Of a stretch of 64,000 nucleotides of DNA, positions 1 through 64,000 are shown one piece after another. Where the stretch lies: the NCBI RefSeq assembly GCF_032062105.1, contig NW_026925270.1, positions 186,001 through 250,000 on the forward strand. The letters run 5' to 3'. The stretch comes from Saccostrea cucullata (lineage: Eukaryota). How positions within the stretch are numbered: the stretch's first letter is position 1; every line of letters starts with the position of its first letter. The position numbers and the translations under genes are program-made. The notes under the pieces are model-generated. The model did not search any database and was not told the origin of the DNA. It saw nothing but the letters and a program-made list of their open reading frames with translations.

Positions 1-11941: not shown

Positions 11942-14900
11942 CTATGAATCGATCAGCTTGGCCCAGAACTTGAAATCCCTGGGACTGAAGGTGATTCCAA
12001 GGACAGGTGCTGTGGAGGGGGGTAAAGGCCCCTCTTGTAGAAACTCAAACTTTTGGACAATGGAGGCGGTAAACAGGAAGATTTCAAACCTGGCTAAAGA
12101 TTCTCCGAGACAAACCCTTCTTCCTGCAATAGTAATGTGTCTTATTAAGTTAAATATATGAAACATCTTAGTAGAGGTGGCTAAACCCTTTTGAATTCAA
12201 TCAAAACATACTCCCTTACCTATTGAAAATGTCAAAATCTTCAAATTATCATTAAATTTTCCATCTTCTTTGATAAACCTATCGGGGTTAAAATCGTCTG
12301 GATTAGGAAACTTTTCAGGGTCAAAGTTTACAGAATCAATATTAGGCAGCATGGCACATCCTTTGGGTATTCTGTATCCGTTAATGTATGTGTCTTGGGC
12401 TGCTGTGTGGGGAACTCCGAAAGAAGGAATACCAATTCGGAGTACCTCGTTGATGACCGCTAGTGTGTAGGGAAGATTACAGCGGTCGTCCAAAGAGGGC
12501 AAGCGATCTTTGCCGAGGTGATCATGAATTTCTCTGCGGAGTTTGGTTTGGACATCTGGGTAGTTGATGAGGTACGCTATGATCCAGCGTATCACTGTGG
12601 CTGTAGTGTCAGTTCCGGCATTGAACATGTCAGACAGGACGCGAATCAGTTCTTTCTCTGTAAACAACATAAGAATCTATTTTAATCACTGCCATTTTTG
12701 GTCCATATGCATTTTTGTTCATGTCGCAAGAATTCGACCTACCAGCATGACCACTACGGAATGAATTTAATAAATTTGAAAGGGGTACCTTTGTTCATCA
12801 TAATCATATGCTTTGTCTTTTAAATGTACACGGGTAGAGAAGAGGCTCTTAAAATAAAGTATTCATTTTCACTTTATGATCATTAGAGCCCTTACTCTAA
12901 TACTCGTGACCCGTGGGCCATGATTTTCATAACTTTTTAACAAGACCAATTGCTTTTTGCAATCAATCATGCCAAAAATTGATTGCTTGATGTCGAAGAG
13001 AAAAGAATCTTGAAGATTGCATGACTTTGGATGGTTTTATTCTCATCCATCAGATACCAAAATGAAGAGGACATGATATTCACAGTTTTTGTTATTCTTC
13101 ACAAATAGATATGACAAAATTGGTTGAAACTGTTTCAGCGGTTCCGGAAAAAAAGTTGAATATATTCAATTAATGGCGCACGACGACGGACAAAAACAGA
13201 TAGTAGTTAACGTGAGTGAGTCAGGTGACCTAAACAGAAATAAAAATTCTACCGTTGAACACATTGTCACTCTCGTTTCTACGATGATGCATTTCCGTCA
13301 AGTAATAGTCGATGAAGTCGTCCTTTTTCCCTTCAATCCATTTTGATTTATGTTCCATAATTATCTTGCTGTAGAAGGCCTCCAACTTTGCCGTATTCCG
13401 TTTCAACATTTTCAGGCCCATCAAATCTCCTGGAAGGTACCTCAGAAATGGAAAGTACTCAATCAGAGAAATAAGTGCTGCTCCTGTTAAACACTCATTT
13501 AGGAGCTTAACCAATTCCAAAAACGCTGCATCATCATGTCGGAATCTTTCCCCAAATAAAATTGAGCACAGCACGTTCGACACGCTGACGTGGATGAAGG
13601 GCTTTACATCGAATGCTTGTCCGTCCTGCTGTCTGACTGCTTCTAGGAATACTTCCACCTCTTCAAGGATCCGCCCCTCAAGGCTTCGTTTTCCAACTCC
13701 GAAGTCCCGCAGTGTTGCAAGAGCAAATGTCCTCTGTTCCTTCCATGATTTCCCGGAATTTGATAAAATTCCTAAAAGGTATATAAACTTTTAATGTGAT
13801 GCTATAATGTCCGGAAAAAATTGAATATAAATTAATGACAAAAAATAGTAGTTAACGTGATGAGAAGGTTAAACAGAAATAAAAATCTACCGTTGAACAC
13901 ATTGTCACATTGCATTTCCGTCAAGTAACAGTTGAAGGAAAATTGTGTTTATGTTTATTATCTTGCTGTAAAGGCCTCCAACTTTGCCGTATTCCGTTTC
14001 AACATTTTCAGGCCCATCAAATCTCCTTTCAGAAATGGAGTACTCAATCAGCGAAATACATTCCCTTAAATCCATTTAGGGCTTAACCAATTCCAAAAAA
14101 GATCATGGGAATCTTTGAATAAAAGCACAACACGTTGGATAACGTGGATGAAGGGCTTTACATCAAACGCCTTCCAACTGCTGTCTGACTGGAGGAATAC
14201 TTCCACCTCTTCAAGGACATATTTCAAGGCTTCGTCATAACTCCATTTGAAGCAAAATGAGAAGTAAAAGGAACAGGTATATAAACTTTTAATGTGATGC
14301 CATAATGAAAATTGATAAATTGAATGTAGAAAGGATCGTAGATTTAATTAAAAGTAGGAGCAAAACAATTATGGACCTCTAAAACATCAGATGCAGTGGA
14401 CTGAGAAAATTATATTTTTTTATAGTCACCCCAAAAAACTGTTAATGTTATATTTTAAAATGCCACAGCAAGAATTCTCTTCTTTTCGTTTATAAGACTT
14501 TGAATTTTGTCTGCTTCAAATAATTACATGTTTAACGGTGCGCAGTTGGCACCCATCGGAATTCCGACAGATTGTTGGAAGACCTCAGTTGATTTTGTTC
14601 TATGCCCTACCCTCAACCAATCCCAACCCCCGTCCCCAGTCAAAACTCTCAATGATCTGACTTTAAGAATTTTTTTCTCTGAATAAGCGCCTGCATTATT
14701 TCATTTTATTCTTAAACCAGTATTTCAAATTAATTTAGACAATTATTCGATCATATGAAAGAATCAAGCATAGAAAAAATAGAAGTGATTTAATTAAGCA
14801 AACAAGACATAAATCAAATTAATTCTCTAAGTCTTACCCTGGTTACCACCAAATTCTGTGGTTAATATATAATCCGGTCTATCAGAATAAAGATCTCCTT

Positions 14901-15183
14901 TCTTGACAAACACATCCCTTATTGTTTCCTCTCCGTTTATTACAACAGAGTAACTTCTACCTATGTAAAACCCAAAGACATCCCCATACTCTTTCCGAAA
15001 CTCTCGGAATTGTTCAAACATCTTTTGCGGGTTTATGTTAACAACTCCTAGTAAAGGTATTCCTTTGGGACCCGGGGGTAGGTCCTTTGGAATTTGACTG
15101 CGTTTCCATAAAATCAGCAACAGAACGAGTAATAACAGAAAAAGTACGTTGGTGAACGTAAATATTTCACCGAAGAACGACAT
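11942..15183 (-). CDS. Cytochrome P450, CYP2 clan, ~494 aa
   Basis: Exons 15183-14838, 13771-13253, 12657-12220, 12123-11942; all introns are phase-1 GT-AG; 1485 nt. Motifs: N-terminal anchor plus PPGP hinge, WKEQR..LRDFGVGK, I-helix AGTDTT, EVLR, PDRF, heme motif FSIGRRVCLG. Confidence 0.95.
12700..13234 (-). mobile_element. Degenerate Helentron/HINE-like element in CYP intron 2
   Basis: Terminus gagtcaggtgacctaaa (reverse complement of tttaggtcacctga) with the gacgacggac microsatellite and satellite-like internal sequence, matching the element at 37817. The left boundary is approximate. Confidence 0.6.
13845..14310 (-). pseudogene. Degenerate tandem copy of CYP exon 2 and flanks
   Basis: Colinear with 13200-13810 (e.g. 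aaggcctccaactttgccgtattccgtttcaacattttcaggcccatcaaatctcc is identical) but has many short deletions and frameshifts. Confidence 0.7.
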
Positions 15184-17221
15184 TTCTTTTATCTTAATTT
15201 TTTTTGTGTGTTTCCCTATTTATAAATAGTTTCTATGGAACACCTTAAGTCATTTATTTCTACACCTATTTATCTTAACGTCCAAGTATGTTTGGAGGCG
15301 TACATAGTTCAATAATTGCTGTTTGGGGGACAATATAATGATTTAAAAATATATTTTATTAATAGCCGGAGGTAATTTCGAATGGTCCGCTTTACGCTAT
15401 TGGAATATGAATGAAAGTTGGGATAAAGAAACTTGCAAAGGTCTGCTTTGTACAGCATCATTTTGATAAAAAAAAAAGTTGTGTCAGTATTCAAGACAAA
15501 AAAATCCTTTCTTTATGTTTGAGAAATACATGTTTTGGCAATGAAGATAGAAAAAAATATACAAGAGATTAAACACAAAGGTCTGGTTTTGATCTAGAAT
15601 TCCGACATTACATATCTATTTTGACCCTGACCTTTGATCCTGAAGTTCAATATCATTGGATCCTACTAGTATATCAAAGGGCCAAAAAAAATGGGTGAAA
15701 TTGTAACAACCCAACAAAAAGACCCTCTAATCCTTTCAGTTACTTTTAAGAAGGAGGGGGATTTGAGTGGAATTTCGATCCGTTAGTGGTAGGGTGGAGG
15801 GAGGGGTGCTATATTTGTTTCAGCTATGTTTGTATATTTTAGTTATGTTTGAAAGTCTTCTCGACTTCAGGTTGAAGATGGGATTGAATTTTTGCAATAA
15901 TGACGCTCCGTAGTTTCCCATTTTAAGTATGATTGTGTTTTATGTCAATATCTAGTACTACGTTTACACATTCTTGTGTGATCTTCGTCATATTGTAATC
16001 TGACAACGAAGCTTTGAAGATCTAACTTAACCGATTGGTTTCCAAATAAGGATATAAACATAATCAATATTATTTACTTACAAGCGAGGAAATTTGAGGT
16101 GTTTTAGAATGCATTTCTTATTTTGCCCAAATAAGGGCTTGAAAATTAAACAAATTGTTTTTGATATATCCTTTAATGGTTTGTTTTATCCCAATTATCG
16201 GAATGACAGATCATTTTTCAAAAAAAAAAAAAAAAAAAGAAATTCTTCGAGTTGCTGGACTTAAACTTGTAACAGTTATACTGTTATCATATTTTCAACA
16301 GCTATAACTGCTTAAAGAAATCAAAATCGAAAACAAAAATTTGTAGCCTCGTGTTGGAGTATTCGAGCGTACCTTCATGATTAATGTTTAAAACATCAGT
16401 GTTTGTATCTTTTTGGAATTTTTTCAGTCTGAGAATATGCTGCTAAAATTAAACATTAACAGCTCATACAAGTACGTATATGTCTTTCATTTAATCACAA
16501 CAAAAAGACATACATAACCTTCGATTTATTTTCATTTTTTCAATTGTTAAACACTGGGTAAATTTTGATGTTCTTACTAAAATTTCCTTGCATTAAACAT
16601 GTTATGTACGTGTCATTTGTAAAACATGCATTGATATTCCCATTTGCAATTTTAAAGTGAAATATCAAAGAAATTACATAAAATTAAGATTTCAAAAAGT
16701 TTCACTTTATGTTTGTTGCACCCTAGGCATTTTTCCCGCCTTGTTCACCCATCATCTAAATTGAAAAATTTGAGAAAAGAAAAAAAATCCATCATAAATT
16801 AGAAAGAAAAAACACAAATTATAAGTATTATTTGACGAGACGTGTGAAAACTTTCAGATATTTTCTCCACTTTCAAACCGACTGATATAAAGTACATGTG
16901 CGTATATACGAGATACAGTTTAATTTAATTCAATTATCATTTTCAATATAAATAATCAACTGCAAATAATTAGAAAAATGTTGAATCGTACGCGTATTAA
17001 TTATTATGACTTAAAATACGTTTGCGCAGTGCAATAAATGTCTATTCCCGTGGAGTCGACAGTGGTCAAGGCGCGATCAGCTAACACGCTTACAGATTAC
17101 AGTGATATAATATGTTGACATGACCTAGTTCTTTTGAGCTGACCATATCACAACAAAGGAGAGAGAGGGTTAATGACCACTCGTAGTAAAATGACCGCTA
17201 CAACTTGACTGGAAAAACGCA

Positions 17222-18724
17222 ATGTGGAAGGAAATCAACGAACGAAAGTGGTGGCGTATGTGGCCCTACCTTGCGGTGGGGGACACTTTAGTGGGGGTGG
17301 TGGTTCTACCCAACTTTGTGGCCAGTTACTGGATGGGCACGTGGCTGATCTTTGACTTTTACCTCTTTCCCCAGGACATGCACAAGTCAGCCTGGATTTG
17401 CTATGGTGTCGGGAACATCTTAGTGCTGTGCTCCATCCTTTCCCAGGGGATTCTCAGGGCGTGGCTGATTCCCGAAGACGGAAAACGCACGTGGAAATTT
17501 GTACTGTGTGTACACATTTACAAGTACATTATGGCCTTTATCGGGGTCATGCAATGGCGTGGAATTGCCTATATTACCGTCCTATACACAGGAATGTCAC
17601 TGGCTAGCGCTGTTTTAGGTTTGGTGGTTGCCACGATCCTCCTGGCCCTACTCAGAAATCACCTAGGCATCCTAACCCCTCCCCTCACCATGGCCTTAGA
17701 CCCAGGTGTAGAGGAGTCCTTCATAATTCCGACCAAGTTTTCTTGTGAGGTAGGTTTCTGTTTTAGTGAAAGGACTGTTACGGAAGAAAAAATAAAAATT
17801 TTAGCATTCATCGGACTGAGAGAGAGGACAGTTCCCATTGGCAGCTTACTTTAGTCCTTCATGCCGCCAAAGACCTCCGATCGACCTACTGCCTATTTCT
17901 GTTTAGAATCCTCGATAGTTATAATGATTATAAGCCACTAAATGTATCCTGTGAGGATGAGATTCTAGAAACACATACTTTTTAACACGTTTAATGCAAA
18001 GGCAAATGCAAGGCAACTTTGCCTTGCACCAAAATTTTATTAATGTTACACTTTATGCAATATGAATCCAGACTTTGTTTTATATTTTCAGCCTGGACTG
18101 AGTTGGAAGTTCCTCTTGGACGCACTTTTCACCGTTTTTGTGATCACAACTTTTGCTGGGTTTGCCCTCAAAGGATACTGGGTACTTTTGGAGATGGCCA
18201 TGCCAGTAAATGAAGACGACCCCATCGAACTGTTGGATACAGGTTTTGTTTCGTTATTGATATTCTACGGATTAGTTACCATCCCTATCATAGGCCAATA
18301 CGAACTTATGAAATTGAACAAAAAAGTCGAAGAAAAACATCCGTGTCTGGTAGCTACATTGGAGGAACTTTTCATTGCCATTCTTGCTATTCTTCCTATG
18401 TTGTTTTGGCGTGCTGTGTATTTAATTCATTTAAGCTTTTTGACGCCTGAGTATTACACGTTATACCTATGGATTTCCCATGTTGTGGGATTTTTAGGCG
18501 TGTGCGTCATGCGGGCGTCATCAAGCATGATCCCACTGGGATGCGTCTCAGATAAGGAGGCGTTCCAGAGTGAGTTTGGGATTTTTGATTATCGTTATTT
18601 TAGATTTTTTCTGGATAAGAGGAGAACGGTACGCCAACAAGAGAAAGAGGATAAACTTGACTTTACTGAAATTAATACTGAACAAACGATTAGTGATCAC
18701 CAATTAAAGCCTTATTTCACATAG
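17222..18724 (+). CDS. Fuseless-like multipass membrane protein, ~386 aa
   Basis: Exons 17222-17749 and 18092-18724 (phase-0 GT-AG). About 8 hydrophobic segments in two internal repeats with Fuseless-type motifs: D..VGVVVLP.FVASYWMGTW..FD.YLFP, GVMQWRGI, LRN...LTPP...LD, FWRAVY. Confidence 0.8.
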
Positions 18725-18995
18725 CAACGGACCTGGCGTATTAAAAATGAATGGGCAGCTTAAACTCTTTGATTTGTTCCACCATCAGCATAAGTCTATA
18801 TGACTTAACTTTGTTTGAATAATACCGGTATGGAATCTTAATGACATGACATAGTTCCATTACCATGATTACAGGCCATACTATACACATGGTAAAGTTA
18901 ATTACGAATGTTACCTTAATTACTTACAGTTCTTAAAATAAAAACAATGAACATAAGAATGATGAATTGCCTTTTTAATTCTGGATTTTGAGCGG

Positions 18996-21900
18996 TCATT
19001 GAATACAATAATAGCTCCCAGTGGTGTTTACACAATGTTGACATGGCTTCGATAAACATTCGTCCAGATCTGCAGAGAAAAAAGTATTTTTCAAGGAACA
19101 TAAAGAATATAGAATAGGTATTGCATGTAGACAGTGATGGTTTGCAGAACTTAACATAAAAAAGTACGAATTTTCATAATTACCCAGTTGACAAATGATT
19201 CCATAATAGCCAGGAGGGCATCTGCATCTGTTGCTATGACAACGACCACCATTAATACAAGGTGGATTACAGGTGGTACCTAAGCGATATTGTAAATCTC
19301 ATTTCTAACTGATAAGAAAAGGCTAGGCAAGGAAAAGAAATAAACTATTATTTCTACACTTAGTGCGTAATGTTTTGAATTTTTACTTTGACAAGTTCTC
19401 TTATCCTTCCGCAGTCGACTTCCGGGAGGACAGGTACAGAAATAAGACCCGTATGTATTACGACATCGGTGTTCACAGGGGTTCGGATACTTGGCACATT
19501 CATTTATATCTGCAGTTAATAAAAGATTTAAGTCAGTTCAAATCCACATAAACAAGAACTCCAACAGAAAACAATGTTGAAGGTCAAAACAAAACAATAA
19601 AGCATAAATTATGTACCGACTCCATCCTTAATAGTTAATATTGGACATAAACATGTTTCAGAGCTAGATTAAATGCTGATACATGTACTTATACATAGTT
19701 ATATTTTTTAACCATCAATGGTTAAAATAATGGCTTAGCATCGCCTCATCCTGGCTTACCTTCTTGACAATAGGTGCCCGAGACGCCACCTGGACACCAA
19801 CATTTCCCATTTCTGCATACTCCACCATTGAGGCAACCAGGAATGCATTGTTCCTCTGTAAATCAATATCAAAGTTTATTTCCGGAACGTACATGTATAT
19901 GTACATTCAATTTTAAACATGTATGACCAAGATTTGAAAAATGTTGTCAAGACCGTACGTCATCATTTTTTGAATACACAAGAAATTATAGTTGTAACAC
20001 CAAGAAATACACTAATACACTAAAAATAGCTGACCAATGCACGTTGTTCTGTCTGGACTTAGGGTGAATCCACTTGGACAGGCACAGTGGAAGCTTCCAA
20101 AGGTGTTCCGACAGGAAAACTGACAAAGATTGGAGGATGTGGCACATTCATCTATATCTGTAATGATTTAAGGAATCCCGTTATGCTTAAAATTATCCCA
20201 TGTTTCCCACTATTGTTGATGCCCTGGCATACTCTCCTAACTAGACAGTGATTCCTTATATTTTCATTTCATTGTGAAATAAAATGGTAGATTTAGACTT
20301 TAAAAATGTAGACATAGACTTAAATTACACGAGGACTTCCATGCCAATTTCAATAGTCCTCGCCCAATGACGTCAAACACCTAGGCAGCCGCACGAGATT
20401 TACATGCACATTTTGCCTCCTTAGCGTCAGACATAGAGACAGATGCGCACGAGATTTGCATGCATTTTAGGCCTCCCAAGGTCCTGACCTATCGACCTGC
20501 CTAAATTTACATTCTGGCAGAATTATCAAGAAGTAAACTCCGACAACTTTCAAAGAGTTATCGCAGAGAAAAAATTAGAAATGGAAATATTTAGTTGTCA
20601 ATAGTCTGAATGCTGATAATGCAGGTGACATTGCACTTAGACCAAATCTAACCATGATTCATTTGCACTGTATGGGGAAAATTATTTTACCGACCATCAT
20701 GACAAACTGGTCCAGAAAGTCCCGGAGGGCAAACGCATTGGCCACCTTCACAGGAGCCCCCGTTAGCACATTCTGGCAAACACTCCATTTCACGAACAGT
20801 TTGTATATCTAAACATCCTTGACCCGGTCCAGGAACCAAGCCTTCCTCACATTTCGAATCTGAACAGTCACCTGTACATAATAAATACTAGTATTACACT
20901 ATTTTAACGATTGCTTTAAAAATTGAAAAACACTTTTTAGTCATACATGGTTCATTTATCAGCATCATACCACCTACCGGAACATGGTCGAACACTCTCT
21001 TCAGACTCTGAAACATTATAAGAGATCTTATAAAGTTTTCAGTATTTACAATATGCAAATAACACTTGTATTGCATTGAAAATACTACGGAAAAATTGTT
21101 CCTTTACCTGTTCCTATAGCTCTACACACTACCTCCCCAGACGAAGCTGTCATAACCTCGTAGCCAGGTCCACAGAGCTCCACATTATCCTCCACACTCA
21201 CGCACCTGCTGTTTCCCCTATCCACTTTTAAAACCTCTCCTGGTCCACACACACTACTGTGATTTGGTATTTCTGTATGAGCATCTTGGCTGCATACGTA
21301 ACCATGCGCAGTCCGAGTCAGAACCAAACCATACTCACAAATCAGATTAGTTTGTTCTTCGGAAACACATTCGATGATACTTGTTTTACCCTGGACCACC
21401 ACTTGTTCGGAATCACAGACGATGCTTTCAATGTCAAGCTTTGTGGGACGACAAATAAATTTGTCTACAACAACAGTAAGGATTTCCCCCTCTGGACATC
21501 GTGTTCTTCGGACATACTCTTCCGTCGACTGTTTGCGTCGGTACTGACACTGGACGCCATTTGTTGTCCTAACCAGACTCTGACCCGGAGGACATGATAC
21601 TTCGTCCGGGGATATCAATGCAGGGTCTTTACACGTGGTACCTCCTACCAACACTTGGCCAGGAGGACATGAAATGTCAGGTTTATTTGATTTTGACACG
21701 AACCAACATTCATCTCCTTCTTCTGTAGACACCAAGGTCTGTCCAGGAGCGCAGTTTCTTCTCGTTTCCTGCTTCTGAGGTGCTGGGATACTTTTTAAAT
21801 CATATTGGCAAATTGTACCCATTGCAGTTTTTATTGGAATAAAACCATCAGGACAAGGGTTTGGTCGACACTCTACTCCATGATCTGTGTGTACCTCCTT

Positions 21901-23346
21901 TTCCATAGGAGAACACCTCGGTTTTGCTTCGGCATTTGGCGAAATGCAATAATAATCTTTCCCTAATTTTACCAGCTCCTGTCCATCTGTACAACTCGGA
22001 CGTCTTGATTTTGCCCGGATGCACACCGGGCCAGTTTGTAAATGGACCAGGCGTTCGCCCGGTTCACACAGAGGTATGCCTTGATGTCTGTTTCCATCAC
22101 TACTTTTTTCACACACAACGCCGATAGTCGTCTGTGTTGGGATTTCACCTTCTGGACAAATGGCGACCATGATTTTGGATGGAGAGTTTACACACTTTCT
22201 TATACCTTTTTGTTCACTTAATGTTTGACCAGGCCCACATTCACTACGACAAATCTCACCCTCTAGTGTTTTAATTAAAACTTCACCATTTTGACATCTT
22301 TGCTGCTCTCTCTTTTCGGTATATTTTCGAAATATAAGTGAATGCTGGTTATTTTGAAAAGGAGTATTGCCTGGTCTCGTCAGATTTCCTTTCTTTACTT
22401 TCTGATTCCCACGATTGAGAAGTCTGTGAGATATTTTCGGTTTGTGTTGAAGATTTTCGTTTGAAAGCTTTATTGGTTTCTTATTCACCTTCAATATCTT
22501 TGATGAGCGAACGCAAACTGTCACATCGTCTGTGACAACTGAATGAAAGCTAGGTGGACACGAATCTGGGGTCGGGATCTCTGCTGAGCCAGATTTAAAT
22601 TTTCGACACATATCCCCTCGGCATCCTTCTGTTTCTAAAGGCAAACTCTCTGATAATTTCATAGGAGCTTTCTGTACTGGTGGATTAGTCGTGAACGTTA
22701 CACCAGATTCTGTTGATTTTATATTGAAAGATTACAATCTTTAAATAATTAGTGCAGTCTTTCTTAAAATAAATATATTTTAATTGTAGAACAAGTCCTG
22801 GTAAAGATTTTATTTTAATTGTAGAACAAGACTTGGTAAAGGTTTACACCTCTTATAAATAATAAGAATAATATAATTTTAAAAATAAAATTTGTAGCCT
22901 CATTTTTTTCGTCCAAAAAAGGGCGGGAGTCTATACATACTTGTCAAGTATATATTATTTTTTTCATAACTGATTTGTAATCTACAGTGATTAATATAAA
23001 TGTTGGTATACTAGCTACTTAAATAAAATTTAAGTTACCTCCCAGGATATTCCTGACAGGTTTACAGGATTGTCCGTCTGTCTGTAATGTGTATCCAGTA
23101 TGACAGAAACATTGAGGTTCGTTGTTTATTACCAGACAGTCATGATCACATCCATGTGATGGGGGACACGTAATGGGGGAACTACCAACATTCCTGTGAA
23201 ATAATCTTCATGGTGAAAAAAATTGGAGATTTAAGTTAGAGAGAAAAATATATGTAAGCAAACAATGATACTTACAAATTCAATGAATCAGCCAAATGAA
23301 TCATTAGCGAGAATAATAAATTGTTTATCAACAAACTGCATGTCAT
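18996..23346 (-). CDS. Secreted cysteine-rich protein: signal peptide, EGF, basic linker, ~15 CxxG-x11-C loop repeats, three (EGF + cbEGF) pairs with the last cbEGF truncated; ~838 aa
   Basis: Exons 23346-23276 (MTCSLLINNLLFSLMIHLADSLN), 23193-23039 (EGF), 22709-21108, 20871-20695, 20157-20035 (DIDEC..CRNTFGSFHC), 19855-19760, 19509-19387 (DINEC..), 19279-19184, 19069-18996 (DLDEC..YYCIQ*). All GT-AG and phase-consistent; 2517 nt. Confidence 0.88.
20270..20531. repeat. Dispersed ~260-bp repeat (inverted copy at 28951-29210)
   Basis: Near-identical reverse complement of 28951-29210 (e.g. ccttagcgtcagaca.agagacagatgcgcacgaga). Confidence 0.85.
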
Positions 23347-23788
23347 GGTTGATGTTAAGTTTCTCTAGGTTATCATCCTTTATCTTTTTGTGTATAAAAA
23401 AGCCAAGTTTCCCTGTTGATGATAAGGCGAAACACATGTGTTTTCTTAATGAACCATGTCTTCAACTGTTTCTAATAAACTACAAAAAGTACATTTTACT
23501 TGATGTCGATTTTTAAAGTATATAAGGAGGGATGCCACGCCAAAATTTTAATTATCCAAGAGATCTTTTAAACTATGGTTTCAGCATTGAAAACCGATGT
23601 TGGCTCTTTATTATTTATACGATTTTTTTTTGGTGGGGGGGGGGCATTTTTTTTAAGAGAATATGAAAAAAGTTTTATTTTTAGATAAAATGCTTTATGG
23701 TTTTTTTTTAAAAATCTAATAAGATATGTTGATAGATATTTTTTAAATAAAAAATTATGAAGGTACAAATTTAAGAAAATTATATCGC

Positions 23789-24645
23789 TAGAGGCGCGGA
23801 TCCAGAATTTTTTCCGGGAGGGGAGTCCACCCCAGTCCAAAACAAAAATCCAACCCAGGAATTTCTTGACAAGCAAAAAAAAAAAAAAAAACTAAACTCG
23901 CCCAAACGTTAAAAACCTATTTCGTGGGGAGGGGAGGGGGGGGTAGACTTCTAATGCTTCAAACGTATGACTTTTCATACCAATTTAACACAAATTCGCG
24001 TTTAGTTTAAACCATATTTTATTTGAACATGACAAGCAAGAAATACAGGCAAGAAGTACAAAGATCAAAAAGGATTCGGAAACAAGTTTCAAAAACTTAT
24101 ACTAATCCGTTTCCTAATTATTAATGATAAAGATGACAGACCCTTATTAGATAGTTACATAACACGGTTTTGAGCTGTATTACAACAATATTTGAGATTG
24201 ACATACATATTGAATATGAAATCATGTTAAATTACACAAATGAAACACGTTCTAATTATACGGAAGGAATCTTAAAGATGTACAATATGTATGTGAAGAA
24301 AAAAAACAAAACAAACAAAAGAAAGTGGTTGACATAAAGTAGAAGATAATTAAAGAATAACTACAGGTGCAGTTACAAATATAAATACTATTTTGGGAAA
24401 TATAACAATAAAAGATTGGGGATATAATGAAAAAGAAAAAAATGAACGACGCTTGCTACATGCAGTTGAGAGGTAAAATTAGGGAAGGACTATTATTGCA
24501 TTTCGCGTTTCCCAGGGAGGGGGTGTCTGCGTTTCCCAAGGGGGGTCCAATGTAGTTTTTTTTCTTGCTTTAGTCTATAAGTTTAATAACCTTAAAAATT
24601 CCAGGGGGGTCTTGACCCCCCCCCCCCCCCTCTAGATCCGCGCAT
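23789..24645. mobile_element. Non-autonomous DNA element with gcgcggatc(c/t)ag TIRs and G/C homopolymer tracts
   Basis: aggcgcggatccag near 23792 and ctagatccgcgcatg near 24632-24645. The internal ttgacaagcaaaaa..cctatttcgtgggg motif is shared with 37437 and 62050. TSD unclear. Confidence 0.55.
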
Positions 24646-25086
24646 GCGCTAAAAATGAAGAAATTAAAGCCGGATTTTTTTCCTTCCTTCTCTGGTTTTG
24701 CATTTAGCACGCGACAAGCTTTTCCTGTGGCATGATATTCACAAGTTTTTGGATTAAACTAACTAAAACATTCATTAATTGATGAAATTCGAAGTTTTGC
24801 ATCTCTAACAACTGTAAAATTAAGAAAAGGTACTCAAGATTAAGAGCTAAATTATATAGACAGTATTTACAGGAAAATGACTTGATTTTTTTCTGATTGA
24901 TTGTAATCCCTCCGTTTCCAAGTTCAAAACAGACCTAAATATTGAATTAGGTCTGTGTTCAAAATTGATGTAACACCGATGACACAGAAATACCTGTCAT
25001 CAAAAAAAGTCAATCTATGATGTAACTAAAAACTACCACATTTTAATTTTTATAGAATAATTTACAACAAAACCAGAAGAATTAAA

Positions 25087-25755
25087 CAGGTCCAGTACAA
25101 TCACTAGATTCAGCTATTTAGGTAGATTTACCTTGTAGCTTGATTTACCTACCTCAGGTAGCTTTATTTAGCTATTTCAATGCAACTTTTCAAAATTTTT
25201 CTTTTTATTTAAAAGAGAAAAAAAATCGCAAGTATATGACTATTAATGTTTATACTAGTGAGGTTTTAAAAAACAATCCAAAGCAGGGATAGTTTATACA
25301 TTTACTGCATTTGGACAATTTAGAGCAAAACATGTAATTCCATTGTTTGGGTAAATGTCCCCTCTCTTGCGTGCGGTGATCGAGGCATCACTGAGTATGA
25401 TTACTTTTTATTGTGCTGAATAATTACTAATCTATTATTAAGTTAACCAGAACTGGACTTCTTTGTCATTTCATTCAAGGAGTAACTGTTTTAACTGTCA
25501 TACATAGCCCCAAAACTTCCAGAACTTTCATTGCGCAGAAAAAGACATTTCTTCAAGAGGGATTTTTTCATGAATTGTTTTCCGATGAGTAGGTAAGTTA
25601 AAAATGATCACTGCATCAAAATGAGATTTTCTGCACATCCTGAGAAAAATGCTTTTTTATAGAAATAAATTGATTTGGTAGCTAAATAAAGCTACCTCAG
25701 GTACGTAAATAAAGCTAGTAGGTAAATCAAGCTAAATAGCTAAATAAAAGACCTG
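25087..25755. mobile_element. Degenerate MITE with CAGGTC...GACCTG ends and subterminal inverted repeats
   Basis: aggtagctttatttagcta versus tagctaaataaagctacct. The terminus caggtccagtacaa resembles the 53474 element. Confidence 0.55.
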
Positions 25756-26085
25756 AGAAATACCACAAACAATGATAAAACAAAAAATAACCACAATTTT
25801 TGATGAATTCAACTAAAAATTTACCACGCGCTAAAAGATTAGAAGGAGATTAGACATTTTACGTGTACCTCATCCTGTCTGGAATAATATTATTTAACTT
25901 TAGACAAATTTACTTGTGTCATACTTAAAATAAAGAACATGTACTAAAGTTTTCATTTAACGATATTAAAATATTTTGTTATTTACACACATGTATAATT
26001 ATTTAAAGAGACTGGCCATGATGTTATTTGATAATACTGCCTTTATATAATAATTTCTTACAGAGGAATGCAATGTAGAGAGTAA

Positions 26086-29000
26086 ATGTTGATGAGTGAA
26101 GAAATGAAGGCCGTACAGATTAAAGTAAAACATATCATCAGATTAGTTATTATACTGGTCATAGCTATCATCATTATCCTGTATGGTTTACCATTATTTC
26201 ATCACCCTAAATACAGACAGATGACTCAACTTGAAATAGGTAAGAAATGTTTATTGTGCTCATTATACGTACAGTCTGCTGTGTGCATATATCAAAACTT
26301 ACAATGATAAGTATTATATTTATATGTACATGTAATAATGCAATGTGTTTTATTGAAATATTCTCTTTTCCTCTCAACTTTTTTGGAATGTAAAAGAGGA
26401 AAATCACTTTCATTAATTCAAAAGAAATAAAGGATAATAATAATTGTTTAAAATTCAAAGAATGTTCCTTTTTGCACTTCTTTTTGATACAAGTTGAATG
26501 TAAATTTTAAAGGGACATAAATTGAACAGAACAGATTACCGTAAAATCACATATTTTCATGGGATCAAACTTCGAGGTTTGAGGAAAAAATAATGTTTTG
26601 TGGAGATTTGATTTTGTTGTAAGAGAATGTATATAAGTATTAATGCATATGAAATTTGAAATTCCGTGATGGTCGTAAATTCATGGGTTTCTCCATGCCT
26701 TGAAAATAATGAAAATTAACCCCACCCCCATGAAATTAGTGATTTCACAGTATTTCAGCTTTATTTATAATCATTATTCTTTCTATATCACATACATGCA
26801 TATACAAATATAGTTGAATTTATTTCTAAAACTAGCAATTGAAATTTTCTCATTTGGAGGTTTTAATTTATGTTTATCATTTTATTGCTTTACTTCTATC
26901 TGCAGAATCTATATACAAAAAGGTGAAGAATGAAGAAGGAAAGATGTACCAGAGTGAAGGGAGTCTGAAATTCAAGAAAAGGAAATTCTACTTAGATGGA
27001 AAGCCCTTCAGGATTTTCAGTGGAGCCTTCCATTACTTCAGGGTTCTTCCCCAGTACTGGAACGAGACATTCATGAAGATGAAAGCTTGTGGACTAAATA
27101 CTGTAGAAACGTTAGTCATTGTTACTCCTTTCTTGTAGAAAGTGATACATCTGTAGTTCTATAGAATGAAAAATCATTGAAATCTTGAGACATGGAATCA
27201 ATTATTTTGTTATTATACCCCAGCTCCAAAGGAGAGGGGGTGTACTGTTTTACCATGGTGTGTATGTGTGTCTGTCCATAAAAAAATATTTGTTGCAGTT
27301 TTCTCAGCATCTACTCATTTTATTCTTTAGGCTTTTATCATGTATAGTAGGTCATATCCTGGGATTCATTTTTGTATGAATTCAATGTCAACATGAAAAG
27401 GTGTATTCATATCAGAGCCAGAGTTTTACATGTGAGCATTTGCTCACAGACTTCTAGTTTATTATTATTTTTTAAATCTATTTAAAACTTTATTTCATAA
27501 TTCTGTGTATTTTACACAGGTATGTTGCATGGAATGTTCATGAAGAAGTCAGTGGTCAGTTTAATTTTGTAGGAAATCATGGACTTCTAAATGTGAGGTA
27601 AGTACCTGTACCAACTTGTACTGTGTCTTTGGTATAACCCAATCTCTGATGATGCTGTAAAGAAATCCTGGCTTATAATTGGTTGAAGACTGGAGTACAT
27701 GTTGTGTATATGTTGTATAATATAGCAAGGAGAAACAATTCTACAAACCACTGCAGTTTTGTAGTAAATCGTTACAGAAAGATACATAGTGATAAATTTT
27801 GTACATGGATCATTATAAATGTATTTCATTTTATCCGCAAACTTCACTGAATGTTTTAAAGCCACAGGGTGTGAAAATCACTTTATCAAAGCCATGATAA
27901 CCATCAATTCATTATTAGCAGCATGTTCTACAGTAAGTTTTTCTTTTTTTAGGGAGTTTATTCAGACAGCTAAGGCCCATGGATTGTTTGTAATTTTACG
28001 CCCCGGTCCATATATTTGCTCAGAGTGGGAATTTGGTGGTCTTCCTAGGTAACCTTCAGTTCAGTTTCACTGAAATAAATACCTATTAAATTCAGTAATT
28101 ACAGTAACTATAATTATAATACTTATATATCACAAGTAAAATTCGATTTAATGAATATAATATTGACAATGATAGTTTTTTCCTCTTTCATGAATTTAAG
28201 CTGGCTGTTGAATGATGATGAAATGAAGGTACGGTCTAATTATGAAGGCTACCTCAAAGCTGTGGACAGATATTTTGCACATCTTCTAACACAAATCCAG
28301 GATCTACAGGTAGAAAATAGAACCTCTAAATTGATGCCCAAAAATATCAATTATTTTTATGTAAAGTTAAAAGGAATTATATGCAAGTAAGGTGACTTAG
28401 ATCAGAAGCTGTAAGCATGGTATGGTTCTAATGTACTTAATCCTTGGTATCTCATACATTAATATTTTTCTCAGTTATACATTTGGACTCATCCCATTTG
28501 AATTTCCTTTCAGTATGGTAAAGGAGGTCCTATTATTGCATTCCAAATTGAGAATGAGTTTGCATCCTACAGTACAGAAGTAGACCATTTAAAGACCTTA
28601 AAGAAGGTTAGTTTCTTCAAATCTTGAATTCATGAATTAATTTACACATCAAATGTTAATTTGCTCTGAAGCACATTGATTCTTTATACATGCATGTATA
28701 TATGTACATGTATAATACCGGTATGATTAATTGATATAGGAAAAGAATTCCTCCAAATATTTGAGAAATAAATGTCCATTGATTCATTTCACATGAATTT
28801 TATAGATGATGAAGAAACATGGAGTGGTGGAGGTGTTCTTTACCTCTGACTCTGAGATATCTAGTTGGAAAAATGGACTGCATTCCATTGTTTATGGTAG
28901 GTTATTGTATAATATTCCCAGTTCTAATTTTTTTTCTTGTGATTTTTATTTCTTGATAATTCTGCCGGAATGTAAATTAGGCAGGTCGATAGGTCGGGAG

Positions 29001-32000
29001 CTAAGGAGGCCTAATACGCATGCAATTCTCGTGCGCATCTGTCTCTGTGTCTGACGCTAAGGAGGCCAAATATGCATGTAAATCTCGTGCGGCTGCCTTT
29101 GTTTGACGTCGGTTGGCGAGGACTATTGAAATTGGCATGGAAGTCATCATTGATTTAAATTTATTCATCTACATTTTTAAAGTCTAAATCTACAATTTTA
29201 TTTCACAATGTATAATTGATTCCTTAAATTGTTTTTTCTTAATTTCTTCCAGAAAATTTTGTTACATATTTATTTTTCATGCAATTTTAGTTTTGCTGCC
29301 TTCATCATTTGACAGAACTGTGGAATAAGTCTGAACAAACACACATTTTTTTGCATGTCATGGTTACTTTGGTACATGTTGATGGAAATTTAACATTTTG
29401 CATGTAATGTATTTAAAAAAAAACTGCCCTGTAGTTAAACTGTTGGACAATTATAAGTCTTGTAGAAGAATCCTGTATTTCTTTTTAGAGGCTCTGCCCA
29501 CGGTGAATTTTAAGGAACTGAATGCTGGAGGACAACAGCTGATGGATTTTGTCCGTGGTCTCAGTGAAGAGTTCCCCCTCTTTGTCATGGAGTACTGGTC
29601 AGGGTGGTTTGATGAATGGGGAAGGCCCCACAGCAGAGATTTAGATACAGAGAGTGAGTATAATGTCTTCATTTACAAACTCATGTAAGCATTTTCTTAG
29701 ATATAGAAATAATTATCCAGAAATGTACATTTCACTTCAAAATTCAGCAGTAATTTGATGTTAATAATTTTTTAATAACCATCAAAGCAAATTTAGACAA
29801 GCTCATTTTTGAGAATATTTGCAACTTGTATGCATATCATTTCAGGACTGAAGGAAATTTTAACAAAGTTGTTAGAGGAGGGGGCATCAATTAATTTTTA
29901 CATGTTCAGAGGGGGCACAAACTTTGGATTTATGAATGGAGGAAATTATCTACATAAACAGTACAGTCCAGTAACTACAAGTTATGGTAAGATTTTTTTT
30001 TAAATTCCCCTGCCTCCCTAAGGTCACCAAGTTAAAGGTCAATTGTCAAATCAGGACAAATATATTGACTGCTTATAGTTACTAGAGAACTCTTTAGCTG
30101 ACAGACATCAAACTTTGAATTACTCAGTATGTTTGCCTCAACAAATAGGTTTGTATCTATTTTCTCACTATAATTACAGAAATTCAGAATTAAGTTGACC
30201 CTTTTAATATTGTCAAACAGTGATCATATATGTTTCTCAAACATCTATTGTTTACTTGTTGTTTGGTTTAATAAAAAGAAGAAACTATACATGTATGAAT
30301 GTGTCTGCTGGTTATTAGCAGGTTTAATGTTGCAGAGATGTTTTTGTTACATTTGTCAAGTATAAGCCAGTAACAATCTGTGACCTTTAACCTTTGCTGT
30401 AGATTACATGGCTCCATTATCCGAGGCAGGAGACATGACAGAGAAGTACCGCATCATCCGAGAACTTTTACTTCAGTACCAGGACGACGTCCGTCATTTC
30501 CACGGAGCAACACTGAAAGAAATTCCACCAGACACTGAAAAAACTGCTTATGGAACAGTGCCAATCAAACAGTATCTGCCTTTTGAGAAAATGGTGGATG
30601 AAATGAAAGTATGGTCATTAAATGTTGTACATATAGAAAGAGCATATTCAAAAGAACAAAATATTTCTTTGATCTCATATTTGAAGTATCTGGCATAAAG
30701 CAATATGCATTTATTGAGAAAACTTTTTCAGCAGATGGTAATAGAATCCAAGAATATTGATTCCATGGAGCATCTCACTTTACATCATGGAGGGGGGCAG
30801 AACTATGGCTTTATACTGTACAGGAAAATCTTGCCAAAGATCAGAAAATTAGAAATAAAAGGTTTAATGCAGGACCGTATGCAGGTCAGTAGACACTGGT
30901 TTTAATTTTGTGAAACATGTAGATAGATAAACTATTTATATAAAATAAAATTCAACTTGGTTGATAATCTAAGTCATAGCAGGAATTTTATATGTAAATC
31001 AATTACTACATATCTGTTCATCATAAATCATTTATATTGTATTCATACCAAATACTGTATAGGGGGAAAATAACTCGCGGTGTTAATATTCGCTATATTC
31101 ACGGTGTTAACAAATCCGTGAATTCAAGAAACAGAAAATAAATTTTCAATAATCTCCATGTTTTATTTGGAAATTTGAGAATAGACTACATAAGATTTAT
31201 ATAGGTGTACGTGCAGTCATTTCAGTAATTGCGAGTAGAACTGTCATTCAATTAATTTTAATTATCACGCTTTACTTTAATTCAAATCGGCAGATGATAA
31301 TTTGTGTTTGTTCAAAAGCTGTTTTAATAGCCAACGCTACATGTTTCATCAAACAAAACACGTGGGCCATGGGTTTTGATTACCTGTGCGTAACTAATGT
31401 CACCACGTGTATTTGTTACCTGCATTCTCATGCATATTAGTTTATGTAGTTTAATTTTATCGACATTTTGGTTTTAAAAGTCTTTCAAATATCGAACTTA
31501 CTGACGAAGGAAGTGTGGAAGGATATTATTTCGTAGAACTACATAAAAAGTTTTATTTCCGTCCAGTGGTTTTTCGCCGCATTGTATTGAAGATCTCGGG
31601 TGCACATGCACTCATAGTAATAGCATATAGGAAAGTCATCTAACTTTTAGGGACTATTAATAACTGCACTTATGTTAATTGATTATTTATGAAATCTAAC
31701 TATTTTATAATAACTTACCCTGTTGTTCGTAAAATAAAGACATAACTCTGATTAATGTCGTTTACATGTAGCTCTGGTATGGATTAAATGGAAACAAGGG
31801 AAGTAACTTTTATTACATACCAAATTCCGCGAATTCAAGAAACCGCGATTGTGTCAGATGAGAGAAAAACGTGAAAATTACAACCCGTTAAATTAATCCC
31901 CTATACAGTAGTTAATGTACATGTACTTAGGCATTTTTTTAATGCTTTATTTTGAAGCTTTTTTCCATATGTATATATACAAACTTAGGCAATATTTTAT

Positions 32001-35000
32001 TCATTATAACAAGGTATTTTGGAATGGTAAAGAGGTGGCTACATATGACTGGAATGAGAATGTTTATGTTATACACATGGACTTAGTGGGGCCTGTAAGA
32101 ATGGATGAGGTAACCATCATGTATTCTTATGTACCATTGTTGTTGTTGAATTGGAGATGTCTTGCATGACTGCGATTTTGATCATTTTAAGATTGTAGTA
32201 TTATATACAGATCTAACAATTTTGTTTTTCAAAGTTTTTTAGCTTTTGTATTATTTTTTAGGCAGTAAAATGCTTAAAAAAGGAACATGTGTACTTATAA
32301 AGTATACATGTAAATGAAAAAAAAAATCATTAGAATCTTTCATACCATAAAATCAGATTTGGATATCATATGTATCTTTTGTTTGAATGATTTTTGTTTT
32401 TATTTAGAAACATAACACACTGGACTTGTTAGTGGAAAATCTTGGAAGAGTTAATTATGTTAAATTTGGTAAAGATACTCTCAATCAAGAATACAAAGGT
32501 ACTGTCTTAATGATTATCATTAATATTACCTAATTCATTTTGTTGAATTGCAAAAAACATATTCTGGGTACAAAACAAGAATACAAGTTTAAGTCAATCC
32601 AAATTTCACTGATTTTTTTTAATGTCATATGGTTTGTATTTTATGTTAAGACAGCAATTTTTTGCTGTATACATGTACATTAGGTTTTTAATAATTAAGT
32701 ATTCTCTCATTACAGGTATAATTGGAGAAGTTTTTGTAAATAATTCCAAAGAAGCCCTAACTGGCTGGAAGATTTATCCAATGGACTTCAGACCTCAGTA
32801 TCTAAACAAGTAAGGCTGCTATTTTCACTTCAACAGAATGCCTAATGCTATTCAGCAGGCAAACTGCCTGTATGTTAAAAATAGAGAAATCACTAAAATC
32901 TTACAATCATCGAACGGTCCAAAGTTTTGGTTTTTGGAGGACCAGATTTGATCTAATACCCATATCGTGATATGACTGTTTGTTTAAAAAAGGTAATTTT
33001 TGTTAGAGTGTATTTGGTATACATACATGTAAATATCTGTCATTGCTAATTTTTTTTGTTGATCTGGTTTACAGTATCTGGCTAAATAGTGGATACAAAC
33101 CCCTCGTTAAGAGAGAAGTATCACCGGCCATCTTTTCTGCAGAGTTTGACATACAGGGTACACCTAAAGACACATTCCTGTCTATGAATGTAAGTCATTG
33201 ACATACAGTGTATACCTAAAGACACATTCCTATCTATGGATGTAAGTTATTGACCTACAGTGTATAACTAAAGACACATTCCTATCTATGGATGTAAGTT
33301 ATTGACTTACAGTGTATAACTAAAGACACATTCCTGTCTATGAATGTAAGTCATTGACATACAGTGTATACCTAAAGACACATTCCTATCTATGGATGTA
33401 AGTTATTGACCTACAGTGTATAACTAAAGACACATTCCTATCTATGGATGTAAGTTATTGACCTACAGTGTATAACTAAAGACACATTCCTGTCAATGGA
33501 TGTAAGTTATTGACATACAGTGTATACTTAAAGACACATTCCTGTCTATAGATGTAAGTTATTTACATACAGGGTACACCTAAAGACACATTCCTATCTA
33601 TGGATGTAAGTTATTGACATTAGGGTACACCTAAAAGAAACGTTCCTTTCCATAGATATAAATTTTCTCTTGAGGGAATAAGTTGTTGTCATTATAAATA
33701 TATAGCAAAATAAGAATGGTATTGCTGTTTGTCTGTTGTAGAAGATAAATATGGAATTTTCTGAAATGAATTATTGTATTAGAAGAACACATTGCTTTTG
33801 AGATGTTTTTTATACGCCCGTCTTAAGACGGGACGTATTATGTTATAGGCTTCATGTCCGTCTGTCTGTCCGTCTGTTAGCTTTTCTCGTGTCCGGCTCA
33901 TAACTTGAATACTATAAGGCCTAGAGTTATCAAACTTTGTCAGCTGATACATCTTGGGTAGAAGGTGTGTCGCGCACAAAAAGTAGGTCGCTCTGACCTA
34001 TAATTAAAAAGTTATAGCCAAATATGGAAAAATCCTGTCCGGTCCATAACTAGAAAACTATTAGACTTAGAATCATCAAACTTGGCCACTTCATGCATCT
34101 TAGATAGAGGGTGTGTCGCGACCTATTTCAAGGTCACTGTGACCTTTAATTTAAGTGAAATAAAAAAAAAATGTCTTTTTTTCTCTTCATTTACACACTC
34201 CAAAAAATGTAAAAGTATTGCACTTTCCTTATTAGAAAAATATTAAATCAAGAAAATACTTATTTTTTTTAGCATATACTTGACAGCAATCTATAACAAA
34301 TGTAATGTATGTTAAAGAAATTCCACCACTCCCATGAGTTTAATTATCAAGCACTGGTCAAGAAGAATTTTGATAACAGAAAATTGCATGTCAAATTAGA
34401 GAGAGAAATTAATGAGTTTAGTGTGAGGAAGAGCATCGGTGCTATCTATATCCCTTGAGTATTGGGCCAAATGGGTAATCCTGTTGGATTAAAAATAGCT
34501 CTTGTTGGCTAGCATAAGTTTTAAAATGAATTTGATGAGAAGTAAATAAAACTAATTTGATTTTGCATAATAAACTATTTTGATATTACATAATATTATG
34601 AACTTTAAAAAACTAATTTTATGGGGGTGGGGTGGAATCAGCATGTCCATATGAATTGCATATTAAAACCTGTCTGCCATTAAATCTAACAAAAAAATCA
34701 TTGAGGTTTTATATGTTTTAAAAATGCTTTATGGTAGATAGTGCAGATCCAATAATCTCTTTGGAGTAATGAGTAGACAAGCATCCAGATTAAGATTAAT
34801 TAATTTGTTCAATGTAGCAAGGCTATAGCTGTCTCAATCATTTCTTCAGAGCATTATCTTAACTGACAGTGTATCCTTTGGGAATTAGACAGAAGAACTG
34901 TTGGTCATTTTATATTTGATGGCCAGCCTTTTATTTTCAAAATTAATTAGGTATAGATTAAGTTGTTAAGACTAATTTGATATTGTTTAATATGATAGGC

Positions 35001-35671
35001 ATTTAGGAAGGTCTAACACAACCAGTATAGAAATCTATGAATGATGCAATATATGTTATAATTAATGCCTACACCACAGGAGATGGATAAACAAATTTTT
35101 TAAGGAGTTGAAAAATCATGGAAATCTAAAATCAAGGTTGACATGATTTTCTTGCACTTTTAATTGTTTAAGATAATTGTAATTTTTTGACGGGCGTATC
35201 ATGCTGTGGCGTGGCACTTTATTAATTCATAAAAACAGTTGTTAGCCAATTTGTTACATGTATTGAAATTAATTAGTTCTATAAAAGCAACATATATTTC
35301 CAGTCCTTGGTGTCTTTTTGTTAAACATAATTTTATTTGTGTATTTGTTTTGTTTTTCAGGGTTGGTCTAAGGGAGTGGTGTTTATTAACCATTTTAATC
35401 TGGGTCGTTACTGGAATCAGGGGCCCCAGAGAACACTCTATGTTCCAGGGAGTATTCTAAAGAACAACAAAGCCAACACAGTAAGTAAACTCACCGTAAC
35501 ATGGATTTTTATTATCCTTTAACAGTTTATTGCTGTTCTGTCAATTGATGGTTCAAAAATAAACTATATTTAATGCATATGAATTTTTATGTGTTGTAGA
35601 TAAGAATATTTGAACAAAAGAAAGCAGGAAAAGAAGTATTTTTTGTGGATTCTCCTGATCTGGGAGGCTAA
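26086..35671 (+). CDS. GLB1L2-like: Beta-galactosidase, GH35 (GLB1L2/GLB1L3-like), ~692 aa, with N-terminal hydrophobic anchor
   Basis: 17 coding exons: 26086-26239, 26906-27110, 27520-27597, 27953-28048, 28201-28309, 28514-28606, 28806-28896, 29489-29653, 29846-29986, 30403-30608, 30732-30884, 32014-32109, 32408-32498, 32716-32809, 33075-33189, 35361-35480, 35600-35671. Motifs: [25 protein letters not shown], acid/base QIENEF, nucleophile [51 protein letters not shown]. Confidence 0.95.
26537..26752. mobile_element. Short TA-flanked MITE (Tc1/mariner-like); related fragment at ~10140-10260
   Basis: taccgtaaaatcac at the left end and gtgatttcacagta at the right end form inverted termini. Confidence 0.55.
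27209..27458 (+). mobile_element. Short Helentron/HINE-like element (family of 61177)
   Basis: 5' ttattatacccc..hairpin, gtctgtcc microsatellite, 3' gtgagc..gctcacag..ctagtt. Confidence 0.55.
28951..29210. repeat. Dispersed ~260-bp repeat (inverted copy of 20270-20531)
   Basis: Direct comparison with the reverse complement of 20270-20531. Confidence 0.85.
31055..31908. mobile_element. MITE with CTGTATAGGGG TIRs and TA TSD (Tc1/mariner-like)
   Basis: TA|ctgtataggggg at the left end and cccctatacag|TA at the right end. Internal (c/g)tgaattcaagaaac motif near both ends. Confidence 0.75.
33147..33655 (+). repeat. 52-bp tandem repeat (~9.5 copies) made of the beta-galactosidase exon-15 3' end plus its splice donor
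   Basis: Unit tgacatacag(g/t)gta(c/t)acctaaagacacattcct(g/a)tctatg(a/g)atgtaagt(c/t)at begins at 33147, 33199, 33251 and so on. The first copy is coding. Confidence 0.95.
33806..35222 (+). mobile_element. Helentron/HINE-like non-autonomous element
   Basis: 5' tttttatacgcccgtc(ttaa)gacggg hairpin, gtccgtctgtc microsatellite, subterminal inverted copy gacgggcgtat at ~35190 followed by a short 3' hairpin. Confidence 0.7.
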
Positions 35672-36599
35672 GTGTAGTGTTGTTCACGTCTGAAAAGTGA
35701 AACTGTTCAAATAAACAGTTATATGGTGCATTCCCTGTTACATGTATAAAGAAAATGTTCATGTTAATTACTTAGTTCTTTAAACTTTTGATTGACAACT
35801 TTGTAATTATTATTAAGGCTGGTGATTAATGAAAAGAAAATTAACTAAATTTACTGGTATATATCTAAACTAAATGTATAAACAGAATTTTCTTCCTCTC
35901 CCAATCTTTATTCTAGATATGTTCACAACATGTGTTGCTATTACTATGCTATACATATCTTGAAATATGCATATTCTGTGATATTTACACACTTGTCTTT
36001 GTGTGGATGTTTATAAAACATGCACCTGTAATGTTTTGTTTTCAAAGTTAAGCATTATTTAAAGCCTTTTTTAAAATCTTGATTGTGGATTTCACTTCAC
36101 ATATTGCAAAAGCTATCTGCTTCCATGCCCATAAATAGGCAGTTGATTAACCTATTAATTGTGAAGATGGATTTTATTTGTTGAAGAGCATTGTATTGGT
36201 GCTATGTTCTGCTTTGTAAGATACATGTATATTCCTGGTAATAATTTTTTTCAATATTTTTTTTTAAAGTTATAAATTTGAATTTTAATTAAAAACATAT
36301 ACATGAATGTAATATATTTTGATATATGGTTTATTTATATTCTTTGAATCTAAAAATGTTTTTTTAATCTGTAGAATTTATAGCTTGATATAGATACCTG
36401 AATAGATGTATGTCACTTTGAAAATTTTGTTTAGATAGCTTCATTTTCATTGGATGAGCACGGGCCGTAATGATGCACAAGAGTGAATGTAGATTGAGTG
36501 AAATTTACATGAGGAATCTAAATGTGTCAAACACAATGTTTCATTTAATTTAACTTTTAAATAGTTTCTGTTTTCTTTGTTTGTATATAAATATTAAAC

Positions 36600-37346
36600 C
36601 ACTTTATCCATGGTTTATGAATTTTTTCTTAATCATTATACAAGTCCTTTCTCCCTTGTTATATTCATAGCACTTGGCCCCACCCTACCCACAGGGGCCT
36701 TAACTTTTTTTTTACAATATAGAATATACACTACATCAGGATGCTTTCACATAAGATTCAGCTTTTCTGGTCCAGCATTTTTTGAGAAGATTTTTAAAGA
36801 ATGTTCCTGTATACATGTATTTTAATATAAGACATGTTTTTCCTATTATGGCCCGGATTGGCCCCACACTTCCCCCAGGTATCATGATTTGAACAATTTA
36901 GAATCTACCCCAGAATGCTTTCACATAATATATGTTTCAGCTTTTCTGACCCAGAGAAGATTGAAAAGAAGATTTTGAAACATTTTCCCATATATTTCAA
37001 TGTAAAACTTGAATTCCTTACTGTGGCTCCACTCTACCCTGGGGACTATGATTTTAAAAATTTAGAATCTACACCACCCTAGATTATTTTCACACAAGTT
37101 TCAGCTTTTCTGACCCAGTGGTTCTTGAGAAGATTTTTTTAATGGCACGGTACACCTTAATTTTGTCATCTCTCGATTATCTCCCCTGGTAAGGGAGCTT
37201 GGTCCTTTATTTCAAAATTTTACACTTTCCTCCACCCAAGGATGCGTTGTACCAGGTTTGGTTTAAATTAGCCCAGTGGTTCTTGAAAAGTTCAAAATTT
37301 GAAAAGTTTAAAGACGGGCGGATGGAAAAAGGGTGATCAGAAAAGG

Positions 37347-37378
<32 letters not shown>
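36600..37378 (-). mobile_element. Helentron/HINE-like element with satellite-like tandem units
   Basis: Terminus tgagctttcagctcaggtgagctaaaa. Repeated units tagaatctac..tgctttcaca..ttcagcttttctg..gaagattttt. The left boundary is approximate. Confidence 0.7.
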
Positions 37379-37379
<1 letters not shown>

Positions 37380-37436
37380 TATTTTTTTTTTAAATGCACT
37401 TATCTTTATCTTTTTTTGATTTCAACATGGATGTTG

Positions 37437-37757
37437 CAGGCACATAGCAACCCCCCCCCTCTTTTTTTCCCAACATAACTTTTACTATTGAAATTTTACT
37501 TGAAAGGCTGGTCCCCCCACTTTTTACTACAGTAAAGTGATATAAGGGAAATGTAGTATTGTATACCCAAAAAATTGGTACGGAAAGAATTTGTAGTGAA
37601 TAAATTGGCTCCCCCCTCCCCCCCCCCCCTCCTCACGAAATAGGATTTTCGAATTTGGCCGGGGTTTTTTTGTTTGCTTGTCAACTTTTTCAGGTAAGTA
37701 AAAAAAAATATCTCTGGCTGCACCCCCCCCCCTTTCAAAAACGATGCTACGTCACTG
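37437..37757. mobile_element. Non-autonomous DNA element, CAG..CTG termini, 5-bp TSD TGTTG (hAT5-like)
   Basis: TGTTG|caggcacatagca at the left end and tgctacgtcactg|TGTTG at the right end. Same family as 62050-62412. Confidence 0.8.
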
Positions 37758-37816
37758 TGTTGTCCTTGTTACTATAAAAAGCGTATTATAGTCTCAAAGG
37801 GAAATGAAACTCGGGA

Positions 37817-38275
37817 TTTTTAGGTCACCTGAGTAACTCAGGTGACCTGTGGCTATCTGTTTTCGTCCGTCGTCGTCCGTACCTGAGTAACTCAGGTGAC
37901 CTGTGGCTATCTGTTTTCGTCCGTCGTCGTCCGTCGTGCGTCGTGTGTCTTGTTTTAACATTTGAACATTTTCAGCTTCTTCTCTGAAACCACTGAACCA
38001 ATTTCAACCAAATTTGGTATACAGCATCTATGGGTAAAAGGGAACAAAAATTGTGAATTTCATGGTCCCTGCCCCCTGGGGCCTGATGGGTGGGGCCAAA
38101 ACTAAAATTAGTGCAATCTTTTACAATCTTTTTCTTTACTCCTGGACATCAAGCAGGCAAACTATTGGCATGAATGTAATGAGCATTGAGTCCGCTACCA
38201 AAATTGTGAAATTCATGGCCCCAGGGTCAGGGGTTCTAGTTCTAGGGCGGGGCTATATATATTATAATTATAGTG

Positions 38276-38309
<34 letters not shown>

Positions 38310-38775
38310 GCTCCTGGGTATTAAATAAACTATGTACATAGTTATAATGAGCAAGAGTGCCTCTTCCAGATTTGTGAATTTTATGGCCCCAGGGTCAGGG
38401 GTTCTGGTGTTAGGGCGGGGCTCTATTGATTATATAGTGAAAATGCATTTATTCTTTGAAAATCTTCCTCTCTGCTTCTGAGTATTAAATAAACTAACTA
38501 AGCACATTGTTATGATAAGCAAGAGTGCCTTTTCCAAAATTGTGAATTTTATGGCCCCAGGGTCAGGGGTTCTGGTGTTAGGGCGGGGCTGTATTGAATA
38601 TATAGTGAAAATGCATTAATTCTTTGAAAATCTCCTTCTCTGCTTCTGGGTATTAAATAAACTAACTAAGTAGATAGTTATGATGAGCAAGAGTGCCTCT
38701 TCCAAAATTGTGAATTTTATGGCCCCAGGGTCAGGGGTTCTGGTGTTAGGGCGGGGCTCTATTGATTATATAGTG

Positions 38776-38809
<34 letters not shown>

Positions 38810-39608
38810 GCTTCTGGGTATTAAAAGTACATAGTTATGATGAGCAAGAGTGCTTCCTATAAAATTGTGGAATTTTATGGCCCCAGGGTCAGGGGTTCTG
38901 GTGTTAGGGCGGGGCTCTATTAATTATATAGTGAAAATGCATTTATTCTTTGAAAATCTTCTTATCTGCTTCTGGGTATTAAATAAACTAACTAAGCACA
39001 TCGTTAAAATGAGCAAGAATGCCTATTCTAAAATTGTGAATTTTATGGCCCCAGGGTCAGGGGTTCTGGTGTTAGGGCGGGGCTCTATTGATTATATAGT
39101 AAAAATACATTAATTCTTTGAAAATATTTTCCTTTGCTTCTGGGTTTTATGCCAATGATACAAGTATATATATTCATGATGAAGAAAGGTGCATCTAGCA
39201 AAGTGGGTTTTTTATGCCCCCTGGGTCGGGGGGGGGGGGTCACATAGTCTGAAAATAAATTAATGCTTTGACATCTGCTCTTTGGTATTAATCAACCATT
39301 TTATGATAAAATTTGCAAAATGTTGAAATATGTGGCCCCTGGGTCAGTGGTTCCTTTGGGGTGAGGTGCACAACTGGGTATAAAGTGGAAGTGCACTTTC
39401 TCTTTGTTACTCTGATTTACCTCTGGGTATTAAGTAAATAGAGTAAGCATGCTATGTTAATAATTATGATAAGCAATGGTGCCTCTTTCAAAATTGTGAA
39501 TTGTAAATTTCATGGCCTCTGGTTTAAAACACGAACCAAATTTAATTGTTTAATTGAAAGTTGTTACACGATACTCAGGTGACCTATAAGGCCCGTGGGC
39601 CTCTTGTT
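37817..39608 (+). mobile_element. Helentron-associated element (HINE) carrying an array of ~168-bp satellite units
   Basis: 5' tttaggtcacctgagtaactcaggtgacct hairpin (tandemly duplicated), gtccgtcgtc microsatellite, ~9 units containing atggccccagggtcaggggttctgg, 3' ctcaggtgacct..aggcccgtgggcctcttgtt. Confidence 0.9.
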
Positions 39609-41752
39609 ATTGTTAGTGTATGAATCCATTACCACTAAAAACCACATTATTTTTTTAAATAACAGAATAATTTTTGCAGAGAAAAGTTTTGTTTATCATA
39701 ATTTCACAAATCTCAGGGAAACTTTTAAAAATATAAATACTAAGTTCACAAACTGAATATGATTTTTCTTCATGTAAATGTATTATGCACGCCTTATTTA
39801 CCCATTTGATCAAAGGCAATTTCCAAGTTACTCATTAAATAGAATACTTTGTTGATTTCTTTCAAACTGCCAGGTACTCCCCTCAAAGTTTGAATTGCAA
39901 ATTTTACATATTAAACTAATTGTTTCTTCATTCATAAATTCATCGAATGGGAGGGAAAATCAACGACCAGAAAGATTCTTAGCTAGAAGAAATTGCTTTT
40001 TTCAAAACCTGTAACTGTAAACATCCGAGTTATAAAACTCTTAAGAGATCAAAACGCCGATACAGAAACTTAAGACAAAACAATCCATTAAATTTACTTT
40101 TGATGGTTGGGTCATAAATATTCTATGTCTACGCAGAGATTGTTTTCGTCGACCAAACTGTTGATGGTGACAATGTCCATATATTTTATGTCGATCCCCT
40201 ACGTAGCAAGGGTTGAGTACACTGATACTATAATGGATTGATTTATCTGTCATCTGCAATGTCTTTATTTGGATGAAAGGACTCGGTCTTGCATTTGTAA
40301 AGTATCGCAGATATTTTACATACTTGTTATGGGGCAAGTGTCTCCATATTAGAATAAATGACAGGTGGAATTCTTCAAATAACTTTTACTGCATGTAGTG
40401 CGCTTCAATATATTTGAAAAATTTAGAGAAAGAGAGGGAAAAAGAGAGATATTTCAATAAATGGTTTTAGAGGTTAATGAATTCACAAGAATAAACGCTA
40501 ACAATAGACACTAATAAATTAGGAAGAAAAAAAGATGTTGTCACGAACGAAATTGCTCATCTTTGTAATAAACCGAGTGCAAAGTTTAACGTACATTCTA
40601 CAATACACCAAGAGAACGATTATCTATCGATTTTTCTCCGTATTCTGCACTTTATCTTGATTTACACCTATTAAACGTGGAAAAATTGGCTATCTTATTA
40701 ATAATCCATGTTATAATGGAGAAATCATGACGCCCAGAAATAAAAAGACAATCTTCCAAGTCAGTGAGTGCCATCTTTCCTCAAGAACAGTACATGTACT
40801 GGAATAATTACTATACTTGTCACTGTACAAATGTTTAAACATTTTTATTTTAATTTTGCGTATCATTGACAATATGATTACGTTGAAGTATTGAGTTTGA
40901 GACAAAAAAAAATATCTCTTGATTAAACTATATATCATGTATTGTATGTATCGATTAACGAGCACAAACTACATGTGGCCTTTTTTTTTTTTTAGACAAT
41001 ATGAACGTCCTAAATTTTTATTCTATCGACATCAAAATATATTTCTACACTGTTTTGATCCTGAAATGTCAACAGATTTTAATTTCATGTCGCATTAGAT
41101 CTTAACATTAATTATCAAAATTGCATTAGCTTCATTTTAGACGGAGCAGGTACTTTTGTGCGTCATTAATTTTTTGTAGCAATTGAAATATAGGCCCATA
41201 AGCAATTAAGAATATTAAATAAAGGACTTCATGTTACAAGTACTTTGAATTTAATCCATTTAAGTTTAAAACTGAAGTAGTACTGTAGAACACTGTACAA
41301 GTCTTCACACAAGACATGAATGGCACATAGGCCATTAGCCCATAACTCTTGCTGAAAAATATACAAACATATATATTTGGTTAATGAAAAAATTAATGAC
41401 ATAAATCCAGTGCATCCCATGGCAGTACGACTTACATATCTAAAAAGACATACTCTTTAATCAGTCAACAGAATTAAATTACAGGTATATGAATACTGAA
41501 CAGTTACGTCTTCATTAATTTTCTTGTTTTATGAAAATTCCATTTATTGAGTCTAATTTCAAATCGTCACAACCTCCAATAAAGTGAAGCACTGATATTC
41601 TATCAAATGATGTGACAGGGAAATTTTCTCAAAGGTACGATAAATATATGTGCATAGCTACATGTATAAAAAGAAATCTCTGTCGTGCACAGGATTTAGC
41701 ATAAACCATTTACAAGCCCAGTAGCTTAGAGCACCATAAAGGGAATCCTGTT

Positions 41753-42901
41753 TTATTGCACATTGTCCTTCAGTAAGGTCCTAACTTCTGGTTTTTTGCT
41801 GATGTATTTCCCTGTATATCTAAGAGAATAGTAATCATCCAATCGAATGTCACCAAATATTCGTTTCATACCGACATAATTCCGGAAATCTCTTTCTTTT
41901 GGTGGTTTCCCCCTCTCGTTCTTATTTGTCACATCAAAATAAGAAAACTTGTAAGGTTCCGTGACGAGGGAATCGGGCAAGGTTTTTCGGAAATACTTTG
42001 ACCGAGCGTCCTGTAACGCCCGGATGTAAGCGTCTCTGTGGATGGCCGGATTAATGATTCCGTCCGTAACAACAAAATCGTGATGGTCTTCTGCTTCTTT
42101 TTTCTTGTTTTTCTTACTTTGTTTGCTCTTGGTGACTTTCTTCTTGCATGTGTGTCGGCGATCAGTGCCATTGTCTTTGAGTATTGGAGTTTCGTTCCCA
42201 TTTAGTGGTGGAGTTACAACGGGTGGGAGTTTCTCATACTCCAAATTTACATCGTCTTTTGTTTTGCTAAGCTTATTTTCCTTTGTTGCATCTTGAACAG
42301 TCTGTGATGATTGATGATTCTCAGGTGACGTCATAGTCTGAATACTGTGGAAACAAGCAGAATCTGGCAATGATCTGCTTTTTGGTATCTTACATTGACG
42401 AGCAAAAGTCTCCGTCAGAGAATGAATTTGCGCTTGCATACCCAGTAGAGCTGGACTTCCGGCAATTATTTTCTTAGGCGAACAGCTTCTTCGGGATTCG
42501 GGGTCGTTGGCATCGAACACGACATCCACTGAATCCATCGCCAACTCATGGTAAAGTTGAGTCATTGTCTGTTGTCGTTCTTTACTCAAGAGATCCACAT
42601 CGCAAGGTACCCCATGAGTATAACGCATGCGCACACCTGTATTTTCAACTAAACTGTGCTCACATGGAGAATCCGGGTCTGGCAATGAAACAGCTAACGT
42701 TCGAGTCCCAGCACTGCGGTTGCGGCTGTTAATTTGAACGAACTGACTGACGGCTGACTTTACGGTAGGGAAAGTGATTCTCCGATCACTCAAGGAGGTG
42801 TCTATATTTTTTAGTCTCATTGTTGCCGATTTCGGCCTCTGCCTGAGAAAATCCATTGGAACTATTTCTGTATGCTCACGAGGCTCTTGGTTAGGAAGCA
42901 T
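41753..42901 (-). CDS. Uncharacterised 382-aa protein, single coding exon, largely low-complexity/disordered
   Basis: Long ORF in an AT-rich background with raised GC, preceded by a strong poly-T/tag acceptor at ~42973. Contains RPKSA, a Lys-rich NLS-like stretch and a more ordered C-terminus (AYIRALQDARSKYFRK..PYKFSYFD). Confidence 0.75.
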   Translation of the reverse strand: MLPNQEPREHTEIVPMDFLRQRPKSATMRLKNIDTSLSDRRITFPTVKSAVSQFVQINSRNRSAGTRTLAVSLPDPDSPCEHSLVENTGVRMRYTHGVPCDVDLLSKERQQTMTQLYHELAMDSVDVVFDANDPESRRSCSPKKIIAGSPALLGMQAQIHSLTETFARQCKIPKSRSLPDSACFHSIQTMTSPENHQSSQTVQDATKENKLSKTKDDVNLEYEKLPPVVTPPLNGNETPILKDNGTDRRHTCKKKVTKSKQSKKNKKKEAEDHHDFVVTDGIINPAIHRDAYIRALQDARSKYFRKTLPDSLVTEPYKFSYFDVTNKNERGKPPKERDFRNYVGMKRIFGDIRLDDYYSLRYTGKYISKKPEVRTLLKDNVQ

Positions 42902-44383
42902 TTCTATATCTTTCTGTGTATTCAGTCTTTTCTATAGTCTCATCTGGGCAAACATAGAATATTTCATCTTGTCTACAAAAAAAAAAAAAATAAATAAATA
43001 AATAAAGATATCGAATACACGTGACCAATTTGATCTGCAATTCTTTTTTTGAATTTCATTTGTTGGATGTTCTTGAATTAAATTGACGGCAATAAAATTT
43101 TATTAAAGAAAAAAAACCTAGTTGGAGTACTAGTCATCTCTTTTCTTGATACAACACAAGCGAATTTATGTAAATTCGAAGAGTTTTGACTTTGATTAAA
43201 TACATTGATTAACTTAAAAAAACGCTTATGTTGTGCCTCTTGTTTCCAGAGAGAATACTACAACTCAGAAAAATGTACCATTTTAACAGAACCTAAATAT
43301 AAATCACTAAACGCAAGGGTTTCTTAATTATTGCAATCTTTGATTTTGGTCCAAGTGTCGCTCTCTCCTTTATGTGTTCTCCGATAAACAAACATAATTT
43401 CTTTTGTTTAATTATACTTGCACATATGTGAATCATATTTACTTTTGGAAGACTTCAAATTACACAAGGAATCTCCATTACGACTTAGAAAAGGACAAAA
43501 TAGAGTTTTAGTAACTTCATGCAGATGAGATGTTTCAATCGAAGAACTTTTTATGTGGTTAAGCGTTTAGAGCTTTTCATATTGAGAATTTTTTTAATTT
43601 TTGCGTTGATTGAAAAAAAAAAACATATTGAAAAACTCCTTAAAGATAAACATTTAAGAAAAATAAATCGGCTTGGTTTCCTTCATATCAATATTAAATT
43701 TCATTAATGTATCAAACGGTAAGTTATTCCTTGGCGGAAGTTAAGAACGGTTTGTCATAATAATAAATTTATAAGTAAATCCAATACCTACTATATTGTG
43801 TAGCATATAAATATCTGCAAATCCTTCGTAAAGCATGCAAGACTATCAAGACCATAAAAATAACAATCTTACAGACCACTTCTTGTAAATATAAATCTAC
43901 AAAAACTTCATGATTGATTTGTAAAACAGATTCCAATGGTTGCTTGGCAAACATATCAGATGTTTCGAATTTCTTATGGAATATTTTATCAGTATACTTT
44001 ATTAAATATATGCCGTAAACACCTGCTTGAATTTTTGTCAACTTTTAGGATTTAGGTCCTCGCTCCGATTTCCGCAAAACCCTTTTCACTAGATTAAAGT
44101 AAATATTAAATTATCCCTAAAAGTGTACAGTGTTTGTCTTTGAATTAGAGCATTCTACAACTGACAGATTACATTCTATTGAAAGGTTTACCAAAAGATG
44201 TGCAAACACTCCACAAAGAGACCTATTTGTTATTCTTTAAATTACCTTAATTCAGAATTTCAATAAACTCTCTCCGCATGTAGCAGTTTTTTTCTTTACT
44301 CCATTTATAAGAATTACTGAATAACAATACAAATTCCACGTTTACTCAGACAGGTCGGCCGCCTTAATCCTGGGCATCATTAA

Positions 44384-45097
44384 GGTTTCGTCAAAGATCA
44401 ACATGTCTAAAAAATTATTTTTACAATAGCTCCAAAACTTTGTGTGGTATAGCGTCAAAACGTTTACAGTTTATTAATATATCATTGATCAATAGATAGA
44501 AAGTATCACTTGATAACAAATATTTTAATAAAGATATTTTTTGTGAAAAATTGCATCAGAAAATGTGCATATTTAAAAAAAATGCACGTGCTTAATTCTG
44601 TCCTTTTTGTGAAAACCATCATTGCAGAAATAATATATGTTTATCATTGAAGGGCAAGTTGGACGTGAATGGTCTCTGAAAGGCTGTAATTCAAAGCATG
44701 GCATGTATAAAGACAAGGCCCCTATAGAATCCGCCATTTACAATGTACTTTCACTTTCAAGTCCTAACATTTGGACAAATTAAACAGGGAAAACAACTTT
44801 CCAGAGGCTATCCAAGTCCAACTTGCCCTTCATTGATAAACATATTTTGTTTTTGCAATGATGGTTTTCACTAAAAGCACGGAATTAATTAGGTGTATTT
44901 TTTGAAAATATATGCATTTTTAAGAAGAATTTTTCTCAATTAATATTTTTTCCAAGTATTATTTTTATCAAGTGATACTTTCTATCTGTTAATCAATGAA
45001 AAATTTATCAACTGTAAAAGTTTCAACATTATAAATCACATGGTTTTGGAGCTATTGTTAAAATAAATTTTTGGACATGTTAACCTTTGATGAAACC
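44384..45097. mobile_element. Near-palindromic MITE with ~280-bp TIRs and TTAA TSD (Kolobok-like)
   Basis: TTAA|ggtttcgtcaaag at the left end and ctttgatgaaacc|TTAA at the right end. Long inverted arms (e.g. gatagaaagtatcacttgataa / ttatcaagtgatactttctatc). Confidence 0.85.
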
Positions 45098-47052
45098 TTA
45101 ATGGGACACCTTCTATCAAACTCCTCACCGGATAGAAAATTTATACCGAGTTCGGAAAAGGATAAAATTCCTAATCCCGAAAACCAACCGAGAGACAGGC
45201 CAGATGATCGGTGTGCATTTGAAGTCCTTTTGAAGTGGGGGGCTCAATAAAAACTGCACGGAGACTATGTATTATGAATGACAAACAACTACATCGTAAA
45301 TCAGACACTGCCCCTTCGTGCACTTTTCTGGATGACAGGTAACGTATATCCGTGTAATGGAAACTGGGACACAGCTTTCGCCGTAGATTCTAACAATGCG
45401 GCTGCATGGCAACATTGGTTTATTTTCTACACAAATTAATTTTCTGATTTCTTGACCAACCAAGTGAAGTGGTGTTTTCAATTATACACCCCATATCCAA
45501 ATAGGCCTAGATTACATTTATACATTTAAATTCCAAATACGAAGCGTATAAAAATCAAGCTCTTTAAGTGTTATTTTAGATACATTTTTTATTCATATTC
45601 AATGGACAATCTAAATATTTCCTAAAATCAATTTCTTTTCTTAACTAACTGGGAAAAGATGCCATTAAACTTACCTAGAAAAATGTATTCTTGTTCTTCA
45701 AGTTTCCATACGAAATTAAGTTCCACATATTTTCTGTTCTTGTATTCCTTTTTAACATATATCCAAAAATGTTAATGCTGCCGATTTTCCATCAAATTCA
45801 GACATGGGTCATGTATGACAATAAGCTGGATGAACAAGAATATCCGATTTTAAAGACAGATCGACAGACCGGTCCCTATACCCTCCGTGTTATCCTCTTA
45901 CTCTGATTTACTAGCCATATTACCTTCCATCGTTGTATCATAACAATAAAACTATCTCTTTACCCCTATAAAAGTCAAACTTCTCCATTAGCTATCGATT
46001 TAGCAGACTATGTTGTCTACTTGTGGAGACATTGACATTAAACCATACATCATTCTAGACAACATATGCATTAAATACCCGCTTTTGTTTTTTTTTTACT
46101 TCAATTTTCACGAGTAATCAAGCAAAACAGAATCTTTTTCTACCCGTTCTTCAAGGTAGAGGCTGGTACATGATACCAAAGAACTTGGGCGATTAAATCG
46201 GATAATGGTCCACAACATCCGTTGTAGGAGAGGATGAATCCGCTGGTCTGGTTTACTTTAATTACCGACCATTTCCCTTGTTAGTATTTTTATCTGGGAA
46301 ACTAATACACTTCGTATCGATGGGGTATGGTCCCTCTGAAGATTAATAATATCGGTGTACTTCAGGTTTCAATTGGTCCTTGAAATCTAATTGATAAATG
46401 ATATGCTCTAAATAATTAAAATACTACAAAGTAATTAATTTGTCAAGGTTTTGGTCAAAGGAGTACGTTTCCGCCTATTAATAAAACACAACCTTTACGT
46501 AAGTGTTCAGTACCTTTGATTGTTTGCCCTTTAAGACGGGAAACTGGTTCTTAATAAAAGAGAAAAATTAAAGAACAAAAAACATAGACTTATCGGATTG
46601 TTGAATGATGCAAGGTTCAGGTGTGTTCAGGCAATCTTCAAACAACGCACGGTCTAGTCCATGCATTAATAATAGTTTGGAAACATACTCAGTGTTGAAT
46701 TGAGAAGTAATTCTTGGCTCTTATTTCTTGCTTTTATGAAAACTTCTTTGTACAGCACGAATAATCATGTAAACAGTTTCCCTACAGTGTAACGGAAATC
46801 AATTGTACATATCTGCGGTTTACCTGAAATTGTGTTTTCCTTTTCAATTATTCAATTATGAAATCAAAAGAAATGTCTTTAAAGAATCAATTAAGATTTT
46901 TCAATTGCTTATGAATAAAACAAACTTTTGAAAATGTTTTGGTTTCTCCGGCGGTGCAGCAAGCTTTCTCTTTTTGTGAAAACTACGGGAAAATTAAGGT
47001 CTTTGCATGCCAGTGAGATTGTAAATGCAATCCTTGGTATGGGGCACTATGA

Positions 47053-47080
47053 TTTTAGCTCACCTGAGCCGAAGGCTCAG

Positions 47081-47113
<33 letters not shown>

Positions 47114-47165
47114 TGTCGTTGTCAACTTCGTCGTCGTTGTTGTCGTTAACTTTTCACATTTTCGA

Positions 47166-47221
<56 letters not shown>

Positions 47222-47921
47222 AGGTAAAGGGGATTGTATTCCTTATTCAAGGGAAAATAATTCAGAAATAATGAAAATTTGATGGTATGTTTTAAAAATC
47301 TTCTTCTCAAGAACCACTGTGTCAGGAAAGATGAAACTTATAGGGAAGCAACCTCAGGTAGTGTAGATTCAAGTTTACACAAAACATGACCCCTGGGGGT
47401 AGGGCGGGGCCACAATGGCCGATCAAAGTTTTACATAGACACATATAGGAAGATTCTTTAAAAATCTTCTTCTCAAGAATAGCAAAGGCATGAATGATCA
47501 TAATTATATTGAAGCATCCTCAGTTAGTGTAGATTCAGGTTTGTTCAAATCTGGACCCCTGGGGGTAGGGCATGGAATCCAATTTTTACCTAGAAACATG
47601 TAGAAAAAATCTTTAAAATTCTTCTTTTCAAGAATAACAAAGCCATGATTAGTCCTGTTCATTTGGAAGCATTAACAGGTGGTGTAAGTTCAATTTTGTT
47701 TCAGACATGACCCCTGGGGGTAGGACTGGGTCACGATGTAAGTTCAAATGTAAAGGGCAATAAAGCCACAGAGAGTCAAAGAAATATGCAAGCATCCTTA
47801 GTTAGTGTAGATTCAAGTTTGTTCAAATCATACCCTCTCCCTCTTAAGGATTGGTTTGGACCACTGTTGGGTTTAAATTTTCAATAATAAACTGATTTCT
47901 GTTTTGTTCCTAGCCACATTG

Positions 47922-47952
<31 letters not shown>

Positions 47953-47956
47953 CGTT
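47053..47956 (+). mobile_element. Helentron-associated element (HINE) with ~4 degenerate satellite units
   Basis: 5' ttttagctcacctgagccgaaggctcaggtgagct, cgtcgt microsatellite, units with gtagtgtagattcaagttt..catgacccctggggg, 3' gctcaggtgagcgatgtggcccatgggcctctcgtt. Confidence 0.9.
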
Positions 47957-47959
47957 TTA

Positions 47960-48232
47960 ATTTCCTTTTGAGAATTGTTCACTCATATTTATATTTTCAA
48001 TTCCACTTGCCGACGATGAGCTGCAGATTTAGGCCTGTCAGTGTACTCGGTCCTTCCGGCATTTGAGTTTGGAGGGATCGTTTTTGTGCCAGCACCTACT
48101 AAAACAAGGGACCTCGGTTTCTACAGTCTAATCCGAAGGACCGATCTCCACGTTTCGCATTTGGATTCGAACTTGCGGCGTAAATATCAACTCCTTACTC
48201 CATGACTCTAGACTTAGCGCTGTAACCACTGT
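47960..48232 (-). mobile_element. tRNA-derived SINE
   Basis: On the minus strand: A-box-like cagtggttacagcgct and B-box gttcgaatcc. The body is homologous to 57600-57750 (ggcac.aaaa.ga.ccctcc..ctcaa, gagtgaa...ttctc). Confidence 0.7.
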
Positions 48233-48689
48233 AAATTATTCCAAAATATGGCCATTGAAGGTCGCTTTGCTTAAGGTTTAGTGATCGTATGCCTCATAGT
48301 GTTCAAAATACACCAAAGTTTAAGATTTCAGAATAGCAATCAGATTTAAAAAAGACTGCCAGCACACACCCCCCCCCCCTCCCGACCCCACTGCTGCAAC
48401 GTGCCTGTACATTAAATGCATGTGCAATTTAAACAATTGAGAAAACACAGTTACAAAATTCCAGAAGGTTAAAATGATCTACTTTCGGTTTGTCACATAA
48501 TGTGCATCAACTGATCTAGTCAATAGTCATCATGAGAAAAAAATATCCACGTTTCCAGTTTTTATATTAGGTTGATTTTAATTAAATTGACCATGAGACC
48601 TCGCTCTTTGTCTAATCTTAGTTTGATGTCTTCATAGATCTATGAAAGTTAAAGTTGCAATGTATACTCATCATTATAGAATATCAGCA

Positions 48690-49020
48690 GTCTCATTTTA
48701 ATTCATCATTTCGTAAGTTCTATGGGCGATACAATGACCTTGTCAGCAAATATAATTTATCATGATTGAGTCAAATGCTGACTGACGTTTTTCATACTAC
48801 ATGTAATTATTAATACACTGAATTGACGACGGATTTTTCCGTTTTTTTTTTATCATGACAAAGAGCACAAGGCAAGAGTGACCGGTAGACTGGGGATGCT
48901 CACTCCTCCATGGCACCCGATCCCACCTCTGATGTTTTGGAGGTCCGTGTTTGCTCTGCTCCTATTTTGTATAGTTTTATGGACTTTTGATTTTGAATAC
49001 TGTTCGTTATCTCCATATGT
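48690..49020 (+). mobile_element. Penelope-like retroelement 3' fragment
   Basis: Decayed reverse-transcriptase C-terminal peptide SSFRKFYGRYNDLVSKYNLS, followed by the conserved tail tgaccggt..ggggatgctcactcctcc..cacc.gatcccacctctgatgttttggaggtccgtgtttgct. Family assignment is from memory of the peptide motif. Confidence 0.6.
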
Positions 49021-49642
49021 TTCGTGTAAAAGATTGTTTAAAATCTGCCCATCAATTTTTTTCCATTATGCCCAGTTTCTTTTTTTTGGGGGGGGGGGGG
49101 GGGGTCTAGCCATTTTATTTATTTTCAAGCATCAGAAATCGTCCTCGTTTAATATTTTGTCAACGTTTGAATAATTAAATAAAAGTACTTGCCAGGCCAA
49201 AAACAAAATAATTTAGTGACAAATCCAATATTGAAGAAGAGGTTCTTGATTTGATCATCAAACCTATGTGTGTGCTACATATAATAATAAAGATGTCAGT
49301 CTGTATATAACAAATTTATTAACTGTAATACATTGTATGGAGAAATTTAAAAATGTTGTTCAAATAATAACAAAATTATTAAAAGACTATAAAAATAAAA
49401 CAACGTAAAGGAAATTCCAATAACTTCAATAAATCATATATAAAATCTATACAATAAATTAGAGGTAATGAAAAAAAGATTGAGCAAAAATATACTTTTT
49501 CTATACATAAACATTGGCTGGATTGATAGCCAGACATAAAAATATCTATTCAGATATTTAATATCTAAATAAGAAATTGAAAAAGATCTGTTGAGATTAT
49601 CACATAATATCCATATACTGGTAATTTATTGTTATAGACATA

Positions 49643-52600
49643 CTAACAACAGGATCGCTGTTGTTTTTCGAAAAAGTTGAAGTCCATAAGAAAACTTGCA
49701 CCCAGAAGAAGAATCTTATGTTGAACTTTTAATGGTTGGAGATCTAGAAGAACATAACACATTTAATTAAAGTAAAACTTTGTTATAACAATGTCACAGG
49801 GACCTATGAAATTACTTTGCTATATCCGTAATTTGTTTTATCTGTATAAGGAATTCGTTAAATTTATATAGCTGGGGATCAAAGATAACTTTGTTATATA
49901 AGTGAATTCACAATATCCGTATTCGTACAAAGCGAATTTTAAAGTATTATCTATAAACCTTTTTTTATAAACTTAGATTAAAGCTATACAATATCATGTT
50001 AATCAACAACTATTTTTCATAATTTGTCAGTTGACAGTTGACACTGAAGCTAAAACAAATTTTACTTCTTTTGGCAGATAGAAATTTTGCAAGTTTAAAC
50101 TTTATTTTAACAATGTTCATGTATATTTTACATTTGTAACCACCCTATCAAGGCCTATAAACACATGTTTCATTCAATCAGTTAATTTATTAACACCAAA
50201 AACAATCATTTGCGATTGCATTAATTCAATAGTTTTTGACATAGTGTTTATCAATATGAATGTTGAAATATTGTAAAAATAACAAATTTTCTATAGTTAA
50301 AACGAAATGGTATAGTTTAAGAGATGGTAAATCTAGGTTTATCAACAAAATCTATTGTTAACGTTTTATTACATAAATATAACTTAGATATATCATTCGT
50401 AAAAATGTTAACAACCGTTAAATATAATATACAGATAAAATATACTAACAAGAAATCGTTAACTATACTTAACAAATACGTTAAATATAGTTTACAGTTT
50501 GTTAACTAAGTTTACATAAATATACAATTGTAAACATACTGACTTAAAAGAAATGGTAAAGTCAATATATAAATATACATGTAAATATACAACTATTTTT
50601 CATAATTTGTAAAGTTGAAGTGTTACATAAATATAAACAAATTTTACTTCTTTTAAAAGAAATTTTGTCAAGTTTCACATAAACATATTTGTAATATACC
50701 AACTTACAAGAATATGCAGTTAACTTTACAGGCTTACAAAAAATGGTAAAGTCAAGTGATATATTAATGTACTGACTTATAAGAGATGGTAAAGTCTATT
50801 CCTAAGTAATGTACAGACTTATAAGAGATGGTAAAGTCTATTCCTAAGTGGTACATAAATATACAAACTTATAAGAAATGGTAAAGTCAAGACAAGTGGT
50901 ATTTAAATACACAGATTTGCAAGAGATGGTAAGGTATAGTTGTAAATTAATGTAAACTTACTTAAGGAGGCTCATTACACCACTTTTTGATGGTACATAA
51001 ATATAAAAATAAATCCATGTGTCGACCGGTTTACAAGAAATGGTAAGTTAAGAGGTACATAAATATACTGACCTTTAAATACGCTTTAAAAAAATGAAAC
51101 ATGTCAAGTGGTACAGAAAATAAGTAAATATTCATTATGCATAAAAATGGAAGGATTGCTTTTAGGCATAAATATAAAGAAAATACAACAAATCTTACAA
51201 ACAAGTAATGTCAATTACATAGCCATGCATACAGTGAACTCTATCAATCACTGACATGTATGTACAGGAAATGGTTAAAATCTACAACCTTGTTGAAATT
51301 AAAATTTTATTTAATTACTATTTACTGTGTTGGTGTTAATTTATATATTTGTTTTATTGATTTAAATGTATACTCTGGCAATTTAAAGCTTTATTCTGAA
51401 TTTTAGATGTAATGTAAAGTCCATAGTGTTTTGAGTCTTGGCTAATTAGGAAAGATAACTCTTGAAAGTGGACTTTTTATACCAAATATTTTTTAAATGG
51501 ATTTTTCATTTCGTTTAAATATTCTTCATTCAATTTGACACATGCAATTCATTGAAATACATTCATTGTCTCTTCATAACACATTTTTAAAATGTTTTAT
51601 GCATAGATTAAAAAGATAATGACATTAATTGATTTTTAGGAGAAAATTACTTTTTCTAATCAAATTATTATTTGGTATTATGATATATTCAATGTGTACT
51701 GTCTTATAAGAAGATGTAAATCATATTGGCATTGAAAGTAATGAAATTCTTGAATAATAAATGAAATAAAACATTTCACTAAAATGGTACATAAATATAA
51801 AAATTTATAAAAAATATTTAAAGTCAAGACAATTGGATATTTGACATCTACATTATAAGTTGTGCTGTATTGAAATCTAAAATAAACTGTGGATGTAATG
51901 AGCCACCTTAAATGGTAAAGTTAAGTACTATGGTATATTAATATTAATATAACATACTTACAGTCAATGGTGAAGTCATTGTGAGTTCCACAGAAGTCTC
52001 CACAGTCACCCGCTGTAACCTTCCTGATTTCTGCCACCCTCTGTCCTCCCATGGCATCTGATATCTTAAACAATCAAACGGAAACATTACCCAATAAATA
52101 CAAACACAAAACAACATCAATCTGGTAGACTAAAATGGTTTCTTAATAAACTTACTGTTATTACAATATCTGAACACAGCTTGCATAAACAACAGGAAAA
52201 TTCTACTTTATAGACCACAGATTCAGTTTCATCTATAATTTTGTATGAAGGACAACAACAGCGACTGGAAAACAAAAAGTTATCAAGATCACACTGATAA
52301 AATAAAACATTTATAATTATTAATTAACATATTCAAAATAGATTTGAAAGAAGATATCTATATCAAATCTCAAAGAGCAGAAAGGAAAAGATGTATATTT
52401 ATCAGAATGTGTTAAATTTTTTATATTAAATGCTTATGTTTTAATAATGAGGTGAAATTTATTTTCAGCCTTATGAGCCAAAATATAGCTGTACAATGCA
52501 AAATATCTTTTAAAATCAAACAGAATCCCCCTTACTCCTCCATGATGGCCCCAATCTCTTGACCGGGAGGACTTTCTATACTGAGTTCCTGTACACAGCA

Positions 52601-53306
52601 GCACCACCACCAACAAACTCCACAGGGGCACCTTAAGGGCCGCTGCAATCTGATCAGTTCTTGACCATCTTGATTGCTGAACTTCAGAACAAATCCTCTC
52701 ATAGCCCCCAAACACTGACGAGCATAGCACTCAGAGACTGAATATAAGATAATAATTTTCTTTTTAAGGAAATGATCCACAAAAGGGTAATTTTTAGGCC
52801 TCATTATCATACTTTAATGTATAAATTATAGAATCTAATAAACAAAATATTGAAGAATTACTCAGAATTTCTTTGCATGGGTTTTTCCATGTTTTCAAAA
52901 ACAATTGCTATACAATACCTTCTTGAGCATACAATATAGAATCTTCTTCTTTACCATATACACTGTATCGACTTGGTCTTTGAAAACACACTGAAAAAAA
53001 CAATAATATTAAAGAGTGAAGGACTTGCTTGAATTTCAAATTTCTTATTTATCAAATAGAACTGTGGGCATATGTGCATTATATATACATGTCATGGCCA
53101 AATTAAGGGCCACTTCAACTATGTTTGAAAGACATATTAAGCTTCTTTGTAATTGTATTGTAATATAACAAGACTATTATTCACTCACTATCCCCTGCTT
53201 CCAAGTGTTGGTGGACAGTGATTGTGTCTAGGGACTCTAGATCCTTTAACCCCGGTGGTAACGCCTCATCATTTCCTGGCTGTAAAGTGATAGGCATCTC
53301 CTCCAT
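49643..53306 (-). CDS. PLSCR-like: Phospholipid scramblase family protein, ~234 aa
   Basis: Exons 53306-53189 (LPPGLKDLESLDTITVHQHLE), 52990-52919, 52737-52536 (CYARQCLGAMRGF..RLQRPLRCPCGVCWWWCCCVQELSIESPPGQEIG), 52264-52156, 52064-51962 (NDFTID), 49743-49643 (KILLLGASFLMDFNFFEKQQRSCC*). Phases are consistent; 705 nt. Confidence 0.9.
50320..51930. repeat. Degenerate tandem repeat (gtacataaatatacagacttataagagatggtaaagtca) in the last scramblase intron, with a nested TTAA element
   Basis: Repeated atggtaaagtc core at 50530-51060. TTAA|ggaggctcattacacc at 50966 and gatgtaatgagccacc|TTAA ending at 51907. Confidence 0.6.
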
Positions 53307-53473
53307 TTGGTGAGGGTTGCATGGATCTTGTGAGTGTTCTATATTCTACACTTCAGAAATAGCTAGTCTGAAGATAACCTGCAATTAAAAAAACAACAAT
53401 ATTTTGGACTTGATCAGGCTTTGCTTTTGGTGTTTTGACAGGCTGTGTTATTACTATATGACCAGTTACTTAA

Positions 53474-53921
53474 CAGGTCCAGCACAACACCCCGATAAAG
53501 GTATATAGCTTGATAAAGCTATATAGCTTTATCAAGGTATTTAAAATACCTTGATCAAGGTATTTTATGTAATGAAAATTCAAAAAAAATCTTTAAAAAT
53601 TAAATACTGAAAGTCGAGTTCTGAGTTTTTGTCAATGTGTCTACTAGTGCATGAAAAACACTCTGGTATCAAAAAGAAAGCATAAAATAACGTCTCCTCA
53701 CACGACACGTTTTTGTACTGATTTGTTTGTGTTTGAGTACTTTATATGCATGGGTGAATTTACTGACAACTCAGAACTCGACTTTCAGTAATTAATTTTT
53801 AAATAATTTTTTTGAATTTTCATTACATAAAATACCTTGATCAAGGTATTTTAAATACCTTGATAAAGCTATATAGCTTTATCAAGCTATATACCTTTAT
53901 CGGGGTATTGTGCTGGACCTG
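53474..53921. mobile_element. MITE with ~160-bp TIRs and 5-bp TSD CTTAA
   Basis: CTTAA|caggtccagcacaacaccccgataaagg at the left end and cctttatcggggtattgtgctggacctg|CTTAA at the right end. The arms are nearly perfect and contain internal palindromes. Confidence 0.9.
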
Positions 53922-54761
53922 CTTAAGCTGTTAAGGGGTGTCACTGACATACTTGCCAAGTAAATATTGCAAATTAACGATATTCATTTTTTTTATCCCT
54001 TCAGGGTAAAATATGCTAACGGTAGTTAAATTGTAGGAATGTGTGATATTTTAATACTTACCCTTGCCACGTATTTGTCTGTAGCAGCAACTTTGTAAGA
54101 AATATACTCAGATACTGAAATGTCAACAATTAAAATGAAAGTACCTGCTAGGATTACTTTCGTGTTTGAGGAACATCGAGCCCGAATATAAATTTAGGGT
54201 TGAAACAAAATTATCTTATAATATTTATTACAAAACGTACTGGGCAGAGGTTAATATTATATCTAATATGTTGGCTTTTATAATCAGGGTTTACTGTAGT
54301 GGGGGTGACCATTTGATTCTGAAGGACGGGCGTCCGGGTCACAAAAAAATTCGAGGACCGAAGGACAGATTTGTAGCTCACCCGAGCTAAATTAGGCTCT
54401 CGTGGCCTTTGGTTGCAATATTATATTTATTCATTCAACAATTATTTTACAATTGTGAGGTCGTTTAAATATTTTCACACTAATCGTCTACGAGTTCTTT
54501 CGTTTACGCGAACGGAGAACGTATAGCGATCTATATGAAGCTGATCAACGATCTAATTCAATTAGATTGGGAATGCTTATTCCTTCATGTCATCTGATCC
54601 ATCTTCTGAGGTTTTTAGAGGTCTGTGTTTGCTCTGTTCCGAATAAGTATTATTCTTGCATGCACTAAATATTCAGACTTAATTTTCTTTTCTCCATATT
54701 TCAATCCAAGAATACATTTTTAAAAATGTTTCAATTCACGTCCACATTATTATCTGTTGTC

Positions 54762-54790
54762 GCCTGCGTGGCGCAGTGGTTAGGACATCT
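54762..54790 (+). mobile_element. tRNA-like SINE head, truncated by a downstream insertion
   Basis: gcctgcgtggcgcagtggttagg matches the Pol III A-box, but no anticodon or T arm follows. It abuts gggctcgtttctcaaaaag, which resembles a DNA-transposon terminus. Confidence 0.45.
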
Positions 54791-57594
54791 GGGCTCGTTT
54801 CTCAAAAAGTCGTAGATTTTGGCCTAAGTTAGTCTGACTAAAAAAGTTACGCCAAAAATTAGACGGGTCTAAATCGCGTTTCAGAAAGCGGTGTAAGACT
54901 TGTTGGCCTAAAAAGAACCTCTCCGCTAGGTACTAAGCAACGCAGACCGTATTTTATTTGGTTTAGAGACAAAACATGTGGCTCTCACAATTGAACTGAT
55001 TACAAAAAGTGAAGCCAAAAAAGTTGAAAATTTTCCCTGGCTTTTCATTCTTTCAGTCAGATATAATATTGCAAATCCATCTGTATTTTTCAAGGTCAGA
55101 GCATATTACATACTAGAAAGTAGTTGAATTTATACCCGGGAAATCTTTTCAACAGCTTGATAATTTTTAGGGTTACACCTGATGAGTCACACACAAAAAA
55201 TTGAGCAAATCTTTTGTTATTATTTTGGACACCCACCTCAAAGTTACATACACAAATTTTTTATTAAATAGTTATATGTATTTTGGTATCTCTTTATTAA
55301 TAAATTTTAAAAGTTTTGAATTTTTTACTTTTAAAGAAAAAAAATAAACATACAGTATACCGTGTATATATGTACATTTTGAAAATTTGGAATAAAAAGA
55401 AATTTTCTTATGCAGTAAAAGCCATATATGGTAAGGGGGGGGAACAGACTCGTAGCAATATATTTGATAGCAAATGTTAACTGTAAACCTGGGGGGACCC
55501 CCAGTTCAAGTGATGTGTCGATAATGAAGTATTTTCTACTAGAAAATTTTAAATACGAAAAGAGAGTTAGAACCCCCCCCCCCCCCCACCTCCCACGAAA
55601 TATAGGCATACTATGAAAAATTTAACAATTTTGAAATCATGTTATAATGATAGTGATTAAAAAAAACATGGATAAGAGCATTTTGCAAAAAATTATCAGT
55701 TGCTTAAATTTATAATATCTTTATTTATTCAATACGAATTAAACATATTGGCATTTAAAAAACACTGATACATGTATACCTACAGTGTATATTTATAATA
55801 CTAGTATTGTATTTTGGACACATAGTATTACATTGATATCTATATAATAATTTACATGGTCCATTTAAAAGTACGTATATATAGCAATTTGTTTGTTATC
55901 AATGATGGCTTATCAAAAGCAAATTAGTTTTAAATCTATAATTCTTGTGAACATATTACCGACAAAAATCTAGAATTTTTTGAAAATTTCTCGATTTCAA
56001 TTTTCCATTTCAATATTTTCAAATCTATTTAATAAATTGTACAAAGATTTAATAAACAAATTTTTCAAAGATTTAATATAACAAATTGTTCAAATTTTTT
56101 ATTAAATTTTACAAACGATTTATTAAATCATACAAATGACATATAAAATTGTACAAACGATCTATTAAATTGTACAAACGATTTATTAAATCATAAAAAC
56201 ATGATTAATTTTTACAAAATTTATAATTATCGATTTATTAAATACAAACAATTTGTTAAATTTCAACCTTATAATATAAATCGTTAAAACGATTTTTTTA
56301 AAATCTACAAAAAAACCCTTTTACGTGCCTAAAATGTCATTAATATTTAAAACAATCGGTTGCTAGTCGCTAATTTTGTCATTCCTATTCGATAATTTTT
56401 AGCTTTTTTTAATCGATGATTAATTGGTTTATATGCAATAAAGTTGTTGTTGAAAACCTAATACCATCATTTATGAAAAAAAAAATACTTTAATTATAAT
56501 CTGGAATTTTAACATAATTTTTTTTATGATCTTAAAATGTTGTTTTTTAATTATTTTTCAATAACATGATTGCAAGGGGGAAATATGACAAATTAAACTA
56601 TAATTAGTTGTAAAGTCAATTACATAGGAATATAAAGTTTAACATTATTATCGAATATAAATCATTTTATATATAGTATTAAAACAAAATTTTAAAATAT
56701 TGGAAATAAAACATTTTCTCTCTTCAAACTTACAAAAAAGATCAGCATAAATTAAGCTGTTGCTATTTAATATTAAATAAATGTGTTTCGTTTTATACAT
56801 TGATGGAGTAAAAATAGAGGATTTAGTTATTCAGAATACAAATTTATTTAATTGATTATGTCTTGTATCAATTTTTGACAAAGAGAAATATGTCTTAATA
56901 TAAAGTACATGTTGATAAATTATAAGACTTAAAGTCATTGATAACAGAAAACACATTACTGAACATTAAAAAGATATTAATACAAAATGTAGTAAAAAAA
57001 AATTTTTTTCAGAAATCAAGTCACCCAACTTGTATTTAAAATTCTTAATCACATCAAGTTTGAGCCAATCAGAGAGCTTAGAATTAAAGGTGATATCACC
57101 TTTTCTAATTTTCTATCACCTATTCGTATAAGGTGGTATCACCTATTCGAAAAGGTTATATTCATATAATTATGTACAGTCATTAATGAATAGGTATATA
57201 TATCGTACTACACTGGAACCAAGAAAAATAATCATTCTTTTAACGATTTTTATGTTAAAACACATGATATATTGAAATAAATTAATTTGTACAGCAAAAA
57301 AAAAACTTACAGCTGTTCACGGGAAAAGGTGATATAAACCACAATTGAATAAGTGATATCACCTTTTTTTGTGATATCACAAATTCAAATCACTTAGGTG
57401 ATATCACTGATTTGGAACAGATGATATCACTTATTCAAATGGGATAGGCCTTTTTGCAGTAAATACCAAAACGGGGCCTCATACCTATGAATAAAATCAC
57501 AGTAGTGAAAACCCAATCTTAAAAATATGTGTTTTTATGCTGTTGAATTTTGAACCGGTTTCATGATCAAAATTAAACCGGTCTCAGTTTTCAA

Positions 57595-57752
57595 CGGATT
57601 GTTGGCACGAAAAAGAACCCTCCCTGCTCAACGGCCTTAGTGCCGAGTATAGGACAAAACTTGTAGCTCTCTACCGGCAAGTGGTAGCGTCTCCAGATGA
57701 GTGAAAGATTCTCGAGAGGGACGTTAAACAACATACAATCAATGAATCAATA
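57595..57752 (+). mobile_element. SINE 3' body and tail
   Basis: ggcacgaaaaagaaccctccctgctcaa..gagtgaaagattctcgagagggacgttaaacaa followed by a (caat)n tail. Homologous to 47960-48232. Confidence 0.65.
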
Positions 57753-57949
57753 TCACCTGTTAATAAATTATTTGAATATAAATATTTATATAAAAATAGA
57801 CAGCCTGTCTGAATTTGTTCTATTCTGCTTCCATCATAATTATTATTCGTCGCTGGAAAAAAAAGTTATAAAAAATGAAGAAAACGAGCATTGGTCGATC
57901 ACAATAAATGTTTTATAAATTAATAATAATGATTTGGAAGCATGGGGAA

Positions 57950-58280
57950 AACAGGCTTTCTGGGAATTCCGTAGGTGGGATCAAGTGCCTAGAGTAAGTG
58001 AACATCCCCTGTTAATTTATCATATCCATCGTAAGTCTTATATATTGATCAAGTAGTCTGTAAAGCCGAAGTCAATGGCCTCAACTGGTACCGTATGAAA
58101 CATGCCAGTCCAACTTAAAGTCCTATGTTAGGTAGTATTTGCAAACAAGACCATTTGAATGACCACATGCTTTTCGAAATAAAACTTAAAACGAGGCTGT
58201 TGAAATCCCCATGACATCAACTTATAGACCAGTAGCCTGTCTCGGTTTAAAAAAAAAGAAAGATTGTATCGTATAATTTG
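57950..58280 (-). mobile_element. Penelope-like retroelement fragment
   Basis: Minus-strand peptide FLNRDRLLVYKLMSWGFQQPRFKFYFEK, plus the reverse complement of the ggggatg..cact.gatcccacct tail. Confidence 0.55.
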
Positions 58281-60799
58281 AGAAGCATAAACACAGTAGA
58301 ATATTTCTATAAATAAAAAGAAAGTTGACGATGGAAAAGCCGAAGTCATTGTTTTGTTATATAGTTTTGTTGGAAGTTGATCTTTTGTTGTCGGTAAAAT
58401 ATTCAAAAGTGTAACAATTGTCAGATATTATGCATGTTGTCTTTAATTTTTAATATCACAGCGATATAAGAGATAATTGAAAGATTTAGTAAACAATACA
58501 AGTATTGTTAGGGGGCCGAAAACCCTAGGTTTGAGATGACGATTGTGTTGATGCGCTAAAAAAAATATTTTTCATTTTTTAAGATGTAGTTTTATGATAT
58601 TTTCTCTTTTTTTTAATTTCAGACCAATGATTTTAATTCTGGTTATTAGTTTCATCAAAGATATGATGTATGTATTTATTCAAAATAAAATTTTGCTTAG
58701 TATAGCATGGCCTGGCAGGTTAACATTATGGGTTATCTTTTTTCTTTTAATTCCTTATACAGTTTCTTTTCTTCGCCCCATGAATATAAATATACATAGG
58801 TATCAGAAAGTAAAATCAAATTTACAGAGATACTAGTTTAGTGATCGAATGCCTAAAGCTTAATGTTTGCCATTCTGTCTCCGCATTTAAACAGGCCTCC
58901 TGATGATCGAAAATCACAATTTGCTGTTTGGTTCCCTAGGCATATTATTCCAAATATCTGTTTTAAGTATCTTTCAAAAATGTATTTCTTTTCAAAAGAT
59001 TTTATATTTCATTTCTATTTAACTTGATATAATGCACATGAAATTAGGCTGTTGTGTCATCATTCTTTTATTTCAAGGATGATACAGCCCTATAAAATTA
59101 GCCTAAGGCCTAATTTAAACTGTTTGTTTACTTTTTTACTGTGCAAGACGTTACCATTTTGGTCAATGAAATTATCCGTAATAGTGAAAAACTTTCATTA
59201 CTTCCATAATAACAAATTAAGCTTTTAAAAGCACACATGATGTCCTCAACTTAAGGTCTCAACCCTTCAATTTTCAGAGGCCTTGAAATCGATGTCCACC
59301 AGTGGACGAGATTTTTTTTTTTTTGTTGTTGTTGTATTTAGGAGTTTTGGTTTATACCTATTAGGACCCTGAAAATTAACGAGTTTTGTCAAATTCTGCC
59401 GAAAGTATAATGCTTTATAAGAAATAGTTCCGCGTAACTGAAATAATAAAGATAAGCGATGATGGACGATTCAAACGGATTGCACAAAATTCACATGTAG
59501 ATGAAAAATTTAATTATTCATATTATGCAAATAAACCTTAAGAAAAACGTTGACTTGTTGCATTATAACTGACGGTGCCCTACATGCAAGTGATAACAAT
59601 TCACTTTTACATAAACAATACAGACAGTAGTTCACTGTTTAAAAAGAGGTGCGTCCTAAACACTGTTTACGGCCCACTACACAAGAACTCGGTTCACTTG
59701 ACTCAACGATGTGCTTCACTGATAAAGGAAGTGCGCCTGTACCCTCCCTCTGACATGACTTCACGAAACTTAAAACAAACAACACGGAGGAAAACAGTAA
59801 GTGGAGTTTTGTTTTGTTTCGTTTTTTATAAAGGACAATATTGCACATCATATATACGAATTTACAATAAAACGTATAAATTATTTAGAAATCTAATTTG
59901 TTGGGAAAATTTATTTTATTATCAGTATTCAGATTCATTAGAAAAATTGTATGTAAAAATTAAATCACGTACAATTTTCTTAATACTATACGACTTTTGT
60001 CATTATTTCGTGCTGTCATCTTAAGGATGGTCTGTTTTTATGTTATATTTGTCTTGTTAGAAATATATCTTTCCAACTGACAAAAAAAAATACATAAATG
60101 TTGGTATGAGAAATGAACTAAACCCAAAATATTAGTACTCGAGTAACTAGTCTAACAATGTCATTTAAAGACAATTTGAAATCTCTCAGAAATCTGTTTA
60201 AAACGTCAAATGGAATCTTGATAAAGGGCCCATCTTGTATGTTATACGTGGATGATGAAGGTAATTACAGAGGGAAATTTCACGGTGTCTTACCCCCGGC
60301 CATTAGATAAAACCCGATAAAAGTTCAGAAGATTGAAAACAAAAACCAAAGCAAAAATCCTTCATTAACATTGACCTTTAAAATGATGTTGACTCATTAA
60401 CAAAAGGATGTAAAATGGGTCACTGGAATAGCAATGTGGAACACTACGCTTGCATCAAGAATTTTATAAATGCATTTTAATTAAAGGAACTGCATGTTAA
60501 AATAAAAGAAAAAAAACCTCCGATTATTTTTCATATTTCACTATTTTAATCTTAATTGCAGATATGACTAAATATATGTATTGTACTTCACCTGAATGCT
60601 AAAAACATTTTGCAATACCTGAACTATTGACCATCAGTCACCTACTACCTTTGAGTACGAAGCAACTCAGGGAACTAGATTTCTGTACAAGTACAAGCAA
60701 TTTTATTAAGTGACATTATGGTCTGGTGATTTTAATTTCATAATGTGTTTGTCTAATCAATTCAAACTGGACACTAAGTTCTAGTGATGTCTATTTCAG

Positions 60800-63625
60800 A
60801 TGATGACCACCGGTCTGTGGATTCTTGTCCTCCTCTTGTCCGGTAAGATATTTTAAAGATTTTTATGTTTTTGGTTAATTTTAGGCAATGTGACCGTTTA
60901 ACAACAATCCACTTTTCATATCTTAAGGTTATGTACTTTTAAACAAAGAGAAACCTCTTAAGTTTATGAATTGTAGATAGGAAGGGGATTTGGACTGTAC
61001 TATATCCGTATTCTTCTTTATTTCCTACATGAATGGATGGTAAACTTATGTTTTACTTACTAGTATATCACTATACTAAGTGACCTGACCGGACATGAAA
61101 ATGTTTTAGTGGTAGAGATCAATTTATGATTCACAGAGGCATCACTTGAAATTAATAACACAATGAACACCTACTCCTTTATTATACCCCCCGCTTGAAA
61201 AGCGGGAGGGTATATATAGTAATCGTTAATTCCGTCCGTCCGTCTGTACGTCTGTCCGTCCGTCCGTCTGTTACGCTTTAGGGTACCTATCTCTTATCCG
61301 CAACTCCTCTTATACCACTGAGTGAAATTTAATGAAACTTTCACAGAATCTTTATTACATATTGCCATTGTGCACCTTCTATTTTACTTTTTGATCTGAC
61401 ACATATTTTGGGTTTCCCGGCCATGGCAAATCATGGACTTTGTCATCAGTTATAACCATATGGGAGGCGGGGGGTATCATTTAGTGAGCTCATTGCTCAC
61501 AGTACCTCTAGTTTTCAATGCAACTAAGACGGGTTCAATCTAAACTAAATCAGGCAAGTAGAGTGCGTGGCAATTCCATGTACTGTTCTTTCAATATCAA
61601 ATTAAAAATTTTGGAAATCCCTAGTATTTGATGATATTTGTTGCCTTGGCAAACTGTTCTTTCGTTATAGCACAACTATGTAAAAATATGGAATTCTTAT
61701 GACGCATCGTGCATTGCTACCTTTTAAACACAGGAAGTGAAAACGAACGGTATTCAAGATCAAAAATCCATTAAACAATAAAAAACAGGAGCATAGCAAA
61801 CACGGACCTCCAAAACATCAGAGGTGGGATCAGGTGAAATGGAGGAGTGAGCATCCCCTGCTGACCGGTCACACCCGCCGTGTGCTCCTTGTCATGATCG
61901 GGAGAAAACGGAAAAAAACCGTCGTCTGGACTAACAATAACTATGAAAAACGTCAGACAGCATTTGACTCAATGATAAATTGTATTTGTTGACAAGGTCA
62001 TTGTATCGACCATAGAACTAACGAAATGATTACTTTAAATTTCTAACCCCAGGGACGTAGCAACCTGGCCCCCCCCCCACTTTTTTTGCCAACAATACTT
62101 TTACTATTGAAAATGTTCATTGAAAGGCTGGTTGCCCCCCCCCCCCCCCCCACTTTATACAAAAGTAAAGTGAAATGAAGGAAATATAGTATTGTAAGCT
62201 GAAAAAATGGATATGGAAAGGAATTGGAAGTGAAAAAAAGTGTGCCTCTACACCCCCCCCCCTCCCCCCACGAAATAGGATTTTCGACTCTGGGCAATTT
62301 TCCTTTTTTTTTTTTTTTTTTTTTTTTTTTGCTTGTCAACTTTTTCAGGTAAGTAAAAAAAAAATTCAGTGGCTGGCCCCCCCCCACTTTCAAAATCGAT
62401 GCTACGGTCCTGAACCCGTAGTATAAAATTATTACACTATGGGTTACATTTTTATTTCCGAGACAAATGCCTCTGCTTTTAAAGATATAGACTTCCTGAA
62501 ATTGAAAGAAAGAAAAATCTAAATTATTTTTCTTTGTTTTTAAAGAGGTTTACACTCAAAAACAAGGAACGTCATTAACTCTTCAACAAAAAGACTATTT
62601 CGTCTTTCCGGGAGATGACGTCACTGTAGCTGTCAACTTGACCCTTGTCCCCAATGAAGAATACGCTATTACTTGGACGCGGACCGATGGAAATTTTACC
62701 AGAGAAATCAGGATTTTTGAGAATCCTAACAAATATTCTGGCGGGAAAAAGAGTGAGCCATCCTTAACCATTCTAAAAGTGAATAAATCAGACGCTGGAC
62801 TTTATTCCATTGAGGTTTTTGGACAGAATACCAGTCTTAGTGAAGGACCAGCGAGAGTAAATGTTTTATCTCAGGAAGCAAGTAAGGATGATCTATACTT
62901 ATTCTTTATTACCCTCTCTGTTTTCTAGTTGACTGCATTTCCATTGCATTTTAAAGGTGAATTGAAAAAAAAAAATTGGAAAAAAAGATCATGATTTTTT
63001 TTTGGCATCTTCTCTCTGTCTATTCTTCTTTCAATTCTTTTGTATTTTAAATAGTATTTAAAACGTAAACTGTATTTTTGACAGAAAGGCTGTATGAGGA
63101 ATATGCACAAGCCTGTCCATCAGGATGGGAAACAGTTTATGGGATCGATTTTTTCAGTCCACGGGACGTTCTCCAGGGTTGTGTTCGGAACATGACAACA
63201 CAAAAGAACTCTTTTTACGAAGCTCAGGGAATCTGCCGACAGTACCGCTCGTATTTAATACCCCTCTCTCCGACATTGTTTACAGATTCAAATATTGAAA
63301 GTCCAACATTTGCATATTTTAGAGACGGTGGGTTTCTTTATTTTGATACCTTATTTTGATATAGAATATTCAAAAGTAGTCTGTATTCTAAAATGATTGC
63401 GTTTTTGCTATATTAGCTAATGGCATCAAAACTGAACATTTTTGCCCAGCTTATGGAAATGATTTATATTATATCCTTTATTTAAGGTCCGTTGTCTTTA
63501 TTATAAACTATTTACTATCATGTAAACATTGTAGATTTCTGGACAGGGGGATACGACTCCTATGGATTACTGGTAATGGACGGGGCACCCCCTAGCCCTG
63601 TCAGTGCAGAAAGCGGCCAAAGAGG
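60800..63625 (+). CDS. Ig-domain + C-type lectin protein (CREP-like), 3'-partial; continues beyond the window
   Basis: Exons 60800-60842 (MMTTGLWILVLLLS signal), 62546-62881 (Ig: PGDDVTVAV..ITWTR..PSLTILKVNKSDAGLYSIEV), 63085-63327 (CPSGW..C..SFYEAQGICRQYRSYL), 63535-63625 (DFWTGG, WIGL-equivalent). Phases are consistent. Confidence 0.8.
61177..61513 (+). mobile_element. Short Helentron/HINE-like element
   Basis: 5' tttattataccccccgcttgaaaagcggg hairpin, (gtcc)n, subterminal gcggggggtat, 3' gtgagc..gctcacag..ctagtt. Confidence 0.7.
61770..62030 (-). mobile_element. Penelope-like retroelement 3' fragment
   Basis: Reverse complement of 48700-48960 (agcaaacacggacctccaaaacatcagaggtgggatc..gagtgagcatcccc..accggtcac). 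Confidence 0.6.
62050..62412. mobile_element. Non-autonomous DNA element, CAG..CTG termini, 5-bp TSD AACCC (hAT5-like)
   Basis: AACCC|cagggacgtagca at the left end and tgctacggtcctg|AACCC at the right end. Homologous to 37437-37757. Confidence 0.8.
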
Positions 63626-64000
63626 GTAAGTGTTTTATTTAAAACCTTTCAACGCGATAGCTTTCACACTATGAAATGGATAAGATTTTGACATCTCAAT
63701 TCATATGAATAGGTCTGTAGAGAAAAATATGCTTGGTGTTCAAATTGGCACTATTGTTACTAAAACGGCAGTGTTTGCGTATTATGCTTTACGACCGATT
63801 CTCGTACTGTACAACTTCTTGAAACAGAGCTTTGCAAAGGTATGAAAGTCTTCAAGGAATAAAATCACGAAAAAGAACTGAAAGGCATTATAACTAGCGA
63901 AAAGACCACTACAACATATATTTTGCCATTGGAAAGATACAGTATTAAATTGAAAAGACATATATACATGCAGAATGTTTCAAAAAGGTTAGCATGAATT

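What the first reader, a model, noticed from the sequence alone, without database searches (positions are those of the whole stretch)
21108..22310. Secreted protein with an array of ~15 two-cysteine loop repeats (CxxG-x11-C) in one 1.6-kb exon
Seen: units such as CQNGEVLIKTLEGEIC, CGPGQTLSEQKGIRKC, CPEGEIPTQTTIGVVC, CEPGERLVHLQTGPVC, CTDGQELVKLGKDYYC, CPDGFIPIKTAMGTIC, CAPGQTLVSTEEGDEC, CPPGQSLVRTTNGVQC, CEYGLVLTRTAHGYVC and CGPGEVLKVDRGNSRC, separated by variable linkers. They sit between an N-terminal EGF and a run of EGF/cbEGF domains, and the protein has a signal peptide and no TM. Established: the C5-C6 loop of cbEGF/cEGF domains has the form C.PGY.L..DG..C. Inference: each unit may be an isolated, amplified EGF C-terminal beta-hairpin acting as a stand-alone disulfide module. 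I do not recognise this repeat family. It is a candidate mollusc-specific matrix, adhesive or shell protein.
Basis: partly seen in the sequence, partly recalled or inferred. Interest (0 to 1): 0.7.

Follow-up and report, generated by a model that had tools for sequence, protein, structure and literature searches.

The report
Mollusc matrix protein with hairpin-repeat rod
An oyster gene, with counterparts in clams, scallops and snails, encodes a likely secreted protein in which sixteen short two-cysteine repeats of no catalogued family, each predicted to fold as a small stapled hairpin, likely form a flexible spacer between ordinary EGF modules of a tissue-matrix protein.

Summary
A 1,602-nt exon (21108-22709, minus strand) holds 16 two-cysteine units, 15 of them in the finding's span; 13 of 16 are C-x14-C. 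The 10-exon gene encodes exactly XP_062606748.1 (Saccostrea cucullata, 848 aa), and all 9 introns are spliced in RNA of a close relative. The array reaches no Pfam cut-off, and 12 accessions are cited in no searched paper. Only one copy was found in this genome, with named homologues in 5 oysters, 3 scallops, Solemya, Mercenaria, abalone, Babylonia and Elysia. The last nine units keep their positions across bivalves and gastropods. AlphaFold2 models each unit as a beta-hairpin; units 12-14 look ordered together (pLDDT about 90), so not all are stand-alone. Solemya and scallop members start with a fibrillin/VWCE-type FUN-EGF module that the oyster proteins lack. Best reading: a fibrillin/VWCE-like extracellular-matrix linker with a disulfide-stapled spacer. 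Origin from the EGF C5-C6 loop is plausible but unproven, since a probably bacterial fibre repeat fits the unit better. An adhesive or shell role has no specific support.

The parts
23276..23346 (-). Exon 1: start codon and likely signal peptide (aa 1-24)
   Evidence: transcript contigs of a relative reach 23483 and 23518
23039..23193 (-). Exon 2: N-terminal EGF-like domain
   Evidence: joint 22709/23039
21108..22709 (-). Exon 3 (1,602 nt, phase 1-1): linker, CRGDMC loop, unit 1, basic linker, 15-unit array
   Evidence: spanned by single contigs in runs X8 and X14
22606..22623 (-). C-x4-C loop, CRGDMC here; family pattern CR(G/D)D(L/M)C
   Evidence: present in 13 of 21 sequences examined, RGD in 4 of the 13
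22513..22560 (-).
   Evidence: conserved in the alignments
22297..22512 (-). Cysteine-free basic linker (aa 142-213; 19 K/R, 3 D/E in 72 aa)
21124..22296 (-). Array of 15 two-cysteine units (units 2-16, aa 214-604), each predicted as a beta-hairpin
21292..21498 (-). Units 12-14 (aa 480-548), predicted to be ordered together with their linkers
   Evidence: pLDDT 89-93 over model residues 131-190
20978..21007 (-). Exon 4, 30-nt mini-exon
   Evidence: seen as inserted letters in the 20872/21108 joint
20695..20871 (-). Exon 5: short cysteine linker with one unit-like C-x11-C loop, then EGF
20035..20157 (-). Exon 6: calcium-binding EGF
19760..19855 (-). Exon 7: EGF
19387..19509 (-). Exon 8: calcium-binding EGF
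19184..19279 (-). Exon 9: EGF
18996..19069 (-). Exon 10: truncated cbEGF (C1-C4 only, no C5-C6 loop) and stop
   Evidence: joint 19069/19184; same truncation in the other four oyster species

Best explanation
The 15 units in the span, plus one upstream, are real repeats of a gene conserved across bivalves and snails, and each is predicted to fold as a small beta-hairpin likely closed by its own disulfide, so that the array likely acts as a semi-flexible, protease-resistant spacer in a likely secreted extracellular-matrix linker protein. Shown: gene structure, splicing in a close relative, unit pattern, homologues, domain order. Predicted: hairpins, weak overall packing (pTM 0.37), local order of units 12-14. 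Inferred: Cys1-Cys2 pairing within each unit; secretion; binding at both ends. The C-terminal (EGF-cbEGF)x3 block would be calcium-stiffened and bind other matrix proteins. The N-terminal part (FUN-EGF-EGF-cbEGF in Solemya and scallops, one EGF in oysters), the basic linker and the CR(G/D)DxC loop would bind glycosaminoglycan, matrix or cell surface. It would work like the fibrillin/LTBP/VWCE group, with the hairpin string in the place of TB or VWC domains.
For: Window translation equals P0053/XP_062606748.1 through ten GT-AG exons; 9 of 9 introns are spliced in a relative about 94% identical. One match in the own genome (3 candidates scored, query units 11-16). A profile search of 1.84 billion representatives gave 23 hits; all that carry a species name are molluscs. 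Indels between the five oyster orthologues fall mostly in the linkers, while unit spacing is nearly fixed; 291 of 361 detected units in 25 family sequences are x14. Both Cys of units 8-16 are kept in 71 of 72 comparisons with 8 named non-oyster molluscs. The tree of these units recovers oysters (100/99) and pectinids (99/99) as clades. With 28 sequences AlphaFold2 gives one two-strand hairpin per unit, mean pLDDT 76. The Solemya N-terminus matches fibrillin-1 FUN-EGF1 (2M74, E 1.8e-10), a pair described for fibrillin, LTBP-1L/2 and VWCE (PMC3794157, passages). pN/pS about 0.27 on 21 listed differences to the relative (a partial list of 101).
Against: No tissue, localisation or binding data were obtained; reads in three oligo-dT runs are sparse (0-3.6 per bin over exon 3) and their tissue is not given. 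Disulfide pairing was not measured, and the model coordinates could not be inspected. The oyster protein itself has no FUN domain, so the fibrillin-like reading rests on homologues. RGD is in only 4 of 13 loops, so integrin binding cannot be a family trait. The signal peptide is weak. Same-position identity across molluscs (0.32) is only modestly above identity between units of the window protein (0.24), and alignment inflates the first figure. Deep branches of the tree are weak (55/67).
Confidence: 0.55

Rival explanations
1. Origin: the unit is the C5-C6 loop of a neighbouring cbEGF, duplicated inside one exon and lengthened by two residues. This is compatible with the best explanation of function.
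For: The 48 cbEGF-type x12 loops of the same proteins share P at +1, G at +3 (96%), L at +6 (90%) and a late G, and score 8.3 bits on the unit profile against -7.5 when shuffled. Exon 3 is phase 1-1 like the EGF exons. The last cbEGF of all five oysters ends after C4, so the loop is separable in this gene. Foldseek's best rows are EGF arrays, but only as local matches with TM under 0.2.
Against: Spacing is 14, not 12. Position +4 is Q/E in 53% of units and 2% of EGF loops; the D/N before the late Gly (100% of loops) is not kept. 23 distinct units of two probably bacterial proteins score 13.3 bits, equal to held-out mollusc units (13.0), so a 16-residue motif of this kind can arise without EGF ancestry. 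Caveat: those two proteins were picked by the mollusc profile itself.
Confidence: 0.4
2. The protein is a specialised adhesive, byssus, cement or shell component, and the array is a load-bearing, cross-linkable element like the repeats of scallop Sbp5-2.
For: Sbp5-2 has 14 Cys-Xn-Cys repeats with 8.4% Cys and 12.4% Asp+Glu (PMC9117251, passages); the array has 7.6% and 13.2%. EGF repeats are common in marine adhesives (PMC12817120, PMC6337334, passages; PMC10336842, abstract).
Against: Homologues occur in cementing oysters, scallops, burrowing clams, abalone, a whelk and a sea slug (life habits recalled). The array has 2% Tyr and 3% aromatic residues and is near neutral (43 K/R, 52 D/E), unlike DOPA adhesives or acidic shell proteins. 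None of 4 Sbp5-2 construct starts has Gly three residues after its Cys, against 81% of units. The EGF passages of the pediveliger candidate paper describe other architectures (gene IDs could not be cross-mapped).
Confidence: 0.15
3. The array is the shaft of a homo-oligomeric, probably trimeric, fibre, built on the same principle as the two-cysteine repeats of S74-chaperone fibre proteins of bacteria and phages.
For: P0064 (unnamed record, Peptidase_S74 E 3.5e-15) carries about 30 units with the same x14 spacing and T-x-x-G turn; it was found at E 2.4e-15; profile alignment probability 99% (inflated by repetition). S74-bearing fibres are trimers (PMC10769870, passages).
Against: The mollusc proteins have no S74, coiled-coil or collagen family match that could register three chains. 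Linkers are long and variable (3-18 aa). The monomer model already orders units 12-14. The passages read do not describe the cysteine repeats of such fibres.
Confidence: 0.1
4. The units are isolated chitin- or glycan-binding hairpins of the CBM14 type and the array is a multivalent lectin.
For: Atlas feature search lists clusters with CBM_14 at 0.80-0.82, lead level only. An aromatic residue follows the second Cys at +2 in 33 of 182 units.
Against: No CBM_14 match in 12 members scanned to E 10. Only 3% of the array is aromatic, too little for repeated sugar-stacking sites.
Confidence: 0.05

Closest known systems
FUN-EGF extracellular-matrix proteins: fibrillin-1, LTBP-1L/2, VWCE/URG11 (PMC3794157)
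   Same: Secreted mosaic of EGF and cbEGF; Solemya and scallop members begin with FUN-EGF1 (2M74, E 1.8e-10) followed by EGF and cbEGF; a furin-type RTRR precedes it in Mizuhopecten.
   Different: No TB, hybrid or VWC domain in 20 proteins scanned; the middle is a string of two-cysteine units; oyster members have no FUN; only about seven EGF-type domains.
cbEGF C5-C6 loop (Pfam cEGF PF12662)
   Same: CPxG start, Leu at +6, late Gly, predicted two-strand hairpin between two cysteines.
   Different: 14 instead of 12 residues between the cysteines, Q/E instead of aromatic or Ser at +4, T-x-x-G instead of D-G turn, no preceding C-x-C; no cEGF match in the window's array.
Two-cysteine repeats of S74-chaperone fibre proteins (P0064; Bdellovibrio MAT fibres as the studied group, PMC10769870)
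   Same: Unit of the same length and consensus, CxxG(E/Q)xLxxTxxGxxC.
   Different: Probably prokaryotic or phage, ends in an S74 chaperone, near-identical tandem copies; the mollusc units are diverged and position-specific and lie among EGF exons.
Scallop byssal protein Sbp5-2 (PMC9117251)
   Same: About 14 semi-regular Cys-Xn-Cys repeats, similar Cys and acidic content, beta structure.
   Different: No EGF flanks described in the passages read; 0 of 4 construct starts show CxxG; abundant thread protein. Its full sequence was in a figure and could not be compared.
Apicomplexan oocyst wall proteins / DUF5874 / EB clusters
   Same: Nearest Atlas clusters by features (0.78-0.83): extracellular strings of short cysteine units.
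   Different: Score is at lead level; no DUF5874 or EB match in 12 members at E up to 10.

Membership tests
EGF-like domain (for the array units) | Six cysteines per 35-45 residues with C-x-C between C4 and C5 | tested here: not met
   Two Cys per unit of about 26 aa; no C-x-C in exon 3; no EGF family hit
cEGF / cbEGF C5-C6 loop (PF12662) | C-x12-C with G at +3, L at +6 and D/N before the late turn | tested here: not met
   13 of 16 units are x14; D/N not kept; 1 of 12 members hits cEGF, at E 4.5
cEGF / cbEGF C5-C6 loop (PF12662) | Two-strand hairpin closed by a disulfide between the two cysteines | tested here: inconclusive
   Hairpin predicted for every unit; the bond itself not measured
Calcium-binding EGF (for exons 6, 8, 10) | D-[IL]-[DN]-E-C and N-T-x-G-S-[YF] consensus, EGF_CA above cut-off | tested here: met
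   EGF_CA 62.3 bits, 3 stretches; consensus read; the third lacks C5-C6
FUN-EGF proteins (fibrillin, LTBP, VWCE) | N-terminal FUN-EGF1 pair in the window's protein | tested here: not met
   No CCxGW motif and no Fibrillin_U_N or EGF_FBN_1st hit in P0053
FUN-EGF proteins (fibrillin, LTBP, VWCE) | N-terminal FUN-EGF1 pair in homologues | tested here: met
   3 of 14 sequences by motif (Solemya, Mizuhopecten, Argopecten); Solemya matches 2M74 at E 1.8e-10; one Babylonia isoform hits PF18193 below cut-off
Fibrillin / LTBP | TB (8-Cys) or hybrid domains | tested here: not met
   No TB hit at E up to 0.01 in 20 proteins
VWCE | VWC repeats after the EGF block | tested here: not met
   No VWC hit at E up to 0.01 in 20 proteins
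Fibropellin or Notch (the database names) | CUB and avidin domains (fibropellin); LNR, transmembrane and ankyrin parts (Notch); definitions recalled | tested here: not met
   Only EGF-clan hits in P0053; no transmembrane stretch
CBM14 chitin-binding domain | Six-cysteine domain with exposed aromatics, Pfam CBM_14 | tested here: not met
   No hit in 12 members to E 10; 3% aromatic
Oocyst wall protein / DUF5874 / EB | Pfam DUF5874 or EB match | tested here: not met
   No hit in 12 members to E 10; Atlas feature scores 0.78-0.83 only
Sbp5-2 tandem repeat motif | Sequence homology of the repeat | tested here: inconclusive
   Only four primer-encoded starts were available; 0 of 4 have Gly at Cys+3
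S74-chaperone fibre proteins | C-x14-C shaft unit | tested here: met
   13.3 bits against 13.0 for held-out mollusc units
S74-chaperone fibre proteins | C-terminal S74 chaperone | tested here: not met
   PF13884 only in P0064, 1 of 20 scanned
S74-chaperone fibre proteins | Homotrimeric assembly | not testable with these tools
   Needs SEC-MALS or electron microscopy
Any solved fold | Whole-array structural match | tested here: inconclusive
   Beads-on-a-string model (pTM 0.37) is a poor query

The most novel reading that the evidence does not exclude
The true module is not the single hairpin but an undescribed fold of two or three disulfide-stapled hairpins (units 12-14 here; strict A/B alternation over about 30 units in P0056). 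Molluscs would have built it before the bivalve-gastropod split by amplifying one EGF sub-domain inside an exon, converging on the shaft repeat of bacterial and phage fibres, and would use it as a fibre-forming, extensible element of a mollusc-wide microfibril-type matrix that has gone unnoticed under 'fibropellin-like' and 'Notch-like' labels.
Probability: 0.15. Interest if true: 0.7.

Novelty: new variant of a known kind. Interest (0 to 1): 0.4.

Why it matters
It defines an unnamed gene family found across bivalves and gastropods whose members are labelled fibropellin-, Notch-, fibrillin- or VWCE-like on their EGF domains alone. It adds a repeat type missing from Pfam and gives a clean test of whether an EGF sub-domain can become a repeat in its own right in animals. 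If the array proves load-bearing, it is a small, non-collagen, DOPA-free design for disulfide-stapled protein fibres. The overall kind, an EGF-rich matrix protein with a cysteine-stapled spacer, is familiar, and no function was shown, so the interest is moderate.

Tried and rejected
Homotrimer prediction of units 8-16: no verdict; score 0.00 in two runs, the alignment was not used and the chain's own fold was uncertain; it says nothing for or against binding. Fold searches: VIA-align over 48,161 chains gave one row (Z 2.6, rmsd 3.4, 42 residues, Plasmodium MSP-1 EGF); Foldseek gave no match with TM of 0.2 or more by query; this absence does not show a new fold. PDB sequence search with the oyster profile: 1 chance hit, E 1.2; with P0064: designed repeat proteins and an S74 tail fibre, nothing on the cysteine units. 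First model from 7 sequences was weak (pLDDT 52.5). Atlas searches by feature (best 0.83 and 0.80) and by structure (TM under 0.3) gave leads only. Word-indexed homologue searches missed most distant members (1 hit, 13). Recent tandem duplication rejected: no DNA repeat in the exon beyond 16-19-nt pairs. Frame or annotation artefact rejected by splicing and orthologues. Horizontal transfer from bacteria considered unlikely: intron-flanked exon and a tree that follows host groups; not tested formally. Short 490-560-aa forms without EGF tail (P0003, P0005, P0006, P0011) most likely are exon 3 read from unspliced DNA, not isoforms (inference; not tested). Paper searches for 12 accessions found 0 papers; searches listed no paper on this family. 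Of 24 runs listed, 8 were laid; the others are no evidence. Earlier-findings look-ups by sequence, place and one word set found nothing.
Full report
Observation. The minus-strand frame 21085-22731 contains all ten quoted units. Pairing the 32 cysteines of this exon in order gives 16 units, 15 at 21124-22296 and one at 22513-22560; 13 of 16 are C-x14-C, with linkers of 3-18 residues. The pattern CxxG-x(6-11)-C occurs 11 times in residues 215-606, against a mean of 0.48 and a maximum of 6 in 100,000 shuffles. No DNA tandem repeat lies in the exon, and units share only 24% identity on average (78 pairs), so the array is old.

Gene. A ten-exon GT-AG model from 23346 to 18996 translates exactly to P0053, XP_062606748.1 of Saccostrea cucullata, 848 aa, labelled fibropellin-1-like. 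Exon 3 is 1,602 nt with phase-1 introns on both sides. All 9 introns appear as spliced joints in runs of a close relative (101 other letters over exon 3 in run X8); 8 of the 24 listed runs were laid. Raw reads of three oligo-dT runs are sparse over exon 3 (0-3.6 per bin) and the tissue is not given. Of 21 listed differences in exon 3, 11 are synonymous (pN/pS about 0.27; a partial list). Order of parts: moderately hydrophobic N-terminus, EGF, CRGDMC loop, unit 1, 72-residue basic linker, 15 units, short cysteine linker, then EGF-cbEGF three times; no transmembrane stretch. The last cbEGF stops after C4 in all five oyster species. A search of the own genome with units 11-16 found one match, this locus.

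Family. Orthologues at 45-72% identity over the exon come from S. echinata, Ostrea edulis, Magallana gigas and Crassostrea virginica. A profile of seven oyster sequences against 1.84 billion representatives gave 23 hits. Those with species names are Solemya velum, Mizuhopecten, Argopecten, Pecten, Mercenaria, Haliotis rubra, Babylonia and Elysia; the rest are unnamed, so the range outside molluscs is not established. Across 25 family sequences 291 of 361 units found by a simple detector are x14, with consensus C-P-x-G-(Q/E)-x-(L/P)-V-x-T-x-x-G-x-x-C; detected unit numbers run from about 13-19 in full-length members to 54 in P0056. Units 8-16 align position by position: both cysteines are kept in 71 of 72 comparisons with 8 named non-oyster molluscs, at 0.32 mean identity. 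Their tree (22 of the 28 aligned rows; P0003, P0006, P0007, P0054, P0073 and P0083 left out as near-duplicates or fragments) recovers oysters and pectinids with full support but has weak deep branches. Solemya, Mizuhopecten and Argopecten members begin with a FUN-EGF pair (3 of 14 by motif; 2M74 at E 1.8e-10), a pair reported for fibrillin, LTBP-1L/2 and VWCE (PMC3794157, passages). The CR(G/D)D(L/M)C-type loop is in 13 of 21 sequences, with RGD in 4 and RDD in 5.

Structure. The array reaches no Pfam cut-off: best rows in the window are E 0.017-0.44. AlphaFold2 on units 8-16 with 28 sequences gives one two-strand hairpin per unit, mean pLDDT 76.3, pTM 0.37. Most linkers are at pLDDT 44-75, but units 12-14 and their two linkers are at 89-93. 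P0056 alternates two unit types (identity 0.49 at distance two, 0.21 at distance one; 29 units), and the Elysia protein repeats a three-unit block almost exactly (possibly an assembly artefact). So neighbouring hairpins probably pack in places. Pairing within units is inferred from fixed unit length with indels mostly in linkers (one M. gigas unit is x12) and from gain and loss of cysteines in pairs in the alignment; it was not measured.

Origin. The 48 cbEGF-type x12 loops of the same proteins score 8.3 bits on the unit profile (shuffled -7.5), sharing CPxG, Leu at +6 and a late Gly. They differ in length, at +4 (Q/E 2% against 53%) and in the turn. Two unnamed, probably prokaryotic hits, P0064 with an S74 chaperone and P0071, carry units scoring 13.3 bits, equal to held-out mollusc units (13.0); they were selected by the same profile, which favours them. 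Earlier unchecked notes of this scan also report two-cysteine hairpin arrays in bacteria. A 16-residue motif cannot decide between descent from EGF and convergence; I put EGF origin at 0.4.

How it likely works. A secreted, calcium-binding matrix linker: binding modules at both ends, held apart by a string of small disulfide-stapled hairpins that resists proteolysis and allows bending at the linkers. The end-binding roles follow by analogy from fibrillin N-C and heparan-sulfate interactions (PMC3794157, passages) and are untested here. A specialised adhesive or shell role is less likely: the array has 2% Tyr, 3% aromatics and near-neutral charge, and the gene is kept in molluscs of very different habits. 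Other papers seen: PMC10769870, PMC3374290, PMC6337334 (passages), PMC10336842 (abstract); none describes this family in what was read.

Verdict. Real, conserved and apparently undescribed as a family (12 accessions, 0 papers; supplements of expression studies not searched). It is a new variant of a known kind, EGF-rich matrix proteins with a cysteine-stapled spacer. Interest 0.4.

Noticed in passing
window 20190-20580 (intron 5): High-copy interspersed repeat: depth in the hundreds to tens of thousands in the relative's runs, with an internal 51-nt direct repeat at 20390 and 20446; probably a small non-autonomous transposon.
   Followed up: partly
window 18996-19069: The last cbEGF lacks its C5-C6 loop in all five oyster species but is complete in Solemya, scallops, Mercenaria and gastropods; Ostrea keeps a cysteine-free remnant.
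   Followed up: partly
window 17195-18724 (+): Two-part Fuseless gene (PF15993), tail to tail with the studied gene, the stop codons about 270 nt apart.
   Followed up: partly
window 26086 onward (+): Glycosyl hydrolase family 35 (beta-galactosidase-like) gene, head to head with the studied gene.
   Followed up: partly
window 14827-15219 (-): First exon of a cytochrome P450.
   Followed up: partly
window 25087-25745: A second stretch with high depth in the relative's runs, probably another interspersed repeat.
   Followed up: no
P0056 (unnamed record), residues about 790-1860: Family member with about 54 units, of which some 30 alternate strictly between two types with conserved linkers; a good target for defining the two-hairpin module.
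   Followed up: partly
P0064 (unnamed record): 1,501-aa S74-chaperone fibre-like protein with about 30 C-x14-C units in near-identical tandem copies, matching no Pfam repeat family.
   Followed up: partly
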